From a virus: 64,000 nt of DNA. The notes under the pieces were generated by a model. It had not been told where the DNA came from. It ran no database searches and worked only from the letters and a program-made list of their open reading frames with translations. Positions within the stretch are counted from its first letter, which is position 1; every line of letters starts with the position of its first letter. Where the stretch lies: IMG/VR virus record IMGVR_UViG_3300028563_000012, positions 1-64,000 of that record; one strand, 5' to 3'. Both the position numbers and the translations under genes were made by a program. This document shows, piece after piece, positions 1-64,000 of this stretch.

Positions 1-542
1 TTGGTGGCGTTTGCGCATATGAAATGAAATTCCGTGGGTTGACGGTGGTGGGATGTGTGCTGTGGCTGGGTGTTCCAAGGGACCCAACTGCCACCAGGCC
101 ACACGCAGGTTTGCCAGCCAGTGGGGGATCCCGAGCGCCCCATCACCAGCCATCCACGTGGCAATAATAGCCAGGCATTGTGCCCATCTCAACCATCCAC
201 GCTTTTTGATTTGATGGAAATGGCCGGTGTTTCCGAGCGCCTGTTGGCCCATCAATCGTGGGTGGCGGCGGCAGCATACCAAAGTCCATCAATCTCAACA
301 CTATGCTAGGTGGTGGTCTAGTAACTACTGGTAATCGTTGAATAGTGTAGTTAATTTTAATGCCTGGCGTCCCATGCGATGCGCGCCGATGTGGATTTGC
401 TGGCATTGTGTGTGCCGAACACCACCAATCACCACAGCCGTTTTCTCCACCAACACACCACACACACCGGGCATGTTGCCATCACTACTTCCGGGGGTAT
501 ATGCTTGCGGGTTTGACCACATCCATTGTGGATATGGCAAAA

Positions 543-722
543 CAACCAACATTCACCTAGGCAGGCAACCAACATTCACCGGGTTGGGTTCCACCTTATG
601 GGGTGTCTTGTGGGTTTGGCCACACATTCAGTCCTATACAGCAACCAACATTCACCTAGGCAGGCATTGGGCTTTCACCGGGTTGGGTTCCGCCTTATGG
701 GGTGTCTTTGCGGGTTTGGCCA
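543..722. repeat. Imperfect direct repeat, two ~80-bp units (543-622, 642-722), in a non-coding region
   Basis: Both units contain CAACCAACATTCACCTAGGCAGGCA and TTCACCGGGTTGGGTTCCRCCTTATGGGGTGTCTT...GGGTTTGGCCA. Confidence 0.9.
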
Positions 723-1282
723 TGGTCCCTAATAGGGGTGGGCGCTTCTCGGGCAAACATGGGGTGAAGTCTACTAGGGGTGTTTCTAGGGTCTCCTCTA
801 GGGCTGTCGGATGCGGGACACACGTGGGTTGGGAGCACATGGCCAACAGGGTGTGGGTTTGTGGTGTCCAAGGGCCATGTGATTCGTGGCTGTGGTCTAA
901 GGAGGCCACTTCACCATGGCATTTCCGGGCTGGTTGGTGATGCGGATTGGCCCACTGATTCGTGGGCTGTGATCCCACTTTCTGGCTGTTCAGGGTTGGT
1001 GTGTTTTTCTGCCAAGATTGATGGTGGATTCAACACACCACTTATTGATGGCTGGTTTCTGTGGGTGATTCACTTTACATCTCGTCATCACACCGCTTTG
1101 TGCTTGTTCTTACTAGCTCGCCTAGGGTGTTTCGGAGTCGGGCACACGTGGGGTTGGAAATGGTTACCGCTGGTTTGTGGTGGGAATGGCCAATTTTGAT
1201 GTGGTGTTGCTGTGCGGCGGTAACTGGTGTGGCTTTTGGTTACCGCGCTTTTCCATCTGTGATTGGCGCTACGATCCGGGAC

Positions 1283-1573
1283 ATGGCTGACGAGAATGAG
1301 GATGGTGAAGACATCGGGCACGGCGTCCGGATCCGCTATGCTGAGTACAAGGGTGAGCGCTGCGCCATCCATGAGACCCATCTCAAACCAAGCGGGCAAA
1401 AGTGCCGCGGCTTCGTCCCATTCCGGGGTGGTGCTTGGGATCGGGATTTCAACAGCTCAATCGCTTCATGGGAAGTGATCAACCGTGACCCGCTAACCCT
1501 GGCGCCCTCGATTCTCTGCCGTGCCTGCGGTAATCACGGGTTCATTCAGAACGGCCGCTGGGTTCCTGCGTAG
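1283..1573 (+). CDS. Small Cys/His protein, DUF6527-like; the only credible plus-strand gene
   Basis: C-terminal PLTLAPSILCRACGNHGFIQNGRW matches the TLxPSI..C..HG.I..G.W pattern; start chosen at ATG 1283 (MADENED). Confidence 0.6.
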   Translation: MADENEDGEDIGHGVRIRYAEYKGERCAIHETHLKPSGQKCRGFVPFRGGAWDRDFNSSIASWEVINRDPLTLAPSILCRACGNHGFIQNGRWVPA

Positions 1574-1580
1574 CTTTGAT

Positions 1581-1778
1581 TCAACTCCACCCGTATCCTG
1601 GTGACCGCGGATCCTTCTCATCCATGTGCTGGGAGCATCTCACGGTTTCGAGCTTGCCAAGCTTGTAGTAATGCCCGTCAATACACTTGTAGTCCAAGTC
1701 AACGGCTAAGTGGCTTTGGGTGGTTGGGACTGCTGCGCCACACACGCTGCAGATGCCATGTTTTGGCTTGCGTTTCAT
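1581..1778 (-). CDS. Hypothetical small CxxC protein
   Basis: 65 aa, CSVC, tiles with neighbouring minus-strand ORFs. Confidence 0.5.
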   Translation of the reverse strand: MKRKPKHGICSVCGAAVPTTQSHLAVDLDYKCIDGHYYKLGKLETVRCSQHMDEKDPRSPGYGWS

Positions 1779-1784
1779 GATCCA

Positions 1785-1997
1785 TCACCTCTTGAATCCA
1801 AACCACCAATGCGTCTTCTTCTTTGGCCTATCAGGGATCGCGATCAACGTCCCGCCGAAAGCTTCTGTCCACAGCTGTTGGGCTCCTGTGAATCCCAACA
1901 CATCATTGTTGACAAGCGCTTCCAAGCGCCGCCGGACGCGAGCCGGGCCCGCAGCCCTGAGTTCTTCCAGCGCGATTGACTTGATGAAGGAATCCAT
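1785..1997 (-). CDS. Hypothetical protein
   Basis: 70-aa ORF, tight tiling. Confidence 0.5.
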   Translation of the reverse strand: MDSFIKSIALEELRAAGPARVRRRLEALVNNDVLGFTGAQQLWTEAFGGTLIAIPDRPKKKTHWWFGFKR

Positions 1998-2000
1998 GAT

Positions 2001-2252
2001 TCACCCACGGTGCGTGCGACCGTCAAGGATGCCATCCACCCATTTGCCATTTGGCCAATTCAACATGTATCTTGTGGTGAATCTATCTTCATCGCCATCG
2101 TAGATCGGCGAATGAACAGAAACGGCTGTGACGGCATCGCCATTGACTTCATTGAACCAGCGATATTCCTCCCATTTCCACACCCATCGTCCGGCCGGGA
2201 AAAGTCGACGCAACTGGTTGATGATGCGATTGTTGGTTGCGGGTGGCATCAC
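2001..2252 (-). CDS. Hypothetical protein
   Basis: Trp-rich ORF; start approximate, abutting the stop of the upstream gene. Confidence 0.5.
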   Translation of the reverse strand: MMPPATNNRIINQLRRLFPAGRWVWKWEEYRWFNEVNGDAVTAVSVHSPIYDGDEDRFTTRYMLNWPNGKWVDGILDGRTHRG

Positions 2253-2632
2253 ACGTTGCACTCCTCGCAATCGGGATCGCAACAAACATCATCCTCGCCA
2301 TCATCCGTGTGCCAATATGGTATTTCTTCTCCATCACACATGACGTGTCCGGGGTGGCCGCAATTCGCACAATGGCCGCCATCACCATCCCAAAACATGC
2401 CGGTTTTACTCTCGATGGCCGAGCTGCCGCAATGGTCACAGTCGAGGGTGGTGGTCAAGGCAACAGCCTGACCGGGCGACTGGTGCTTGGCCTTGTATTC
2501 CTCCAAGTGTTTCAGAAATTCTTGGATGTCGTCACCGTACGCTTCAGCGATGACGCGAATGCTCCCATCAGCCAAGCGCTCAAACGCACAGCAAACAGTT
2601 TGTTCGATCCCAAGGTCGCATGTGATTTTCAT
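2249..2632 (-). CDS. Hypothetical Zn-ribbon protein
   Basis: CDHC, CANC and CCDPDCEEC motifs; ATGA overlap with the upstream gene. Confidence 0.55.
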   Translation of the reverse strand: MKITCDLGIEQTVCCAFERLADGSIRVIAEAYGDDIQEFLKHLEEYKAKHQSPGQAVALTTTLDCDHCGSSAIESKTGMFWDGDGGHCANCGHPGHVMCDGEEIPYWHTDDGEDDVCCDPDCEECNV

Positions 2633-2856
2633 CTTTGCCCCAACAACCCATTGGCCTGCAAGACAGCGATCACAACCTCGTAAGGCGCGATGCCTGTTGA
2701 AATCGTGACGCTCCCATGGTCGATGTACACAAAGCAATCGATGTCGGTCGTCAACACCCCGGCCGCGTGGCGCAACCGCGTTCTCCCGGACTCATCACGC
2801 GATTCCTTTGCGAACCATCTCCAACCGTCTAACAACCTCGGCAGCCCAGCCATCAC
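2629..2856 (-). CDS. Hypothetical protein
   Basis: 75 aa; 4-bp overlaps with both neighbours. Confidence 0.5.
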   Translation of the reverse strand: MMAGLPRLLDGWRWFAKESRDESGRTRLRHAAGVLTTDIDCFVYIDHGSVTISTGIAPYEVVIAVLQANGLLGQR

Positions 2857-3065
2857 TTAACCATCTTTCCAATTGGCCAATCCAAAATGCAAAATCCACA
2901 ACGTTGGACCGCGGACTCAATCGCCAAACGGAGCGCACGATCCTTCACCATGATCAGCATGGCTGTGGTGCCTTCCGAGTCGATGTTCTTCGCCATGCTC
3001 ACTTGAATGTCGCCGTCGGTGATGGCGTGCTCCAACTCGGATTGAAGTTGCGAATCCGACGCCAT
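2853..3065 (-). CDS. Hypothetical protein
   Basis: Start at MASDSQ avoids overlap with the upstream gene. Confidence 0.5.
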   Translation of the reverse strand: MASDSQLQSELEHAITDGDIQVSMAKNIDSEGTTAMLIMVKDRALRLAIESAVQRCGFCILDWPIGKMVK

Positions 3066-3069
3066 GAGG

Positions 3070-3549
3070 CTAGACAACGCCAACGGAGTTTTCTTGAGCT
3101 CCGTTGATGGCCCTGACCATGGCCTCAAGGCCGTATTCCTCATCAATGACCATGGCAAAATACTCGTGATCATCGTTGTGGATTTTGATTGGGAAAAAGC
3201 GAAACGTCACAGCCGAGTAAACCATGCACGTTTGGTTGCAGAACCGCTTCGCCTTTGGATGGCAGCATTTTCCGACCAACGACAACGTCACGCTGGAGCC
3301 CGTGAACGGCCGTTCGTTCAACAAAACGCCAATGCCGGGATGGTACAACAAAACATCCAAACCGCCATTCCCACCAGCGCGCAGCCAATCGGCAAGGGCT
3401 GCAGCGCGCTTTGCTGCTTCTTTCCGTGCAGACTTGACATGGTTGGCGCACTCCGCAATGACGCGCGCATAGCTCAGCCTGATCCAAAGCACTGCAACGA
3501 TGAGCGCTGTTATGCGCAACACATATCCAACTATCTTCCAAGTTTCCAT
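3070..3549 (-). CDS. Hypothetical membrane-anchored protein
   Basis: N-terminal hydrophobic helix IVGYVLRITALIVAVLWI. Confidence 0.5.
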   Translation of the reverse strand: METWKIVGYVLRITALIVAVLWIRLSYARVIAECANHVKSARKEAAKRAAALADWLRAGGNGGLDVLLYHPGIGVLLNERPFTGSSVTLSLVGKCCHPKAKRFCNQTCMVYSAVTFRFFPIKIHNDDHEYFAMVIDEEYGLEAMVRAINGAQENSVGVV

Positions 3550-3565
3550 CACAACTCCTGTCCAG

Positions 3566-3823
3566 TTACGCAGACCACCCACCACGCAGGGTGAGCCAAG
3601 CGTTGAAGTACGTCAGCAACACCGAGCAATCCGGGTGTGCTGCCTGCAAATGCGGCGAACGAACCATGCCCATCGTCATCTCAACAGCAACGCGGATCTC
3701 TTTTGATTCCGCGCTTATCTTTTTGCAAAGATCGTTGCATGACATCAAGTCAGATGTGGCCTTGTAGGCTCTGCTCAACCTGTCATATTCATCACAATGA
3801 CCAACAAATTCTGATATTCCCAT
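3566..3823 (-). CDS. Hypothetical protein
   Basis: Start MGISEF preceded by GGAGG. Confidence 0.5.
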   Translation of the reverse strand: MGISEFVGHCDEYDRLSRAYKATSDLMSCNDLCKKISAESKEIRVAVEMTMGMVRSPHLQAAHPDCSVLLTYFNAWLTLRGGWSA

Positions 3824-3843
3824 GGCAATGGCCTCTTTGTGAT

Positions 3844-4098
3844 TCACCGTTTTGGCTTGTTTTTCTCGTGCGGTGGGCAAAAGTCCAAGTTGGGGAATTC
3901 CGGACCTTGGTTGGTGGCGCAACGAGCGCAGATCTCACGCCCGCATGTTGCAGCCTTCCCGCCCCTCAAAACAGGAAAGTCACAACGCTTGCGGGCGATT
4001 ATCCCGCAACCTGGCGTCTTGCACAACGGCACAGCGTCGTGGTTCCGCCCGCAGATGAAAACGGTCAACTTGGGTTCGTCTAATCGTGGATACGACAT
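3844..4098 (-). CDS. Hypothetical Cys-rich Zn-finger protein
   Basis: CKTPGC..CDFP..TCGREICARC..FCPPH. Confidence 0.55.
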   Translation of the reverse strand: MSYPRLDEPKLTVFICGRNHDAVPLCKTPGCGIIARKRCDFPVLRGGKAATCGREICARCATNQGPEFPNLDFCPPHEKNKPKR

Positions 4099-5006
4099 TG
4101 CAACACCTTTTCATCTTCCCACGCCAACCCAGCACCCCAAACATGGACCGGAACGGGTGACTCAAATCCGGCTGCGTTCTTGTGCCCGCCTCCGCCCATC
4201 TTCTTAGCCAAATCAGACACGTCAAAATCACCGACGGAGCGCATGCTGTACACCAACATCCCATCTTGGCGCTGCCACCAACCAACCGAAAATGGGCATT
4301 GATGACCTGGAAGCGGGTTCACCAACAAGTCTTCCAGCAATTCAGAGATGTCGACTTGCGACGCATTGACAACCGGGACCGAATGCCCCATGAAACGGCA
4401 GATCAACGCGTTCTTGCGCACCACAGCGACGTACTGATCGACCTTCGCCAGCACGGCCGCACCCTCACGCAACGGCAGCCTATGCTCCTCGTCCAAGTAT
4501 CTCTCATATTCATCATCCCAAGCTTTGAATGTGAATGGGAGCGATCCGATGTAGGCATTGATCGTTTTGGACTCGGGCAACCGGTGGCGCCACAGATCGC
4601 GATCTTCGATGTACGGCACCAAGTACGGGGAAACTGTGTTGCATGCGAAAGCATCCCAGGCCATTTGGGCGCCGCTCTTGTCCATGTCGAAGATGATGCG
4701 CACACGACTCAATGCTGGATCCAAGACGCTCTGCAGAGGCCTCAAAGCTTCCATGGCTGTCTTGTGATGATCCAAGACAAGCAAGGTCCGGCATTGGCGT
4801 ATGATCCGTTCCATCTCAGCCAGCGGATATGAAAAGTCCACCATGATGACGTCAAGATCCCAGCAATCTGGCGGTGATTGTCCATAGTAACCAGCAAAGA
4901 AATCGCACTCTTGCTTCTTTCGCTTCATGAACCTGTTGACGATCCACGCCGCGCAAAAGCCGTCACGACAGCCGCCGTGATAGATGACAATCGTTTCGTT
5001 CTTCAT
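4080..5006 (-). CDS. DHH/DHHA1 phosphoesterase (NrnB/nanoRNase-like)
   Basis: YHxxCxDG, VDFS, LDHHKT, IEDRDLW, SMRS, GGGGHKNAAGF. Confidence 0.9.
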   Translation of the reverse strand: MKNETIVIYHGGCRDGFCAAWIVNRFMKRKKQECDFFAGYYGQSPPDCWDLDVIMVDFSYPLAEMERIIRQCRTLLVLDHHKTAMEALRPLQSVLDPALSRVRIIFDMDKSGAQMAWDAFACNTVSPYLVPYIEDRDLWRHRLPESKTINAYIGSLPFTFKAWDDEYERYLDEEHRLPLREGAAVLAKVDQYVAVVRKNALICRFMGHSVPVVNASQVDISELLEDLLVNPLPGHQCPFSVGWWQRQDGMLVYSMRSVGDFDVSDLAKKMGGGGHKNAAGFESPVPVHVWGAGLAWEDEKVLQCRIHD

Positions 5007-5008
5007 GC

Positions 5009-5488
5009 TTACCTTTCGCTGATCAGGGTGACAGCTGATAACGTGCTGATGCCGAGCAAGACAGCCAACGGTGCGGAGATGTCTGCGCAGCCACGCCATT
5101 TGCCCGGCCTGCCAAGTTCCTTCGCTCCATTGAACCACGTACCATCAGCCGCCAACTTGCCGTAGGGGCCACGATCAATCACGCTCGCATCGAGGCAGAC
5201 ACCATTGCTGTGAACGCACACTTGAACCGGAGTGTTGAGCTTCAGCGTGCGATGAGCGATGCCTGGTGTGAGCGTCGGATCTGCGCCCGTAGCGGTCTTG
5301 GTCTTGGAGTTGACGTCATCGGGCGTCGCATACACCCCAGCCAAGCAAGTCTCGATGCGCTTGCCTGCATGCTTCGCTGCTGCGATGATGGGCCAAAGCA
5401 CGTGGCCTTGTTTGATCGGCTTTGGCTTTGTGCGGTGGTGGTGTCCGGCCGTTGCGCTGGCCAACAACATGAGCAACAAGAAACGCAT
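5009..5488 (-). CDS. RlpA-like double-psi beta-barrel protein with signal peptide (putative lytic transglycosylase)
   Basis: TATG, IAHRTL..NTxVxV, VIDRGPY, DIS; N-terminal MRFLLLMLLASATA. Confidence 0.8.
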   Translation of the reverse strand: MRFLLLMLLASATAGHHHRTKPKPIKQGHVLWPIIAAAKHAGKRIETCLAGVYATPDDVNSKTKTATGADPTLTPGIAHRTLKLNTPVQVCVHSNGVCLDASVIDRGPYGKLAADGTWFNGAKELGRPGKWRGCADISAPLAVLLGISTLSAVTLISER

Positions 5489-5886
5489 CAGGACACAGTA
5501 TTGAGCGGTGTATCCAGTCCGGCCTTGTTGGGCTTGTCTGACATCTTCCGGCCGGACTCGAAGCCGTTGTGATAGGCTCCAGCCTCGACACCAACCACCA
5601 AGTCGTTGATCTTCCTGACTGTTCCCGCGTTATCGCCATCAAGGCGGTAATCATCGATCAACTTCCACAGCTCCGTCAGGGCAGCATAACTTCCAGAACG
5701 AAACGGCAACTCACGCGTCAAGATGTTGTTGATTTCAACGGCCACAGAACGATGGTGAGGGCAAGGATCAGAATGAAAACACAACATGCCAGCAACTTTC
5801 ATCACGCCGCTGGTGAGCTCTTCGCGCGTTTCATCAGCTTCCCTGAATTTCCCCTTCAACCATGCCAGCATGCGACTCATGGACAC
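5488..5886 (-). CDS. Hypothetical protein
   Basis: 132-aa ORF, GGAGG near the start, tiling. Confidence 0.55.
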   Translation of the reverse strand: MSMSRMLAWLKGKFREADETREELTSGVMKVAGMLCFHSDPCPHHRSVAVEINNILTRELPFRSGSYAALTELWKLIDDYRLDGDNAGTVRKINDLVVGVEAGAYHNGFESGRKMSDKPNKAGLDTPLNTVS

Positions 5887-5889
5887 CTC

Positions 5890-6054
5890 CTACATGATTG
5901 TTGCTGAGTCCAATCCTGCCTGGCGCCAACCGGCAGACCATCGCCGCCGGTGCCATGTGTTCGTCTTGTGCGGATTGGATGTGATCGGCTTGCCCTTTTC
6001 ACGGGCAGAATAGCCATCCCCGTATGGATCGCCCTTCCTATCCTGCGGTTTCAC
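5890..6054 (-). CDS. Ribosome modulation factor (Rmf/CrpP-fold)-like small protein
   Basis: GYSAREKG....NPH.....RRRWSAGWRQA parallels the Rmf pattern GY.A...G.....PY.....R..W..GWR.A; GTG start assumed. Confidence 0.6.
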   Translation of the reverse strand: MKPQDRKGDPYGDGYSAREKGKPITSNPHKTNTWHRRRWSAGWRQAGLDSATIM

Positions 6055-6835
6055 TTTGAGTGGCAACTGGCGGTGCCTGTTCTGCTGCTCTCTCCATGGG
6101 AGCTTGAGCAACTTCGGGTGTCTCTTTCACTTCGATCATGGCACGCAACTTCGTCATCAGCGTGCCAAGTTTAGCATCCCAAGCAACCTTGCCTTCACCG
6201 CTCTGGAATTCCTGGCGTTGCTCGCACCAAACCAAGCCGGAGTAAATGCCGACGATGATCTGGTCACGCTGCTTGATGGCCTTCAGCACGCTTTCCTCTT
6301 TCTCAGGATTGCGCATTGAACGTTCCATCTGGGCCACAATCCGCAAGCGCGCGATCTCGTTGTTCTTGTCCAACATGCGCTTGCGCCATTCCGGATGCAT
6401 CTCGCGCACCATCTGCGTCGCCTTGATCTTGGCCTTGCGGTCTGTGTCTGTGTTGGCCCGCTCCAGTTGCGTGCGCAACTCGGCCATGGCACCTTCAAGC
6501 TGCCTGGCGTGAATTGTGGATTGCTCCAACGTTTGACGCAAATCATCGATGGTCGCGTTGCGCTTGGTCAACAAGCCGTCAAGGCCGTGGTTGGACGCTA
6601 TCAGATCTCCCACCTTGTCTTCAAGGCCTTTGCAGACTTCACGTGCGCCGTTCAGGCGTTCCAGCAGCTCTGCCTTGTCAGCTTGAGCGTCATCCGCGGC
6701 CGCGGCCGCGCTTTCCGCCTTTGCTTTTGCTGACTCCACCAAGGCTTTTGCTTCGCGCCCCAGCTTGATCAGTTCGGCTTGCTTTGCCTTGCGCTTGCGG
6801 CGTCGGATCTGGTTGGATGACAGTTGCTTTGCCAT
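6038..6835 (-). CDS. Coiled-coil hypothetical protein
   Basis: Long heptad-rich helical sequence; GGAG RBS. Confidence 0.7.
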   Translation of the reverse strand: MAKQLSSNQIRRRKRKAKQAELIKLGREAKALVESAKAKAESAAAAADDAQADKAELLERLNGAREVCKGLEDKVGDLIASNHGLDGLLTKRNATIDDLRQTLEQSTIHARQLEGAMAELRTQLERANTDTDRKAKIKATQMVREMHPEWRKRMLDKNNEIARLRIVAQMERSMRNPEKEESVLKAIKQRDQIIVGIYSGLVWCEQRQEFQSGEGKVAWDAKLGTLMTKLRAMIEVKETPEVAQAPMERAAEQAPPVATQSETAG

Positions 6836-7337
6836 CGCTTACTCCGCCGCCCCGTGCTTCCGGCTGATGCTCTTGATCAACTCCCACTGGATGAAGTCCG
6901 ACTGATCGTTGTTGATGATCAGAGTCGCCGGTGTCCTCACCTCTTGACCATACAACAGCTGGGTGGTGAACGTCACTTCCGTGATTTTGCCTTCGCGGCG
7001 CGCGCCCTCCTTGGTTTCCACCACGTGGGTGCCGTGTTTCAAATCTTCCAGGTTGATTGTCCAACGAATTGCCATGTGACGTTCCTCCGATTGTAACGCT
7101 ATTTTGTGACGCCGTTTTCGCCGCCGCTGTTGCTTGTGCCTTGTGGCAAGAAGCGCTGCAGATTTCAAAGCCCTTGGGCATCACGTTTTTGCAGACGGGG
7201 CATGTGGCACAGCGGAACCATGTCACGCTGCCAATCTTTCGCTGGAGTCTGAATTCCTCCAGCATGATCTTGTCAGGATAACCACCGGCCGGCGGATCCG
7301 GGATGATATCCTCATCGTCTTCCAGCACGTCGCTCAT
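6690..7337 (-). CDS. Hypothetical Cys-cluster protein; the 3' part overlaps downstream genes
   Basis: First ~85 aa are protein-like (CPVC..CSASC); the rest reads through two other genes. Confidence 0.45.
   Translation of the reverse strand: MSDVLEDDEDIIPDPPAGGYPDKIMLEEFRLQRKIGSVTWFRCATCPVCKNVMPKGFEICSASCHKAQATAAAKTASQNSVTIGGTSHGNSLDNQPGRFETRHPRGGNQGGRAPRRQNHGSDVHHPAVVWSRGEDTGDSDHQQRSVGLHPVGVDQEHQPEARGGGVSDGKATVIQPDPTPQAQGKASRTDQAGARSKSLGGVSKSKGGKRGRGRG
6839..7075 (-). CDS. Hypothetical small beta-barrel protein
   Basis: GGAGG RBS before MAIRWT. Confidence 0.65.
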   Translation of the reverse strand: MAIRWTINLEDLKHGTHVVETKEGARREGKITEVTFTTQLLYGQEVRTPATLIINNDQSDFIQWELIKSISRKHGAAE

Positions 7338-7570
7338 CAGTTGGCCACCTTAGCAATGTCTGGGTTGACGCACAGGGTGTCGCGGATGGCCTTGGCGAGA
7401 TGTTCAGCCGCCTGGATGGCGTCGGCGCGCTCGGGATACTTGCGATTGCTCAGAATCGTGATGGCGTCCGCGACGCTGAACGAGATCTTCCAACCGTCAA
7501 CATGATTCCCAATGACAGCCAATGTGACGGCAGCGTTCTCAGTCGGAGTGGGTGTTTGCTCTTGATCCAT
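7337..7570 (-). CDS. Hypothetical protein
   Basis: 77 aa; TGATG overlap with the next gene. Confidence 0.6.
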   Translation of the reverse strand: MDQEQTPTPTENAAVTLAVIGNHVDGWKISFSVADAITILSNRKYPERADAIQAAEHLAKAIRDTLCVNPDIAKVAN

Positions 7571-8141
7571 GCGCGAGTTCAGATGCTAGTTTCATGTCCT
7601 TGATGAACTCTTCTTTGCGCTTTGGGTCAGCGACGCGTAAAAGGTATGCCGGATGATAGGTGGGAATGGCTGGAATGATTGATCTTTTACCCTTCCACGT
7701 CCAACCAGTTTCCATCTCGGTCCCGCGCATTCGAGTGATGGGAGCATTGCCGCCCGTCAAAGCCCGAAAGGCTGTCGAGCCGAGCAGCAACACCGCTTTG
7801 GGTTGTACGGCTTGTAGCAGCGCATCGAGCCGCGGCGAGCATGCAACCATCTCGCTGTCATGCGGCTGCCGGTTCTGCGGCGGGCGGCAGCCGCAGACGT
7901 TCGTGATGTAGGCGTCCATGGACATGTCCAAGCCTGCCTCAGTGCCAAGCTCGCGCATGAGGCGGCCAGCCTTCCCGATGAACGGGATCCCGCGCTCGTC
8001 TTCTTCAGCACCAGGTGCTTCGCCGATGAGCATCAGGTCACAAGGCACGGGCCCGGTGCCGATCACAACACGTTGGCGAAGTGCGTGGAGCGGGCAACGT
8101 TGGCAATCAGCCCAAAGTGATTCGATACGTTCAATCATCAC
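7539..8141 (-). CDS. udg: Uracil-DNA glycosylase, family 4 (Fe-S)
   Basis: CQRCPL, GEAPGAEE, PFIGKAG, YITNV.GCRPPQNR, HPAYLLR. Confidence 0.93.
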   Translation of the reverse strand: MMIERIESLWADCQRCPLHALRQRVVIGTGPVPCDLMLIGEAPGAEEDERGIPFIGKAGRLMRELGTEAGLDMSMDAYITNVCGCRPPQNRQPHDSEMVACSPRLDALLQAVQPKAVLLLGSTAFRALTGGNAPITRMRGTEMETGWTWKGKRSIIPAIPTYHPAYLLRVADPKRKEEFIKDMKLASELAHGSRANTHSD

Positions 8142-8380
8142 CGATCCATGACGTCAAAAACATCAGGCGGCAACCCATCGTACTCATCGCCCGCATCTTG
8201 ACGTTCAGCACGCATGAGCTGGCGCACCACCTTATGGTTGTTTGACTTGGGAAAGAACTTCATGCGCAACAACTTGTGTTGCACCAGCAGACTCTTGTAA
8301 CGATGTTCCCAGTAGCAATCCAAGCAAATATGTGGGCAAAATGTCGATTTGATCCTGATGATTACAGGATTTTCAAGCAT
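8138..8380 (-). CDS. Hypothetical protein
   Basis: 80 aa, CLDC, short overlaps with neighbours. Confidence 0.45.
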   Translation of the reverse strand: MLENPVIIRIKSTFCPHICLDCYWEHRYKSLLVQHKLLRMKFFPKSNNHKVVRQLMRAERQDAGDEYDGLPPDVFDVMDR

Positions 8381-9377
8381 TTTGGCACCCCATGTTCAAC
8401 AACTCCCTGAATCGCCCATCGGCCAACAGTGATTTGAACTGATACTTGGCCATCTGCAAGAATGCTGCTTGGCTGTCTGCCTTCGCCGGGATGAACTGAA
8501 GTGGCGCATGGCAATTCAACGCTGCCAGCTTGGCTGACATCACGACGTCGTTGTAGCAGTCGATCAGCGCGTGGTGCCAGGCCTTTGTCGGCTCGTTCGC
8601 AATCGCCCAATCCAAAACATCTTGCCATCGGCCGTGTTGCGCCAGCAGCTTCGCCGCTGTCTTAGGACCGATGCCCATGGCACCTGGGATGTTGTCGCCT
8701 GTATCGCCGGCCAAGGCCTTGAAGTCGCACACGTGGTCCGGCGCAACCCCGTAAGCAGCCATGACGCCAGCATCGTCAACAACGTCAAATTTGCCCTCCT
8801 TCAGCGGCCGGATCAACTTGACATTGCAGCCGACCAAGCGCATCAGATCGCGGTCGCCGCTCAATATCCCAATGCTGTTGCCATTTCTGTAATACTGCGT
8901 CAGTGTGGCAACGACGTCATCAGCCTCCCAGCCAGGTGCCTCGGCTTGTCGGATCCCCAGGTGGACGAATAACTCTTGCAGCACCCGTTGGCCATCGAAG
9001 ATCATTTTCATCATCTCACGGCGCTGGGATGCGTCCCCACCGTCTTGGGGAGCAGCAAGGCGCTCAGCATGGTGCTTGTAGTTGTCGAAGATCTTGAAAC
9101 GTTCGGTTGGTCCTTGACGACCATCCCACGCGATGAAAGGCACGCCGCCAAACTGTTTCCATGTGGCGTGAAGGATGCAGAGAAAACCGTACACCCCGCC
9201 CGTCATCACCTTTGATCCATCAGGCATCGTAGCAGACAACGGTTCGAAGGGCTTGCCGTTGTTGCGAACCTTCGCGGACGGGGCAGCCAGAACGCTTGTG
9301 GAGCGCCACAGCAGGTGGCGAGCGTCAACGATCAACAAATCGAAGCGCTCAGCCTCCATCCCTAGATGCCCCATCAA
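8373..9377 (-). CDS. 5'-3' exonuclease / flap endonuclease (Pol I N-terminal type)
   Basis: LLIVD, EADDVVATL, SGDRDL, ALAGDTGDNIPG.MGIGPKTAAKLL. Confidence 0.93.
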   Translation of the reverse strand: MMGHLGMEAERFDLLIVDARHLLWRSTSVLAAPSAKVRNNGKPFEPLSATMPDGSKVMTGGVYGFLCILHATWKQFGGVPFIAWDGRQGPTERFKIFDNYKHHAERLAAPQDGGDASQRREMMKMIFDGQRVLQELFVHLGIRQAEAPGWEADDVVATLTQYYRNGNSIGILSGDRDLMRLVGCNVKLIRPLKEGKFDVVDDAGVMAAYGVAPDHVCDFKALAGDTGDNIPGAMGIGPKTAAKLLAQHGRWQDVLDWAIANEPTKAWHHALIDCYNDVVMSAKLAALNCHAPLQFIPAKADSQAAFLQMAKYQFKSLLADGRFRELLNMGCQNA

Positions 9378-9530
9378 AAATGGAATAGCACCTTGAGCAG
9401 ATCTTCACGTTTTTCAGTGTTTTGTGAGCAACCCCGGAATGCGGGAAGAAAAGGCAGACCATCCTACGCCAAGCAAGGTTTTTCACTTCCAAGCGCAGCG
9501 GGCGAATCCATGTGCTTTTTCTGATTTTCA

Positions 9531-10022
9531 TCATTGCCAAGATCTGTTGTGCGTCATCAACACGTCATCTTTGAGGTTGACTATGTTGACGCCGGGCTCT
9601 TTGGGAATCAATATGGACGCATCATTTTGATCAAAGTTGTGAACTTCAATGCGCTTTCCCATGGCCACCAATCTGGACAATAGGTCTGTGTAGTCACCCT
9701 CACGTGACACCAAGCAAGCCACGTCATAGCTGTCTGCGGTGCGCTCCATGTCCTCCTTGATGGCTGTGTGAGCATCGCCGGGCAGGCTGCGGGTTGTGTA
9801 GCCCATGTGGAGCAAGGCCGTCTCAAACTTGGCCAGGTCGTTGACTTGGCGCAAGTACACCATGGACATGGCACAACGGCGGTTGCCGATCAGCAGCTTG
9901 CGCAGGTGGTTGTAGTTGATGCGTGACCCTTGCATCTCGTGTGCTTCGCCGTAGCGACGCGCATCAATCCACATGGACGCAGCGTCAACGAATATGGCGA
10001 CGCGTTCATTGTTGGGCTTCAT
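9531..10022 (-). CDS. NYN (LabA/DUF88, PIN-like) domain protein with degenerate active site
   Basis: RVAIFVD, INYNHL, LVSREGDY.DL...L...GKRIEV. Confidence 0.75.
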   Translation of the reverse strand: MKPNNERVAIFVDAASMWIDARRYGEAHEMQGSRINYNHLRKLLIGNRRCAMSMVYLRQVNDLAKFETALLHMGYTTRSLPGDAHTAIKEDMERTADSYDVACLVSREGDYTDLLSRLVAMGKRIEVHNFDQNDASILIPKEPGVNIVNLKDDVLMTHNRSWQ

Positions 10023-10686
10023 AGTTGATGAATTCCCTTCCGAGCAAGTTGACCGGGTTGGATTTTGTGACGCGCATGAATGCCTGTATTTCTTTGGGGT
10101 CAAGGGTATCCAAACGCAGCTTGCCTGAACGCAGGTTGATTTCGTCCAGCAGCACGCGACACAACGCGTACCCAACAACCAAATCCAAACGTGCCTCGGT
10201 CGGAAGTTGGGACCAGATCTTGGTCTTTGGCCACCGTTTGTACACTGACTCTTCCATCTCTTCTGGCTTCGCTGCTCCGTTGTGCGCCACATACATCTTC
10301 AAAGTCACCGGGTCGTGGAGCCGAAGTTTAGCGCCACTCATCACCGACGCGATCCGCGCCACCCCGCCCAACTCACCAATGTGGTGGACCATGCCTTTGC
10401 CCGATAATGCGTAGTCTTCTATGCATATATGCGTGGGATTGCGTTCCGCGATCACATTTAACAGGTAGTGCGACCACCAGAGCAAGCGATCAATCATGTG
10501 TTGGTGACGATCGGTCTTGTTCTTGGGTTTGATGCTGAGATGGACGCCGCCCCATGCTGCTTTGGCTTGCGTGGGTTTGCTTGTGACGTACTTGAACCAT
10601 GTCACCCGGCCTTCACCGTCCATTTCAACCAGTCCGGAATGGTTCAATGCAAGATCCCAACCGTGAATACGAATCGGGTGATTCAT
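10006..10686 (-). CDS. RuvC-like Holliday junction resolvase
   Basis: GWDLALNHSG, ICIEDY, IGELGGV, PVTLKMYV..NG.AK. Confidence 0.8.
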   Translation of the reverse strand: MNHPIRIHGWDLALNHSGLVEMDGEGRVTWFKYVTSKPTQAKAAWGGVHLSIKPKNKTDRHQHMIDRLLWWSHYLLNVIAERNPTHICIEDYALSGKGMVHHIGELGGVARIASVMSGAKLRLHDPVTLKMYVAHNGAAKPEEMEESVYKRWPKTKIWSQLPTEARLDLVVGYALCRVLLDEINLRSGKLRLDTLDPKEIQAFMRVTKSNPVNLLGREFINYEAQQ

Positions 10687-11012
10687 CGCGCCCTCGATGT
10701 ATTGATGGCAGTTGGGTTGTCGGCAGCCAATTTGGCCAATATTGCTTGCTTTTCTTGACTTGATGCCTTGCTTCTACAACAACCTTCTCTGCCAGGCTCG
10801 GCCATCTGGCAAGTCGATGACAAGTAGATGTAATGGGGGTGCTCACGATTGTCATCCGAGTCTTTGGTGCGAGCGCGGAATGGGCTGATAACGCTGCGGC
10901 ATCTAACGCAAGGCATCCTAACTGCAATTAACTTTGCCACCAACCAATCAGGAGCACCATTAACATAAACTGCATCGCACACAGGTCCGTACTTGCCATT
11001 GTTGTATCGCAT
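10683..11012 (-). CDS. Hypothetical Cys-rich protein
   Basis: PCVRC..ISPFR..C..CC; start uncertain. Confidence 0.5.
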   Translation of the reverse strand: MRYNNGKYGPVCDAVYVNGAPDWLVAKLIAVRMPCVRCRSVISPFRARTKDSDDNREHPHYIYLSSTCQMAEPGREGCCRSKASSQEKQAILAKLAADNPTAINTSRAR

Positions 11013-11065
11013 GTTGACCCTGATGAACGGTACAACATCTTGCCAAATTCTGTGCGTGGTGATAC

Positions 11066-11566
11066 TCAATCGTCGAATTCCTTCATGATAGCCTGGTAGT
11101 GGCTCCAAACGTTTTCGTTGCACACAACAGGCTGAACGATCGTGTCTCCTGACTCTTCTTTGCCGGCCTCGACCAGCTGCCACCCGGTATCAACCATCAT
11201 CTGATTGATGATCGGCAGCAAGCCGGAGTCGATGAGCCTGCGCCAAGGATCCGCGCGCTGGAAGTCGTTGGTGTGGTCGTCCAACAACTCAATGCTCATG
11301 GCTGTCGTGCCGCAAATTTCCATGTCATCGCTGATCGAGCGACGTTTCTGAATCAGCAAATTGACCATGGCGACTGCTTGTGTCAACTCCTCACATCTAA
11401 CATAGTGCGCCTCGCCGTTCTCCAAGTCCTCATCCAGCGGCTCCAGCCCTACTTGGCGCAACACATTGCGAATCAGGTCGATGGTCTTGGCCCAAACAGG
11501 TGCATCAAACCTGGCATCTTGAACAATCTTCAGATACTTCCCTGTCCATGCGCATGTCAGTTTCAT
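11066..11566 (-). CDS. Hypothetical protein
   Basis: 166 aa; ATGA overlap with the HNH gene. Confidence 0.6.
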   Translation of the reverse strand: MKLTCAWTGKYLKIVQDARFDAPVWAKTIDLIRNVLRQVGLEPLDEDLENGEAHYVRCEELTQAVAMVNLLIQKRRSISDDMEICGTTAMSIELLDDHTNDFQRADPWRRLIDSGLLPIINQMMVDTGWQLVEAGKEESGDTIVQPVVCNENVWSHYQAIMKEFDD

Positions 11567-12072
11567 TGTCGTTTCTCCGTCTTCAAGGCCGCCATGCTTC
11601 TGTATTTGTTGCCCTTAATGGCAGAGCAATGTGAGCATCCGATTGGGTGTTTTATGCCTCTGCGTTTAGCGGCTGATGCCTCGACAGCACATCTTGGCCG
11701 CGGAACTCCGGTTTTTGATGCGATCACCTTCAGCCTCCAAGACTCTGCCATCTTCTTTCCTTTGTTCCAATTTGGCGCCCACCGCCCTTTGGACATGGCA
11801 TCCTGTGTGTTGTCTGCATACGTCCCTTCGAACAAATGATCATCATTCACACACAATTGAGCATCACACTTGTGACAGCAACAAGGTTTGGGCCACCGGC
11901 CGTGTTTCAGAAAGAATGCGAAGCGGTGCGCGCCAACATTCACCCCGTGATACGAAAATACACCATAATGCGGATCTGCCCCAGCAGCACAAAGCCAACA
12001 GCATGTGCCTAAGACCGGATGAATTGGGCCGTTCTTGTTGACCTTAGACCAAAAGCGCTCTGCGTCCGTCAA
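11563..12072 (-). CDS. HNH homing endonuclease with NUMOD-like basic tail
   Basis: RFWSKV, CW, YG.F, AHRFAF, CHKCD..LCVN..HLFEGT..DN.QD...KGR. Confidence 0.9.
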   Translation of the reverse strand: MTDAERFWSKVNKNGPIHPVLGTCCWLCAAGADPHYGVFSYHGVNVGAHRFAFFLKHGRWPKPCCCHKCDAQLCVNDDHLFEGTYADNTQDAMSKGRWAPNWNKGKKMAESWRLKVIASKTGVPRPRCAVEASAAKRRGIKHPIGCSHCSAIKGNKYRSMAALKTEKRQ

Positions 12073-13874
12073 CCATCAACCTCCACGCGCGCAACACCAC
12101 CCTCTTTGACAATTGTGATCTGGCTCTCAAATAATTCCGCCAACCCTGAATCGTGTGAAACCACATATATTGATGATTTTGTCTCGCGCAGCTTGCGCAA
12201 CAAGTCCATAACCCGAGACTTCCCCGCGGCGTCAAGCCCATCCAGGACTTCATCCATCCCCAAGAAGTCGATGGCCGAATGCTCACGCGACGCCACCAAG
12301 TCCATCAACGCGAGATCAACCGCGATGCTGATTTTGCGCTTCTGGCCGCCACTCGGCCGGGAACCTTGAACACCTTCGATGCAAAGTTCCATGGCCAATT
12401 TGTCCCTGGATTCACCCGACTTCAGCTTGGACTGAGTGTCGAAGGTGACCTTGATATCACCGTCAGCCAACGTCTCCAGGTACTTGTTGGCACTGGTCGA
12501 GATCTGCGGCACGATGGCGTCCATCATCAACGAGGGCAAGCCAGCGTTGCCGAATCCCTTCACCCAATAGCGTGACAGCTCTGCTGCTCGCTCTTGCTCG
12601 GACAAATCCTGTCGCAAGACACCCAGCCTGTCGCGATATGCGCCCAACTTGATGGCATGCTCAGCCTTGCGAGCAACAACGCCGTTCCTATCGGCTTTCA
12701 AGCGATCCATCTCATCACCAGCGGATTCCGCGCGTTGAAGCTCGGATTGCAGTTGGCCGCGTTTCTCGCGCCAAGCCCGGTCTTGCTCCAGTTGCGCTTC
12801 CAGTGTCTCGATGCCGGCCTGTGCCTCGGTGATGGTTTGGACGTACTGCTCACGCGATTCCAACAGGGTGTTTACCTTTTCAGCATAGCCAGCAAGCTCT
12901 TGCTTCATCGCTGTGACGCGCTTTTTGGCCTCCGGCGTGTTGCTTGTCTTGGCACCGCAAGTCGGGCAGATCCCGCGCTCCAGCTGTTGGATTTGCTTGT
13001 CCAAGCTTTTAGCCGCTGATGCGGCCACGGCGCCGTTGCGGTCGCACGAGGAAACGTGTTGTTCCAGCGTGCGGATGTCGGCACGCGCCTTGGCCATCTG
13101 CACATTAAGCGCCTCGAAATCTTTGATGCGCTGGTTCAGCAAGTCGAGCACATGCTTGATCTTGGGTGCTTTGGCAACCTCGACTCTCTGAGTCGCCAAG
13201 TCTGCATCGATGCGGGCAAGTTCCGCATCCAGCCCATCTGTGGTCCCAAGGCCAGCAATGAACGCTTCGCCCTTGCCGATGTTGGCTTGTGTTGCTGCGA
13301 TGGCCTTGTCCGCGGTTTCGACTTCCTTGCGTGCGAGCTTCAGAGCAGCATCCAGCACGTCCAAGCGCAGGATGCGCTTCAGGATGGATTTGCGCTCGCC
13401 ATCTGTGGTCTTTGGATCCGCGAAGCGTGCGAGATCGCCTTGGCCATAGACCACCGTATTGCGCCAGGTCTTCACGTCCATGGCAAGGATGCGCTCGACT
13501 TCAGCTTGAGTCAACTCCGGAGTGGCCATAGAGATTGCTTGTTCATCGCATGCCAGCTGAAGCCCAACAGCCTTGCCTCGACGTTTTTGCCGCTCTAACT
13601 TGTAGGCATGGCCATCATCACTCCATTCGATCAGCACGTCCATCTCGGGTTGGCCGATACGAATGAGCTCATCACCACGAGCGCCATCATTGGTCTCACC
13701 AAACAGGCCCCACTGGATGGCATCGAACAAGTGGCTTTTCCCGGATCCGTTGGAGTCGGCTGCGTCCGTATCGCGGTTGTCACCCTTGATCAACCACAGG
13801 CCGTTCTCAAACACCAAGTTGATCATGCCGAGCGGCCCAAAGTCCTTGATGCCTATGCTGTTGAACTTGATCAT
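12069..13874 (-). CDS. SbcC/Rad50/gp46-like recombination ATPase
   Basis: Walker A NGSGKS, Q-loop, CPTCG hook, SGGQK signature, MDEVLDGLD, VVSHD. Confidence 0.95.
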   Translation of the reverse strand: MIKFNSIGIKDFGPLGMINLVFENGLWLIKGDNRDTDAADSNGSGKSHLFDAIQWGLFGETNDGARGDELIRIGQPEMDVLIEWSDDGHAYKLERQKRRGKAVGLQLACDEQAISMATPELTQAEVERILAMDVKTWRNTVVYGQGDLARFADPKTTDGERKSILKRILRLDVLDAALKLARKEVETADKAIAATQANIGKGEAFIAGLGTTDGLDAELARIDADLATQRVEVAKAPKIKHVLDLLNQRIKDFEALNVQMAKARADIRTLEQHVSSCDRNGAVAASAAKSLDKQIQQLERGICPTCGAKTSNTPEAKKRVTAMKQELAGYAEKVNTLLESREQYVQTITEAQAGIETLEAQLEQDRAWREKRGQLQSELQRAESAGDEMDRLKADRNGVVARKAEHAIKLGAYRDRLGVLRQDLSEQERAAELSRYWVKGFGNAGLPSLMMDAIVPQISTSANKYLETLADGDIKVTFDTQSKLKSGESRDKLAMELCIEGVQGSRPSGGQKRKISIAVDLALMDLVASREHSAIDFLGMDEVLDGLDAAGKSRVMDLLRKLRETKSSIYVVSHDSGLAELFESQITIVKEGGVARVEVDG

Positions 13875-14125
13875 CTTCGCACCACCGCTTTCTCGCCAAG
13901 AAACTGGGATGCCAAATTCCAGCATGCGCTTGATCGCGATTCCGGCGTTGTGGGCAAACGCTCACCCAACACGAAAACCACTTCATCCAAAATCATATCA
14001 CACAGTTCCTCTGTCAGCGAATAAGACAGACCGTGAGCCTGACAATGAAACCTGATGTTCACCATTGGGCGCTCTGCAAAATCAGCCAAAGCAAACGCTG
14101 CTCGCCTGAAATGACGAACATTCAT
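13871..14125 (-). CDS. Hypothetical protein
   Basis: ATGA overlaps with both the SbcD-like and SbcC-like genes. Confidence 0.55.
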   Translation of the reverse strand: MNVRHFRRAAFALADFAERPMVNIRFHCQAHGLSYSLTEELCDMILDEVVFVLGERLPTTPESRSSACWNLASQFLGEKAVVRR

Positions 14126-15249
14126 TTCACACCGCCTTCCGCCGCGGCGATGAAGTCCAACCCCTTCTGAAGCAGAGCAGCACGGTCAAGCTCCGTCGTC
14201 ACCATCTTGGTGTAGCCATCAAGCGCCACATTCCATGTCATGGCGGACGGGGCAACACCCGAGTCGTCAACCAGTCTGTTCTTGGCCTGTTGTTCCTTCG
14301 GAATCAGGACTGGCTTAGCCATGGCGGCTTTTCCGTCATCGATCAACGATTCACACAATTTTTTGGCGTCTTCCAGATTGGCAGATCTGACGGTGACGTA
14401 GTCACCAGCGCTTCCCGTTGACCAATAGTCGGCGTAATCCGGCCGTTGCTGTGAATCCAGCGTTATTGTGTGGAACTTCGGCGCCTTGGCGGGGCATAGC
14501 GCGGCCTTGACGTTCTTGTAGTCGCATCCCAAGAGCGTCCATCCGCGAACCTCACCCTCATCACCGAAGTTGTGTTGTAGCGGTGCGCCAATGTACATGA
14601 TGTTGTTCTTGGGACCGAGCGTTTGGCGCGTGTGAAAATGACCTGAAAGTGTGAACCTGAATTGGGCCAGCAGTTCGGATGACACGCCGTCCGGGCAAAC
14701 CCAATTTCCCATCTTACCACCGGTGATGGACTGGTGGATCAGCGGGATGCCCTTGCCCTTCCATGCTGGCAACCAACTTTCGATGATTTCCGTGGCACGT
14801 TTCTCGGGTTGATAGGGCAGCGGCAAGAACACTGGATCACCGGTTGAGGCGCCTGTCGTGAATGGTTCACCGAGCGGAGCAGACACCCCAGCAACCCAGC
14901 AACCGATGTCGGTGAAGGCATCCAAAATGAAGTGCTTGCCTGCGCCGTCCGCGGCTTCGTGATTGCCGGGAACGAGCAACACCCGGCGGAACGTCCCTTG
15001 CGATGCGAACATGCGGCGGAGCGCCGACGATACCGCTTTCAATGTGATGGCGTCGGCAAGCCGCTTGTCGAGGAGATCCCCAAGTATCCAAATGTCTGGA
15101 ATCTCTTGCTTGTTGGCGTACTCACGCGCCTGATCCAAGACACTGATGGTGTCCAAAAGCCGATCAGTGTACATGGTATCCGGGTTGCGCTTGGAATGCG
15201 GCAGCGCGTTGCTGCAATGGATGTCAGATATGAGGATCGCTCGGTACAT
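14122..15249 (-). CDS. SbcD/Mre11/gp47-like metallophosphoesterase nuclease
   Basis: SDIH, GDLLD, GNHE, H, SGHFH; beside the SbcC-like gene. Confidence 0.92.
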   Translation of the reverse strand: MYRAILISDIHCSNALPHSKRNPDTMYTDRLLDTISVLDQAREYANKQEIPDIWILGDLLDKRLADAITLKAVSSALRRMFASQGTFRRVLLVPGNHEAADGAGKHFILDAFTDIGCWVAGVSAPLGEPFTTGASTGDPVFLPLPYQPEKRATEIIESWLPAWKGKGIPLIHQSITGGKMGNWVCPDGVSSELLAQFRFTLSGHFHTRQTLGPKNNIMYIGAPLQHNFGDEGEVRGWTLLGCDYKNVKAALCPAKAPKFHTITLDSQQRPDYADYWSTGSAGDYVTVRSANLEDAKKLCESLIDDGKAAMAKPVLIPKEQQAKNRLVDDSGVAPSAMTWNVALDGYTKMVTTELDRAALLQKGLDFIAAAEGGVK

Positions 15250-15427
15250 TGTTCAGTCCAGTTCCTGTGTGCTGGTCGAGGATGTGGGATCGCATCTCTT
15301 CACGCGCCCTATCCAAGTTGCCGTGGTCCTTGCAGTATCCTATGTCAAGCGCGCAAACGTGGCACTGGTGCCAGTGGCTGATCAGCGCTGCGCACTCGTT
15401 GCATGGGATTTGGACGCGGCCGCTCAT
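15224..15427 (-). CDS. Small Zn-finger protein
   Basis: CNEC, CHVC, C..H, H....H. Confidence 0.55.
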   Translation of the reverse strand: MSGRVQIPCNECAALISHWHQCHVCALDIGYCKDHGNLDRAREEMRSHILDQHTGTGLNNVPSDPHI

Positions 15428-15431
15428 GGTT

Positions 15432-16625
15432 TTATGGTGGTAGTTTGTACGTCTCGCGATCGATTTCGATCAAACGTGCCATGAATTCAGGATGATCCTT
15501 CATGATCCTCTGAATCCCCTTTGTCCCTTGCCATTTCAATGGTTCTCCTGTTGGAGCATCGAAGGGATACGGGCACTCATAGATGCCCTTCGAGTAAGAC
15601 ATCATCCCCAAGTCGCAGCCGCGTTGGAGTTGGGCGTCAACCAAGTCGATCCCTTGTCCCCAAACCATCGAAAACTTGCCAACCTTGAAAGGCGGCGCAA
15701 CCTGGTTCTTGATGACCTTGGCCTTCACTTTAGAGCCGATGTCTGTGTCACCGCGCTTCAGGAAGCCGTCACGCTCCAACGATACGATGACCGCGGCGTA
15801 CATCTTTGGCGCCTTCCCACAAGCAACCAATTCAGTCCAACTCGCTGTGCCGCCCATTGACGTCCGGGGTTGGCTGATGAACATGATCGTCACCTTCGTG
15901 CCAGCGATAGCGCGCACCAACTTAGGCAACTTTGATGACATAACGCGGGCTTGAGGGCCAACAAACAGTTTGGTTGGATCTTCTTCTTCAAATTCAGCAA
16001 TGGTACGAGCAGCATTCATGCTGTCCAAGACGATAAGCAGCGGCTTGTCCGGCGCTTTCGCGGTCATGATCTTCACGGCGCTCTCCATCAACGGAAAGCA
16101 ATTCTCCAAGCCAAAAGGCTGAGAGAGCAACATGTCATCGAGATTCACACCAATCGATTTGGCGTAATCGAGATCAAGCTTGTGCTCCTGATCCAGATAA
16201 ACGATCTTGCCTCCCATTTCTTGGACTGAAAGGCATGCGTGGAGGGCGATTGTGGTCTTGCCTCCGCCTTCCGGGCCCGTGACGATGACCAACCTTGCCA
16301 TCGGCCAACCGCCACGACCAAGAGCAGCATCCAACGTTGGAACACGCGACGGAATCACCCCAGGCAATTTCACCCGTAGCTTGGGCGATGTGCTGACATC
16401 GGTCGGAGACAATTTTGACAACTCATCAGCAAGATGATCCGTCAAGTTGAAAGCAACAACGGCTTTGACTTTCGGGACCGGCGGCGCTTTGCTGATTGGA
16501 TTGTGAGATTTGGCAACGGCAACCACTGGCTTCGCCACTTTCGGAACCGCCACACTCTTTTGCGGTATTGGCGACTTCGGCGTTGCGGCGGTTTTGCCCG
16601 CCGCTATTGTGGCTGCCGTTGCCAT
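15432..16625 (-). CDS. recA: RecA/UvsX recombinase with Ala/Lys/Pro-rich N-terminal extension
   Basis: LDAALG.GG.P, GPEGGGKTT, D.EH.LD..YA..IGV, QARVMS, KNQVAPPFK. Confidence 0.95.
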   Translation of the reverse strand: MATAATIAAGKTAATPKSPIPQKSVAVPKVAKPVVAVAKSHNPISKAPPVPKVKAVVAFNLTDHLADELSKLSPTDVSTSPKLRVKLPGVIPSRVPTLDAALGRGGWPMARLVIVTGPEGGGKTTIALHACLSVQEMGGKIVYLDQEHKLDLDYAKSIGVNLDDMLLSQPFGLENCFPLMESAVKIMTAKAPDKPLLIVLDSMNAARTIAEFEEEDPTKLFVGPQARVMSSKLPKLVRAIAGTKVTIMFISQPRTSMGGTASWTELVACGKAPKMYAAVIVSLERDGFLKRGDTDIGSKVKAKVIKNQVAPPFKVGKFSMVWGQGIDLVDAQLQRGCDLGMMSYSKGIYECPYPFDAPTGEPLKWQGTKGIQRIMKDHPEFMARLIEIDRETYKLPP

Positions 16626-16628
16626 GTG

Positions 16629-18104
16629 CTACTTCGTTTTCTTCGCAGGAGCAGGCTTGGGACTGGTCTTCAGCAGTTCGGCCTCCAGTTTCCTCAGCTC
16701 ATCATCCGCTTCGGCGCTGGTTGCATCGGCAGCAGCGCCGTCCGGTTCTACCGCGGCCTCTTCAGCCGTGACCATCTGCTTCACCGCATCGGCCGCTTCC
16801 AGCTTCAGCAGGGTGTTGGTGTTGTTCTGCACGAACAAGTGCTTGCCCTTGGCCGGGCCCTTGTAGGTGGCTTCGACGTCATCGGCGCCAACGGTGACCA
16901 GGTAAACCTGACCGGCAGTGCATTCAGACGCGCTGAGGTGAGCGACTTCATCGGCCACCGTTTCATCGCTGACACTCACCTCGGATGCCTCCGCAGCGGC
17001 AGCCCCGGCACCGGGAAGATCCACGCCGCACTTGTCGAAGCATTCCTTGTTCACCGGGCAGTCCTGGCAGATTTTCTCGCCAGCGTCCGGGTCCAACCCG
17101 AAACATGCGGGTTTTTCCAGCTCTGCCTTGGGCAAGGACTTGAGAGCAACCTTGGCAGGCGCAGGCTTGGATGCAGGGGCAGGCTTCGCAGGTGCGGCCG
17201 CGGGTTTGGAGTTGGTCGGCGGTGCTTTGGCAGCTGGCTTAGCCGCGGTCGCAGCCTTCGCCCCAGGAGCAGCATGAGTCCCAGCAGCAGGCTCAGATGC
17301 CACGCTTTGACCAGGATCCTGCTCATAGTCGTCACCTTCAGGCGTCCCGGCCATCATCTTTTCGACATCTTCAGGCGTACGCAATTTGGTCGCGATCACC
17401 TTGTAAGGATCGCACTTCTCACCAGGCGCCATGTCGGATGCAAGCGCATCCCGCAAAGATTGCGACAAGGCAATCGGCGTCTTGAAGCTTTCCATGTGCG
17501 GCTGGATGTTGTACTTGGTATCAGTCTGGCCCTTGCCCTCACGCATGATGCGCACCAGGCTAGCGCCATCCGGGTTGGTGATGTCTCCGCCGGCCGCGAA
17601 TTGATCGACAAATCCGGTCCAAACCGTGAAACTGCTGAAATAGGGCATGATGGCGTTAACATCAGGCCATGGCGAGAATGGCTTGCGAGCATCCGCACGC
17701 GTGAGCAACGGCACGACGATCCAGAGCCACTGACGCTTTGCCTTCTGGCGATCCGACAGCGCGCCCTCATCGAGTTTTCTGCAGACAGCGCAACCGCCAG
17801 CAACTGCGTCCTTGGAATCCTTTCCGATCTTGACCTTTTCGATGGCCAAACCGCGTTCCTTTGCCAAAGCCACGAGATACTTGTTATACATGAGCGGCTG
17901 GTTCAACGGATCCTGGCAGATGGCCATCTGTCCGCTCTTGCCGAGACCCCAGTGGCACATCACTTCCAGGTAAGGAAGATCATCATCATCACGTGCCGGC
18001 GGTGCGATGTACACCGCTGTGTCGCCGACTGGCGCCTTGAACTCGTCTGCACTTTTCTGTGCCTTGGCGCGATCTTGCGCCATTCTGTCCAGATTGATAC
18101 CCAT
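16629..18104 (-). CDS. gp32-like single-stranded DNA-binding protein with long C-terminal extension
   Basis: H..C..C..C core, DITNPDG, GKGQ.DTKY; position next to RecA; acidic tail. Confidence 0.7.
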   Translation of the reverse strand: MGINLDRMAQDRAKAQKSADEFKAPVGDTAVYIAPPARDDDDLPYLEVMCHWGLGKSGQMAICQDPLNQPLMYNKYLVALAKERGLAIEKVKIGKDSKDAVAGGCAVCRKLDEGALSDRQKAKRQWLWIVVPLLTRADARKPFSPWPDVNAIMPYFSSFTVWTGFVDQFAAGGDITNPDGASLVRIMREGKGQTDTKYNIQPHMESFKTPIALSQSLRDALASDMAPGEKCDPYKVIATKLRTPEDVEKMMAGTPEGDDYEQDPGQSVASEPAAGTHAAPGAKAATAAKPAAKAPPTNSKPAAAPAKPAPASKPAPAKVALKSLPKAELEKPACFGLDPDAGEKICQDCPVNKECFDKCGVDLPGAGAAAAEASEVSVSDETVADEVAHLSASECTAGQVYLVTVGADDVEATYKGPAKGKHLFVQNNTNTLLKLEAADAVKQMVTAEEAAVEPDGAAADATSAEADDELRKLEAELLKTSPKPAPAKKTK

Positions 18105-18110
18105 GGTGCT

Positions 18111-18614
18111 TTACTCTCCAGTTTCAGTTGATTGATTGCGGCGTTGTTGGCGCGCGTGCCTGAACTTTTCCATCCGATTGTCATCGGTCCTGCCGAGATC
18201 TGCAGCCCGCGCTCCGTCGATTCCTGCTGAATTCGTCATCGCCTTCAACATATCATGTTGCTTTTGAAATCCGAGCAGCACGGCCTTGGCTTTGGCGACG
18301 GTGTTGCGTTGCTTCGCAAGCTTTTTGTCCCAAGACAGGCAATCGGCCTGAGCAGCGATGGCGGCCTTGATCTTCCATTCGGCAGATCCGGAATCGGGCG
18401 ACTTCAATATGATGGAGACAGCCCTGCCGTTCCAATTGGACTTTTCAGCCTCCATGATGTCCATCTCTTCCTCGGCATTGGCGACAACGGTCGACCAATA
18501 GGCGATGTTGGACGCTGATTTGGAGCGCAAATCGTCTGTGTCAATGATGTCCAGTTCAGAGAAATCAAATGTGAAATTTTCACCATTGACACAGAATGTT
18601 ACGATTTGCGGCAT
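18111..18614 (-). CDS. Helical protein, possibly a UvsY-like recombination mediator
   Basis: Size, helical pattern and position beside SSB/RecA; inference only. Confidence 0.4.
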   Translation of the reverse strand: MPQIVTFCVNGENFTFDFSELDIIDTDDLRSKSASNIAYWSTVVANAEEEMDIMEAEKSNWNGRAVSIILKSPDSGSAEWKIKAAIAAQADCLSWDKKLAKQRNTVAKAKAVLLGFQKQHDMLKAMTNSAGIDGARAADLGRTDDNRMEKFRHARQQRRNQSTETGE

Positions 18615-18620
18615 GTGCTC

Positions 18621-19067
18621 TTACTCCTTGGTTGGCGCCTTCTTTGCGGCAGCAAGCTTGACCGCATTCTTGGCAGGCGCAGTTGCCTTGGCTGGCGATG
18701 TCGGCTTGGTGACCTTCTCAGGCTTGGTGACTTCGGCCGCGGCTTCCGTCTCAACAACGGCTTCCTCTTCTTCGTTTTCTTCGCCCTCCGTGACTTCGCC
18801 CTCAGCCACGCCGCCATTGAGGAAGCGTTTCACGTAGGGTGCCGGTTGGAACTTCAGCATCACGCGTGCTGGGATGTCCATCTTGCCGCCTGGAATCTGC
18901 GGGCTGGTGATGGAACGAGCAGCCGCATGCTTCAGCCTGAAGGTGCCGAAGTCCTTGACCATCACGGGTTCGCCATCTGCTACGCTCGACAAGATGGCTG
19001 CGAACATTGACTTTGCCTGCATGTCGTTGATGCCGGCCGCTCGTGCTGCTTTGTGAATACCTGCCAT
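18621..19067 (-). CDS. HU/IHF-family DNA-binding protein with acidic then Lys/Ala/Pro tail
   Basis: GEPV.VKDFGTF....AAR...P......IPAR...KF.P. Confidence 0.9.
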   Translation of the reverse strand: MAGIHKAARAAGINDMQAKSMFAAILSSVADGEPVMVKDFGTFRLKHAAARSITSPQIPGGKMDIPARVMLKFQPAPYVKRFLNGGVAEGEVTEGEENEEEEAVVETEAAAEVTKPEKVTKPTSPAKATAPAKNAVKLAAAKKAPTKE

Positions 19068-19094
19068 GTTGGAATCTCCTGCTTTGATTGGTTG

Positions 19095-22000
19095 CTACGG
19101 TTCGATCACGGTCACAGCCGCTTCGATCTTGTTGTCCAGGAAATATGTGCGTTTTTCCTTGGTCAACTTGAACTTGGCAATGACACCACGATGTAGTATT
19201 TGTTGAAAGGACTCCCAGCTGCTGGCAAAACACAAACATTCGCGGTGCAGCCCGTCTGATCCGATCAACCCCAAAAACCCCATTTCATTGCCCTTCTTGT
19301 CAGTTTTTTGCATCACCCGAACCACAAGCGCTGACATCTTCCATATCCTGTCTTCGCAAATGGGCAACACATGCTTCCCGCCCGGACGCCATCCGTCCCA
19401 CAAGCATAACTCAAGCGGATCAAAACCTGGGCTGGTTGCGCCTTGATCCTCGGCACCAATCTTGGCCTTCAACTCGTCAAGGTCCACAAGAAAGCTGGCA
19501 CGCATGGAGTGGTACTGCTTGTTGATCACGACGTGTCCAGCAACAACGGTGCCAGCGCCGCGCTCCAGCAACGGCCTGTAGATTTCATAATCACTCACAT
19601 CAATCTTCACACGCTGGTTACGCCCGGACATGTCTTCAACATTTATGTTGGCATAACGCTTGCCCCACCCCATCTTGGCTTTGTCTTCATCGCTTGGTTC
19701 CTCACCAGAATGGAAATCGCCAACCTGATTTTGACGCACCTCGATGATCCTGCCCCACATCCAAGCGTCCGGGTTGTCCCAAATCGCCTCATCGTCCATC
19801 TTCATCCAAACGGTGCGCATGCCTTCGATCATGGGCACATACGGGGCCAGCGGATCCTCGCCGCATGCCATCGGGTTGATGCGCTTGGCAATGTCTTCCG
19901 CTACGTCAGCAGGCCACTTCGGAGCAGCCGCAGATGCTCGAATGATGGCACGCAACTTGTCTTGCCAACCTTTGTTGGCTTTGCCGACATGGACCCACAA
20001 CTTTTCCAGGTTCTCATAGAGCCATTTGGTGTTGGGGACCATGCGATCGAATGCGCCACCCTGGATGAGGGCGTTGACCACGCCCTTATGGCAACGGCGG
20101 CGATCGACGCGCTCTGCAAAATCAACGAAGTCCTTGTATGGGCCGGCTGCTGCGATGGCTCGCACTGCGGCCTCGCCAACGCCCTTGATGTTGGATACTG
20201 CTCCGACGATGGCCCCGCCTTCGATGGTCCAGTTGCATGGATCCTTGGAATTGATGTCAGGCATGAGAACATCGATGCCCATACGCTTGCAGGCGCGCAC
20301 CATCCGGATGACCTTGTCGGTATCGGGCTCGACTTTCAACAGAGCCCACATGAACTCCATTGGATAATGGGTCTTCAAGTACATCTCGCGATAGGCAATC
20401 AAGCCGTATGCGACGCTGTGGGCCTTGTTGAATCCGTATGAGCCGAAGAACTTGATTTGTTCGATCAGCTTGGATGCCAACTCGGGCGTCAGCCCATGTT
20501 CGATGGCACCCTTGACGAAGTTCTCGCGCTCCTTGGCTATTGCGTCATCACCGTACTTTTTGGCAATCTTGCGGCGCAAGCTATCAGACGTTGCCGGGCT
20601 GAAACCTGCGACGTCCGTGAAAATCTTCATCACGTGCTCTTGGTAGACGATGACCCCCAACGTGTCCTTGCATATTTCATCCACGAGCGGGTGGATTGAC
20701 ACAATCTTCTTGGGATCCTTCTTGCGCTTCAGGTATTCTGTGGCAAGACCTGAGCGAGCAGTCCCAGGGCGATCCAAGGCGACCATGGCAGACACGTCAT
20801 CAAAACTGGTGAACTCAACACCATCACAAATCTTGTCTGCTGACACCGTGTCGAATTGGAAGATGCCGATGTAGTGGTGGTTGGTGAAGTTGGCCAAAGT
20901 TGGCTTGTCATCGAGTGGCAGTTTAAGCCAATCAATTTCAACCCCATGTCTCTCTGCCACAGCCTCACGGCAAAAACGCATCGCTGACAGGTTGCGAATG
21001 CCTAGTATGTCCATCTTCACCAGGCCAAGGTCGGACACGCCATACATGTCGACCGCAGTCACCACTTTGGGAGTGCCATCCCCTTTCTGGCTGCGAATCT
21101 CCAGCGGCACGACATCGATGAGCGGCACTGGGCTCACCACAACGCCCGCGGCGTGAACCCCGAGTGCTTTGACCTGGCCCTCCAACTTCTTGGCGTACTC
21201 CAAAACCTCTGGATAACGCTCGTTGAAACGCTGGCACACTGGGAATTCCTTGAACGAGTCCTCGATGGTCATGCTGGCGCGTTCATCACCGCTGCTTCGC
21301 TCAACAACGGCATCCACCACAGGTTGGATCTCACGCAGTGGGATGTCCATGATTCGAGCAATATCACGCAAACACCCCTTGCCCGTCAACTTGTTGTTGG
21401 TGCCTATCTGCGATGCGTTGTCTTCACCATAGCGCTTGTGCAGAAACGTGATCACCTCATCCCGGCGGGCATCCTCGAAATCCATGTCAACGTCAGGAAG
21501 ATCAATGCGGTCAGGGCTGAGAAAACGTTCAAACAACAAGCCAAACATGATTGGATCCAAGTCCGTGATGCCGAGCAAGAATGAGACCAAACTACCACCA
21601 GCGGACCCACGAGCTGGGCCGCACTCGATTTTGGCCGCGCGGGCCCATTTGTAAACGTCCCACACCACCAACATGTAACGCGTTACCTTCTGCGCCTCCA
21701 TGCGTTCAAGCTCATAACGCAGCCGGTCCATGTAGATCTTGCGACAATCACCAATGGAGATCCTGCGGCGAGCAGCCTCAGCCACAATCAACCTGTCAAT
21801 GTCGCGCTCTTTCCACCCACGAAGGCAAAGCGAGCGAATGTACTTGTTCTCATCATCCGAGAATTCAGGCGGGATGGACACCTTGGGAACCAGCGCCTTG
21901 AACCTATCGACTTCCAACTTGGCTTGGAGCTTGGATTCCAACTCCATGGTGGTGTCGAGCGCGCCTTGGACCTGCGCGTCGGTCATATAGGGGTGGAACT

Positions 22001-22868
22001 GCCGGAAGCTTTCGGCCATTGCTGCTCTTGGCTTGAGCCAAAAGTCGTGCGTGGTGAACGTCCAACGGTTCGGATCGCTCAAGGTCGTGTGGCTGTGGAG
22101 GCACAGCATTGCCTCTTGGTATTTCCAATCATCCTCTGCGATGTAGTGTGCATCCTGAGTTGCGATCAGTGACATGCCGAAGCGCTTGGACAACGCAATC
22201 GTCGCCTTGTTGACTCTGACTTGGTCTGGCATGTTGTGAGGCATCACCTCGCCATAAAAATCATCGCCAAATGTTTCACGCAAACGCGTAACCTTGTCGA
22301 TGGCACCGCCAGGCTTGCCATCAAGGTAATCACTGCCAATTGAGCCGATCTGGCAACCCGACAACACCACCAATCCCTCGTGATTTGCGAGCAAGCAATC
22401 GAGATCCACGCGTGGCCGCCGATAAAACCCCTTGACCCATCCCAGCGTTGTGACGCGCATCAGGTTCTTCAAACCCACAGAATCTTTGGCCAAGACGGTC
22501 AAGTGATAACGGCCGGTGATGCCCTCGTCATGCTCGAATTTCTTGATGGCCTCCTTGTGAAGCGACTTGGGAAGGTTGTCTGTGACACGGGCCTTCTCTT
22601 CCGGCGTCATGCCGCGGCGCGCCATATCCTTACACAAATACAGCTCAACCCCGTAGATGGGTCGCACAACATCATCCGGGTTTTCTTCGATTTCCTTGTG
22701 CAACCTTGTGAGCTGTCGAACAGTCCCGTGCTCCGTGAAAGCAATGGCTGGTTGCCCCATGGCTTTGGCAGCCGTCATGAAATCATGCATCTTTCCACAG
22801 CCGTCTAGCGTGGAATATTCGCTATGCGTATGGAAATGACAAAAGTCATCAGATTTGACATCGCTCAT
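19095..22868 (-). CDS. dnaE: DNA polymerase III alpha subunit (family C, DnaE)
   Basis: PHP domain HFHTHSEYS.LDG and FTEHG; RGSAGGSLV, LLFERFL, PDVDMDF, HAAGVV, KMDILG, YGFNKAHS; OB folds. Confidence 0.97.
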   Translation of the reverse strand: MSDVKSDDFCHFHTHSEYSTLDGCGKMHDFMTAAKAMGQPAIAFTEHGTVRQLTRLHKEIEENPDDVVRPIYGVELYLCKDMARRGMTPEEKARVTDNLPKSLHKEAIKKFEHDEGITGRYHLTVLAKDSVGLKNLMRVTTLGWVKGFYRRPRVDLDCLLANHEGLVVLSGCQIGSIGSDYLDGKPGGAIDKVTRLRETFGDDFYGEVMPHNMPDQVRVNKATIALSKRFGMSLIATQDAHYIAEDDWKYQEAMLCLHSHTTLSDPNRWTFTTHDFWLKPRAAMAESFRQFHPYMTDAQVQGALDTTMELESKLQAKLEVDRFKALVPKVSIPPEFSDDENKYIRSLCLRGWKERDIDRLIVAEAARRRISIGDCRKIYMDRLRYELERMEAQKVTRYMLVVWDVYKWARAAKIECGPARGSAGGSLVSFLLGITDLDPIMFGLLFERFLSPDRIDLPDVDMDFEDARRDEVITFLHKRYGEDNASQIGTNNKLTGKGCLRDIARIMDIPLREIQPVVDAVVERSSGDERASMTIEDSFKEFPVCQRFNERYPEVLEYAKKLEGQVKALGVHAAGVVVSPVPLIDVVPLEIRSQKGDGTPKVVTAVDMYGVSDLGLVKMDILGIRNLSAMRFCREAVAERHGVEIDWLKLPLDDKPTLANFTNHHYIGIFQFDTVSADKICDGVEFTSFDDVSAMVALDRPGTARSGLATEYLKRKKDPKKIVSIHPLVDEICKDTLGVIVYQEHVMKIFTDVAGFSPATSDSLRRKIAKKYGDDAIAKERENFVKGAIEHGLTPELASKLIEQIKFFGSYGFNKAHSVAYGLIAYREMYLKTHYPMEFMWALLKVEPDTDKVIRMVRACKRMGIDVLMPDINSKDPCNWTIEGGAIVGAVSNIKGVGEAAVRAIAAAGPYKDFVDFAERVDRRRCHKGVVNALIQGGAFDRMVPNTKWLYENLEKLWVHVGKANKGWQDKLRAIIRASAAAPKWPADVAEDIAKRINPMACGEDPLAPYVPMIEGMRTVWMKMDDEAIWDNPDAWMWGRIIEVRQNQVGDFHSGEEPSDEDKAKMGWGKRYANINVEDMSGRNQRVKIDVSDYEIYRPLLERGAGTVVAGHVVINKQYHSMRASFLVDLDELKAKIGAEDQGATSPGFDPLELCLWDGWRPGGKHVLPICEDRIWKMSALVVRVMQKTDKKGNEMGFLGLIGSDGLHRECLCFASSWESFQQILHRGVIAKFKLTKEKRTYFLDNKIEAAVTVIEP

Positions 22869-23326
22869 CGTCTTGACATTGCCCTTCGATGGCGCCGGGC
22901 TCGCGCCTTACCGTGCCAAGCCCCATCAAAGCCGTTGCATTCGTTGCAGCTCAACTTGATCAGACCACGCTTGTGGTCACGTTCGTACATGCGCATGCGG
23001 TGCATCATGTTCATCTTGCGCGGCTCCCAATCACGAACGTTATCGCCATGATCGAAACAGAGCAGCACAGGTGCGCCCTTGCTGTCCATGTCACCAATCC
23101 TGGCACCGCACTCGCCACATTCATTCCCAAGCTCAGCACGCAATCGATCGCGGCGCTCACAAGCCTGCAAGTAAACACGATGTTTCCGCCTTCTCCAATG
23201 GAGCTTGTGATCACGCTTTGGCTTGGTTTTTTCATTGTGGCCGAATTCGAAATCAAGCCCGACACCGCCGAACGTCGAGATGCCGCTGTCATCCGAATCA
23301 GAAACTGGCTGCACGTGTTTCGCCAT
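22865..23326 (-). CDS. HNH-like Zn-binding protein
   Basis: CGECG...FDH...CNECN. Confidence 0.55.
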   Translation of the reverse strand: MAKHVQPVSDSDDSGISTFGGVGLDFEFGHNEKTKPKRDHKLHWRRRKHRVYLQACERRDRLRAELGNECGECGARIGDMDSKGAPVLLCFDHGDNVRDWEPRKMNMMHRMRMYERDHKRGLIKLSCNECNGFDGAWHGKARARRHRRAMSRR

Positions 23327-23900
23327 GAATCATCACCCGTTCGATTATCTCTTCAGGGCTTTGCCCATTCGCAATAATCACCCGGATGTTGCCCGTGGGG
23401 ATGTGGCAAACGACATGATCAATGGCTTTAGCCTCCCAATCACCGACGCGTCCACCGCGTGCCCTGCGCACCTCGTATGGTTGTCGCATCAACACCAAAA
23501 TGGTATGGTTCCCGGACAACAGCTTCACCCAAAGTCGCAGAGCAGCCAAGCCATTCTTGCTCAGCCTTGTCGTGCTCAACCATGGCTCGTTGCCGTAGGA
23601 GCTTGGCGGCATCCCGTCCCACATATCATCATCGTAAGCCAACCCTGAGATCAGCGACCTGTCAAGGATGACGTCGGTGCAATGAGTTGCCCCCAGCAAA
23701 TCGGCAACAACAAGATCCTCGCGCCAGGTATTGACCCGCATGGGGATGTCTTTCAACTCGGGGTATGCGTCGCCGGGCTGGTGGCTGTCGGGTGCGCGCC
23801 TGAATGGGCGGTACACGGGCGCATGGATGAAATTCGCCAAACTCTTGGCGACTGTTCCCTTGCCAACGCCTGATGCGCCTTCGAAAATCACCACTGCCAT
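23298..23900 (-). CDS. P-loop deoxynucleoside monophosphate (thymidylate-type) kinase
   Basis: IFEGASGVGKGT P-loop and ILDRSLIS motif. Confidence 0.8.
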   Translation of the reverse strand: MAVVIFEGASGVGKGTVAKSLANFIHAPVYRPFRRAPDSHQPGDAYPELKDIPMRVNTWREDLVVADLLGATHCTDVILDRSLISGLAYDDDMWDGMPPSSYGNEPWLSTTRLSKNGLAALRLWVKLLSGNHTILVLMRQPYEVRRARGGRVGDWEAKAIDHVVCHIPTGNIRVIIANGQSPEEIIERVMIHGETRAASF

Positions 23901-23904
23901 TGGG

Positions 23905-25101
23905 CTAAAACTCCAAGCAACGTTTGTAGGCGCGCGACAATGATTCCATGGCCATGGCCATGGTTGGCATGCCGATATTCAACGGCGGCGTGATTTTGAT
24001 GGTGCCCGGCCCATCTCTGAACGTTGGGAGCAGCAGGCCCTCGGCCAATGCCTCGCGCTCCAACATGCGACGGTCAACAGGCACATCACAAGCAATCATC
24101 ATGCCGACTGCTCGCACTTGCCCCATGTCTGGGAATGAGTCGCGAGTTTCCAATGCAAACTTGGTGAAGGATCCGACCGAGATCACGCTGTCCAAGTTGC
24201 TTTGATTCTCCAACCAAGAGCACATCACGTTCACGAACGCATTGGACATTGGGTTGCCTCCGAATGTGCTGAAATGGGTGCCGGGCGTGAACGCGTTGCC
24301 CGCGTTGCCACGCGCCAAGGCCAGCCCCACAGGGAAGCCCATGCCGATGCCCTTGGCCAGACAGGTGATGTCGGGCTCAAGCCCAACGCGTTGTGCGTAA
24401 GTCGGTGCGCCAGTGCGTCCCGAGCCCGTCTGAACCTCATCGAAGATGAGCAAGCTGCCAACGCTGTGGGCCATGGCTTGGATGCTCTGCAACACTTCGG
24501 TTTCGTACGGCACGACATCATTGTTACCCATCACAGGTGCCATGATCACCGCGGCCAACGATGGTCCAAGGCTGATGATCATGTCACACATGCGCTCGAT
24601 GGGCGCGTGGATGAAGCCGCCTGGATAGGGGCCCATGCCTTCATAGTGATAAGATGGCCCATCACCCGCAGCAATGGCACCGTACGTCCGGCCGTGAAAG
24701 CCGCCCGACACGGACAAAATGTTGTTCCTTGGCGGGTTTGACAACTTTGCCTGCTTGTAATGGTACAAGCGCGCCATCTTGATGGCAGCTTCCACGGCCT
24801 CGGTTCCGCTATTGCACCAAAACACACGACTCGCGCCCATGAGCTTGCAGACCCGCTCGCTGACATAATTGCGCAATGGGTTGGTGTACAAGTTTGGAGC
24901 ATGGGCACCAAAATGGAAATCGGCCAGACATGACATGGCTTCGTTGATGCTTGCCCAAGACGTTCCCAAAGATGCTGTGCCTGTATCCGTGAACAAGTCG
25001 AGCAGCTTACGGCCGTCTGCGCGTACCAAGTACGGCCCATCAGCCCCAACGATGTTGAAATTTCTGAACTCAACTGTATCCATTAGATGGTTGGCCGTCA
25101 T
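23905..25101 (-). CDS. Class III PLP-dependent aminotransferase (ArgD/OAT-like, divergent)
   Basis: NSGTEAVEAAIK, FHGRT, DEVQTG.GRTG, AKG (PLP lysine), STFGGNP, PPL. Confidence 0.93.
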   Translation of the reverse strand: MTANHLMDTVEFRNFNIVGADGPYLVRADGRKLLDLFTDTGTASLGTSWASINEAMSCLADFHFGAHAPNLYTNPLRNYVSERVCKLMGASRVFWCNSGTEAVEAAIKMARLYHYKQAKLSNPPRNNILSVSGGFHGRTYGAIAAGDGPSYHYEGMGPYPGGFIHAPIERMCDMIISLGPSLAAVIMAPVMGNNDVVPYETEVLQSIQAMAHSVGSLLIFDEVQTGSGRTGAPTYAQRVGLEPDITCLAKGIGMGFPVGLALARGNAGNAFTPGTHFSTFGGNPMSNAFVNVMCSWLENQSNLDSVISVGSFTKFALETRDSFPDMGQVRAVGMMIACDVPVDRRMLEREALAEGLLLPTFRDGPGTIKITPPLNIGMPTMAMAMESLSRAYKRCLEF

Positions 25102-25103
25102 TG

Positions 25104-25256
25104 TTACCCTCTTTGCGCTTCCTTCAAATCATGTTCCCAAATGCGAACAACACCCCAGCCAGCAGTGATGGCGCGCTGATCATGTTTTGCATCCGCCTGT
25201 CGTCTCTCTGTGTTCTCGTTCGGATGGTGGATGGGACAGACTCCCGCCAGCAGCGG
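25104..25256 (-). pseudogene. C-terminal remnant of a Vsr/DUF559-type endonuclease
   Basis: Hand translation CPIHHPNENTERRQADAKHDQRAITAGWGVVRIWEHDLKEAQRG*; in-frame TGA just upstream and no ATG. Confidence 0.65.
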
Positions 25257-25304
25257 TCAGCCTGCCACGTCTAGCCATCTCTGATGAATCGTACGTCCGA
25301 AGCA

Positions 25305-26291
25305 TCACTTCCACAGATACGGATCACAGCCCCACAACGCACGATACTCTTCAGCTCTTTCCAACATCTCATCCTGACGAGGGATGATGTTGCGAGTCTT
25401 GCGAAGCGCAACAAGCCGATCATCAGGAGTCGCACCAGGCACATGCTTCGAACCTTCTTCATCGGAGCACAGATACAAGGGGCAAGGGCTGTGTGCGTCG
25501 GATCCGTCCACGCGCCTGGAATTCTCCAGTCGGTAAAGGCAACTGCTGAATTTTCCATCATTCCCCACGCAAGGCGGGTGAACGATTTTGCGAAACATCG
25601 GGTGCACCTTTTCGGCAAGCTCGTTCACGATGCCGGTAATGATCGGGCCCCAAAGCCCCATCTGAAGGATGTAGCAACCGCGCTTCCCCAAGATGTGGAG
25701 CAAGGCTTGAAGCGTCAACTTCCAGCTGATGCGGTGTTGGGCGCCGAGCGGGATGAGGTCACGCGCATCTTCCATGGGCACCCCGGCTGCCACCAAATCC
25801 TTGTAGGCATCTTGGATAAGGTGCATGGTTGACACGAATCGATTCACAGCAAGGAATGAATCACCATCCGGACGCTTGCATGTTTTCCCCTTCAGCGTCT
25901 CGGGCACGCGATACATCCCGCGATCCGCAAACGTGCTCATGTCCTGGATGCGCATCGATTGCGACCACCAGGTTGACGTGGCAATGTCCGGAATGGTATC
26001 CACGCCATAGTTGTCGCCAGCGCGGGCGCCAATTCGATGTCGTACCATTTGCTCCCGGAACGAGACACTGACGCCCTCCAGCATGAAGGTGAACTCAATG
26101 TCTTCTCCCACGGGGATTTGCTGCCGGATGACTTGCCAAAACAGCTCTTCCAGCTTGGAATGCGGCACGGTGTCGCGGACTTCCTTGATGGACAACGGCA
26201 CCGGGCCGTCAACTTTGCTGGCTTCCCAGAGCAGCCAGACGGTTGCCAACGGATCGGGCGTAGACGAAACAAGCGTGACTTTCGGTTTCAT
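25305..26291 (-). CDS. thyX: Flavin-dependent thymidylate synthase (ThyX)-family protein, divergent
   Basis: E...FTF..EGVS..FREQMVRHR, SQSMR, GVPMEDARDLIP, ILGKR. Confidence 0.85.
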   Translation of the reverse strand: MKPKVTLVSSTPDPLATVWLLWEASKVDGPVPLSIKEVRDTVPHSKLEELFWQVIRQQIPVGEDIEFTFMLEGVSVSFREQMVRHRIGARAGDNYGVDTIPDIATSTWWSQSMRIQDMSTFADRGMYRVPETLKGKTCKRPDGDSFLAVNRFVSTMHLIQDAYKDLVAAGVPMEDARDLIPLGAQHRISWKLTLQALLHILGKRGCYILQMGLWGPIITGIVNELAEKVHPMFRKIVHPPCVGNDGKFSSCLYRLENSRRVDGSDAHSPCPLYLCSDEEGSKHVPGATPDDRLVALRKTRNIIPRQDEMLERAEEYRALWGCDPYLWK

Positions 26292-26309
26292 GGCATTGGA
26301 CCTTTCAGT

Positions 26310-27239
26310 TCATATATTTGCCAACGCTGCTTTGATGTCGTCCCAATTGCGACACCCAAGTACGTTGGCATGTTTGAAGTTCTCTATGTCATCCCACCCC
26401 GGCAGTTTCAACACCTTCACACCGATGGCTGCCAATTCGGATGCATATTTGTGCCGATCCTCGATCATCGCGATGATTCGAGCAGGTTGCATCTGACGGA
26501 CGGCATCGGCCTTGTCGTTGGTGAAAATGATATGATCTTGACCCAATCCTACCTTGTCACACCATTCCATGGTGTCTGCGTACACGCGGGTGTGCCGGCG
26601 GTACGGTCTTGACGTCACCATGATGAGGCGCCGATCCCTAACAGCATGGGCGCAATATTCATGAGTTCGGCCGCGCCATCTCGAAAGCGTGTTGACGGCA
26701 CCAGAAATGGTCCCAAGCGTCAGGAATCCACCCTCAGCATAGAAGCGCTCTTTGGCCTTTTCTTGTTCCAAGGAGCCTTCGGGCGCGCCGTTGATGTCGA
26801 TGCCGCGAGCAGCAGTCCAAGCCGGAAAGCCATGCGCCCAATCAGCCACGCAATCGTCCAAGTCGCAGAGCAACACGTCAACATCGCGCAAGCTGTCACA
26901 TTGCGCCTTCCATTTGGCGTCAACCACCATGGTCTTGCGATTGAACTCAACCAACATCATCTCGGGTGTCACCCCGTGCAATGCCATCAGCGCAACGAGG
27001 TATTTCATCACGTCAATGCCGTCTTCCGCAACGGCGGCAGGGTGACGCTTGACAGCCTTCATGATGATGTGATACTTGTCGATGTCCAAGCGCTTTTGAA
27101 GCTCGCCAAGCTCCTCATACATCCCAAGGATCAGTTCCTTGGTCAGCGCGCTCTTATCATCGTCTGACAATCCTTCCCATGAATGCCAGAGAGATTGCTG
27201 CTCAATTTGCCGCCGCCATATTTTTTCCAAGTCTCCCAC
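26310..27239 (-). CDS. Fusion of a MazG/dimeric dUTPase-like pyrophosphatase and an HAD 5'(3')-deoxynucleotidase
   Basis: N-terminal EELGEL...EDGIDVMKYL; C-terminal DLDDCVAD, VTSR, K, IEDR (HAD motifs I-IV). Confidence 0.8.
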   Translation of the reverse strand: MGDLEKIWRRQIEQQSLWHSWEGLSDDDKSALTKELILGMYEELGELQKRLDIDKYHIIMKAVKRHPAAVAEDGIDVMKYLVALMALHGVTPEMMLVEFNRKTMVVDAKWKAQCDSLRDVDVLLCDLDDCVADWAHGFPAWTAARGIDINGAPEGSLEQEKAKERFYAEGGFLTLGTISGAVNTLSRWRGRTHEYCAHAVRDRRLIMVTSRPYRRHTRVYADTMEWCDKVGLGQDHIIFTNDKADAVRQMQPARIIAMIEDRHKYASELAAIGVKVLKLPGWDDIENFKHANVLGCRNWDDIKAALANI

Positions 27240-27310
27240 GTCTTACGACTCCATTTCTATTGCCTTTCAACGCGTCACTTAGCGCTCGACGGTGCTCATC
27301 ATAGAACTTG

Positions 27311-28312
27311 TCAGAAGCGTTGATCATGTGCCCACTGAATCATCTTTGTCAATGACTTTTCGGCAGTGGAGCGCGGATCCCATTCGGCGAAGCGTCCAAG
27401 CATGAGCCAGTTCTTCGGCAACACCAATGGGCCGGGCAACGGTTTGAGGTGCCCATTCAACACCCTTGGCTCTGACAATGTCTCCTGTACAAACATGTCG
27501 CGATCGGAACGATGCGAAAGCAGCGGCATCAAATCATCGGTGTCGAGTGGCTTGGGCGCATCGGGCTTGCCCCAAGGGATCTCAAGTTGGGCCGTGGTCG
27601 GACTCGTCTTGGTGATCCGTGACACGGTCGAAGCCAGCGGCGTGTACAGGTAATCCCACCACATGTCGGTTTGGATGCCGCTAACGTCCACAATGCTGAG
27701 CTTGTTGCAAGACGTGTCCGGGATGCCCGATTGGACGGTGAAAGGCACAATCTTCCTGAGAACGGGCAGCGGCAGCGTGTTGATCAAGAAATCATAAGGC
27801 ACATTTCGATCATGGACCGTGACGCTTTTGGCATCAACCCGTCGCACCCGAGCGAAGGTGTGAACCTTGCAAGACTCCTCGGCTTGTTTTGCCAGAGCAG
27901 CAACCACGACCGCATTATCACACCGAGCCGACCAATTGTGCTTCGACCCAGGATCATTCATGCAGTCGGCACGAAACCCTTCCAGTGATTTCCTCGTTTT
28001 CTTCCAGTGTGCCGTCTGAATCTGCAACCGATCCAAGGTGCTCATCCCCATGAGACACTCCGGATGGCTCTTTGCAACTCCGTCAATGTAAATGGCCCCA
28101 CGCGGCAGATGGAAACTGTAATGGATCCCCAAAGCGTCCAACATGTCTGACGCGTCCTTGGTCGCCCGCAGGTACTTCAGACCACCAGCCGCGAACGTTC
28201 CGCCCAATTTGTCGCCGGCCTCAATCAGCGTGACATCGACTCCGCCCTTGTTTTTCAAGACATGGGCCGCAATCAAGCCCGAGATCCCGCCACCCAAAAT
28301 TACAACTCTCAT
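27311..28312 (-). CDS. FAD-dependent oxidoreductase (amine oxidase / UDP-galactopyranose mutase-like fold)
   Basis: VVILGGGISGL..A, IEA...LGG, YD.LINTLPL, LGRFAEW. Confidence 0.85.
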   Translation of the reverse strand: MRVVILGGGISGLIAAHVLKNKGGVDVTLIEAGDKLGGTFAAGGLKYLRATKDASDMLDALGIHYSFHLPRGAIYIDGVAKSHPECLMGMSTLDRLQIQTAHWKKTRKSLEGFRADCMNDPGSKHNWSARCDNAVVVAALAKQAEESCKVHTFARVRRVDAKSVTVHDRNVPYDFLINTLPLPVLRKIVPFTVQSGIPDTSCNKLSIVDVSGIQTDMWWDYLYTPLASTVSRITKTSPTTAQLEIPWGKPDAPKPLDTDDLMPLLSHRSDRDMFVQETLSEPRVLNGHLKPLPGPLVLPKNWLMLGRFAEWDPRSTAEKSLTKMIQWAHDQRF

Positions 28313-29349
28313 CGTGGCGCCTTTGCCAAATGACACATGATGGCGCGAATGTTGTCCATGCGAAGTTGCCCCGGAATGACATCGTTGACGCAACACTTGA
28401 ATGCCCCGTCGTTCCAAACGACGATGTCTGCCTTGACAATGCTTTGCAGCAAAGGATCTTCCTTCAGCATCGGCAATTGCACACGAAATCCCGGATCCCG
28501 AGTCCTGATGCGCCAGGATGCAAGCGGGCGACGCTTGGCGCCCGCGGCGATGGATTGATACACAGTCACGTAATCGGACTTGGTGGTGCGATCAATCATG
28601 TACAACTCACCGGGCGATGCTGAGTTTGCATCATGCGCAACCCCAACGTCGCAGAGCTTGGCCACCTCGACCATGATTGTTGCGACTTGTTTCACGGCAT
28701 CCGGGAAGCGGCCTGATGTGTGCTCGACTTTCAGTGTCACCGGCACTGCTTTGGCCTTCGTCTTTGGCGTTTGCTTGGCCGTCTTTTGCGCCAATAAGCG
28801 CTCTGTGAGTTGAACGATTTGCTCGGGTGACTTGCTCTTCAACATGTCTTGTTGGTTGCGATTGGTTGCCTCTGCGACCATTCGCAAAGCCGAGCAGCGT
28901 GAAAGCCAAGCGCAAGCAGGCTCCGTCAATTTCGTAGTCGGATTCACCCCGCCGATGCAAACATGATCAGGCTCGTTGAACCCGAGGCAAGGCGGAATAT
29001 CAACGTTGCTAGGCTGTTGCGCCTCAGACAACCCGGCAACCAAATCCAGGTACCAAGGAACGATCTTGGATAGATGCCCCACGGATGACGTGCTTTGCTT
29101 TAGCTTGCCAGTCGTTGCGTCGAATTGCCCCAAGATCACGACTGTGAAGTGCTGGCCACGCTTCAAATCCGACAAAAACACAACACTTCCCCAATCGTAC
29201 TCCTCAATGCATCTGCGCCATTCGATGGACTGCTGCCAATACAACGGGCTGGCATGAAACCCGTGTTTTGGAGAAGGATCCAAGCTGTGTTGCGCTATCA
29301 CATTGCGGACAAACGCCGCATCCATCTCATTCGGGTTGCTGTATACCAT
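28309..29349 (-). CDS. Hypothetical protein with a Cys cluster
   Basis: 346 aa; PCLG..C..C..C; ATGA-coupled to the oxidoreductase. Confidence 0.7.
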   Translation of the reverse strand: MVYSNPNEMDAAFVRNVIAQHSLDPSPKHGFHASPLYWQQSIEWRRCIEEYDWGSVVFLSDLKRGQHFTVVILGQFDATTGKLKQSTSSVGHLSKIVPWYLDLVAGLSEAQQPSNVDIPPCLGFNEPDHVCIGGVNPTTKLTEPACAWLSRCSALRMVAEATNRNQQDMLKSKSPEQIVQLTERLLAQKTAKQTPKTKAKAVPVTLKVEHTSGRFPDAVKQVATIMVEVAKLCDVGVAHDANSASPGELYMIDRTTKSDYVTVYQSIAAGAKRRPLASWRIRTRDPGFRVQLPMLKEDPLLQSIVKADIVVWNDGAFKCCVNDVIPGQLRMDNIRAIMCHLAKAPR

Positions 29350-30085
29350 GGGTGTCTTCAGCGGATTTATTTGCGTTTTGCGTTTTGGTGAATTGCTTCA
29401 GCTCAAGCAATGCCGCGTTGGCCCGCTTATTTGTCCATTCTTGGTGTCGAGCTATGGCTGTGTGGGTAATCCTTCCCCATTGGCCTGTGAGATTGCGCGC
29501 AAGCACAGCCAGTTGCGGCGGCTTGGAAAGCATCAGCTGCGCAACAACTTTGCCATCCGGGGAAAGCGTGGCCTTATTCATGGCACGACGCATCGCGATC
29601 TCAGACAGCTGTGAGCCTCTGTGTGTTCCGTCCTCAGCCTCCAGCATGGCAATTTCTGGATTCTCGTTCTCCCAACTGGTGGACTCCTCCACACGGTTGT
29701 CCATTTCCACATGCATGCACGGTCGTTTCACCCACCGTTCATTAATGTGCGTAATCTTGCCGCAATCGTATTGAGCAACTTTCTCAATGACTTCGATGTG
29801 CGGGGTGCGACGCTGGGCCAAACATTCGGCCGCAACCATCGCCAACGCGTTGTACACCAAGTGGTGCACGTATCCCATGAGACTACCGCGGCCGCTGTTG
29901 TAAGTATCCACCGCGTAAGCAGCAGCCAGCCGGGCCTCCTGTGCTAAGTCATCCGGCGGCATCGATTGCAGTCTGAACTTGCGCACGTGACGCTGGACCA
30001 CAACCTCAATTTCTGCCACTTTTTGTGAGTACAAAAGCTTGCCTTGCGGCGATGATTGCCAACCCTGTGGGATGTAATTTGCCAT
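29327..30085 (-). CDS. Phage sigma-70-family sigma factor
   Basis: Region 2-like DDLAQEARLAA..AVDTYNSGRGSL.GY; C-terminal HTH-like ITHTAIARH. Confidence 0.7.
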   Translation of the reverse strand: MANYIPQGWQSSPQGKLLYSQKVAEIEVVVQRHVRKFRLQSMPPDDLAQEARLAAAYAVDTYNSGRGSLMGYVHHLVYNALAMVAAECLAQRRTPHIEVIEKVAQYDCGKITHINERWVKRPCMHVEMDNRVEESTSWENENPEIAMLEAEDGTHRGSQLSEIAMRRAMNKATLSPDGKVVAQLMLSKPPQLAVLARNLTGQWGRITHTAIARHQEWTNKRANAALLELKQFTKTQNANKSAEDTHGIQQPE

Positions 30086-30094
30086 GATTGCCTG

Positions 30095-30853
30095 CTATTC
30101 TCCTTGCGGTTTTGCAGCCGCCTTGCGGGTGTCTGATTTGCATTTCGAACAAAGGTTGCGCCATTTCACCTCACCAGTCTTGGCGAAGCGGCGGTGCTCA
30201 CGCAGCTGGCGCTCGTAACCGTCCCGAGCGCATTTCATCGAAGTCTTGCACCCGTCGCAGAACGTCTCAAACAAACCACCGATCGGGTTGCCAGCCGTGA
30301 ATGCTTGTGACTCCTCGGCTGTGAGCGCTTTCATGCCGCGAAAATGGCGCCCAACGTAGCCTGCGCCCTTTGGGGTAAGCACCAATGGAGACTCGGCCTT
30401 GTCCACTACGATATAGGTGCCACCCGCCTTGCGATAGCCGCAACCGCGTTGCCCCTCGCCTGCCACGGATCCGACGGCCTTGGTATCAGGACGCAACTCC
30501 AATTCTGCCAGCAAATCAGCCTGGAATTCAGCAGTCCCTGGTGGCACGATGTATTCGATGCGTGACGGTACAAAGTAGCCAAAAACCGGTGATGCCGAGT
30601 CGCCGCCCTTCGTTCCGCTGTGCGCCAAAAACACCCGCGACTTGCCCGTCACCAGGCCAACCGGAACTTGGTGCGATGGCATGCGACGGCTGATCCCGAG
30701 TCGCGCTGCCTCATCGATGAAGTCTTGCGGCGTTGGGTAGAAATTCGACCCGATGAAGATCAGGTAGTCAACAACGGCCACCCTTTCAAAGGCAAATTCC
30801 TGTTGATTCAGAGCAACTTGACCAGCGGGCTTGGGGTTTACCGCGCTATCCAT
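30095..30853 (-). CDS. Hypothetical protein with Zn-ribbon motifs
   Basis: RGCG, CDGC, CSKC; GGAG RBS. Confidence 0.7.
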   Translation of the reverse strand: MDSAVNPKPAGQVALNQQEFAFERVAVVDYLIFIGSNFYPTPQDFIDEAARLGISRRMPSHQVPVGLVTGKSRVFLAHSGTKGGDSASPVFGYFVPSRIEYIVPPGTAEFQADLLAELELRPDTKAVGSVAGEGQRGCGYRKAGGTYIVVDKAESPLVLTPKGAGYVGRHFRGMKALTAEESQAFTAGNPIGGLFETFCDGCKTSMKCARDGYERQLREHRRFAKTGEVKWRNLCSKCKSDTRKAAAKPQGE

Positions 30854-30889
30854 GGCACTCTCCAGTTCAGTTGTGTGTTGGGGTTTCGT

Positions 30890-30918
30890 ATTATCGGGGT
30901 GTGAAACGTTCCCGGCAA
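30890..30918 (-). promoter_or_regulatory. Sigma-70-type promoter for the sigma factor / nucleotide / replication operon
   Basis: TTGCCG-N17-GATAAT with an AT-rich upstream tract (AATAAAAGTTA). Confidence 0.65.
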
Positions 30919-30969
30919 GTAACTTTTATTGCGGCGCGTATTTACGTATATCCACCTATATCAACCTAC

Positions 30970-30995
30970 CTTGGGTTACCAGTTGGAAACCCAAG
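30970..30995. other. Intergenic stem-loop
   Basis: CTTGGGTT...AACCCAAG just after the stop of 31005..31436; no U-tract. Confidence 0.5.
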
Positions 30996-31004
30996 ACCTT
31001 GCTC

Positions 31005-31436
31005 CTAATCGATCAAACGGTCGATCAATCGGCCCATGGCCCTGCGGGCAGCCTGGATGCCTGATTGCACATCGCCAACGTCGGCGATGCGATGAAGCTC
31101 CTTGATCGGCGCATCCTGGATGAGCGCCGTGTCAATATTCTCAATGGCGCCCATGGCCTCGTCCAATGCCAAACGAAGCGCCTGGATGCTGAGTTCAACT
31201 TTGGTGGATGCCGGTTCTTCGACAATGACCTTGCTTTCGCGGTAGTTCATGCGCGCCGTGATGCCCTTGCCCTTGAGAAAACGGATGTAATCCGCATCCT
31301 CGCGATCCGAGTCCAAGGGGTGCTTGCGCGGGATGAAACCAAGCTCTTTGCACCCTTGCGACAAGTCGGAGTAGAGCATGGTGTAAACCTTGACTGATTT
31401 CTTGGATTGCGATGTCGTTGCCATGTTATTGCTCAC
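31005..31436 (-). CDS. Hypothetical protein
   Basis: 143 aa; overlaps the stop of the upstream small ORF. Confidence 0.65.
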   Translation of the reverse strand: MSNNMATTSQSKKSVKVYTMLYSDLSQGCKELGFIPRKHPLDSDREDADYIRFLKGKGITARMNYRESKVIVEEPASTKVELSIQALRLALDEAMGAIENIDTALIQDAPIKELHRIADVGDVQSGIQAARRAMGRLIDRLID

Positions 31437-31621
31437 CCGTGCAACAAGCGTTCCCGAAGCGTTTCCAATTCAACCGCCAACGCGAGTGCGTGGGTGCGCG
31501 CTTCCCTGAAAGCCTCCTCGAACTGCCCGCGGGTCTGTGCCGCGAACAACTCGGTGCGAGCTTGCCCGAGAGACGTCAATGCGCTTTCAACAGCCTGAAG
31601 TTGTTCCGTTTGCGTTGCCAT
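31433..31621 (-). CDS. Small helical hypothetical protein
   Basis: ATG 9 bp downstream of repeat copy 1. Confidence 0.6.
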   Translation of the reverse strand: MATQTEQLQAVESALTSLGQARTELFAAQTRGQFEEAFREARTHALALAVELETLRERLLHG

Positions 31622-31630
31622 GTAGAGACT

Positions 31631-31831
31631 CTTATGCGAGAATCAGGCCGAAATGATGAAGTGGGATTTATGGCACTTAGCATGGCAATAATGCTATCAG
31701 CTACGAAAACTTTACGTGGCTGTTTGCCATCAGTGTTGGCAAAGATGCGCTTCGCGCATGAAATGCCAAAGGAATTGGCAAAGCGCCGTAAAACGTCGCC
31801 ATCTCGTCAAAGCGACGAAAAACGGCGGTCA
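31631..31831 (-). repeat. 201-bp palindrome-rich intergenic element, copy 1 (putative promoter cassette)
   Basis: 199/201 identical to 33632-33832; six consecutive inverted repeats. Confidence 0.95.
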
Positions 31832-32230
31832 AGGCGATTGCGGCGGAGCGTCTGCCCCATCTGGATACCTGCTGATCAGGTAACGTGACAAGTAGTCGAG
31901 GATCGACTTGGCAATGGGGTGATCCGGATTGCCGGTCATGCCACTCGGCTCAAACTTCATGTTGAGCAAGTGCCTTGCAAGCTCGTAAAGCGGCACCCCG
32001 TGTTGAAGTGAAACGCTCATGGTTATCCCGAGCGCGTCAAGTGTCCCACGCAGCGTTGACCCAACCGAGTCGCACCGCAAGAACACTTCAGCCAACCGTT
32101 TTGGATTATCAGGAAACCCTGATGTGTGGACGTAACAACGCATCACGCCACCAGTTGTGTGTATTTTCAACAACTTGCACAACGACTCGCGCTCTTCACT
32201 GAGCTTCACCTTTTTCGGAGCATCCATCAA
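31829..32230 (-). CDS. Stand-alone TSCPD-type domain (C-terminal domain of class II ribonucleotide reductase)
   Basis: EVFL....GSTL.G..DA.....S.SLQHGVPL......LN.KFEPSG.T......AKSILDY. Confidence 0.85.
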   Translation of the reverse strand: MMDAPKKVKLSEERESLCKLLKIHTTGGVMRCYVHTSGFPDNPKRLAEVFLRCDSVGSTLRGTLDALGITMSVSLQHGVPLYELARHLLNMKFEPSGMTGNPDHPIAKSILDYLSRYLISRYPDGADAPPQSP

Positions 32231-32247
32231 CGTGATCTATGCGATCA

Positions 32248-33009
32248 TCACCTGAGCTGTTTTGCTGCTGTTCCGAGCGCCTGGTTGCCTCCCAAATTGA
32301 CCTGGCTTCCGGCCTCCTTGCCCTTTTCGTAGGCATCTGCGTGCCATTTGGGGTGCGATGATGCAGATGATCGCAAGCCGAGTTTCTTGGACACGTTCGT
32401 GAACAAATTGTCCACCTCCGTTTGGCCTTGCTGGACGCGGATCAAGGCTGTCGAATTCCCAGCGCCCTCCAAGCCGTGGGCGATGAAATCGGTGCGTTGC
32501 TCCCGCAAGCGGTCAGAGATCACGCGGCCGGCCCCGAGCATGAAGCTGTTGCGCCAGCGCGTGGCGGCGGCTGCCAGCGGCCGCGGTATCTCGACGGCCC
32601 AACCCTCCATTGCCAAGCGCTGAACCTCGCGCTCCAAATACGCAAACATGTAGCGGAAAGTGTCAACGTTGGCTCTGCGACCGAGCACAATCAAGCGCAC
32701 AACGCGTTGCCCGGACGCCATGTCAAGCTCTTGCTGCCACCAAGAGTAACAACCAAACCCGTCCCCAACTCCGACGGCAAGCCGACCACGCCAGGCTGAT
32801 GCTTGCTTGTAGCTGAATTGGGTGTCCTCACCTTGAAGGATCTCACCGAGTCCTTGCTTGCCATCCACGCTTTCGACGTCTGCCATGGACAACTCGTGCT
32901 CTTCCATGAGACGAGCGGCCGCACTTGCGGCATTGGCAGCCTCGTTGACATTGTTAGACTTCGAAAGCGCCAACAGTTTCTTGATGCGGTCAACAATCTT
33001 GGATTCCAT
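32248..33009 (-). CDS. DUF2786-domain protein
   Basis: KIVDRIKKLLALS.S.N.NEA..A...A..LM..H; SFMLG; AY.KG..AG. Confidence 0.85.
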   Translation of the reverse strand: MESKIVDRIKKLLALSKSNNVNEAANAASAAARLMEEHELSMADVESVDGKQGLGEILQGEDTQFSYKQASAWRGRLAVGVGDGFGCYSWWQQELDMASGQRVVRLIVLGRRANVDTFRYMFAYLEREVQRLAMEGWAVEIPRPLAAAATRWRNSFMLGAGRVISDRLREQRTDFIAHGLEGAGNSTALIRVQQGQTEVDNLFTNVSKKLGLRSSASSHPKWHADAYEKGKEAGSQVNLGGNQALGTAAKQLR

Positions 33010-33214
33010 TGCTGACTTTCTCCAAGGTGATCTTTGCTGTGTTCAAAGCTTCCAGCAATCTTGGCATGTTGACAGCGTTCAACTGCACGCCTTCGTGAAG
33101 CACCAAAACGGCCCGGCCGTCGAACAACAGCGCCTTGTTGAATTCACCTTCAGCAGTCCAACGATCTGCCGGCTTGGCTCCATGGCGCCGTGGCTTGATT
33201 GTGTGATTTTTCAT
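32990..33214 (-). CDS. Hypothetical protein
   Basis: Tiling; start MKNHTI. Confidence 0.55.
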   Translation of the reverse strand: MKNHTIKPRRHGAKPADRWTAEGEFNKALLFDGRAVLVLHEGVQLNAVNMPRLLEALNTAKITLEKVSNGIQDC

Positions 33215-33218
33215 ACCA

Positions 33219-33584
33219 TTACTCGAAATTGTCAAGCTCTTCAACCATTTCGGCAATCGCTACAAGACGGCATTGCCGGATATGGTTGGCCGACCGTGAC
33301 GTGGAGCTGGAGCTGCTGGATGCCTGGCGCTTCAGCTCACCAAGCCAACCAGCTCTTATGTCCTCGAATGCGAGGCCGCGCTTGATTTGCTCCTTGATAC
33401 GCTTGAATGATTCCATGTAGGCCGCAGCAGCAAACACATCCTCTGACCACTCCAGCGCATCAGCAGGATTGTTGGCGAAACGCTCAACGAAAGCATTAAG
33501 ACGCACTTTGAATGCTTCAATCCTGCGATCCGCGAACGCATCAAAGTTGGATTCGAAGTTGGCGGGTGCGGACTTGGTTGCCAT
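33219..33584 (-). CDS. Hypothetical protein
   Basis: AAGGAG RBS before MATKSA; alternative start 33614 with GGAGG. Confidence 0.7.
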   Translation of the reverse strand: MATKSAPANFESNFDAFADRRIEAFKVRLNAFVERFANNPADALEWSEDVFAAAAYMESFKRIKEQIKRGLAFEDIRAGWLGELKRQASSSSSSTSRSANHIRQCRLVAIAEMVEELDNFE

Positions 33585-33631
33585 GGAATCTCCTTTGTGA
33601 AATGTGCCCATCATGTCCTCCTGACTAAGGG

Positions 33632-33832
33632 CTTATGCGAGAATCAGGCCGAAATGGTGAAATGGGATTTATGGCACTTAGCATGGCAATAATGCTATCA
33701 GCTACGAAAACTTTACGTGGCTGTTTGCCATCAGTGTTGGCAAAGATGCGCTTCGCGCATGAAATGCCAAAGGAATTGGCAAAGCGCCGTAAAACGTCGC
33801 CATCTCGTCAAAGCGACGAAAAACGGCGGTCA
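33632..33832 (-). repeat. 201-bp palindrome-rich intergenic element, copy 2
   Basis: Direct repeat of 31631-31831 at an offset of 2001 bp. Confidence 0.95.
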
Positions 33833-34852
33833 CCAAGCAATGGCCCGCATACGCATGCCGAGCGTGCAGATCGGGCGTTGGGATCGTTCCTCTTCTACGG
33901 CTGCCAAGGCCGCCAAGCGCGCCTCATCGGCCGGAACCGAGTTGGCATAGGACGCACGCAACTCCTCGGCCGTACTCTCACCCGGATCCTTGCGGCCGGC
34001 GGGGCAGTAAGCAACGCGGGTGCCAGGCAGCTTGCGAGCGATGCGAGCCGCGGACGTCAGTGCGTCGGCGGATCCGTCCAACATGACGGTCCATTTGGTC
34101 TTGCTGCTCGCCAGCATATCAAGTTGCTCGTCACGCAGGCGGAGGCCCATCAAGGCAACGGACGGGATCCCGGCTTGGTATGCCGCAAGGCAGTCAAATG
34201 GGCCTTCGACGATCAAGCCATCCTTGGTCCCGTCGAGCCCTTGCCACCCGTACAACAACCTGCCGGCATTGGGCCCGGCCTTGTAGCGCAAGTAGGCATC
34301 AGGTTTGATCGAGCGCGCTGTGAAGCTGCTCCCATTGGGGCAGACGATTGGCATGATGACTCGGTCCACGTACTCACCCGAGCGGCAGACTCCAAGGCCC
34401 ATGCGGCACGCAAGATCCCGGTCAAGCCCACGGCGCGTCAGGTACTTGGGCCACAGCCATTTCGTTCCGTCCCATAGCGGTTCGAATTCGGGTGGCAACG
34501 TTCCGTCGCGCTCGGGTTTCGTCTCGGCAACCGTGGCTTTCGTCGCGCTCGGGTTGATGCGCTTGAACTCGATGTGGCCGACGCGCCAAGCCCAGAGCAG
34601 TTTGCGCGCCTCATGCCACTCGATGCCGTCAACCTCGACCACCAGCTTCAGGATGGACAGCGACTTTTCATCGCAGGAAAAACAGATGAACCTTCCAGCT
34701 GGAAGGTCATTGCCATCAGAATCAACACCAGGTTCAGAATTGATGTACAAATGTTGACGTTTCATACACCATGGGCATTTCATGATGTACTCTGATCCCG
34801 AGCTGCGGCGGGCGCCCGCACCTTCCAGCCAATCAACCATGCCTTCGCTCAT
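33830..34852 (-). CDS. DnaG-like DNA primase (Zn finger + Toprim)
   Basis: CPWC..H...CFSC, YLTRRG, RVIMPI, TARSI, IVEGPFD, LDG..D. Confidence 0.9.
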   Translation of the reverse strand: MSEGMVDWLEGAGARRSSGSEYIMKCPWCMKRQHLYINSEPGVDSDGNDLPAGRFICFSCDEKSLSILKLVVEVDGIEWHEARKLLWAWRVGHIEFKRINPSATKATVAETKPERDGTLPPEFEPLWDGTKWLWPKYLTRRGLDRDLACRMGLGVCRSGEYVDRVIMPIVCPNGSSFTARSIKPDAYLRYKAGPNAGRLLYGWQGLDGTKDGLIVEGPFDCLAAYQAGIPSVALMGLRLRDEQLDMLASSKTKWTVMLDGSADALTSAARIARKLPGTRVAYCPAGRKDPGESTAEELRASYANSVPADEARLAALAAVEEERSQRPICTLGMRMRAIAW

Positions 34853-36186
34853 GATGCCTCTGCTTGTGATTCGTCCGCTTCCGGTGATGTTTCTTGTGTG
34901 ATTTTGGCCACGGTGAAGTTGGTGGCAACACGAACCATGAAGCGGCTTGCTGATGAGCGTGCCTTGGCCACAAATAGGCTGCGCTTGTTGCCCATCTTCA
35001 CCTCAGCCACCGGTTGGCCGCGGTCGTTCAGCGGTGGATTTATGGAAATGATGGTGTCTGCGATACGTGCCTTGTCATAGCCCCAAGCTGCATTTTTGGA
35101 CGTCGCGATCTTGCCTTCTGACTCCTTGCCGGCTTGGATCACGGCCACGAGGAACACATTGGCATTTTTGGGATCGATCCAACCCTTCAACTGCTCGTAC
35201 AGCATCTTGTTGTACAGCGCAATGTTGTCCATGTTGGATGGCACTGCCAATTGGTCGGGCGAATCAAACACGATTTCATCGGGCACAAACCCTTCGCGCT
35301 TCAATCGCTCCACTTCCTTTTGTATTTCTGGCAACGTCGTGCTGGATACGCCGACATGGAGGATGCGCAGGTGTTTGTCCAGGTCAGTCTTGCGGCGCAT
35401 TGCCCAACTTTCCATGCCGGGTTGGAGACGTCGCCGCTGCAAGGATTTGGTCGGCTTGCCGCTGAAGCGGGCAACATAGCGCCAGCGGGTTGCGTCCTCA
35501 CCGTTTTCACTGTCGATGTGCAGAACGCGGTGCCCATGCTTCACAGCCGCATGACCGAAGTTCACTGCCAAAATGGACTTACCCATGTTGGTGTTGCCCA
35601 TGATGAGGCACATCTCACCCTTGGATCCACCGCCTTGAAGCTCTTCATCCAGCAACTCGAATCCGGTGGGGATGCCGCGCACCATCTCAGGGCCCTTTTG
35701 CCAATCATCCCAGTCAATCAAGCTCTTTGAGCGGATCCGCGGTGAGTTAGACACGGACTCGGCCGTGGCCCGGTTCATGACTTGGACGGCGCCCTCCAGG
35801 TTGCCCTTTTCCAGGTGCTTGTTGGCATGCTCGATGCCCGTAATCACCACGTCATGATGGAAACAGCGCAGCAGGAATTCACAGTCAGTTTTGAGTGATT
35901 CCGATGGCTCAATGTTGTATACAACCCGCAACACATCAGCCAGCGGAGCCTGCTGCTTCACAGGTTGCATGCGGATCATTCCCACCAGCGTTGAGACTGA
36001 TGGAGTCTCTGCCTTTTCATGGAATGATTTGAACTTTTCCCATATCCATGTCAAGCTTTCATCTGTCCATTGGTACGTGTCGAGCCATGACACCGCATCC
36101 ACCAACGCATCTCGGCTCTGCTTCGCCGCAGCGAGAACTTTCACCTCAACAGCACGTTGAGGATTGTCAATTTGTGTGATATCCAT
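34849..36186 (-). CDS. DnaB-like replicative helicase
   Basis: GIPTGFELLD, GNTNMGKS, SEN, FDSPD, IQ, AKAR. Confidence 0.9.
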   Translation of the reverse strand: MDITQIDNPQRAVEVKVLAAAKQSRDALVDAVSWLDTYQWTDESLTWIWEKFKSFHEKAETPSVSTLVGMIRMQPVKQQAPLADVLRVVYNIEPSESLKTDCEFLLRCFHHDVVITGIEHANKHLEKGNLEGAVQVMNRATAESVSNSPRIRSKSLIDWDDWQKGPEMVRGIPTGFELLDEELQGGGSKGEMCLIMGNTNMGKSILAVNFGHAAVKHGHRVLHIDSENGEDATRWRYVARFSGKPTKSLQRRRLQPGMESWAMRRKTDLDKHLRILHVGVSSTTLPEIQKEVERLKREGFVPDEIVFDSPDQLAVPSNMDNIALYNKMLYEQLKGWIDPKNANVFLVAVIQAGKESEGKIATSKNAAWGYDKARIADTIISINPPLNDRGQPVAEVKMGNKRSLFVAKARSSASRFMVRVATNFTVAKITQETSPEADESQAEAS

Positions 36187-36195
36187 GGCTTGGGG

Positions 36196-37650
36196 CTAAA
36201 AAATCCTGACAGCTTCACCTTCCCACATGCACCACTCCTGCCCGTTAGCATCTTTCCACAGCCCTGTCGGCATGTTGGGGTTGGGACGGTCTTTGGGGTG
36301 GACGTAATCGCGCACTGCCACCCCAAAGGCGCCAGCCAAACTTGAAAGCTGAATGAATTTCAGATGTTTCGGCTTGGACTCATTGGCTCTGTGGATGAAT
36401 TCCTCTTGCGTCACAGCCTGATCTTCAAGCCAGCATGCCAGCCAATTTTTCACAGCTAGTTTGGCATGCTCGGTGGTTGATGTGTTGTTGGCCAAGTCGT
36501 ATTCAGACGTTGTCTTGCCGGTAGTCTCAGACCACAGCTTGCGGTAAGCAGCCATGAAGCTCTTGGCCATGGTGGAAAACATCGCCTCTTTCAGGCGCTT
36601 GTACATCGGCGTCCGGAGTAGCTTGCGCACGTCTTCCGGCGGTAGGAGCATCGCTTTGGCGGAGATGTGCATGGTGTTCGCGATTGTGCCGTCGCTCAGC
36701 CGGGCCGTGATCTTGCCTTCGCCGTCTTCCGGCGGAGGAAGCGAGCCGGTGACGAGTCCGGGGTGCCTTGTTGTGCGTTGGATGCGGCCGCGCTCTGCCT
36801 TGGTCTTGCGTTCGACTGCTTCAGCCAGTGTGTGTGCATCCGACTTCGGCGCTGCTGCCGCTGCGCTGACGAGATCCGAGCGAAGCGAGGATCGAGGAAC
36901 AAGAGGAAGGCTTGAAGGATCTTTCTGCTTTTTCTTACTTTCTGCAGAGTTAGCTTTACTTAGCGTCGGGGAAACAGCGCGGCGCGGCGTGAAAGAAACT
37001 CTTTCGTCACTTGGCTTTGTTGGCAATTGCGGCTTGGAAACTCTTTCGTCACTGGAAACTCTTTCGTCACTGGGACGAAACTCTTTCGTCACTTGGCTTT
37101 GTTGGCGAATGTGACTTGGAAACTCTTTCGTCACTGGAAACTCTTTCGTCACTTGGCTTTGTTGGAGAATGTGACTTGGAAACTCTTTCGTCACTGGAAA
37201 CTCTTTCGTCACTTGGCTTTGTTGGAGAATGTGACTTGGAAACTCTTTCGTCACTGGAAATTGTTGGAGAATGCGACTTGGAAACTCTTTCGTCACTGGA
37301 AACTCTTTCGTCACTGGAAATTGTTGGAGAATGTACGTCCTAAAGACAACCCCGGCCGTGACTGACATCGTCCAGCTTTTTTGGAATCCTGTTGGGCGCA
37401 CGGCTTTGATGCTCACAGCGCCAGCATCTGTCCATTTGTCCATGAGTTTACGTAAAGTCACATGGCTGATCCCGAGCGCTGACGCTTGCTGCTCTTGGGT
37501 GGTTTCCTTGTGATTCATCCGCATCCACTTGCGAATAATAGGCACATCATTGATGGGTTTTGGTCCGCGCTTCGTCATGTGGTCGTTTTCCATAAATTGT
37601 GTGGCTCTCAATTCCAGTACAAGCCCAACTTTTTCTCTTCTTGGCGCCAA
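36196..37650 (-). CDS. Putative replication initiator (N-terminal wHTH, internal iterons); true start may be 37592
   Basis: HTH TQEQQASALGISHVTLRKL; repeat-rich linker; directly upstream of helicase and primase, as for lambda O. Confidence 0.7.
   Translation of the reverse strand: MAPRREKVGLVLELRATQFMENDHMTKRGPKPINDVPIIRKWMRMNHKETTQEQQASALGISHVTLRKLMDKWTDAGAVSIKAVRPTGFQKSWTMSVTAGVVFRTYILQQFPVTKEFPVTKEFPSRILQQFPVTKEFPSHILQQSQVTKEFPVTKEFPSHILQQSQVTKEFPVTKEFPSHIRQQSQVTKEFRPSDERVSSDERVSKPQLPTKPSDERVSFTPRRAVSPTLSKANSAESKKKQKDPSSLPLVPRSSLRSDLVSAAAAAPKSDAHTLAEAVERKTKAERGRIQRTTRHPGLVTGSLPPPEDGEGKITARLSDGTIANTMHISAKAMLLPPEDVRKLLRTPMYKRLKEAMFSTMAKSFMAAYRKLWSETTGKTTSEYDLANNTSTTEHAKLAVKNWLACWLEDQAVTQEEFIHRANESKPKHLKFIQLSSLAGAFGVAVRDYVHPKDRPNPNMPTGLWKDANGQEWCMWEGEAVRIF
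36995..37315. repeat. Iteron-like array, 11 x GAAACTCTTTCGTCACT (probable replication origin)
   Basis: Copies start at 36995, 37037, 37055, 37077, 37119, 37137, 37179, 37197, 37239, 37281 and 37299. Confidence 0.9.
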
Positions 37651-38042
37651 CGTTTCATCTTCTCAGCATTGTACTGGGCTGACTGCCTTGCTGCTCTTTG
37701 CATCTCGCGATGTCGAGTCTCAGGGCTGCGAAGATCCTCCATCAGGCCGATGTTGATGTAAAGCAATTCGCCGAAATTCGGGAACTCAGCGACAACCCGC
37801 GTTAGATGGAGGTGAGGGATCCCCTCGACCATCTTGATGAGCCCGCGGCGCTTCCATCCAGATACGAGCTTGGCGAGATGGTGGAGCGAGATGCGCAAGG
37901 CATGGGCTTGCTCAAGCTGGTTCAACCGGGCATGGTCCAGGAACATGTAGGCATGGAACCATCCGTGGTTGTCCTTGTCCTTCGGTGTCCTGGTTTTGCG
38001 TCGTCTCATGGCATTGAGGTAAAAGCGGGGAGTGTGACTCAA
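37608..38042 (-). CDS. wHTH protein paralogous to the initiator N-terminus
   Basis: NQLEQAHALRISLHHLAKLVSGWKRRGLI. Confidence 0.6.
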   Translation of the reverse strand: MSHTPRFYLNAMRRRKTRTPKDKDNHGWFHAYMFLDHARLNQLEQAHALRISLHHLAKLVSGWKRRGLIKMVEGIPHLHLTRVVAEFPNFGELLYINIGLMEDLRSPETRHREMQRAARQSAQYNAEKMKRWRQEEKKLGLYWN

Positions 38043-38204
38043 CCCCCATCTGTGGCAGCTCGCCTCCGCATGACAGAGCTGTTTATCGATTCCACAAAGT
38101 CACACTCCCCTGGAAAGTTGTCGCTGCTATGTAAAATCGTGGGCAGGTGAATCGTCATGCGGGGTATCTATTTTGCGGCTGCGACGGCGATGAGGGCAAG
38201 ATAT

Positions 38205-39623
38205 TCAGATCACGTTGACTGTAAAGCCTCGTAATCCTTTGTATAATCGCAGCTTGTTCAACGAGTGTGCCGCAAGATGACGTTGCCCGATGTCCATCAC
38301 ATCATAGAATTTCACACTAGTCTTGCCATGATGTGGGGTAAGGTTGCGCATGCGCTGGATGGCCGCAACCTCACTTTTCTGGCCTTCTGCGTTGATAACA
38401 ACTTCAATCTCGGGGATGTCAATGCCTTCGCCGAACACGGTGCCAATCAACACTTGGATATCACCTGCCTGGAATGCTTCAATCAACTTCCATCTCTTTG
38501 CAGATGGTGTTTTGCCGTGAACAACTTCGGCTTCCACGCCCATCGCGCTGATGTATCCGTACAGCTCCTTCATCTGGTCCAAGCGGCCGGTGTCTATTAG
38601 CACCCGCGTGCCTTCCCTGGCATGTTTCACGGCGACATCAGCCAAGAGCTTGTTGCGTGGCCTGCACGTGGCAACGCAGTCACGTACGACACGCTGCCAT
38701 GACCACCCTTTTACGCTTTGAGGGTGCTGAAAGCGTAGGAATGTGATATTGGGCGCCATGATCATCCCGGCCTTGATCAGGCGGCCCATCGATACACGGT
38801 ACAAGATCCCGCCGGTAACCGCCTTCATCCAGATGTTGGCGCTCTGATTCTCACGCAAGCGAGACACGAACACCGTGGCAGATAGGCCGATCTTGAACCA
38901 GGCATCACATTGCATGGCGATGTTGCGCCAAGCGGGCCCTTCCATGTGGTGATTTTCATCCACGAATAGCAAGTCAACGTTGGCCAATAGCCAAATGATA
39001 TCGGACTTGTGCTTGGATGAACCCAGGCCTGCCAAGAGCGATTGGATGGTGGCCACGGTCACCATCTCTTTCGTGTCGTATTCACCTTCACCAACCATCC
39101 CAATTTGGAATTCTTGGCCAAAGCACTCCTTGAATGCATTGATGGTCTGCCCGAGCAACAAATCAGATGGAACCACGAACAATGTGCGGCAACCCAAAGC
39201 CCGAGCGAGCGCGGCCGCGGTGCGTGTTTTGCCCGAGCGGATCGGCAGGTTGAGAATGCCTTTGCCTGAAAACACCCCACGATTCTTGAGAGCAGCCTTC
39301 ACCGCGGCTGATTGGTAGTCACGCAGTGGTTGGACGAGCCAAGGTGCCGTCCAAAGTCCCAAGGTTGGCTTGCGCCGCATGTCAACCATTTCGGCGCCGG
39401 GAAACTCAGCGCACACCTCGGACATCACACCCGTCGGAGCGATGTGATAATCGCCCTTGCGTGATTTTCGCAACAAATGCTCTCGCCCGTCCCAATATCC
39501 GTTGCGATATGCGTCACTGAATTCAGCACCGGCAACAGGATACGATGTCAGATCGTCAACCTGTTTCATCTCATCTTCGGTGCCCCAAACACGGCTCAAC
39601 GTGTTGGTTACTTCGACTTTCAT
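38205..39623 (-). CDS. Superfamily 2 helicase (UvsW/XPB-like)
   Basis: LRDYQ, RSGKT, TIQSL, DENHH, LSAT, EGIDIP, QR.R. Confidence 0.92.
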   Translation of the reverse strand: MKVEVTNTLSRVWGTEDEMKQVDDLTSYPVAGAEFSDAYRNGYWDGREHLLRKSRKGDYHIAPTGVMSEVCAEFPGAEMVDMRRKPTLGLWTAPWLVQPLRDYQSAAVKAALKNRGVFSGKGILNLPIRSGKTRTAAALARALGCRTLFVVPSDLLLGQTINAFKECFGQEFQIGMVGEGEYDTKEMVTVATIQSLLAGLGSSKHKSDIIWLLANVDLLFVDENHHMEGPAWRNIAMQCDAWFKIGLSATVFVSRLRENQSANIWMKAVTGGILYRVSMGRLIKAGMIMAPNITFLRFQHPQSVKGWSWQRVVRDCVATCRPRNKLLADVAVKHAREGTRVLIDTGRLDQMKELYGYISAMGVEAEVVHGKTPSAKRWKLIEAFQAGDIQVLIGTVFGEGIDIPEIEVVINAEGQKSEVAAIQRMRNLTPHHGKTSVKFYDVMDIGQRHLAAHSLNKLRLYKGLRGFTVNVI

Positions 39624-39640
39624 CTTGGATATTCTTTGCC

Positions 39641-39695
39641 AAAAGAAAACGCCGTCCAAGAGTCCGGTTGCCCGATGGTGCTCTCTTGGACGGCG
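39641..39695 (-). terminator. Intrinsic terminator at the end of the tail operon
   Basis: 13-bp stem CGCCGTCCAAGAG/CTCTTGGACGGCG, 20-nt loop, then TTTTCTTTT on the minus strand. Confidence 0.75.
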
Positions 39696-39740
39696 CCCCA
39701 ATGCCGATTACTTATTTGCGAAGCTGCGAATGCTAATTGG

Positions 39741-42005
39741 TCAAATGGATAGGCGTTTCACGTTCATGTTGAAGCCTTCGGCTGACATGAAGATGATGTC
39801 CCCGCTAACAGCATTCAGCTGGCTGAAGGTGAAGTTTGCTGGGATGAATGTTCTTTTCCTGAAGTGCATGTTGATTCTGGTTTGCGTTGACATGCCAATC
39901 GCGCCATCTCTTGCAAATGTGCCAACGATGTAGTTGGCGCTGTCGTATTGGCTTGCGACATTGCAAGCGAAAACAGGCACCAGACGCGGGTTGGTGTCGC
40001 ACGGGATGTAATGAGCATCCAACTCCATCATGGTCGACGGGGCAGGCGCGCCAACCATTGGGATGACTTCTGGCGAGCCTGAAACTGTGTCCGCGGTGTG
40101 GCAAAAGCCACTCGTGCCGTATATTGACACACCACCACCAAATTTTTGCGCATTGCAAGAATAAACCCAATCACCCTCAATGATGCAGCTGCGGTAGGAA
40201 AGCGTGGCTGCCGCCCGATACCCAATCCCGATGTACAGCGTTGCTGCTCTTGGAATGGTGTTGCCGCCGCTGTCAGTGATGTCGTTTACGGCGCGGCCGC
40301 GTGATGGCGCGACGCTGCAAGCAACGACTTTCAATGGGGCTGAGTTGGCTCTGTATGGCGTTGCGTACGCGTTTGCGAGTTGGCAGTGTCTTCCTCCGCA
40401 AAGGTAGATGTAGAATGGCACATCAGTCCCGGCGGGGGTGCCAGGTTGCAACGTCGATGAGATCTCTGCCGTGATCCCTTGGTCATTTGGAAAGTATTCA
40501 ATGCGCTCGCCATCAATCAACGGGATGTGCTCGACTCCAGCAGGCAACTTGATTACGGAATCCGTGGCGCTATTGACAAGCGACCAAACAGGCGTGCAGC
40601 CTGTCAGAATGCCGTGGAAGCTGCTGAATGGACCTTCGATCCTGCGATGGAGCAAGCGCACAAATCCAAAATCATAGGCAGTGGTGCCGCCGCCTGGAGG
40701 GACGGTGACTGCAAACAGCCCGATCTTGTTGCTTGGAACGGTTGGCAGAACAGGGGCACCGCTCGCTGTTCCGGTGATGATTGACAACGTGCACAAAGTT
40801 CCGGGCATGGCGGCAGCATTGACTGCCACAATGTCGTAACGCGTGTTCATAGCATCCGCAGCAGCGTGGAGCAAAGTGGCGGCAGCCCATGCTATTTCGC
40901 TGAAATCAGACATTCCAGGGCCCGTGCCACCAATTGGCGCATTTGCACTTCCAGCGTCGTAAATGACATGCAATCCAGTTCCTGCTGTTGCACCTGGGAC
41001 CTTCTGCAAAGCGGGTATTGGGGTCGAATCTCCGGCCATTCCTGAGATGATGGATCCATTCGCATCCAAAATATTGGAACGCTTGCCGCTATCACGCATG
41101 AAATTGTGCGTGTACGATTCAACCAGAGCAGCCTGGTCTGCGATCCCGTAAGGGGCCACTGATTGGCCGATGTTGTCGATGTTTCCGGTGGGGATGGGAG
41201 TGCTGGCGCTCACAGACAAAACATGCCCCAAGAACAAGATGCCAGAGCCTCCAAGCAACGGATGGACTGCGTGATCTGTGACCAACGGGCCCATGAGCAT
41301 GACTTGGTAGTCTGAGGCCGTAGTTGACGGAACGGTTTGACCACACCCGTTGGCGATGGTGACATAGTTACCGCCGCCATCATGGGCAATGGTGCCAATT
41401 TGGAACGCATTCTCAACCAAGACGCCACGGACAGCACCGGGACCGCCATCGGATGTCGACTTCAGCCAAACTCGAACACTGCGACCTGAATGGTCATCAG
41501 CGGAGGCCATCATGAATGCCGTGTTGACGTACATCTTGATCGATGTTCCGGCAGCAGTTACGCTGTCAGGATTGGCCAAATAACCCAACAACTCTATGTA
41601 GTTGGTGTACTCAGCATCGCCTGTTCGTGGGTTGGTCTCGATGCCGTTGTCCACTTCTACTTGGGTTGTTGCAATGTCATACGTCTTCGTGCCTGGTGGG
41701 ATTGGGACGTTTTGCAAGTCGGAGTGAGAACGATCACCAGCCGGACCGGAAAGCAATGACTGGATGATTCTGCCCAAGCCATCAGTGCCAATGAAATCAT
41801 CGACGGCTGCGATGTTGACATGGTTGTTTCCAGTCGGAACGATGCCGCCGTTGGTCAGATTCACAAACAAGCAGCTACGATTCCACAACCTTTTGGTCGC
41901 TGCTCTTTGCGATCCGATCAGGTAGTCCAAAATCCCCTGCTTCAAGGTGTCAAGCGGCAGGATCTTCTTGTTGTAGATTCTCGCATATTGATCAGTGGTT
42001 GGCAT
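39741..42005 (-). CDS. Putative tail fibre / baseplate-attached structural protein
   Basis: 754 aa, Gly/Thr/Ser beta-rich; follows the baseplate wedge genes. Confidence 0.55.
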   Translation of the reverse strand: MPTTDQYARIYNKKILPLDTLKQGILDYLIGSQRAATKRLWNRSCLFVNLTNGGIVPTGNNHVNIAAVDDFIGTDGLGRIIQSLLSGPAGDRSHSDLQNVPIPPGTKTYDIATTQVEVDNGIETNPRTGDAEYTNYIELLGYLANPDSVTAAGTSIKMYVNTAFMMASADDHSGRSVRVWLKSTSDGGPGAVRGVLVENAFQIGTIAHDGGGNYVTIANGCGQTVPSTTASDYQVMLMGPLVTDHAVHPLLGGSGILFLGHVLSVSASTPIPTGNIDNIGQSVAPYGIADQAALVESYTHNFMRDSGKRSNILDANGSIISGMAGDSTPIPALQKVPGATAGTGLHVIYDAGSANAPIGGTGPGMSDFSEIAWAAATLLHAAADAMNTRYDIVAVNAAAMPGTLCTLSIITGTASGAPVLPTVPSNKIGLFAVTVPPGGGTTAYDFGFVRLLHRRIEGPFSSFHGILTGCTPVWSLVNSATDSVIKLPAGVEHIPLIDGERIEYFPNDQGITAEISSTLQPGTPAGTDVPFYIYLCGGRHCQLANAYATPYRANSAPLKVVACSVAPSRGRAVNDITDSGGNTIPRAATLYIGIGYRAAATLSYRSCIIEGDWVYSCNAQKFGGGVSIYGTSGFCHTADTVSGSPEVIPMVGAPAPSTMMELDAHYIPCDTNPRLVPVFACNVASQYDSANYIVGTFARDGAIGMSTQTRINMHFRKRTFIPANFTFSQLNAVSGDIIFMSAEGFNMNVKRLSI

Positions 42006-42016
42006 CGTCGAACACC

Positions 42017-43300
42017 TCAGAAGTTGGCTGTTTTGTCAATCGTACCGCGGCGGCTGGTCCCGCTGCTCAGCTGAACAACCGCGTACCTCAATGGTAGTAT
42101 ATGGACTTCAGACATCCGAACCATTGCCGAATCACCAGAGAAGCTGAAGTTGATGCCACCTTGCTGGTTGGCCCCGGTCACCGTGACGCGATCACCGCTG
42201 GTGGGCAATATCAGGTTCCCATCGAGGTAGATTCGGGTGCCAGTGTTCGAGCCGTCGATCACGAACGACTCGATGCGGATGTTGAACCAAACTCCGGCCA
42301 TCAACTCGATGCGCGTGGCGTCATCTTGAGCGACCGTGACCCAGCTGCCGCCGGAATGAGACTGCAACATCACCCGTGTGCTGTTGGTTGATAGCACCAA
42401 GCGCATAGCTCCGACGGCGCCTGAGTTGGGCAGATACCATTGGAAGATGATGGCAGATGTCGAGCTGTTGAATTGGAAATCCGTCGAGATCTCGACATTC
42501 CCCAAGCCGGCCGGGGTTGTGCATGTGATGCGCGGCGTCAGCGTGACCCCGGCAGCGACTGTCATGACGTTGTTTGCAACAACGGGATCGGGGCCTGTCA
42601 CAACCCAAAGAGGCGCGCCTGTTCCTGACAAACTCATGTCATCCAAGAATTCCAACAATTGCACTTCGATTTTTTCACATATTGGTCGCTGGATCGCGAT
42701 CATGTCAAGCAACAACTCCTTGTCTGTGTTGCCCGTGTCCATGATTTTCAGCAGTGACCATGTGCTGGCATAACGGTCGATTGGTTGGATGTGAGTCGCC
42801 AAATACGTGCAATCGCCAGCAACGTCAACATTGTATGGCCCGCCAATTGCGTATGGCAGCGATGCGTCGCTGCTATTGTCTAATTCCAAACTGGTCTCAC
42901 CGCACACCCAGCGGTACTTGAACCAATCCAAATACACAGCAGAGCGCCCGGTGAGTGTGCGAATGGCCGAAAACAAGCCGGGAAGTGTTCCAAGCTGTTT
43001 CCAAAGCGACGGAGCGAGCTTCACGAGTTGGCGCAACTTCGCAGTGCTCAACCTTGACACAATATCATACAAGTCAGGCCCGAGTCCCACCAGATCCTTG
43101 TAATACCATAGCAAGTCATCCCGGACGCGATCCGGTGATATTTGGTCAAACAGGGCGATGATCTTCCCTTCGATCAGTTGGTGCTGGGCTTGGTTGCCGA
43201 GCATGAAGCGCTTTAGCAACTGCTTTGCGGCATCATCATCACGTAGCGGTTTGGCAATATTGCTGTATGCGTCAAATTGCCCTTGCCATTCAATTCCCAT
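42017..43300 (-). CDS. Baseplate wedge protein (P2 gpI/gp7-like) with ConA-like C-terminal domain
   Basis: LLKRFM..PD..DLL.Y...LVG..LRQLVK.A..LWK..GT..G; W..IRIE..R.YLDG. Confidence 0.75.
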   Translation of the reverse strand: MGIEWQGQFDAYSNIAKPLRDDDAAKQLLKRFMLGNQAQHQLIEGKIIALFDQISPDRVRDDLLWYYKDLVGLGPDLYDIVSRLSTAKLRQLVKLAPSLWKQLGTLPGLFSAIRTLTGRSAVYLDWFKYRWVCGETSLELDNSSDASLPYAIGGPYNVDVAGDCTYLATHIQPIDRYASTWSLLKIMDTGNTDKELLLDMIAIQRPICEKIEVQLLEFLDDMSLSGTGAPLWVVTGPDPVVANNVMTVAAGVTLTPRITCTTPAGLGNVEISTDFQFNSSTSAIIFQWYLPNSGAVGAMRLVLSTNSTRVMLQSHSGGSWVTVAQDDATRIELMAGVWFNIRIESFVIDGSNTGTRIYLDGNLILPTSGDRVTVTGANQQGGINFSFSGDSAMVRMSEVHILPLRYAVVQLSSGTSRRGTIDKTANF

Positions 43301-43312
43301 GTTGGCTGCCTA

Positions 43313-45514
43313 TCATTTTGCCGTTGTCGTGATGTTGATGGTGACGGATCCCAGCACAGGCAACTCGCGCGGGCTGAGCAAGACGTTGGACGCCGGGGAT
43401 GTCAAGATCATGTCAGTCGGCCTTGGGATGCTCTCCATGATGATGTCGGTCAACTTGGCAGTTGCCACCTTGCTGCCAAACGACCAAAGCCAATTGCCGT
43501 CCGGATCCTTGGCCAACGGGTGCAAGAAGCCAGCCAACGCTGTTAGCACCGCAGACGTTTCGCCATTCTCCACAGTCACAACAACATCAATCGTGCGGGG
43601 CACAAAGTTGGTGGCATAAACCTTGTTGTTGAACACGCAGTTCATCTTGGTCTTGGTGCGGGCGTTGAACTGCGTGTCCAAATCATCCAAAACACCAGAC
43701 ACCACAGGATCGCCACCGGTGCCCACCACTACAACTTCAAGCGTCTTTGGGCCAAACGACTCCTCAACAGCAATCGAACGAGCAACAGGCCGAGAACCGT
43801 CTGCGGCCACGTAGGCAGTTGCCAAGTATTCAGCATCAACAGCGGTCACCACGCGCTCATTGGAACGTAAGGCAATGGGAGCAGCAGCCTTCAAACGCAT
43901 CAAGTCTGCGTCAGTGGATCCTTCCATGTTCGACCAACCAGATGCTGCTCTTGGGTTGGTTACGGTGGCAAACCAAGCAATTCCGGACATGTTGACTGTG
44001 ACCGTGTTGGCGCCCACGTTCCCATCTTGATCCGCGACCAATGTACGGTACAAGGAGCGTATGCTGTCCGTGCCAACATCGGGCACCTTGCCGTTGTTCC
44101 CGTCTCCAAAGTAGATGTCGCAAATGCCATCATCGTCAAACGCTTTGGTGTAGTGTTTGTCGGTTGGTGTGCTATTCAGAAAGTTGGGCACATTGACCCA
44201 CGTCGATTCGATGCCGCCCTCAGTCACCAAAATGGACAAAATGCTGTCATCTATGACAGGGAAATTGGACAACTGGAAGTGTTGATTTGGCGTGCCATCG
44301 CTGGAACCCAACGGATCATCTTCGTACGATTTGCCTTGGGTAGCCGTGAACATCTGGTATTGGTTCCCGTCACTGATGGATGCGCTGCCAAATGTGAAAG
44401 TTGGCGTCCCATCGGTCGATACCACCCGCCAACGCATCCAATGCATGTTGTCACCACCGGCTGGCATCCCGATCGTGGTGCGAGTCCAACCTGCCGTGAC
44501 AGACCAAGGAAGGTTGAGCGCGACATCAACCGGATCCGCGCTGGCGGTCGACAGCCCGTTGGTGCCATCAGCCGTTATGGATAGAGCGCGCCATGCACTA
44601 CCAACTGTGTAGTCATTGGTGGAAAGCGATGGCTGGGCTTGGCCTAGCAACGCGGTCAACCCGGACGTTGAAGCGATGTTGATTCCACCTTGATACGTTG
44701 ATGTCACGTCTTGGAAAGCGCCGGTCAGGTTGCAACGCACGCGAACAATCGCGCCTGCCATATTTGTGGAACCTAGGATGGTGGTCAAGTCGAACACCAG
44801 CGCTGCTGCTCCGGAAACTTGCTGGAGTGTCACGCCCTTTGGGACACTTTGATCCAAGTTGCCATCGTAGTATTCCCAAACACCCGCCATCACACCAGCG
44901 GTACGGGCACTGAGGATGATGCGCAACAAATCCCACATCACACCAGTGTGCCCAAAATATATGGCATTATTTGCCGATGTTGTAGTCCAAGGCGTCCAAG
45001 GGTTGTTTGCCAAGACATCAGCTGTGTGATCTGTGAAATTCGAGCCGTTCCAAGATGCCACCATGCCAACCTGATCAGTCCGCGCGGTGATCACATCTGC
45101 CAAGACTTCGTATTCAACAGACGGATTCCCACGAGCAGCCATGGTGGAGAACCTTGACCCATTCGGAACCGTCGTGGTTGTGGATTCGAATATCTGGGTC
45201 AATTTGCCAAGCACACCAACAGCGGCCGGGGTTGCCTGTTCTAGTTGCTGGCCAATGGCCGCAAGCAGATCCACGTGGCTGCTCCGCAATTTGGCCGTCG
45301 GCAAAAACATCTCGTTGGCAACCATGTCCAACATGACCATGTTGTGGTGCCCGGATGCGGCACTGGCACGTGCCAGTTGGATATGTGGTTCAAGCGCATC
45401 CTCGTCCGTGAGCTCAGGGCAATTCACCCGCATGTATGCGATCAAGTCTTCCAGCAGTTCTGGATAAAAATGACTTGAATAATTCAATGATGGGACGTTG
45501 ACTGTGGTTGCCAT
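43313..45514 (-). CDS. Baseplate J / gp6-like wedge protein
   Basis: PELTD, NEMFLPTAK.RSS, LGSSDGTPNQ.F.L, FGDGNNGKVP, GNVGAN, RVVTA.D.E. Confidence 0.9.
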   Translation of the reverse strand: MATTVNVPSLNYSSHFYPELLEDLIAYMRVNCPELTDEDALEPHIQLARASAASGHHNMVMLDMVANEMFLPTAKLRSSHVDLLAAIGQQLEQATPAAVGVLGKLTQIFESTTTTVPNGSRFSTMAARGNPSVEYEVLADVITARTDQVGMVASWNGSNFTDHTADVLANNPWTPWTTTSANNAIYFGHTGVMWDLLRIILSARTAGVMAGVWEYYDGNLDQSVPKGVTLQQVSGAAALVFDLTTILGSTNMAGAIVRVRCNLTGAFQDVTSTYQGGINIASTSGLTALLGQAQPSLSTNDYTVGSAWRALSITADGTNGLSTASADPVDVALNLPWSVTAGWTRTTIGMPAGGDNMHWMRWRVVSTDGTPTFTFGSASISDGNQYQMFTATQGKSYEDDPLGSSDGTPNQHFQLSNFPVIDDSILSILVTEGGIESTWVNVPNFLNSTPTDKHYTKAFDDDGICDIYFGDGNNGKVPDVGTDSIRSLYRTLVADQDGNVGANTVTVNMSGIAWFATVTNPRAASGWSNMEGSTDADLMRLKAAAPIALRSNERVVTAVDAEYLATAYVAADGSRPVARSIAVEESFGPKTLEVVVVGTGGDPVVSGVLDDLDTQFNARTKTKMNCVFNNKVYATNFVPRTIDVVVTVENGETSAVLTALAGFLHPLAKDPDGNWLWSFGSKVATAKLTDIIMESIPRPTDMILTSPASNVLLSPRELPVLGSVTINITTTAK

Positions 45515-45517
45515 GAT

Positions 45518-45928
45518 TTACCTGACGGTGAAAGAGCCACCAGCGGAGCGAGAGATGGTGAGGTTGTCTGGCTTGTTTTCCTCAAGGTTGATATATGACA
45601 CATCTGCTGTCATCTCGCCATCAACAGAAGTGAAAGTGATGGGGCCGTCTAGCGATGCTCGATTCTCCAATGACAACCGTTTGAATAACGCCTTGATTCT
45701 GACACGCAGATCAGATTGCGCATCTTCATTGTTCAACTCAAAAATGTGCTGGCTTCCCAACCCCAGATCGTCTTGGAATGGATTTTCACTGTCACAGTCC
45801 TGAAGGTTGTTGCGAATCAGCTTTTTCAATTGGTCCAAGCCGGTGGACCGCTTCAAACCGCCACGGCCGTCAGAGTCCATCGGCGAGTCGATGCCAACCT
45901 TGCCTGTCCCTGTTGGCAATTTAGGCAA
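45518..45928 (-). CDS. gp25-like baseplate / sheath initiator
   Basis: Size, G.GL....FE.N pattern, position before baseplate J. Confidence 0.7.
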   Translation of the reverse strand: MPKLPTGTGKVGIDSPMDSDGRGGLKRSTGLDQLKKLIRNNLQDCDSENPFQDDLGLGSQHIFELNNEDAQSDLRVRIKALFKRLSLENRASLDGPITFTSVDGEMTADVSYINLEENKPDNLTISRSAGGSFTVR

Positions 45929-46613
45929 TTGGTTGCTCCGCTACGAAGTTCACATCACAACACCCTATTCCAGGAACATTGTGGTAGATCCCGGTCCCAC
46001 GTGGTGGTTCCCCGCCATCAGTCCACTGGAACACCTTCCAATTGGCCCACGGAGCTGGAAGCTTGTCAGGCGGCATCGGATTTGGCATGTGATATCTGGG
46101 AACCCAAAGGTCAACGAACTTTGCTCGCTCCCAAGTAGGGTTGCCAATCACCAGCCAATGCCGATAGCTGGTGTACAACAGCGGCCGCGAACCATTGAGG
46201 ATCCCGGAAGCGTCCAGGTGGGCATAGAACTGATCCAGATACTCCAGGCCGTGGCGCTTCACGACATCAGGATCAACGTTCTCATAGCTTTTGGTTTCAA
46301 AATCAGCACATAGACGTTCGCGCGGTTCCAAATCGCCCACTGCTTTGATCAGCAGATCCGCTTGGTCTTTGGGCGATTTCTCGATGTGCAAGAATGCGTA
46401 ATACACCCCAATCGTGAAGTTGGGGCTTTGTCGAAATCCCAACTTGTTTGCCTTGAACGTGGGATCTGTGTATGATGTGCCTTCCGTGGCCTTAGCGCCG
46501 AAAAAGCGCGCGCCTGAAGCTGCCAGAGCACCCCAATCCTTTACGGGATCCCACTTGGAGATGTCAGGGCCCCAAATCTTTCCATCTGTTGTGACGGTGT
46601 TGGTTTGGGTCAC
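45921..46613 (-). CDS. GH25 lysozyme (probable endolysin)
   Basis: GPDISKW, AKATEG...DP.F, G.YY.F, ADFE, LYTS, LW..RY, W...QWT, D.N. Confidence 0.92.
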   Translation of the reverse strand: MTQTNTVTTDGKIWGPDISKWDPVKDWGALAASGARFFGAKATEGTSYTDPTFKANKLGFRQSPNFTIGVYYAFLHIEKSPKDQADLLIKAVGDLEPRERLCADFETKSYENVDPDVVKRHGLEYLDQFYAHLDASGILNGSRPLLYTSYRHWLVIGNPTWERAKFVDLWVPRYHMPNPMPPDKLPAPWANWKVFQWTDGGEPPRGTGIYHNVPGIGCCDVNFVAEQPIA

Positions 46614-47158
46614 GGCTGTGACTCCCCATAGGTTGCCCACGGCGATGGCACTTGTGGCAGGTTTGGCCTTGCGCTTTGCAAACGTGGCGGGATCAATTGA
46701 TATTGGTGAGACGTGATGATGACTTGTTCGTCGATGTACCGTCGCAGGAGAGGGATTTGCTTGTCCATAGTGTTGGACACTGCTTTGGTGATTGCGTTCT
46801 CAAAGGAGCCAGGCGCCAACCAAAGGAAAAGACCCAAAAACGAGCCAATCACCGTCGTGCAGATGATGATGGCTGTTTTGAGTTGCTTGTATCCTTTGGC
46901 TGCAGGGCATGCGCGTTCATGTTCCAGTATCGCTATGTCCATGGCGTCCTTGGAGACGGATGTCGGTGGTGGAGTTATCTGTTGCGCTGCTGCGATTTGA
47001 TCTGCAGCATCCTTCATGACTTCTGCAGCATTTTGCAAATTGTCAAGGGTGTCGTCCAGCGCCCGCTGCTTTCCGGTATCAGTGAGTGACTGGACAACAC
47101 CATTCGCGTCATCATCGCTTTGTTGCGATCTGGATGTTTTTGGCTTTTCACCATTCAC
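46610..47158 (-). CDS. Single-pass membrane protein in the lysis cassette
   Basis: TM AIIICTTVIGSFLGLFLWL after HE..C; GTGA overlaps on both sides. Confidence 0.6.
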   Translation of the reverse strand: MNGEKPKTSRSQQSDDDANGVVQSLTDTGKQRALDDTLDNLQNAAEVMKDAADQIAAAQQITPPPTSVSKDAMDIAILEHERACPAAKGYKQLKTAIIICTTVIGSFLGLFLWLAPGSFENAITKAVSNTMDKQIPLLRRYIDEQVIITSHQYQLIPPRLQSARPNLPQVPSPWATYGESQP

Positions 47159-47685
47159 GGGGCGCATGCCACGGTGCCGCATTTTCTGATGCTCACTTGT
47201 GTTTTTGCAGCCGCCAAACAGTCCAACTTCATGTCTACGACTGTTGACGACTTGTTTTTATTGCAAGCTTCCAAACAACTAGTGGCTTCGCGGCATTTTA
47301 GGCGTTTGACGTTGTTGCATGCGGCCGTGCACTTATCAGCTTGGGCACTTGGGAGCAAGGCGCATTCGACCGTGCCGCACTGCCTAACTTGGTCCACGGT
47401 CTGAGCGCTGTTCAAGCACCCAACCTTCAAGTCGGTCACAGTGCTTCCGTTTTCATCGTTGTACACGAAAGCATGAATGCAGTCGGGATCCGCGCCTTCT
47501 GTGCAATGGAGCTTGTATAGCTTGTCGCAGAGCGCCTGATAGGTGATTGATTGGACGTCCGTCTTTGACGGTGCGTCGGATGTCACGGCAGCATCCGGAA
47601 GTGGGAACGGCGTTGGGGGCATTGGATGCGGGCAGGCCGTGAAAAGCAACGCCATGCCGAGCGCTATGATTGCAGGTTTCAACAT
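47155..47685 (-). CDS. Cys-rich lipoprotein with a duplicated domain
   Basis: Lipobox LFTAC; two copies of V.D.K..CL..A.T....R.CGTV.CA. Confidence 0.75.
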   Translation of the reverse strand: MLKPAIIALGMALLFTACPHPMPPTPFPLPDAAVTSDAPSKTDVQSITYQALCDKLYKLHCTEGADPDCIHAFVYNDENGSTVTDLKVGCLNSAQTVDQVRQCGTVECALLPSAQADKCTAACNNVKRLKCREATSCLEACNKNKSSTVVDMKLDCLAAAKTQVSIRKCGTVACAP

Positions 47686-47689
47686 GAGG

Positions 47690-48517
47690 TCACACTCCAA
47701 GATTGGCAACGATCAGGTTGCTGGTGCCCTGCAAGATGAACTTCTGCGAAACCCAAGCCAGGCCGTTCCATCCCCAGCGCTTGCTCCATGAGTTGCCAAC
47801 CAGGCCTTCCACTTCACCTTTGGCATTGGTACGATAGCCAAGGCTGTAAATCCAGTGATCGAAGTCGGTGCCGCAGAAGTCAAGGACTTTGGATCCATTT
47901 GGATCGGAGAATCCTTGGAACGTGTTGCCGCTGGCCGCGACTGCATGCATGACCGTGTGACCACTCGAAAGCGCTTGCTTGTATTGGGTGAGCTTGTTTT
48001 GCCCCTCATCGATGGCGTTGAAACCGAGCAATGGGATTTTGAGACAAGACTCTAACTCGCCCAACTTCAGCTCATCGTTGACGTGTGCGTCAAGATGGCT
48101 GCTGTAATCAGGTGAATCGGCTGTCCGGCCGCCATCAACATCGCCTTCTAGCGCAATGCCCCAAAGTCCAAGCGAGCGTGTGACTGAGTTGGGCATCGCT
48201 CCGTCATCTTGCAACGGGACGTCAGGGTTAATGCGGTCAATGGCGCGCCCGAGCGCGTAGATGATGCGTGGAGCAGGAGGCTTGGCAAGCGGTTTGTCGT
48301 GCGCGGACATGGTGATGTCAACGCCGCCAGCAGTCCCGTGCCCCGTACACGAGCCTGTTTGATCTTGGTCCCAAATCGACCGCAGAAACTTCAGCAGGTT
48401 CGCTGCAGCAGGAGCCGACAATCTGGCAGCAGCCAGCAGATGGAACCCATTGTACTTGTGACCAATTGGATCCGGGATGTAGCCTCGACCTTTGAGAGGG
48501 GTTGCTTGTGGGCTCAT
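47690..48517 (-). CDS. Papain-like (C1) cysteine peptidase
   Basis: DQ.QTGSCTGH, DHW....GY, NSW...WG.NG. Confidence 0.9.
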   Translation of the reverse strand: MSPQATPLKGRGYIPDPIGHKYNGFHLLAAARLSAPAAANLLKFLRSIWDQDQTGSCTGHGTAGGVDITMSAHDKPLAKPPAPRIIYALGRAIDRINPDVPLQDDGAMPNSVTRSLGLWGIALEGDVDGGRTADSPDYSSHLDAHVNDELKLGELESCLKIPLLGFNAIDEGQNKLTQYKQALSSGHTVMHAVAASGNTFQGFSDPNGSKVLDFCGTDFDHWIYSLGYRTNAKGEVEGLVGNSWSKRWGWNGLAWVSQKFILQGTSNLIVANLGV

Positions 48518-48562
48518 ATTCGTGACTCCTGTGCAGTTGGTTGATTGTGATCAAAGCCAAGC

Positions 48563-49309
48563 TTATTGAAGCTTGTCCTTGTATTCTGCGTTCACGGCTT
48601 GTCGCAATTTTTCTTTCGCATCGGCCGATAGCGCTGTGGCACCAAGTTGGGCATGTTCCGCGGCGGGACAACTTGCCAATCCTGCCTGGGCTGCAGCGAA
48701 GCATGTGATCACGTCATCAGGCCAAGTCGAACCAGCGGCCGCGTGGATGCACGGCAAGACATTGGTCCAAGCCGCAGCAATGGTGCTGCATTGGCTGACG
48801 ATTTGGATCAGCTGTCCTGAGTCCTTGACTGTGGTGATTGATGCGCAAGCGATTTGGGCCTCATGCTTTTGCCACCAAGCACACCCGCCAAGCGTCGATA
48901 CCGACACCCCCAATATCAACATGGTGGTTATTTTGGTGATTGTGTCGGTCTGCAGGGTGCCACCCATGTTAAGTCCAACCTTCATCAAGATGCTGAGAAG
49001 CACAACGATGCCGCCAGTTTGTGCCCAATGTATGTGGCCCGCAACAGCAAGGCCGAAGTTGGCAAAGCTGACCATCACGCAGCTCCAAAATTCAGTCGTC
49101 TTGAAGACGCTCTTAGGATCCGCGCCTTGCAGATACTTGGTCAACGTCCGTGCCGCCAAGTAGATCACGGCAATTCCCGCACCGGCAAGCCCTGCCCAGG
49201 TTGGTGAGATGGAGCCTGACATGGCAGAATAGGTGTCGATGATGTAGCCAAGAATGGCAAGGATGATGGCGGCGGCTTTTGGCCCTTGTGATGTTTTGAC
49301 TGCGTCCAT
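48563..49309 (-). CDS. Holin-like multi-TM protein fused to a lipobox and a Cys-rich domain
   Basis: Four hydrophobic helices with KTTEFW, then LILGVSVSTLGGC and five further Cys. Confidence 0.6.
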   Translation of the reverse strand: MDAVKTSQGPKAAAIILAILGYIIDTYSAMSGSISPTWAGLAGAGIAVIYLAARTLTKYLQGADPKSVFKTTEFWSCVMVSFANFGLAVAGHIHWAQTGGIVVLLSILMKVGLNMGGTLQTDTITKITTMLILGVSVSTLGGCAWWQKHEAQIACASITTVKDSGQLIQIVSQCSTIAAAWTNVLPCIHAAAGSTWPDDVITCFAAAQAGLASCPAAEHAQLGATALSADAKEKLRQAVNAEYKDKLQ

Positions 49310-49362
49310 GGGAAACCTCCTGTTGGCCTATTCTAAGTCTTTCGTTGTTTGTTCCATCTCTG

Positions 49363-50181
49363 CTAGTGCCTTTTGGCGCCCATCCTCCACAATTCTTGCA
49401 GGTATGCTTGCGAGCGTGCAACTTGCTCAATCCAAACAGGCCCGTAGCACAGATCAATACCCTCATTCCAAAGCGGATCTGGAAGGCCAAAAACCCATGG
49501 GCAAGCATTGGCGCCCGTTTGCCATGGGATGGCCCCGGTAAGCGTGTTGTTGCCCAATTCGACACCATTAACGTACAACCGTATGTGCGATCCATCGTAC
49601 GTAAGTGACAAAAGCGCCCATTCACAAAATGGGACACGATTGTGATCAACTTTGACAAATATTGGTGCCACTGTCCCATCGAACGTCATGTTGGCGCCTC
49701 GTTGGGCGATGCTCATGTGCACAACTTGATACGGGGATACCCAAGTTGACGGACGAAACGGTTTGGAAATTATGCGCCCATCATTGTCGCCTGGACGAAA
49801 GTACGTTTGGACAAATACCCAAACAGATAATGTCAAATAGTTTGGCGGTTCGAATGCCCCAACAGCTGTCAGCATTCGCAAATTCTGCGTCGTTCCTGGT
49901 GAGTAGATGCCGCCGCTGAATTGTTGCTCTCCAAACGGACCAACAACGCCAGGAATCGGCGTCCCCAAGTTGATCGTCAGGTCATTGGTCCCTGTGATTT
50001 CGTTTTTGAAAGATGTTGCTGTTGATGGCTCTTTGAACAAGAACAACGCAAGTGTGTCTGAGTCATGCGGTGCAGGGATGTCGTAAAGCTTCACAAGCGC
50101 CGTAGAAGGGCCAGGGCCACGCAGGCTCCCAATGGATGTTCCCCAAGCAGATGAGCCTTTTCTGTAAACATCACCTTTCAT
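49363..50181 (-). CDS. LamG/ConA-like lectin-domain protein B
   Basis: TLSVWV, W.LLSLTYDGS.IRLYVNG; paralogue of 50181..51005. Confidence 0.85.
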   Translation of the reverse strand: MKGDVYRKGSSAWGTSIGSLRGPGPSTALVKLYDIPAPHDSDTLALFLFKEPSTATSFKNEITGTNDLTINLGTPIPGVVGPFGEQQFSGGIYSPGTTQNLRMLTAVGAFEPPNYLTLSVWVFVQTYFRPGDNDGRIISKPFRPSTWVSPYQVVHMSIAQRGANMTFDGTVAPIFVKVDHNRVPFCEWALLSLTYDGSHIRLYVNGVELGNNTLTGAIPWQTGANACPWVFGLPDPLWNEGIDLCYGPVWIEQVARSQAYLQELWRMGAKRH

Positions 50182-51005
50182 CAGAACCTTTTCGCGGCCC
50201 GTTTGTAACAGGTCCCAAGATCACTGACGCTGCGTGCAACTTGTTCGATCCAAACAGGCCCGATGCGTGCATCCAAGCCTGCGCTTGCCACACCAACGGG
50301 TTCACCAATAACCCATGGGCAAGCATTGACACCCGAAGACCAAGGGATAACCCCGGTGCGGCTGGCTGTGCTGACCTGTTGACCGTTCACGTAAAGCTTC
50401 ACACTTGCCCCATCGTACGTGAGCGACAACATGGCCCATTCAAACAAAGGCACCAAACGCTCATTCACAGACACTGCGGTCGATCCAATTTGGGCTTTCA
50501 ACACCCCGGTGGAATCAAACCAGATTGCGACCACACGATATGGTGATGCCCATGCTGATGGGTGGTATGGTTTGGTGAGCAGATTCCCATCACCAGTTGC
50601 TCGCCGATAGTTGTGCAAAAACACCCACAAGTTCAACGTTATGCTTGTTGGAGGCTCGAATGCGCCCACTGATGTTGTGACTATGGCAACGTCTTCCAAA
50701 TAGCCATTGGTGAAAATGGCGCCGCTTGGGCTTGAAGGGCTTGATGGGTATCCAAACGGGCCAACGCACCCCAAGTGGAGTGTTCCAGCTGTCTGGTGCA
50801 AGTCGTTCGCTGATGTGATGGCATTTTGGAAGGAGCTTCCAGATGTCTCGTTGAACAAGTAAAGCGCAAGCGTATCACTGTCTGATGGCGTCGGCTGGTT
50901 CGCGCCGTAAAGCGGCACATATATTGTGGCAGGCGGAGGGCTGGCAATGTTTTCCAACGGGCTGCCCCATCCAGCCTCCGTTTTTCTGTAGAGATCGCCA
51001 CGCAT
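50181..51005 (-). CDS. LamG/ConA-like lectin-domain protein A
   Basis: ITLNLWV, W.MLSLTYDGA.VKLYVNG. Confidence 0.85.
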   Translation of the reverse strand: MRGDLYRKTEAGWGSPLENIASPPPATIYVPLYGANQPTPSDSDTLALYLFNETSGSSFQNAITSANDLHQTAGTLHLGCVGPFGYPSSPSSPSGAIFTNGYLEDVAIVTTSVGAFEPPTSITLNLWVFLHNYRRATGDGNLLTKPYHPSAWASPYRVVAIWFDSTGVLKAQIGSTAVSVNERLVPLFEWAMLSLTYDGASVKLYVNGQQVSTASRTGVIPWSSGVNACPWVIGEPVGVASAGLDARIGPVWIEQVARSVSDLGTCYKRAAKRF

Positions 51006-51017
51006 CTTGCAACCTAA

Positions 51018-52769
51018 TCACAGCGAATGGCAAGCAGATGTGACCAATGATGACACCGTTGCGCCCGAGTACACTGTGGAATCTATGCGCACATCCTCAA
51101 TCAGACCATACCATTGACGGGTGGTGGTTCCGTAGTCAGCACCGATGACGTATGCCCCGTGTGTGCTCCAATAGAGCGCTGTGTTTGCTGCCGTCGTGCC
51201 TGTGCTCACGGCATAACCATCGACGTAGCCAACAATTGCGCCAGTTGAGTATTTATATGTGAATCCGATATGGTGCCAAGTTCCAACAAACAAATTCTCA
51301 GTCACCCCAAGGCTGACACCCGTTTCAACTCCTGATGGTTGCGTCCAAAAGTCGAAATACCACTGATTGGTGTTGTTGCCGTTGCCGTTGAAGCGCATAC
51401 ACCAAGCATAAGAACCTCCAGATGAGTTTTGCTCTTTCCCTAGCAGAATCGCCCACTGTGCGCTGAAGACAACTTTGACCCAAGCGAAAACGCTGAGATC
51501 GTTGGATTCGCCAAGAGACGTCGTGGTTGTCCGAAGCAATCCCTTGTTGTCAGATGAAACAGCCTCAAGAGCAGCAGCCGTGCCGTATGCGCCATTGCGG
51601 CGCGTAACGTTGGCTGTGCTGTATACGCTGAGGGCGAGCGTCCCGGCTGTACCGATGTTAGCAAAAGGTGGACCGCTGGTGAAATCCCAATAGATTGGAA
51701 CACTGCTGTAACTTGGCCTTGTTGGTGTGCAACCACCCCCGCTTCCCGCGGGCGTGGCCCATGCTCCCGAGCCGTTCAGAAAGTGCGCAGCGTTGCCGTC
51801 GCCCTGTGGAGCAAAACCTGGCAGACTTGTCGTCATGTTTTGGCCCGTGGCTGTCGTGATGCTCAGCAGAGATGCAGGGACGTTGGCCAATACGGCCTTG
51901 GGGCTGTTTGATGTCGAGACGCTGGTTGCTGTCGTGGTGACGGTGCCTGAACTCCAAGCCACGTTGCCATCAGCGTACAATGTCACAGCAGGCCCGGCTG
52001 GCCCTGTTGGGCCCTGGATGTTGCCGTTCAACGTCCAACTTCCGCCCGCGCCGCCCGCGCCGAGCGAGTAGACATTCCCAACGGCTCCACCGCCCGCGCT
52101 GGTTTCGAGATAGTAGTCACCAGAGACAGAACCACCAACGCTCGATGGAGGGTTGGCGCCCGTCCACCACTTCGCGCCAGGCGTCCCGTTTGTGCCATTG
52201 GTTCCGTTAGTTCCGTTTGTGCCAGTTGTCCCTGTGGCACCCTTGATGTTGCCGACGGAGCTGCCCCAACTTCCGCCCGTTCCGGTCATCGTGTAGACAT
52301 CGCCAGTCGTGGTGTTGAGATAGTAGTCGCCCGAGATCGATCCGCCCACGCCGCTGGGCACCCCTGCAGCTTCCCACCACTTCGATCCAGGTGCGCCATT
52401 CGTTCCATTGGCCCCATTGGTCCCGTTTGTGCCATTGGTTCCAGGCGATCCATTGGTTCCGTTTGTGCCGTTAGTTCCCGATGGCCCTTTGATGTTGGCT
52501 ATGGCGCCGCCGCCCCACGTGCCGCTGGCATGCTGCCAAACATTCCCAGTTGCTGTATCAAGGTACAGGTCACCATCATTTGCGCTCACCGCTGGTGCCC
52601 CGCTGCCGGTGAACCAGTGATTTGCTGTCCCACCAGGGATGAGCGACGGGTCAATGGTTCCAGCCGGGCACGACGTCCGCACAAATTGCTGATAGCACGT
52701 GGCGTGTGAAAATGAATCCACAAGCAGAGACAACAATACTCCACCCAATACGGCAAACGTCTTTTTCAT
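51018..52769 (-). CDS. Collagen-like fibre protein with three knob repeats and C-terminal LamG; N-terminal signal-like peptide
   Basis: (GTN)n Gly-X-Y runs; W..G...P.....GD.YL...G.V...W...NI.G x3; WHHIGFTY..GYVDG..IG..W.G.IEDVRI. Confidence 0.85.
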   Translation of the reverse strand: MKKTFAVLGGVLLSLLVDSFSHATCYQQFVRTSCPAGTIDPSLIPGGTANHWFTGSGAPAVSANDGDLYLDTATGNVWQHASGTWGGGAIANIKGPSGTNGTNGTNGSPGTNGTNGTNGANGTNGAPGSKWWEAAGVPSGVGGSISGDYYLNTTTGDVYTMTGTGGSWGSSVGNIKGATGTTGTNGTNGTNGTNGTPGAKWWTGANPPSSVGGSVSGDYYLETSAGGGAVGNVYSLGAGGAGGSWTLNGNIQGPTGPAGPAVTLYADGNVAWSSGTVTTTATSVSTSNSPKAVLANVPASLLSITTATGQNMTTSLPGFAPQGDGNAAHFLNGSGAWATPAGSGGGCTPTRPSYSSVPIYWDFTSGPPFANIGTAGTLALSVYSTANVTRRNGAYGTAAALEAVSSDNKGLLRTTTTSLGESNDLSVFAWVKVVFSAQWAILLGKEQNSSGGSYAWCMRFNGNGNNTNQWYFDFWTQPSGVETGVSLGVTENLFVGTWHHIGFTYKYSTGAIVGYVDGYAVSTGTTAANTALYWSTHGAYVIGADYGTTTRQWYGLIEDVRIDSTVYSGATVSSLVTSACHSL

Positions 52770-53746
52770 CCTGCAGATCCTCCAATGTACTTCCAATAAG
52801 GTGATCCCGTTCCTGTCAAAAAGGCGCGCAGGTGAATCTCCTCACCGGCCGGGACTTCCCATGATGGGTAACTTCCTCCAACAAATGCCCCTTTGATTGG
52901 AGCAAGACTCGTTGTCCCCAAACTTGTCACAGCCATATCAGCAGTGAATGTCAGAGATATGTCTGTTCCATCATGGACACTAGATGGGACTTCGACGCCA
53001 ATCAACGGGCCTGTCCCTGAAACTTTCAGTTTTCGGGCTGTTGCAAATCCAGAAATGCCGCCACTTGAAATGCTGACAGCTGTGAAAGCTTCATCCGCGC
53101 CGCCAGATCCAGACATGCCTGCAGGGCCTTGGATGTTCCCAACCGGTGATCCCCAAGTCGATGGGCCTTTTTGGTAAACATCACCATTCGACATGTCCAG
53201 ATAGAAATCATCACGCACACCAAGCGTGCCGGCGGGAACGCCGGTGCCTTCGTACCATGCGGTGGGAGCAACCCGGTCACCAGGATCTGTCGTTCCCAAG
53301 TCAAGATAGAAATCTCCAACAGAGCCAAGCATCCCAGACGGAACGCCATCACCAGTCAACCAATTGCTGCCATCAGAAAATGTTATCCAATCTGTGGTGG
53401 CTGGCCCTGATTTGCCCCAAAAAGCAACATGCAATCCGGAAATTGGATCCAATTGCTGAGCAACAGATGGCATCGGGCGATCCAAGCCAACTCTTGGAGG
53501 ATCTACGGTCGAATCTGTGGTTGTTGGATCAAAGATGATTGCTTCCCAAACCAAGGCATGTTTTGCGATCTTGAAGCCGGCAATCTCGGCCACCAGCTTT
53601 GTGAAAGCGGATGTGATGATTTTTTGCTGCTCAAGCGGCAATTGCATGTAATCGGCAGGCAATCCAGACAGAAATGCCACACCAGCATCAGACTGCGCGT
53701 CACAAGTCTCATCGCCAATCAGCTTGCCTATTGGGTTGTCTGCCAT
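52766..53746 (-). CDS. Fibre-related protein with one and a half knob repeats
   Basis: WLTGDGVP..GDFYLD (half) and WYEGTGVP..DDFYLD..GDVYQK..WG..GNIQGP (full). Confidence 0.7.
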   Translation of the reverse strand: MADNPIGKLIGDETCDAQSDAGVAFLSGLPADYMQLPLEQQKIITSAFTKLVAEIAGFKIAKHALVWEAIIFDPTTTDSTVDPPRVGLDRPMPSVAQQLDPISGLHVAFWGKSGPATTDWITFSDGSNWLTGDGVPSGMLGSVGDFYLDLGTTDPGDRVAPTAWYEGTGVPAGTLGVRDDFYLDMSNGDVYQKGPSTWGSPVGNIQGPAGMSGSGGADEAFTAVSISSGGISGFATARKLKVSGTGPLIGVEVPSSVHDGTDISLTFTADMAVTSLGTTSLAPIKGAFVGGSYPSWEVPAGEEIHLRAFLTGTGSPYWKYIGGSAG

Positions 53747-53747
53747 G

Positions 53748-54503
53748 CTACTTCAACCATCCTAGCAGCGAGAGGAATGCCTCATCAGCACCCTCTGTGA
53801 GCAGCTCGTTGATATCAACCACAGCTTGGGCAAGACCGGGCTGCAACCCGGACAATGGCCCTTGGGCCGCTGCTTGCATGGACGTCAAATCCATGGAAAG
53901 TTTCTGAAGCAACGTGCTGAGCTTGTCCCAAAATAACGTGCCTTTTACCATCTTTTGATCAGCCTGGTCGCCGCCAACCCGGATCTTGCCATCAATCACA
54001 TCCAAGATGGTGTTGTTGAGATCAAACTTGATTTTGTCTGGTGTGATTGTTATGGTGTCTTTGGATTCTTGGCGCCCGAGTGTGATGGACTGCGCCTTCT
54101 CATCGAGGATGAGCATCAACCCGCCCTTGGACACGAAGCCACGGCGCTGAGGGTAGTTGGTCAGAAGCGCTTTGGGCAGCGGCATCCCGTTCTGCTGGCC
54201 TGTTGGAGGCGCATGCCGCCATCGCAACCCTGGATTCAGCATGAAGCGCTCGCCCTTGTACTGATCCAACCCAACGTCGGTCACATCTACCATGACTTCA
54301 ACGGTTGAGCCGACGTCTGGCATGAAGAGCATTGCTGCTCCGCCGAGGCTGCTGAAGGCATTCGAATCGGGCACAGCCCAATGCGGCAACTCCGTGGCTG
54401 CTCCCACCAGTGATTGGCAACGCACTTTGAGCCGTCCGCGTTTTTCGGGATCCGTGATGTTGGTCACGATGGCATAATGCGACTCTGTGATCGTGCCGCT
54501 CAA
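53748..54503 (-). CDS. Baseplate spike (gp5/gpV OB-fold)
   Basis: AIVTNITDPEKRGRLKV, WA.P, F.PDVGS.V.V. Confidence 0.88.
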   Translation of the reverse strand: MSGTITESHYAIVTNITDPEKRGRLKVRCQSLVGAATELPHWAVPDSNAFSSLGGAAMLFMPDVGSTVEVMVDVTDVGLDQYKGERFMLNPGLRWRHAPPTGQQNGMPLPKALLTNYPQRRGFVSKGGLMLILDEKAQSITLGRQESKDTITITPDKIKFDLNNTILDVIDGKIRVGGDQADQKMVKGTLFWDKLSTLLQKLSMDLTSMQAAAQGPLSGLQPGLAQAVVDINELLTEGADEAFLSLLGWLK

Positions 54504-55924
54504 AACCGCATCACCTTGTTGGCTGTGAATTCACACGTGTACGGTGCTGGAGCGACCATGTGGCGCACACGTGTGAAGAAATACTCTCCATCAAGTTGGT
54601 CGCCAAGCCCGAGCAGCGTGTGTGTTTGGCGCGCTCGCAAGGTTTCGGTGCCGATGACGGATCCTTGTACGGTGATGAAATTGTCTTGGCGCTTCTTGAA
54701 CCATTGCCAAAGGAATGCTGAGGCCTCATCCAGGTCGTTGAAGCGTCGGTTGGGAGGCACCGTCACGTCGATGGCGAAGCCGCCGGCCGCAATGCGCCAA
54801 CGTGCTGCATTTTCGAATGCGTGGACCATCGCATCCTTGGCCTTGCGCTTTAGCACATGCGAGGGTGATTCTCTGCGTGGCCGGTTGCTGTTGCGACGCA
54901 CTGATGGGGGGTTCTCTGTGGCAGATGCCTTCGCCAGCAGGCCGCCACCGCGCGTGAAAAATGGGCTTTCAGCGCTGTCTTCATCACCGATGCTGTGCGA
55001 TTCCCGAACTGACACCCATTGCTGGGCCTTGCCGTCCCAAATTAGAATGGTGGCCGCGGTGACGTTCTCATGCAACCCGTACTCAGGCATGGCATCGAGC
55101 AAGGTGCCCGTACCATTCACGCCGTACCTGAACACATACATCGGCTTTTGGTCGTGCTGGACAGCTTTCCAATGAAGCACCCAAACGTTGCGTTGGGTGT
55201 CGTAATCCACCCAGGCATCACGGTCGTTCAGGTTGGCCAAGCCCTTGACGATTTCCCAATGGTTTTGGTTCTTCTTGAGGATCACATCCTCGTGTCTGTC
55301 TGTGTGATCAATATCAAGATGGAACGCATGTTGCTCGGCGATGGCAACAACGACATCACTGTGCCTGGCTTGGCTGAAGACTTGTCCAAGATTATCAGCA
55401 CCACCGACGGGTTGCGAGACGATCGCCTTGGACTTTAGCCTGCTGCTCTTGATTGGGCTGGTGGCATGCGACATCTTCACGCTGGCATCATAACCCTTGA
55501 CTTCCAACACCGGCATGCCTTCACGTGGAAAGCGTGGTAAGTGTTTCTGCCAGCACACCCGGCCGACAAAATTCCACTTGTGGCCAAGTTGTCCATATCC
55601 AACACTGAGTTGGGCCTCATTTTGATAACTTGGCTGGAATACCTTGTGCGTATTCCAATCAGGCCAATCAGGATCCACCAGCCCTGGGTTGGTGATGTTG
55701 ATGCGCAACATGTCAGCCATGCCGATTGCGCTTTCATACTCGACTGATTCAATGTATTGGCTGATGTCTTGGCTGACAGTTATGCCGTTCACGTCCAAGC
55801 GGAAATTGGGCGCCAGGTCATCGCCGTCAACACGATTCCCTGGCGCGCCCAAGTCTGGTTTGTCCAGTGATGTGCGTGCGGCCAACATGTTGGCCATTAT
55901 CGGGGTGAATGAGAGAGGTGGCAT
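54500..55924 (-). CDS. Baseplate hub (gp27 / late control D-like)
   Basis: I.SVEYE....AD.L.I.I.N, VGY, V.GYD, G...LRA...L.GLG..LDGEYF..RVRH. Confidence 0.85.
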   Translation of the reverse strand: MPPLSFTPIMANMLAARTSLDKPDLGAPGNRVDGDDLAPNFRLDVNGITVSQDISQYIESVEYESAIGMADMLRINITNPGLVDPDWPDWNTHKVFQPSYQNEAQLSVGYGQLGHKWNFVGRVCWQKHLPRFPREGMPVLEVKGYDASVKMSHATSPIKSSRLKSKAIVSQPVGGADNLGQVFSQARHSDVVVAIAEQHAFHLDIDHTDRHEDVILKKNQNHWEIVKGLANLNDRDAWVDYDTQRNVWVLHWKAVQHDQKPMYVFRYGVNGTGTLLDAMPEYGLHENVTAATILIWDGKAQQWVSVRESHSIGDEDSAESPFFTRGGGLLAKASATENPPSVRRNSNRPRRESPSHVLKRKAKDAMVHAFENAARWRIAAGGFAIDVTVPPNRRFNDLDEASAFLWQWFKKRQDNFITVQGSVIGTETLRARQTHTLLGLGDQLDGEYFFTRVRHMVAPAPYTCEFTANKVMRF

Positions 55925-55925
55925 G

Positions 55926-56732
55926 TTAGGACGTGAGGATCAGCGATTGGCGAGGCTGCGATCGGAGCTGGTACATTTTGGAACGCAAGGCAAGGCCTGC
56001 CGGCGTCCTCACCAAGACCCTGGACATTGGTTCAACGATTCGATCAGCAATGGTCTGGTAGGGCGCCAACGGGATCACGGTGCCTGGCGAAGTCCCTGGA
56101 TGTGGTAGCGTCGGGTTGTCAAAACGGAGCAACGATCCAAGCATAGGATCGCCGTACTCAGTGAGGGCAATTTGCTCCCACGTATCACCATATTTGGTGG
56201 TGTAATAGTAGGTATGCGGCTTGGGCTGGTCTATCAGACCATAGCTCACGGGGTCATAGATGGCCAGGACGATGCCGAGAGTGACGCCGCGTAGCGTGCC
56301 ATCATTACGCAGCGAATCCCAACGCGGCTCGCCAAGCGACTTTACCACCACAGTTTCGTTGATGGTGTTGCCCCAAAGGAACGCGAAGCGAGGCGGCCGC
56401 GCCAGGCCGATGTCTTTCACAACGCTGCGTTTCAGATTGTCGTACAACTCTTGGATGTCTTGTGTGGAGTCATCGGCCCAAAGCTTCATGGTGAACTTGA
56501 AGCCTTTTTCCTTGCCATTGCTGTACTGGATGACGGGTTGGTCTTGCCCCATGGTGGCGATCTCGGTCCATTCACCTTCCCAACCTGTGTCCTGCATGTC
56601 AAGTGGCAGATACTGGAATTGGATCGCCTTGACCGTTTCGCCATCCTTGGTGCCTTTCAGGCGCCGTTGGTCAGACCAAACCGGGATGAGCTGTGGAAGC
56701 GGAGCCTGTGGTGTTACGCGTGTGGTGCTCAT
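55926..56732 (-). CDS. Tail tube initiator with LysM domain
   Basis: FQY.P, P.IQY..G, PP...F.WG, GDTWEQIA...YGDP..LR..NP. Confidence 0.85.
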   Translation of the reverse strand: MSTTRVTPQAPLPQLIPVWSDQRRLKGTKDGETVKAIQFQYLPLDMQDTGWEGEWTEIATMGQDQPVIQYSNGKEKGFKFTMKLWADDSTQDIQELYDNLKRSVVKDIGLARPPRFAFLWGNTINETVVVKSLGEPRWDSLRNDGTLRGVTLGIVLAIYDPVSYGLIDQPKPHTYYYTTKYGDTWEQIALTEYGDPMLGSLLRFDNPTLPHPGTSPGTVIPLAPYQTIADRIVEPMSRVLVRTPAGLALRSKMYQLRSQPRQSLILTS

Positions 56733-59083
56733 GTTTGCTCCGTCGAAGTGATGGCAATGAACTGACGCTGCCAAGGCGTCTGCGTGAATCCTGCGCGCTC
56801 ACCAATCTCTGCCTTGTGACGCGCGGTTGCGCCGGCTGTCTTTCGTCCATCCGTGTTGAGAGCAGCAGACAACTTGATGTCCAGCTTGTTTTCAACTTTC
56901 AAGTTCTTCTTCAGGTCGGAGATGTCCTTGGGCGACATCCGGGACATGTTGTCGCCGCTGGTCGATGTGGCTTGCTGTGCGAGCGACATGCCGCCTGAGT
57001 CACCGGTGCCGGACGCTCCGCCGTTGTCTGCCATCTTGGGGTTGCTTTTGCCCTCGGAAAAATCGTGAATCTTTTGGGCAGTAGCGATAAGGTTGTCATT
57101 TCCGACGCCGAGCCATGATGTGATGGCATTGAAACCATCAAGCAATGTCGCCAGCATGCCAGCCGCGGATCTGATAGCACCCACAACCCAATGCTCGATG
57201 GCGTTGCCGAGGACTTGTGCGACCACCACGATGCCGTCCCACATTGGCTTGAATTGCTCCCAAATCCATGCGCCAACAGATTTGAGAATTCCAAACCAAT
57301 GCGTGACTTCCCACACCAAGACATCCCATATGGGCATGAGTTGATCGAGGAGCCAGCTGCCAACAGCCTTCAGGACGCCCCAAGCGGCACCGAATATGAC
57401 CCCAAGAGCAGCGCCAACTGTGCTGATGTAATCCCATATGAATGTTGCCACGGGCATGATGTAACCCATGATTGTGTTCCAAAACCCTTCGATGGTGCTG
57501 CCCAAGCCCATGACCCAATCGACGGCACCGCCCAACCACTTGAACACTGCTCCGAGTGTCGTCATGATGGTTCCGAGCCATGATACCGCAGTGCTGAGCA
57601 ACCAACTTCCAATGGGCTCAATCCACTCGAGCACCTTGCTGATGAGCGGGAAGATGACACCCTTGAAGAACGTCACAAGGCCGCGGCCGACAGCCGTGAG
57701 GAACGTCCAGATGCCTTCGCCCAACGCCATCAGAGGCGCGCCTAGTTGCTTCAACCCTTCCCAAATGGGTTGGATGTATTGCCAAAGCATCATTGCTGCT
57801 CGTTTGATGGTGTCGAATGTTGACTCACCATCTTCACGGAACGCGAGGAATGCAAGCGCCAAACCGCCAACAACAAGGCCGATGGGCAATAAGAACGGCA
57901 TCAAGAATGATGCGGCGCTGATCAGGGCGCTGCCGATGGTCATGGCAATTTGGACCAATGCCCAGATCTTCGACGTGATGCTGGTGATGATGCCGATAAT
58001 TGGAACAGCAACTGTCATAATCAATGCAATTTGGGTCGCAATAGATGCGATTGTGCCGGCGGCCTTGCCGAAGTCGATGCCAAGAGATCCGGCCCAAGCC
58101 CGTGTCTTGTCGATGGCCCCGCTCAACCATTCATATGCGGTCTTGAGGTGGCCGTAGAATGTGATTACCTGTTCGACCAAAAAATCCCAAACAGGAACAA
58201 GCTTTGCGCTGATCGTCTCAGAAACACCATTAAGAGAATCGCTCCATGAGAAACCAACATCCACCAGACGCTTGATGGTCTTTTCGATGGACTCGAACAA
58301 ACCACCAAAAGCGCCACGCAGTGTCTTCATGATGATGGACTGCAGCGTTGTCCATGTTGCTCCAAACGACTCTCCAACCTTGTCGCCGTACTTGCCAAAC
58401 TGTTGGCTGATTTCCAGCACGCGTTTCAACCTGTCTTCAGGCTTCAGCGCCGCCCATTCCTGGTTGGTCTCCTTCAAAAGGCCCATGCTCTTGATCATGC
58501 CAACAAACGGATCGCGGTTGTTCATCATGCCGCGGGCCATGCGCTGGAGTGAGCCAGCAACATCGTCAAAGGACAACCCGGCTGACTTCAGTGCGCCAGC
58601 CATGATCATGGCGCCCTTAGTCACAGCGATCATTTGATTTGACGTAGCGCCAAGGCCGATCAATCCGGGTGACACCTTTTGGAAGACGCGCACCGCATCC
58701 TCCGTGGTGCCCATGGTGTCAGCTGCGACTTTGGCCAAGCGTGGCATGATTTGGTCGGCCAACTCGTACATCTCATCATAGGAGCGATGGGATGCAGCAC
58801 TGAAAACGATGGCAAGGCCCATTTTTGCCTGGGCAACTTGTTCGTTGGCTTCGAGTCCCTTGTGGACCAATTGCTCCAAGCCAACACCCAAGCCAAGGCC
58901 TGTGACCAAACTCATAGCGCTGAACTTGGACATCGAACCTTGAAGGTGCCCGATGTGTCCGCTTAACCCCTCCGCAGCATGGTCAACTCGATGAAAGCCT
59001 TCTTCAGCGACACGCATCTTGTTGACTGCTTGATCAGCATCAAACTTCAACACACCGCCGAGTCCCAAGGATTCAAATGCCAT
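56729..59083 (-). CDS. Tape measure protein
   Basis: 784 aa, helical with periodic Trp/Phe; follows the chaperone genes. Confidence 0.88.
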   Translation of the reverse strand: MAFESLGLGGVLKFDADQAVNKMRVAEEGFHRVDHAAEGLSGHIGHLQGSMSKFSAMSLVTGLGLGVGLEQLVHKGLEANEQVAQAKMGLAIVFSAASHRSYDEMYELADQIMPRLAKVAADTMGTTEDAVRVFQKVSPGLIGLGATSNQMIAVTKGAMIMAGALKSAGLSFDDVAGSLQRMARGMMNNRDPFVGMIKSMGLLKETNQEWAALKPEDRLKRVLEISQQFGKYGDKVGESFGATWTTLQSIIMKTLRGAFGGLFESIEKTIKRLVDVGFSWSDSLNGVSETISAKLVPVWDFLVEQVITFYGHLKTAYEWLSGAIDKTRAWAGSLGIDFGKAAGTIASIATQIALIMTVAVPIIGIITSITSKIWALVQIAMTIGSALISAASFLMPFLLPIGLVVGGLALAFLAFREDGESTFDTIKRAAMMLWQYIQPIWEGLKQLGAPLMALGEGIWTFLTAVGRGLVTFFKGVIFPLISKVLEWIEPIGSWLLSTAVSWLGTIMTTLGAVFKWLGGAVDWVMGLGSTIEGFWNTIMGYIMPVATFIWDYISTVGAALGVIFGAAWGVLKAVGSWLLDQLMPIWDVLVWEVTHWFGILKSVGAWIWEQFKPMWDGIVVVAQVLGNAIEHWVVGAIRSAAGMLATLLDGFNAITSWLGVGNDNLIATAQKIHDFSEGKSNPKMADNGGASGTGDSGGMSLAQQATSTSGDNMSRMSPKDISDLKKNLKVENKLDIKLSAALNTDGRKTAGATARHKAEIGERAGFTQTPWQRQFIAITSTEQT

Positions 59084-59092
59084 TGGCTTGTC

Positions 59093-59302
59093 CTATTTCA
59101 CTGTTGGCGCCGTCTGCGCGTTGGCTATCTTTTCAGCCTCCTGCCGTTTTGTCTCGTTCAACTTCTTGAGCAGCCAGACGCGTTCGCGCTGTGTACGTTG
59201 CCACAAGCCCACATCCGTGATGCCTGGAATGCTGTACAACAGCGCGAATTCTTGCTCCATGAGACTCACCCAGGTGTCGCCTGGACACCACGAGAGAAAA
59301 AA
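59093..59302 (-). CDS. Tail assembly chaperone -1 frame extension (gpT-like); also an independent 55-aa ORF from ATG 59260
   Basis: Slippery T TTT TTC at 59296-59302; the -1 frame stays open to TAG 59093 (..MEQEFALLYSIPG..ERVWLLKKLNE..). Confidence 0.7.
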   Translation of the reverse strand, partial: FFLSWCPGDTWVSLMEQEFALLYSIPGITDVGLWQRTQRERVWLLKKLNETKRQEAEKIANAQTAPTVK

Positions 59303-60120
59303 CGGTCATACACCCAGTTGATTGGTTGTATGAACTTGTGGTTGCAACCTTTTCTGTCGCATTGCAGATCAAGCGACATCTTCGGGCCTGCGGCGGCATC
59401 TTCGATCCAGCGTTTGCAGGTCTCCAAGTCATACTTGGACATCTCATCCAGGTCCTCATTGTTGAGGACAAAAGGCTCGGATGGGTCGCCTTCAGCTTTC
59501 ACGATGGACGTGCGGATCACCAAGCTGTCGCGCTCAGCCTCATTGGTTGAGGCGAAGTCCTGATTGGACGCGACGTCCCATTTCAAGGGCATGATCTTGA
59601 AGATGTTGAGGGTTTTACCACGGATTTGAAGGCCATCACGCAACGGCATCATGGCCGACAGATCCGTGATGGCGTCCGGGATGACTTTGACTTCCATGGT
59701 CCCGAGCAATGCGTTGATCTTCATGTGATTGGAACAACGTGGACACGATGGCTCCATTTTCACGGGCTCGTCAGGGCCCATGGCCTCGTAACGTGCCATG
59801 ACGTACATGTACATCACGTCTGCCATGTTCATTTGCGTCAGAAACAACTCACGCTCGCCATCCTTCATGTTGTCAAATGACTTTGAGCCAATGGAGTGCG
59901 CCATGATGGACATGGCGCGCGTCACGAATTCGCCGAACGTGGCACCGCGCAGTTTTTCCTTGGCTTCGCTGATTTGACGCTCCAGCTTGAACTTGAAGGG
60001 GCGGAGCTTGAAGTTGCGTTGGCGCGGGGTGTTTGGGGCTGCTGCAATGCCGATAGGCAGGTTGCAACCCAGCTCTTGCAGGGTCTTGATCTCAAGTCGG
60101 TTTGGTTTTTTGCTGTCCAT
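59266..60120 (-). CDS. Tail/baseplate assembly chaperone (two CxxC-type domains, T4 gp26-like)
   Basis: CPRC and CDRKGC; lies between tube and tape measure. Confidence 0.75.
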   Translation of the reverse strand: MDSKKPNRLEIKTLQELGCNLPIGIAAAPNTPRQRNFKLRPFKFKLERQISEAKEKLRGATFGEFVTRAMSIMAHSIGSKSFDNMKDGERELFLTQMNMADVMYMYVMARYEAMGPDEPVKMEPSCPRCSNHMKINALLGTMEVKVIPDAITDLSAMMPLRDGLQIRGKTLNIFKIMPLKWDVASNQDFASTNEAERDSLVIRTSIVKAEGDPSEPFVLNNEDLDEMSKYDLETCKRWIEDAAAGPKMSLDLQCDRKGCNHKFIQPINWVYDRFFSRGVQATPG

Positions 60121-60129
60121 CTTCCATCT

Positions 60130-60188
60130 CCAATTCACGCAAAAGCGTGTTGTGAGTTGGATGGGCGGAGCGCGGCCGCTCCGCCATC
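60130..60188 (-). promoter_or_regulatory. Two stem-loops between the tube and chaperone genes
   Basis: GGCGGAGCG-CGGC-CGCTCCGCC and CCAATTCAC...GTGAGTTGG, the latter overlapping the chaperone RBS. Confidence 0.55.
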
Positions 60189-60199
60189 ACAGGTTGTTG

Positions 60200-60640
60200 T
60201 TACGTCAGCGGCTTGATGTCGTCAACCGACATCTTCCAGGTGTCAACCGCCATGTCGCCTTCGTTCTTCATCTCCAGGTCCGAATTCTTGCGACCGGATG
60301 TGAACACGCCAATCAGCTGGAACTGGCGTGGCACACCAGCGCCGATCCGTTTCATGATGAGCACGGCCGCCTTCTTGTAGCCGGGTTGAACAGGATCCTT
60401 GCCCTGTTGGAACCAGGTTTCCATGGCCTGAACTTCGATGGCATGGTGGCTGGGAATTTCCATGGTGAACTCGGTCGCTTTGGTGTTGCCGCCGCTGGCA
60501 CGTGTCCTATCAGGAAGTTCCACAGTCTCCAACACCTCATCGAGTCCGCTCACCTTCACAGGGGTGAGCGGCGGCATCCCGACAACGATCAGGTTGTATT
60601 TGTTGACAGCAACGTGATTTTCTTGAATAACGCCTTTCAT
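60200..60640 (-). CDS. Tail tube protein (T4 gp19-like)
   Basis: VSGL.E..E, ME.WF, Y.K, F.L.G.F, SDL; 146 aa, follows the sheath. Confidence 0.85.
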   Translation of the reverse strand: MKGVIQENHVAVNKYNLIVVGMPPLTPVKVSGLDEVLETVELPDRTRASGGNTKATEFTMEIPSHHAIEVQAMETWFQQGKDPVQPGYKKAAVLIMKRIGAGVPRQFQLIGVFTSGRKNSDLEMKNEGDMAVDTWKMSVDDIKPLT

Positions 60641-60654
60641 TTGAACCCCTCCGA

Positions 60655-63081
60655 TTAGGACGATGACGATGTGGACTCGAAGATGCCGGCATTGCCGATG
60701 CGGATGATGAACCGCTCGATGGTGTCGGCCAGCTTCAAGCTGATGTCAGCATAGGCATCACCATCAGCCTGTGTGGCGTCGGTGTTGTTCTCGCTGTCAA
60801 TCTTGATGGAACAAGCGTCATCGAACGTCTTGCCCTTCAATGCTCGCTTGGGTTGGTACTCAGGCAAGAACATGCCTGTGATGCTGCTCTTCAGCAGAGC
60901 GTAGTTGTCGGGATCATTGAGCGCGAAGGTGATCCAGTCAAACGACGTGCGGAGCCAGTTCTCATAGTGGCTCATCATCTCGCGCTTGTGAACAAACTTC
61001 CATGAAGGATCAACAGAGATTGACCTGTCACCCCACAGGACGTAGTTGCCCTTGTTCTTCTTGATCAGGTTGATGCCCTGCGGATTGGTCATCTCCTCAT
61101 TCAAGACCGTGGTAAAGGGCAAGCGGACAACCCGGCCCAAGATGACATCGGTTCCAGCGGCAGGCTTGTGGTATCCGCCGTAATTCTTGGCAACCAGCGC
61201 CTCCTTGCCATGAATCATGCCCGTGGCAGGGGTGCGCTTCAGCTGTCCAGGCTTCTCAGGATCCGAAACATCCACGTAAGACGGGAAGCTGACTTTGCCC
61301 ATATCACTCCTGCCCAACGTATCGTTGATGTAGGAGATGGCACCTGCTTCGTCCACGACATCCACCGGGATCTCCGGACGGTATTGCCAGTTGAACGCCT
61401 CAGCAAGGGCAAATCCAGCTTTCTGGATGGACGTACTGGTCCTGTCGGGCGTTGCCAACTTGATCAAGCCCTTATTCTCTGACAGCAACTCACGCGCCGG
61501 GGTGAGTTGGCTGTTGAGTGCCACGGCAGTGTAATCGGTGTCGGACAAGCCAGACAGGCCGTCATAACCGTTGGTTGGAGTGGCATCGGTGTTGTCCGAG
61601 CCGCCCATGCGTTGCCGGTAGAACACCATGAAACGGTCACCAGCGGTCCCGCCGCCGTCGGTGATCAAATCGCCCGACTGCACCGTGATGGTGTTTTGGG
61701 TGTTCGAAACGATGTTGAAGCGCGCCCGCGGCTTGTTAACCAAGTCAGCGCACAACGTCCCGCCAACCAAGCTGTTGGGCTCGAATGGTGTGTAATCGAC
61801 TTCGATGACGTCGCCATCCTTGAACACCACGCTGCCGACCGTGATCGTGATCGGGGGCAACAACGGGCTGTAAGGTGCCGTGAATGCGAAAGCCTGGGCC
61901 GTCGTGTTGACATGCGTCAAAGCATCATGGACAACAGCTCCGCCTGCCAGGCGCTTGGACTTCATCGTGATGGTTGCGTTGCCAGCAGACACAGCGATTT
62001 CAAAGCGCAGAACATCTTTGTAGATGTGCTTTGTCGTGGTGGTTCCCAACGTGTAGGCCGGATTGGGCTGCGGTGAGACGCTGAGGTTGCGTGGCTGGAT
62101 GCAAACGCTGGTCAAGGTCGTGGAAGTTACGGCCGAAATCAAGCTTTGCTCGTTGGCCGGGCGTCGATCCGATGGCGTCGGGTTGGACGGCGACAACAGG
62201 TCAGAAACAACAATGTCATCGTTGCTCTGATCGTCGTTGATGATGCGCACGAAATAGCGCGGCGACGTCGGATCCATGGAGAGATCTGGCCAACGGTTCA
62301 TCTTTTGCCCATCGATGTAATAGGCCATGCTGAATTCGCTGGATGGGTTTTGCTCGCCATCATCGTACACAACTTGCATGCAACGCTCGGTGTTGTTGTT
62401 GTCGATGAAATTGGTCAGCACCAGCGTGTAGCCAAGATTGGTAGGGTCAGATCCGCCAGACAAATCAGCTGACATGTTGTCGTCAGCAGACACCGCAACG
62501 ACACCAACCGTGCTGTTGCCAGTGATGGCGTACTGCTTGGTTGGAACACCATCCAGTTGGATGTAGCCACCGGCCCACTCGTCCAAGAGCATGGTCAGAG
62601 CAGTGGTGAGCGCGTTGGCAGCGACAGCACCCGTGTTGGCCATCCGGCGCCAAATGACGCGTCGCCGGCCGGCCCAGCGGCCGCCATTGCCTGCGGTGAT
62701 ACGCATGATTGGACGGCTACGGCCGCCCGTAAGAGATTGAACGGTATCGCTCATCTCACGGCTGTAGACGTCGAAGGTGGCAGCGCGGATCGTTGCCGCG
62801 GCGATGCGCAACAGGTTCAACTCGCCGGCACCCTGCGACTCGGTCCAAAAGTCACGAGCACAGTCAGGACCATCAAAGCCGGAGATCAGATTCCCGGTCT
62901 TGCTCATCAATGAGCGCAGCGATGACGTCCGGATGAGTTTGTTGGTTGGGCCGCGGTCCAGGGGTGTTGCGTACACCGTCACGCCAAGCGGCGCAGGATC
63001 GATGTTTTTCTGGCCATCTGTTTCTTCGATGACCGTTCCAGCTCCAAGGGTTGGTCCGAATCGCCTTTGGCTCATATGCAC
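60655..63081 (-). CDS. Contractile tail sheath protein
   Basis: RGP.N, G.GGRW, PATGMIHG, KPAAG, NPQGINLI, LWGDRS, W.F, I.ID.ENNT. Confidence 0.93.
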   Translation of the reverse strand: MHMSQRRFGPTLGAGTVIEETDGQKNIDPAPLGVTVYATPLDRGPTNKLIRTSSLRSLMSKTGNLISGFDGPDCARDFWTESQGAGELNLLRIAAATIRAATFDVYSREMSDTVQSLTGGRSRPIMRITAGNGGRWAGRRRVIWRRMANTGAVAANALTTALTMLLDEWAGGYIQLDGVPTKQYAITGNSTVGVVAVSADDNMSADLSGGSDPTNLGYTLVLTNFIDNNNTERCMQVVYDDGEQNPSSEFSMAYYIDGQKMNRWPDLSMDPTSPRYFVRIINDDQSNDDIVVSDLLSPSNPTPSDRRPANEQSLISAVTSTTLTSVCIQPRNLSVSPQPNPAYTLGTTTTKHIYKDVLRFEIAVSAGNATITMKSKRLAGGAVVHDALTHVNTTAQAFAFTAPYSPLLPPITITVGSVVFKDGDVIEVDYTPFEPNSLVGGTLCADLVNKPRARFNIVSNTQNTITVQSGDLITDGGGTAGDRFMVFYRQRMGGSDNTDATPTNGYDGLSGLSDTDYTAVALNSQLTPARELLSENKGLIKLATPDRTSTSIQKAGFALAEAFNWQYRPEIPVDVVDEAGAISYINDTLGRSDMGKVSFPSYVDVSDPEKPGQLKRTPATGMIHGKEALVAKNYGGYHKPAAGTDVILGRVVRLPFTTVLNEEMTNPQGINLIKKNKGNYVLWGDRSISVDPSWKFVHKREMMSHYENWLRTSFDWITFALNDPDNYALLKSSITGMFLPEYQPKRALKGKTFDDACSIKIDSENNTDATQADGDAYADISLKLADTIERFIIRIGNAGIFESTSSSS

Positions 63082-63091
63082 TCCTCGACTT

Positions 63092-64000
63092 TCATGGTTG
63101 ACTGTTTACGGGCGGTGACGGCGCGACACGCGGGTTGAAGCGCATGATGGCTGTCCCCGCTCGTGCCGGCTTGCGGTATGAGCAGACGTCATAGATCATG
63201 AACGTGCCTGAACTTTGGGTCACATCGTTCAGGTTTGGGTTCGTCCCTGTCTTGAATTCATCAATCATCTGCAAGCGGTAAGATTTGTCCAGCGCGCCCG
63301 ATTTCAACAGTTGGTTTTTGTCCATGAATTCCACCACTGCTTCAGTAAGTCTGATGAGATCCTGTGTTCCTGGCGCTATCATTAGCATATTGAATCTCAC
63401 ATCAAAACGATAGGGCGGTGGCACGACGATGGCCGCACCCGTATCACGGTTGGCAACGTGATCATCATTGGCTAACGGCTGAGAATCCACAGCCTCGAAG
63501 TCTGTGATGATCACAGCAGGCACCTTGTCGATTTCGATGAAATCAGGGCTCGTCTCGTGCAATGCAATCATGGGCTCAACGATGGCCTTGATGAAGGCCT
63601 GATTTCCTACCGGGATTGGGGCTGTCAGTGTTGCGATTCCTGTGGTGGCGTTGAAGCTTGATAGCAAATCAGCGTCGTGGCCGGGATCCGCTGTGTGGTT
63701 GAAGATGCTGTCACAACCCTGAAGGTTGAACGGAGCAACATCTTGTTTCACAGCCTTGCCGACGTCCAAATTGTAACCGCCAGGGATTGGGACTTTGTAT
63801 GCAAAATCGGCAATATAACCAACACCACGCAGGCTGGGAACCAACGTCCTGATCATCAAGTCTTCAAGGAAGTCAGTGACACGCGAGGCCCAACACAACT
63901 TCAATTCTGCCACCTTTGGTGTCACGCGTGCGTCGCTTGTTGACAACTGAATCAAAAAGCCGATGGCCTTTGCCACAGGGTTGAGGCTGGCGATGTGATT
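63092..64000 (-). CDS. Putative tail terminator / neck protein (Pvc16/DUF4255-like C-terminus); frame runs to the window edge
   Basis: PPPYRFDVRFNML.IA..QDL; position before the sheath; no upstream in-frame stop within the window. Confidence 0.55.
   Translation of the reverse strand, partial: NHIASLNPVAKAIGFLIQLSTSDARVTPKVAELKLCWASRVTDFLEDLMIRTLVPSLRGVGYIADFAYKVPIPGGYNLDVGKAVKQDVAPFNLQGCDSIFNHTADPGHDADLLSSFNATTGIATLTAPIPVGNQAFIKAIVEPMIALHETSPDFIEIDKVPAVIITDFEAVDSQPLANDDHVANRDTGAAIVVPPPYRFDVRFNMLMIAPGTQDLIRLTEAVVEFMDKNQLLKSGALDKSYRLQMIDEFKTGTNPNLNDVTQSSGTFMIYDVCSYRKPARAGTAIMRFNPRVAPSPPVNSQP

Follow-up and report, generated by a model that had tools for sequence, protein, structure and literature searches.

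Several described systems install a modified pyrimidine in phage DNA before replication. In the 5-hydroxymethyl-dU Bacillus phages SPO1, SP8 and phi-e, as for hmC in T4, a thymidylate synthase (TS)-type enzyme acting on the mononucleotide is combined with a dedicated dNMP kinase, with breakdown of the canonical nucleotide and with a phage polymerase able to incorporate the product; the SPO1-type phages employ ThyA-family hydroxymethylases (PMC8989533). SP-15 (Thornevirus), which encodes two Thy1-family paralogues, synthesises 5-(4',5'-dihydroxypentyl)uracil at the dNTP level (PMC5977210). The locus described here is from an uncultured rhizosphere phage with a complete 102.5-kb genome, the first 64,000 nucleotides of which form the window. 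All four roles of base replacement claimed for it in a preliminary description (a TS-family enzyme, a dNMP kinase, a pyrophosphatase/nucleotidase and a phage polymerase) have candidates in the module. Unlike in the SPO1 type, the genome has no PF00303 match, the C5 enzyme being of the flavin-dependent ThyX family, and the module has both an aminotransferase and a flavoprotein, neither of which is part of SPO1-type systems. The likeness to SP-15 lies in the proposed pre-replicative making of a C5-modified dUTP analogue, with a ThyX paralogue as the suspected modifying enzyme; the SP-15 side chain, however, has no amine but hydroxyls and sugars.

In the post-replicative phages M6, ViI, PaMx11 and PhiW-14, a 5-hmdU DNA kinase and an amino-acid:DNA transferase work with PLP, radical SAM and flavin enzymes; PaMx11 makes 5-aminomethyl-dU, and tailoring in such phages draws on a flavoprotein and a PLP enzyme (PMC8989533). 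An amine-bearing C5 substituent at thymidine is also the likely end result here. The post-replicative enzymes, however, act on replicated DNA and need 5-HMUDK and aGPT-Pplase/AADT, whereas phmmer searches of the whole 102.5-kb genome with the phage M6 proteins (gp51-54) detected no homologues, extending to the genome an absence first noted for the window. Moreover, their PLP enzymes are decarboxylases rather than class III transaminases, and their flavoprotein is MnmC1/DAO-like rather than UDP-galactopyranose mutase (UGM)/protoporphyrinogen oxidase (PPO)-like. The tRNA xnm5U pathway (MnmEG, then the MnmC oxidoreductase and methyltransferase) is similar in that carbon is transferred to C5 of uracil with the help of flavin and folate, an aminomethyl-type group being left there, and in that an FAD enzyme follows, with a SAM methyltransferase-like gene in some relatives of the module as a further parallel; it differs in its RNA substrate, in having no transaminase and in that the MnmG and MnmC folds are unrelated to ThyX and to the flavoprotein described here. 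We consider that the module probably makes, ahead of replication, a C5-modified dUMP that bears nitrogen. We found no published description of the five-gene module.

Gene order, linkage and genome content

The identities of the five genes are upheld by Pfam/NCBIfam matches, family profiles and AF2 folds (Table 1), and their folds, motifs, conservation and linkage are established. All five are co-oriented on the minus strand, as first described, but the picture of closely spaced genes running from a sigma factor to the polymerase needs amendment. The gaps of 71 nt (FAD protein/MazG-HAD), 18 nt (MazG-HAD/ThyX) and 4 nt (aminotransferase/kinase) agree with it, whereas that between ThyX and the aminotransferase does not. 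A sixth ORF, of 153 aa, overlaps both the kinase and DnaE genes; it has no match in Pfam, PHROG or NCBIfam and no similarity to the zinc-finger protein that holds the same position in relatives. Directly upstream of the module lies not the sigma factor but the gene for the 346-aa protein, which the start of the FAD protein gene overlaps by ATGA, the Sigma70_r2 gene being next along; the two form a single ORF in loci L028 and L036. Within the ThyX-aminotransferase gap, the minus strand at 25251-25267 reads TGGCAG-N-GCTG, with GG-N10-GC spacing, which is a weak lead only.

Table 1. Features of the module and its surroundings, with positions in the window
Feature	Positions	Strand	Basis
DnaE (DNA polymerase III alpha)	19095..22868	-	NF004226, 4e-247
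153-aa ORF	22865..23326	-	no family match; between kinase and DnaE
Thymidylate-kinase-like dNMP kinase (P-loop), 200 aa	23298..23900	-	weak Thymidylate_kin match and family profile
Class III aminotransferase	23905..25101	-	PF00202, 4.7e-67
ThyX-aminotransferase intergenic gap, 203 nt	25102..25304		ORF coordinates
ThyX paralogue, 328 aa	25305..26291	-	Pfam Thy1, 1e-17
MazG-like/HAD fusion	26310..27239	-	family profile matches
Small FAD-dependent protein, 333 aa	27311..28312	-	Pfam N-terminal matches, AF2 model, family invariants
Upstream gene, 346-aa protein	28309..29349	-	no family match
Sigma-70 region-2 protein	29327..30085	-	Sigma70_r2, 24.2 bits vs cut-off 24

Linkage was assessed in the 39 viral loci that hold the source ThyX family. 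The FAD protein, MazG-HAD, ThyX-like protein, aminotransferase, kinase and DnaE recur together in 26 of them at 30-50% amino-acid identity, so the arrangement is beyond chance and the co-occurrence of the five families in related phages, on which the preliminary description had staked its proposal, is borne out. Most of the loci, however, represent one phage lineage with conserved synteny, and many of the co-occurrences are therefore not independent. The order of ThyX and aminotransferase is reversed in 5 of the 26 module loci; the two genes and the kinase also adjoin in unrelated neighbourhoods (L038, L019/L020 and L046), and in L038 this trio is kept while the flavoprotein and MazG-HAD are absent within 7 kb. 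PolA phages carry members of this ThyX family as well, accompanied there by a radical SAM enzyme but by no aminotransferase. A class I methyltransferase-like gene lies inside the module in 7 loci, and a sulfotransferase gene does so in L019/L020 (contigs of L006/L007; scored on L006, 6e-8).

These data bear on a rival explanation, namely that the ThyX paralogue makes dTMP for ordinary thymidylate supply, with the kinase being a thymidylate kinase, MazG-HAD a house-cleaning enzyme and the other genes auxiliary; the aminotransferase and flavoprotein might then serve, e.g., polyamine/ornithine metabolism for DNA condensation and be co-located by shared descent. The predominance of one syntenic lineage is consistent with this proposal, as is the absence of any other thymidylate synthase from the complete genome; the paralogue scores above the Thy1 cut-off. 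The Pbunavirus (PB1-like) phages lend it further support, since their replication region holds a related set: gp68, gp61 (ThyX), gp59 (a HAD_PNKP fusion) and gp57 (DnaE-like), including a small FAD protein of 333 aa that weakly matches the flavoprotein family profile (3e-6), a HAD phosphatase and, as in the source module, a downstream DnaE-type polymerase. PB1 gp61 carries the annotation of an ordinary ThyX and resembles the source ThyX in its four Cys residues and C-terminal extension; divergence of the source ThyX alone thus does not mean that it is not a dTMP synthase. We found no literature report of modified DNA in PB1-type phages. The PB1-like set, however, has no aminotransferase or MazG-like domain, its genes are scattered among unrelated ORFs, and its ThyX has RTR rather than RHR, no insertion and a Thy1 score of 108 bits compared with 65 for the source paralogue. 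Searches of the complete genome found no ThyA (PF00303), dCMP deaminase, trimeric dUTPase or ribonucleotide reductase; five genes for a dTTP boost alone would be unlikely in a phage without the last three of these, and the module reads rather as a specialisation. The aminotransferase stays with ThyX and the kinase despite order swaps and changes of neighbourhood, and relatives insert methyltransferase-like and sulfotransferase genes inside the module, both of which argue against ordinary supply. Overall, we regard that explanation as unlikely.

The enzymes of the module

The ThyX paralogue scores above the Pfam Thy1 cut-off, but below that of the thyX equivalog family TIGR02170 (54 bits vs 87.9). 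Its AF2 model (pLDDT 89.3) matches Thermotoga maritima ThyX with a Foldseek probability of 1.0 and a TM of 0.69-0.75 (normalised on target). Across 123 sequences, the family invariants are R84-H85-R86, S112, R114, R177, R204, C206, C241, C251 and C270; thus RHR, S-x-R and both dUMP arginines, i.e. the nucleotide-binding residues, are kept, which is as expected for a dTMP synthase. The folate-stacking His (the His53 equivalent) is missing from the paralogue, 22 residues are inserted after RHR, and the C-terminal extension is rich in Cys. The lost His, the insertion and the sub-cut-off TIGR02170 score point to neofunctionalisation. The family was absent from the 185,579 cellular species genomes searched.

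The remodelled active-site loop might instead indicate another substrate (dCMP, CMP or UMP) or a product not destined for DNA, such as a free modified nucleotide acting as a signal, inhibitor or anti-defence molecule; ThyX-like enzymes act in nucleoside-antibiotic pathways, which offer a model for such a role. UGM-like enzymes bind uridine nucleotides, although the likeness here is one of predicted fold only, and the assigned ThyX substrate, kinase and pyrophosphatase specificities are predictions. Against this stand the invariance of the uracil-contacting Arg (equivalent to T. maritima R174), the deoxyribonucleotidase type of the phosphatase, the thymidylate-kinase type of the kinase and, in 22 related loci, a replicative polymerase that immediately follows the module; we consider such a role improbable.

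The aminotransferase, judged by its sequence, derives from the ArgD/AstC group, its best NCBIfam match being acetylornithine transaminase (265 bits vs a cut-off of 372). It retains the PLP lysine and DEVQTG, but in 103 of 103 phage clusters the motifs read (A/S)PxxGNND, HFSTFGG and (V/I)K(I/L)TPPLN, where bacterial ArgD has EPxQGEGG, HGSTFGG and VRLxPPL; bacterial ArgDs at 36-37% identity retain the canonical residues. The active site has thus been rewired clade-wide at the ArgD substrate-site motifs, which favours neofunctionalisation and argues against a merely auxiliary role in thymidylate supply. Among the altered residues is the Arg/Glu pair with which enzymes of the ArgD type handle glutamate/2-oxoglutarate, so the enzyme is more than an ArgD that forms its customary aldehyde.

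The Pfam matches of the flavoprotein (Amino_oxidase, NAD_binding_8 and DAO) span only its N-terminal dinucleotide-binding part. Its AF2 model (pLDDT 89.7) places it in the UGM/PPO/amine oxidase fold group, with VIA-align Z-scores of 27.0 to UGM (4dsh), 25.4 to human PPO and 20-21 to amine/L-amino-acid oxidases. The family invariants are GGGxSG, GGLKY and LGRFAEWDPR, and the ATG at 28312 agrees with the family N-terminus, MRVVILGGG.

The MazG-HAD fusion has no Pfam match; its family profile identifies an N-terminal MazG-like all-alpha NTP pyrophosphatase (residues ~35-110; 2q73, 1.3e-5 over positions 40-100, with YpjD and DCTPP1 weaker) and a C-terminal HAD 5'(3')-deoxyribonucleotidase-like phosphatase (residues ~120-300; 6g2n, 1.5e-6 over profile positions 125-239). 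E43, E46 and D76 are among the invariants, as is the HAD motif DxDxxxxD (D126, D128 and D133). A fused dNMP nucleotidase would oppose dTTP supply. Along its whole length, the kinase family profile matches SPbeta YorR (6e-11) and the thymidylate kinase of Aquifex (2pbr, 5e-10); the P-loop G-x-G-K and D80-R81-x3-S85-x3-Y89 are invariant.

A proposed route to the modified nucleotide

The modification reading is suggested by the rewired aminotransferase, the tailoring genes inside the module, the sparse nucleotide metabolism and the lack of M6-type enzymes. We infer every catalytic step, substrate and product of the route that follows. The MazG-like domain would convert dUTP and/or dTTP to the monophosphate and the fused nucleotidase-like domain would remove dTMP, while the ThyX paralogue, with reduced flavin, would transfer a one-carbon unit to dUMP at C5, leaving a hydroxymethyl (or otherwise unreduced) rather than a methyl group. 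The flavoprotein may oxidise this product to 5-formyl-dUMP, which the rewired omega-aminotransferase may convert to 5-aminomethyl-dUMP; the thymidylate-kinase-like enzyme would phosphorylate the latter, and host NDP kinase would complete the triphosphate. Incorporation would then fall to the phage DnaE, which we presume to use the module's product. In some relatives the methyltransferase-like or sulfotransferase gene may add further decoration. We put forward this mononucleotide-level tailoring, with a non-canonical thymidine-type nucleotide resulting before replication, only tentatively. 5-Aminomethyl-dU is a natural phage DNA base, although one made by a different route (PMC8989533). The UGM/PPO/amine oxidase fold is not the usual one for alcohol-to-aldehyde oxidation, which counts against the formyl-forming step. 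The L038 arrangement, the occurrence of the ThyX family in PolA phages and the four Cys shared with PB1 gp61 also weigh against the route.

Alternatively, the aminotransferase, alone or together with the flavoprotein, may form an aldehyde from an amine, e.g. (acetyl)ornithine, putrescine or lysine, which the ThyX paralogue would carry as a flavin N5 iminium to C5 of dUMP and reduce, giving an amino- or carboxy-alkyl-dUMP akin to the dihydroxypentyl-dUMP of SP-15 and again a pre-replicative modified thymidine. UGM, the top structural match of the flavoprotein, is the textbook flavin-N5-iminium enzyme, and two fold matches of the paralogue, PDB entries 7ndw and 7ndz, indicate by their titles that ThyX flavin and formaldehyde react directly. 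The missing folate-stacking His and the ArgD-type ancestry of the aminotransferase (such enzymes turn omega-amines into aldehydes) likewise favour this route, and the minimal core in L038, which has no flavoprotein, fits an aldehyde-supplying transaminase. Among cultured phages, the best match to the ThyX family (126 bits to the family profile) is the product of LIS04 gene 124; the record of this Listeria phage is classed in the species Thornevirus SP15, and SP-15 itself makes its alkyl-uracil pre-replicatively. However, the LIS04 protein, unlike the source ThyX, has no RHR, no insertion and only one of the four Cys residues, its gene neighbourhood has no class III aminotransferase, and neither gp9 nor gp130 of SP-15 matches the ThyX family profile. 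The altered Arg/Glu pair also speaks against a standard ArgD aldehyde, and we know of no ThyX that transfers more than one carbon. We regard aldehyde attachment as somewhat less likely and slightly favour the hydroxymethyl-formyl-aminomethyl route.

A further point against the proposal is that the phage assembles to completion from short-read metagenomes; if its DNA is modified, standard library preparation evidently still works. If the proposed pathway is correct, this phage would make an amine-bearing thymidine substitute before replication, by a route that has not yet been described.

The module and its genomic setting

The five proteins of the module (a flavoprotein, a MazG-HAD fusion, a ThyX-like protein, a class III aminotransferase and a thymidylate-kinase-like kinase) probably make a C5-modified, nitrogen-bearing dUMP that, once phosphorylated, serves as a substrate of the phage DnaE, with the fusion supplying dUMP and/or removing dTTP and dTMP; we infer each mechanistic step of this proposal. 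The window is the first 64 kb of a viral record of 102,534 bp, which CheckV rates as complete and which turned up in at least 17 runs of rhizosphere metagenomes dated 2019; the stretch itself occurs in 22 rhizosphere runs, the phage material being in all cases assembled contigs of short-read metagenomes. A DNA similarity search of the window against 50,697 phage records gave no match, and the only tblastn matches to its DnaE, ThyX and aminotransferase proteins were bacterial contaminants or distantly related cultured phages.

The ATG of the FAD protein overlaps the stop codon of the gene preceding it, the gaps down the module are 71, 18, 203 and 4 nt, and the genes for the kinase, the 153-aa ORF and DnaE overlap one another. 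The module had been placed between the sigma factor and the polymerase by the preliminary description; DnaE does lie downstream, but the adjoining upstream gene has no family match and the Sigma70_r2 protein is encoded one gene further, the two being fused in two relatives. The 153-aa ORF is unrelated to the zinc-finger ORF that holds the same position in relatives. A sigma-54-like GG-N10-GC motif (TGGCAGGCTGACCGCTG, 25251-25267, minus strand), located in the 203 nt that separate the ThyX and aminotransferase genes, was set aside as too weak, the loose pattern occurring 5 times in the window with 1.7 expected.

The replication region around the module encodes RecA, Mre11/Rad50-like, primase, DnaB-like helicase, 5'-3' exonuclease, HU-like and UDG-superfamily proteins. 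Searches of the complete genome revealed no ThyA (PF00303), second Thy1, dCMP deaminase, trimeric dUTPase or ribonucleotide reductase, so that the module is the only recognisable nucleotide-metabolism equipment of the genome. That its ThyX is the sole thymidylate synthase present is in keeping with an ordinary reading, which we consider unlikely, wherein ThyX and the thymidylate kinase supply dTTP and the remaining genes are unrelated. The UDG-superfamily protein speaks against DNA with plain uracil, and may have a bearing on tolerance of a dUMP-derived base.

In the complete genome (55% GC), TpA is depleted to a very marked degree (odds ratio 0.33), and CA/TG is in excess (1.37). The TpA odds ratio is 0.24-0.43 in many module-bearing relatives, 0.55 in Pseudomonas phage PB1, 0.47 in the hypermodifying phage M6, and near 1.0 in Bacillus phage SP-15 and Listeria phage LIS04. 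In some relatives the CpG odds ratio is extremely low (0.07 in L042, 0.27 in L019, 0.44 in L036), with a TG/CA excess of 1.3-1.5.

Features of the module in the window, and of related or accessory genes in other viral loci (L-handles)
Feature	Location	Strand	Size	Remarks
FAD protein	first of five module ORFs (28312 down to 23298)	minus	333 aa	
MazG-HAD fusion	second module ORF	minus	309 aa	no Pfam match, MazG-like part included
ThyX-like protein	third module ORF	minus	328 aa	Thy1 domain
Class III aminotransferase	fourth module ORF	minus	398 aa	
Kinase	fifth module ORF	minus	200 aa	P-loop protein
ORF without known family	between kinase and DnaE		153 aa	
DnaE	after 153-aa ORF		1257 aa	
UDG-superfamily protein	window 7539-8141	minus		PF03167, 7e-31
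Methyltransferase-like gene	L001:7180-7983; L003:7186-7998; L005:6430-7200; L028:8136-8888; L046:3665-4456			
Sulfotransferase	L019/L020 (same contigs as L006/L007), 10491-11264 in L006 coordinates			after kinase; PF13469, 6e-8 (scored on L006)
Radical-SAM-linked ThyX loci	L029:4288-9765; L032, L034, L035, L039-L041, L044			family A polymerase, AAA_24, DUF669, PD-(D/E)XK lineage
PB1 region	L051:42057-50172			
SP-15 gp130	L055:30670-31911			

Active-site features of the module proteins

The ThyX-like protein is a clear Thy1 family member (PF02511, 65 bits, cut-off 24.8; 65.7 bits when the complete genome was searched), the AF2 model of which (pLDDT 89.3) matches the ThyX fold in Foldseek with a probability of 1.0 (E 2.6e-8, TM 0.69-0.75 normalised on Thermotoga maritima ThyX chains), whereas it scores below the cut-off of the TIGR02170 thyX equivalog (54.3 versus 87.9 bits). 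By comparison with T. maritima ThyX, the RHR motif, S112-x-R114, R177 and R204 are invariant in the family, two of its conserved arginines being presumably those that hold dUMP; retention of this nucleotide site is also in keeping with ordinary dTMP synthesis. The equivalent of T. maritima His53, which we take to be the folate/flavin-stacking histidine (H53A and H53D entries are also among the fold matches), is missing, the aligned segment being IPVGE(H/D) with I59-P60 invariant. The family further has a 22-residue insertion, modelled with low confidence, that parts RHR from SxR, and, at the C terminus, an extension in which four cysteines are invariant. The latter are also present in PB1 gp61 and in the second ThyX copies of two radical-SAM-type loci, L032 and L040, and hence mark a wider phage ThyX branch. 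At its C terminus, SP-15 gp130 has NPPCPLLL, resembling the PPCPLHL that is invariant in the family and surrounds its fourth cysteine.

The aminotransferase matches PF00202 at 4.7e-67, and its LAKGIG (with the PLP lysine) and DEVQTG motifs align to those of Aquifex AcOAT (2eh6). Its nearest solved or curated relatives are acetylornithine/succinylornithine transaminases, but it is below the cut-offs of all 25 listed families, the best of the curated ArgD-type families being NF002325 (264.9 bits versus 372). Among cellular proteins, its closest ArgD relatives are alphaproteobacterial. Where ArgD has the EPxQGEGG acidic pair and a C-terminal Arg, the window protein has APVMGNND and IKITPPLN, changes at what we take to be the glutamate/2-oxoglutarate carboxylate site of ornithine-type transaminases. 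In an alignment of 120 database matches, (A/S)PxxGNND, HFSTFGG and (V/I)K(I/L)TPPLN occur in 103/103 phage-type clusters, whereas the next-ranked bacterial ArgD-like proteins have EPxQGE(G/A)G, H(G/A)STFGG and, in the third motif, Arg, 17/17 keeping E...GE(G/A)G and R; as judged by this alignment, the active-site change is clade-wide. Two aminotransferase clusters, P0182 and P0219, share one longest-contig figure (102,356 bp), and some relatives may carry two aminotransferase paralogues.

The confident model of the flavoprotein shows an FAD fold of two domains, with GxGxxG at the N terminus. Its closest folds are eukaryote-type UDP-galactopyranose mutase (UGM, 4dsh; Z 27.0, rmsd 2.9, 321 residues aligned) and protoporphyrinogen oxidase (PPO, 4ivm; Z 25.4), which lie within 2 Z units of each other, followed by amine oxidases (Z 20-21); at 333 aa it is shorter than these structural matches (420-510 aa). 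Sequence profiles match its FAD-binding N terminus only, and the atlas clusters closest to it are short, as yet uncharacterised families resembling amine oxidases. For the fusion, family profiles relate the C-terminal half to 5'(3')-deoxyribonucleotidases (6g2n, 1.5e-6; 4l57, 2e-6; 2jao, 1.4e-5), with a DxDGxxxD HAD motif in which D126, D128 and D133 are invariant, and the N-terminal part to MazG-like pyrophosphatases (2q73, 1.3e-5; 2q5z, 2.8e-5; YpjD, 0.004; DCTPP1, 0.04-0.08), with E43, E46 and D76 invariant. The single kinase sequence falls below its Pfam cut-off (17.2 versus 27), but its family profile matches thymidylate kinase 2pbr at 5e-10 over residues 1-187, and SPbeta YorR also over the full length; the P-loop G-x-G-K and D80-R81, S85 and Y89 of a DRxxxSxxxY motif are invariant.

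Within the general reading of a nitrogen-bearing dUMP derivative, we lean slightly, and tentatively, towards tailoring on the nucleotide itself, in which a hydroxymethyl group on dUMP would be converted to formyl by the flavoprotein and then to aminomethyl by the transaminase, because each enzyme is used once and because the end product would be 5-aminomethyl-dU, already known as a phage DNA base (PMC8989533). Nearly as good, and correspondingly doubtful, is the proposal that the transaminase makes an aldehyde that the ThyX paralogue attaches to C5, which would explain both loss of the folate-site histidine and the resemblance of the flavoprotein to a classic flavin-iminium enzyme.

Conservation and neighbourhoods in related phages

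IMG/VR, queried first with the ThyX-like protein and afterwards with the family alignment, yielded 39 loci, the ORFs of which were clustered by all-against-all comparison and examined with profile searches. Co-occurrence of the five families in related phages, the test set beforehand by the preliminary description, was borne out, with all five genes present in 26 of the 39 loci, usually with DnaE next, and with module proteins 30-50% identical in amino acid sequence to those of the window. ThyX and aminotransferase have swapped places in 5 of these 26. ThyX, aminotransferase and kinase stay together in four differently placed loci (L038, L019/L020 and L046), adjoining an SNF2 helicase and peptidases in L038 and accompanied by a divergent flavoprotein and a sulfotransferase in L019/L020; aldehyde attachment by ThyX would account for this trio as a minimal core.

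In seven loci a gene of 250-270 aa adjoins that for ThyX. Weak Pfam methyltransferase matches and class I SAM-methyltransferase neighbours in a language-model protein atlas suggest that this family, which has an ExFGGSGW motif and gave no match against PDB sequences, may be methyltransferase-like. Such an enzyme would obtain an obvious target from on-nucleotide tailoring to an aminomethyl group, in parallel to tRNA mnm5U, which is a further reason for our preference. The window has neither the sulfotransferase nor the methyltransferase-like gene. Variable decorating enzymes in a constant core are expected of a modification pathway, and not of plain dTMP synthesis.

The module occurs in soil and rhizosphere metagenome phages of roughly 100 kb (>360 ThyX clusters and >100 aminotransferase clusters), and contigs of 100638, 105429, 106028, 108800, 115675 and 90824 bp are common to both match lists, which fits ThyX and aminotransferase being on the same genomes of about this size. 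A pattern scan for the ThyX family in 185,579 species genomes gave 106 pattern matches, of which 0 were confirmed. DnaE ORFs of 1545-1990 aa, compared with 1257 aa in the window, are present in L003/L014, L012, L015, L025, L031, L037 and L047, with tblastn alignments that break mid-protein; it is possible that they carry insertions such as inteins.

A second phage type, represented by 10 loci, has the module's ThyX family flanked on one side by a radical SAM/SPASM gene and on the other by a family A polymerase, with a YfbR-like 5'-deoxynucleotidase and a nucleoside 2-deoxyribosyltransferase upstream; the aminotransferase is absent from all 10. In the ThyX tree, the sequences linked to radical SAM genes group together within the aminotransferase-linked ones, with modest support. 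The radical SAM gene is flanked by two ThyX paralogues in L032 and L040. This gene set may be another undescribed pyrimidine-tailoring set. A broader reading, to which we give limited credence, is that the virus-only ThyX branch acts on dUMP as a general C5 'alkylating' enzyme, with a flavin that carries a carbon unit which is not a folate methylene, or that releases an unreduced product, and that lineage-specific partners (a rewired, nucleotide-directed omega-transaminase and a UGM-like flavoprotein here, a radical SAM/SPASM enzyme in the PolA phages) would finish new DNA bases, all at the nucleotide level. Abundant soil phages would then have a new family of thymidine replacements that bear an amine.

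Relation to known systems and significance

The logic of the module is that of pre-replicative base replacement, as in SPO1, T4 and SP-15, but the ThyA-type hydroxymethylase that defines the SPO1/T4 type is absent (no PF00303 match in the complete genome). Likewise, 5-hmdU DNA kinase and amino-acid:DNA transferase, which define post-replicative hypermodification, were not detected, in agreement with the preliminary description. Phmmer searches, with single-sequence sensitivity, using phage M6 gp51, gp52, gp53, gp54, gp58 and gp59 (amino-acid:DNA transferase, PLP decarboxylase, radical SAM isomerase, 5-hmdU DNA kinase, dUMP hydroxymethylase and HD hydrolase) gave no match at E <= 10 among all stop-to-stop ORFs of at least 50 aa in the 102.5-kb genome. 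SP-15, in which an alkyl-uracil is made as a dNTP and which has two Thy1 paralogues, offers a partial precedent for aldehyde attachment (PMC5977210). The best cultured match to the ThyX family is gene 124 of LIS04, the record of which is classed in the SP-15 species; SP-15 gp9 and gp130 themselves, however, fail to match the family profile.

Among cultured phages, PB1 has gp61, a ThyX with the same four cysteines, gp68 (333 aa, annotated as hypothetical), which weakly matches the flavoprotein profile, a HAD_PNKP fusion (gp59) and a DnaE-like protein (gp57), whereas the kinase, MazG-HAD and aminotransferase family profiles gave no match in the PB1 region. These similarities suggest that a reduced relative of the module may be present in the PB1-like phages, which are well studied; such a looser version of the gene set is also compatible with the ordinary supply of dTTP. 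A literature search found no paper on a ThyX-transaminase module, or one combining ThyX, aminotransferase and phage hypermodification, and a Tn-seq preprint and the Carin-5 paper contain nothing on such a module.

The proposal of a nitrogen-bearing base made before replication has implications for both enzymology and phage biology. To our knowledge, every amine-bearing thymidine hypermodification characterised so far is assembled on replicated DNA, starting from 5-hmdU produced by a ThyA-type enzyme. If the proposal is correct, there would be a second, independent solution, in which a ThyX-type enzyme together with a transaminase and a flavoprotein builds an amine-bearing base on the free nucleotide; it would involve a new ThyX-family reaction, the first nucleotide-directed class III transaminase and a phage DnaE polymerase that accepts the modified product, all three of which would be useful for enzymatic production of modified DNA. 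Since the module is common in soil and rhizosphere phages, many environmental phage genomes may carry an unrecognised base, which may affect restriction, CRISPR targeting and sequencing recovery.

Follow-up and report, generated by a model that had tools for sequence, protein, structure and literature searches.

In T. maritima ThyX (TM0449) the H53-Y91-N85 network is termed conserved, and mutation of Y91 slows flavin oxidation about 1000-fold (PMC11940539). PolB (PDB 4P5A/4P5B), which methylates UMP/dUMP at C5 in the polyoxin pathway, shares 38% identity with ThyX, uses CH2-THF, gives a methyl product and keeps the tyrosine (Tyr99); its Tyr99Ala mutant is nearly inactive (PMC5003785). Among phages, SP-15 DNA carries 5-(4',5'-dihydroxypentyl)uracil made at the nucleotide level, and one of the two Thy1 genes of SP-15 has been proposed to encode a non-dTMP synthase (PMC5977210).

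In the dUMP hydroxymethylase pathways of thymidine hypermodification in M6, ViI, PaMx11 and PhiW-14, a thymidylate-synthase relative of the ThyA type, whose fold is unrelated to that of ThyX, makes a non-thymine C5-substituted dUMP before replication, with PLP and flavin enzymes shaping the side chain afterwards. To our knowledge, all thymine-replacement routes that use a thymidylate-synthase relative employ the ThyA fold. The locus described here lies in a window of 64,000 nucleotides, positions 1 to 64,000 of the IMG/VR virus record IMGVR_UViG_3300028563_000012, from a phage of 102.5 kb. It may share the logic of these pathways, which mostly act post-replicatively on DNA via 5-HMUDK and aGPT-Pplase, whereas here the enzyme is of the ThyX type and the kinase Tmk-like, so the pathway would work on nucleotides.

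Identity of the ThyX-like protein

The open reading frame at 25305..26291 (-) is intact, encodes 328 aa and belongs to the Thy1/ThyX superfamily. It matches Pfam Thy1 (PF02511) over residues 49-206 with 65 bits (E 1e-17, gathering cut-off 24.8 bits). An AF2 monomer model has a mean pLDDT of 86, and its top Foldseek matches are ThyX structures (E 3e-8, prob 1.0), which VIA also matches with Z 11-11.7 over about 190-200 residues. PolB is a structural match as well, with Z 10.4-11.0.

The fold is that of T. maritima ThyX, at about 18-19% identity. Searched with phmmer against PDB sequences, the single protein gave no match at E<=0.01, and a family profile was needed to reach the ThyX sequences there. 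Against the TIGR02170 thyX model it scores 54.3 bits, split in two stretches, which is below the equivalog cut-off of 87.9. We conclude that the protein is a real but heavily rebuilt relative of the flavin-dependent thymidylate synthases.

The first-pass annotation called the protein a ThyX paralogue, which is wrong, as the gene is the sole Thy1 gene in the source phage. ThyA (PF00303) gave no match in this genome or in five complete relatives, and all six complete genomes have a single thymidylate-synthase-like gene, which is ThyX-like. A single gene of this kind fits an ordinary dTMP-forming ThyX of a divergent lineage too, in which the lost catalytic residues would be replaced by W109, H199, a basic residue at column 58 and a loop insertion. 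We consider this rather unlikely, partly because of the score below the thyX equivalog cut-off; further evidence on both sides is given below.

Active site, loop insertion and C-terminal extension

Residue equivalences were taken from HMMER alignments to the T. maritima (Tm) ThyX chain, which place E63/D64 on Tm E58/H59, and column statistics were computed over 121 family members. The FAD and dUMP ligand residues (Arg78/His79/Arg80, Ser88, Arg90, Arg147, Arg174 and Gln75) are all kept in the phage protein. Invariant in the family are the FAD/dUMP-binding RHR motif (R84-H85-R86, 26034..26042 (-)), S112 and R114 (Tm Ser88/Arg90) in the stretch S110-Q111-S112-M113-R114-I115 (25947..25964 (-)), R177 (Tm Arg147, a dUMP phosphate ligand) in E174-D175-A176-R177 (25761..25772 (-)), R204 (Tm Arg174) in K203-R204-G205-C206 (25674..25685 (-)), Q210 (Gln180) and S25 (Ser30). 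Q81, the equivalent of Tm Gln75, is found in 116/121 members. The retention of the RHR, S-x-R and E-x-A-R motifs, noted earlier from the sequence, is thereby confirmed. The gene probably encodes an active flavin-dependent enzyme that binds FAD and dUMP in the manner of ThyX, but dTMP is probably not what it releases.

The full conservation of nucleotide- and FAD-binding residues also favours the ordinary ThyX. It is very unlikely that the protein acts on dCMP, UMP or a modified nucleotide, or that it is a non-catalytic nucleotide-/flavin-binding subunit. PolB shows that ThyX paralogues can switch nucleotide specificity (PMC5003785), Tm Glu86, Asn85 and Tyr91 of the substrate-recognition peptide are all changed in the family, and the titles of C. 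glutamicum ThyX structures describe that enzyme as not needed to make thymidylate. However, neither the phosphate ligands nor the equivalent of the uracil-polarising Arg174 varies within the family, the neighbouring kinase resembles Tmk, the phosphatase is of a kind that prefers dUMP/dTMP, and active-site motifs under such strong purifying conservation point to catalysis.

Other Tm residues, His53, Tyr91, Asn85, Glu86, Arg165 and His178, are replaced in the phage protein. The segments QQIPVGED (residues 57-64, 26100..26123 (-)), SMRI (residues 112-115) and TLQ (T193-L194-Q195, at the N-x-R position) are found where the first-pass annotation had placed them. Its claim that the folate-site histidine is absent also holds, since Q58 stands at Tm His53 by an ungapped back-count from E63/D64, with E63 at Glu58 and D64 at His59. 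The Tm His53-Tyr91-Asn85 triad is absent, with Q58, I115 and W109 in its place.

Most of these losses are family-wide, with Tyr91 replaced by Ile in 120/121 members, Asn85 by Trp in 121/121 and Arg165 lost. Basic residues (R/K/H) occupy the His53 column in 90% of the members, with R in 60, K in 27, H in 22 (18%), N in 5, G in 4 and Q in 3. At the His59 column 86/121 members have His and just two have D, and at the Asn163 column 118/121 have Asn and the source-phage protein alone has T; the changes His59 to D64 and Asn163 to T193 are therefore subclade traits. The invariant Trp109 and His199 occupy the positions of Tm Asn85 and Asn169 and could rebuild a pterin site.

The same two losses are found elsewhere. 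Both gp61 of the Pbunavirus Pseudomonas phage PB1 and the ThyX of Vibrio phage PVA7 lack His53 and Tyr91 (TSRA and TMRI), and PB1 gp61 has in addition the Cys-rich C-terminal extension of the phage family (R-x-C...P-x-C...C...C), in an alignment that covers 98% of the query. They differ from the phage protein in having RTR or RNR instead of RHR, no insertion, a position outside the module and an identity of 23-26%. The losses thus recur in phage proteins annotated as ThyX, which speaks for an ordinary ThyX, but are absent from all characterised ThyX compared. The two precedents are ThyX by annotation only, and mutation of Tyr91 or its equivalent cripples every ThyX tested (PMC11940539, PMC5003785).

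The best match among isolates is the Thy1 protein LIS04_124 of the SP15-type Listeria phage LIS04 (27.7% identity, E 7e-20). The SP-15-type Thy1 paralogues (SP-15 gp130/LIS04_124) share the motifs REQMVR and W-[ST]-Q-[ST]-x-R with the phage protein, and they come from a phage group that substitutes, at the nucleotide level, a uracil with a long C5 chain for thymine. LIS04_124 differs in having RSK instead of RHR and in lacking both the insertion and the Cys motif, and its function is hypothesised (PMC5977210).

Two further features distinguish the phage protein from T. maritima ThyX, an insertion of 18 residues within the RHR...S motif and an extension of 120 aa with four cysteines. The insertion (residues 87-109, 25965..26033 (-)) had been recognised earlier, with a gap of 22 residues between RHR and SQSMR; the gap is 23, compared with 5 in T. 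maritima. Counted to S112, the distance is 25 residues versus 7 in the T. maritima motif RHR-x7-S-x-R-Y, whose Tyr corresponds to Ile115. The insertion is present throughout the family, with an RHR-SQSMR spacing of 23-39 across the 121 members, and G88, G96, D98, P101, S106 and W109 are invariant or nearly so. In the AF2 monomer model it is disordered (pLDDT <50 at residues 85-108). As in PolB, a ThyX relative may have been recruited to a secondary pathway, with substrate handling changed via active-site loops, but the phage family is far more divergent and its insertion is placed elsewhere.

Several relatives carry inteins in their ThyX-like proteins, at Q111|S112 and W109|S110, and at G205|C206 in P0124, P0163 and P0258. 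Inteins are typical of essential replication and nucleotide enzymes, and their position at active-site motifs counts in favour of an ordinary ThyX.

The C-terminal extension of about 120 aa (approximately residues 211-328, 25308..25661 (-)) was absent from the first-pass description. It lies past the Thy1 core, where the Pfam match stops at residue 206, and is helical and confidently modelled by AF2. Four cysteines, C206, C241, C251 and C270, are invariant (121/121), and the cysteines of the extension are a candidate metal site.

The gene module

Unlike canonical ThyX genes, the phage gene is part of a module with an aminotransferase, a FAD enzyme and a dNTP/dNMP hydrolase. The order FAD enzyme, MazG-HAD, ThyX-like, class-III aminotransferase, Tmk-like kinase and DnaE is found in about 25/38 loci in IMG/VR, and it is conserved though the locus proteins are only 25-50% identical. 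In the literature on ThyX with an aminotransferase or MazG in phage DNA modification, we found no description of this module.

The FAD-binding enzyme (27311..28312 (-)) has a UGM/protoporphyrinogen-oxidase (PPO)/amine-oxidase fold. Foldseek matches its AF2 model (pLDDT 85) best to UDP-galactopyranose mutase (TMq 0.73), followed by PPO and amine oxidases; the search does not separate UGM-like from PPO/amine-oxidase-like, and Pfam and PDB sequence matches are confined to the Rossmann motif. Next to it is a fusion of a MazG-like NTP pyrophosphohydrolase and a HAD 5'(3')-deoxyribonucleotidase-like domain (26310..27239 (-)). Pfam matched no family to this protein, which was assigned from the alignment motifs EExxE/DxxK and DxD...K...D and from PDB profile matches to cdN/mdN (E 5e-6) and MazG-like proteins (E 1e-4).

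On the other side of the ThyX-like gene, the class-III (omega) aminotransferase (23905..25101 (-)) matches Pfam Aminotran_3 with E 5e-67. Among NCBIfam models it matches those of the acetylornithine type best, with ornithine, putrescine and GABA types also listed, and all scores are under cut-off. The thymidylate-kinase-like P-loop kinase (23298..23900 (-); phrog_761/2107, with the P-loop and an LDRSxPSAxAYG signature in the alignment) is next in the module, is syntenic across loci and is the sole kinase noticed there. Directly downstream is a DnaE-type replicative polymerase (19095..22868 (-); Pfam DNA_pol3_alpha, PHP and finger), syntenic in 22 loci. Flanking genes are annotated as replication/recombination (SbcC-like, RecA, HU-like and others). 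The source genome yielded no RNR, dCMP deaminase, trimeric dUTPase or ThyA, which leaves the module as the only set of nucleotide-metabolism genes among the annotated ORFs.

If the protein were an ordinary ThyX, the pool enzymes would supply dUMP from dUTP, the kinase would be a phage Tmk and the other genes unrelated auxiliaries. This leaves unexplained the linkage of an omega-aminotransferase and a FAD enzyme across loci of 25-50% identity, as well as the fusion of a dNMP-destroying phosphatase of the deoxyribonucleotidase type to the adjacent MazG. Phage ThyX genes often adjoin MazG and HD genes in phages without known modified DNA. The MazG-HAD fusion could also act on dUTP/dUMP.

Among thymine-free phages, the dTMP phosphatase of PBS1 is in the 5'(3')-deoxyribonucleotidase family and that of DSS3_VP1 in the YfbR HD family (PMC12697855). 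Both kinds accompany the ThyX-like family, an mdN-like HAD in the source phage and a YfbR-like HD that flanks the ThyX-like gene in PolA-type loci. In PolA-type phages, family members occur without the aminotransferase, beside a radical-SAM/SPASM gene.

A reading in which the DNA contains dU was set aside, given the conserved and apparently catalytic ThyX-like gene, the lack of a dCTP/dCMP deaminase and the presence of UDG in PolA-type relatives.

Proposed function and distribution of the family

We favour, with a probability of about 0.5, a flavoenzyme that modifies dUMP at C5, yields a product other than dTMP and feeds a pre-replicative replacement of thymine. The enzyme would most likely catalyse the first committed step of a nucleotide-level pathway that puts a C5-substituted uracil in the place of thymine. 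That the product is not dTMP had been proposed from the sequence, and the proposal gains circumstantial support from the replacement of His53, Tyr91 and Asn85, the score under the TIGR02170 cut-off, the conserved module and the neighbours of the dTMP-phosphatase kind.

In the proposed mechanism, reduced FAD would acquire a carbon unit at N5, and dUMP, polarised by R204 (Tm Arg174), would attack this carbon. In an active site where the His53/Tyr91/Asn85 network is replaced, water or an amine might trap the exocyclic-methylene (or alkylidene) intermediate, which would then escape reduction and, in the simplest case, give 5-hydroxymethyl-dUMP. The FAD enzyme and the omega-aminotransferase could then remodel the side chain, e.g. 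from CH2OH to CHO to CH2NH2, the Tmk-like kinase would phosphorylate the modified nucleotide for the phage DnaE, and the MazG-deoxyribonucleotidase fusion would drain dTTP and dTMP. The CH2OH-CHO-CH2NH2 scheme is weak, because the UGM/PPO/amine-oxidase fold is not typical of alcohol oxidases.

Some observations run counter to the favoured dUMP C5-modification. Besides the sole gene and the retained ligands, 18% of the family still has His at the His53 column, and the lost residues could have stand-ins in the invariant W109 and H199.

The larger aldehyde that the first-pass annotation suggested as carbon donor seems unlikely to us. This non-folate donor would be a product of the FAD enzyme or of the aminotransferase, the latter acting on an omega-amine such as ornithine, putrescine or GABA; it would form a flavin N5-iminium and leave a multi-carbon C5 chain on dUMP. 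Class-III aminotransferases, of the types listed above as best matches, interconvert omega-amines and aldehydes, and ThyX can use free formaldehyde via a flavin carbinolamine (titles of PDB 7NDW and 7NDZ). The folate-stacking His and its partners are gone, with a basic residue dominating the His53 column, and the conserved insertion reshapes the active-site loop. In SP-15, which carries a Thy1 paralogue, a pentyl chain that takes label from ribose is added to uracil at the nucleotide level (PMC5977210). On the other hand, the idea is purely inferential, no ThyX relative is known to take an aldehyde above formaldehyde, the aminotransferase could equally work downstream of the ThyX-like step, and the PolA-type members have the radical-SAM/SPASM neighbour in its place. 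There is likewise a small chance that the protein is a C5-alkyl, not methyl, transferase that adds the whole chain to dUMP; a dUTP with this long substituent at position 5 would then take the place of all dTTP in a widespread clade of ~100-kb phages.

If the favoured reading is true, DNA hypermodification would have a further point of entry, in the form of a ThyX-fold enzyme that makes a pyrimidine other than thymine, and flavin N5-iminium chemistry would reach past methylation. Larger-aldehyde chemistry, if it occurs, would also account for the pentyl chain of SP-15-type DNA, whose origin is unsolved. If the protein is a plain dTMP synthase instead, His53 and Tyr91 would be dispensable in a natural ThyX, despite their status as key catalytic residues and anchors of drug design. 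Given a family of this size that occurs exclusively in uncultured phages, environmental viromes could commonly contain an unknown DNA base. Modified DNA of this sort is resistant to restriction enzymes and to some sequencing chemistries, with consequences for metagenomics, and could provide new DNA-labelling enzymes.

Megablast of the 19-30 kb region against 50,697 phage records gave no match. By tblastn, no isolate had a protein more than 28% identical to the ThyX-like protein, and none carried the module. The ThyX-like family is large, well separated from canonical ThyX and typical of a large clade of uncultured phages. It comprises at least 361 proteins at 90% clustering, all metagenomic, and is discrete, with 171 clusters at E<=1e-30 and just 599 at E<=1e-3 among 1.84 billion representatives.

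Fold and residue correspondence of the ThyX-like protein

The ORF at 25305-26291, on the minus strand that carries nearly all genes of the window, encodes a ThyX-like protein of 328 aa. The Pfam Thy1 match is confined to residues 49-206 (E 1e-17), and PHROG 85 (thymidylate synthase) is also matched. The AlphaFold2 model, with 33 homologues as input, has a mean pLDDT of 86, and solved ThyX enzymes are its top structural matches (Foldseek E 3e-8); the VIA Z is 11-11.7 across ~190-200 residues for those of T. thermophilus, T. maritima, H. pylori, M. tuberculosis, PBCV-1 and PolB. The product is a real ThyX-fold protein.

The first-pass annotation had named it a paralogue, a term that does not fit, as a PF02511 search found a single Thy1 gene in the whole genome and in each of five complete relatives of 105-116 kb, and ThyA (PF00303) was found neither in the genome nor in these relatives. 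The window covers the initial 64 kb of an IMG/VR record of 102,534 bp that is rated complete. RNR, dCMP deaminase and trimeric dUTPase were not found in this 102.5-kb genome, and a five-gene module including the ThyX-like gene is the only nucleotide-metabolism set found there.

Residues were mapped onto T. maritima chains (numbered native + 12) with HMMER, aligning both the family profile and a phage ThyX to them. S25 corresponds to Ser30, E63 and D64 to Glu58 and His59, Q81 to Gln75, R84-H85-R86 to Arg78-His79-Arg80, R177 to Arg147, R204 to Arg174 and Q210 to Gln180, while W109 is found at Asn85, S110 at Glu86, S112, R114 and I115 at Ser88, Arg90 and Tyr91, T193 and Q195 at Asn163 and Arg165, H199 at Asn169 and C206 at Asp176. 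A gap-free count back from the aligned E-[HD] pair places Q58 at His53, and the modelled helix 44-56, loop and strand 66-75 fit this placement. The folate-site histidine is thus lost, as had been proposed from the sequence, and its partners Tyr91 and Asn85 are likewise replaced (I115, W109). His53 is described as conserved; in the ternary complex it stacks against the pterin and, when the enzyme is at rest, against the reduced flavin. Tyr91 and Asn85 hydrogen-bond to it and keep it in place, and the flavin oxidation rate is ~1000-fold lower in a Tyr91 mutant (PMC11940539). In PolB, Tyr99Ala almost abolishes the activity (PMC5003785). With the NCBI thyX equivalog model the protein scores 54.3 bits, below the model's cut-off of 87.9.

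Every motif listed in the first-pass annotation is present. The long spacing from RHR to SQSMR also stands, at 23 residues and not 22 (5 in T. maritima), and the segment contains the reported loop insertion, 18 extra residues relative to T. maritima. This insertion is the sole low-confidence region of the monomer model (residues 85-108), as would be expected for a loop closing the ThyX active site at the subunit interface.

A discrete family

A search of 5.8 billion proteins returned at least 361 homologues with 47-61% identity, all metagenomic and many on contigs of 90-116 kb. Among 1.84 billion representatives clustered at 50% identity, phmmer returned 171 hits at E<=1e-30, rising to 290 at E<=1e-10 but to no more than 599 at E<=1e-3; the family is therefore discrete and well removed from most ThyX proteins. 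Among 121 members RHR, W109, S110, S112, R114, E174, R177, H199, R204, C206, Q210, C241, C251 and C270 are invariant, and I115 is present in 120. The His53 column is basic in 90% (Arg 60, Lys 27, His 22, Asn 5, Gly 4, Gln 3). Since 86 of the 121 have His at the His59 position and 118 have Asn at the Asn163 position, D64 and T193 are peculiarities of a subclade, and these changes are partly common to the nearest relative, P0002. The family is defined by the loss of Tyr91, Asn85 and Arg165, an insertion of 23-39 residues and a C-terminal extension of ~120 aa with four invariant cysteines. The extension and its cysteines had been missed; with this and the corrections to paralogy, spacing and subclade traits, the original observation as a whole holds.

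Several members of 450-870 aa contain inteins with HNH homing endonucleases, whose positions coincide exactly with the KRG/C and SQ/S active-site motifs. In the numbering of the window protein, the sites are G205/C206 (homologues P0124, P0229, P0258), Q111/S112 (P0127, P0128, P0163) and W109/S110 (P0205), the +1 residue being the invariant C206, S112 or S110. P0163 has two inteins.

Two genomic contexts and a proposed function

We retrieved 39 related IMG/VR loci and compared the window genes with their ORFs by BLASTP. A fixed block of FAD enzyme, 309-aa protein, ThyX-like protein, class-III aminotransferase, 200-aa kinase and DnaE is found in ~25 of 38 loci, with only 25-50% identity. A literature search found no published description of this module. 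Around it are replication and recombination genes (SbcCD-like, RecA, HU-like, sigma-like, primase, DnaB-like helicase). The DnaE genes range from ~3.8 to 6.0 kb (window 19095-22868 against L003:11092-15804, L005:10863-15734 and L016:9939-15911 in related loci), a spread that points to inteins or other insertions within the polymerase too.

Pfam alone identifies no family in the 309-aa protein; an alignment shows a two-domain fusion. MazG metal motifs are present in its N-terminal half, which matches MazG-like pyrophosphohydrolases; the C-terminal half, with its HAD DxD/K/D motifs, matches 5'(3')-deoxyribonucleotidases of the cytosolic and mitochondrial types (E 5e-6). An enzyme built in this way would degrade a dNTP all the way to the nucleoside. 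In the kinase, a P-loop occurs together with the Tmk-type signature LDRSxPSAxAYG, which would place the pathway at the nucleotide level. For the FAD enzyme (27311-28312, minus strand), sequence matches to known proteins are limited to the Rossmann motif; its model (pLDDT 85) is closest to UDP-galactopyranose mutase (UGM; TMq 0.73), then to protoporphyrinogen oxidases and amine oxidases. At the end of the enzyme is a conserved GRFAxWDPRxTxD motif that resembles the one at the UGM C-terminus. Flavin N5 is the nucleophile in UGM, as in ThyX.

About ten loci lack the module, and there the ThyX-like gene is directly upstream of a family-A polymerase (PolA), preceded by radical-SAM/SPASM, YfbR-like HD 5'-deoxynucleotidase, nucleoside 2-deoxyribosyltransferase-like and UDG genes (L020:2215-2781, 5288-5860, 5809-6462 and 6778-7800; also L025:6552-7672). 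The deoxyribosyltransferase-like protein is possibly a dNMP N-glycosidase. For thymine-free phages, experiments have shown that dTMP is removed either by an enzyme of the deoxyribonucleotidase family, as in PBS1 (PF06941), or by an HD enzyme of the YfbR type, as in DSS3_VP1 (PF12917) (PMC12697855), and each of the two contexts holds one of these kinds.

The most likely reading, with a probability of about one half, is that the ThyX-like protein is a flavoenzyme that modifies dUMP to a product other than dTMP and stands at the head of a pathway replacing thymine before replication. In the simplest chemistry, the exocyclic methylene would be trapped to give 5-hydroxymethyl-dUMP, whose side chain could then be remodelled. 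An ordinary, rewired dTMP synthase is plausible but less likely: if thymidylate is its target, the MazG-HAD fusion would undo the work of a true dTMP synthase next to it, and plain dTMP synthesis leaves the omega-aminotransferase and FAD enzyme locked to the ThyX-like gene unexplained. The first-pass proposal of a larger aldehyde as donor has its appeal, given that aldehydes are products of omega-aminotransferases and that formaldehyde can be taken up on the ThyX flavin, yet we consider it improbable.

Relation to other phage Thy1 proteins

The top isolate match is the Thy1 protein of Listeria phage LIS04 (27.7% identity, E 7e-20), which belongs to the SP-15 species group. SP-15 carries 5-(4',5'-dihydroxypentyl)uracil, made as the nucleotide, in place of thymine, and for one of its two Thy1 genes a role as a non-dTMP synthase has been proposed (PMC5977210). 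LIS04_124 shows RSK at the RHR position and has neither the insertion nor the cysteines, and the relationship is therefore distant. PB1 gp61 (RTR, TSRA) and the ThyX of Vibrio phage PVA7 (RNR, TMRI), both annotated as ThyX, lack His53 and Tyr91 like the family studied here, and gp61 also has the Cys-rich extension. Their sequences show that these substitutions are not unique to the family; they neither support nor refute the claim of an altered donor or product.

Two PolA-type loci hold a second Thy1 paralogue of 302 aa (L023:5742-6650; L031:319-1227), with HRH for RHR, SQSHQ for SQSMR, the shared R-x-C...P-C...C...C-P cysteines and an additional, Cys-rich CC-x-x-C-x-x-C tail. After it, L031 has a radical-SAM/SPASM gene and then the ThyX-like gene and PolA. 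The annotated ThyX of LIS04 (371 aa, L041:226-1341) has WTQTSRT where the S-x-R-Y segment is expected and, from its sequence, is unlikely to be a standard ThyX, a divergence that bears on the unsolved synthesis of dihydroxypentyluracil.
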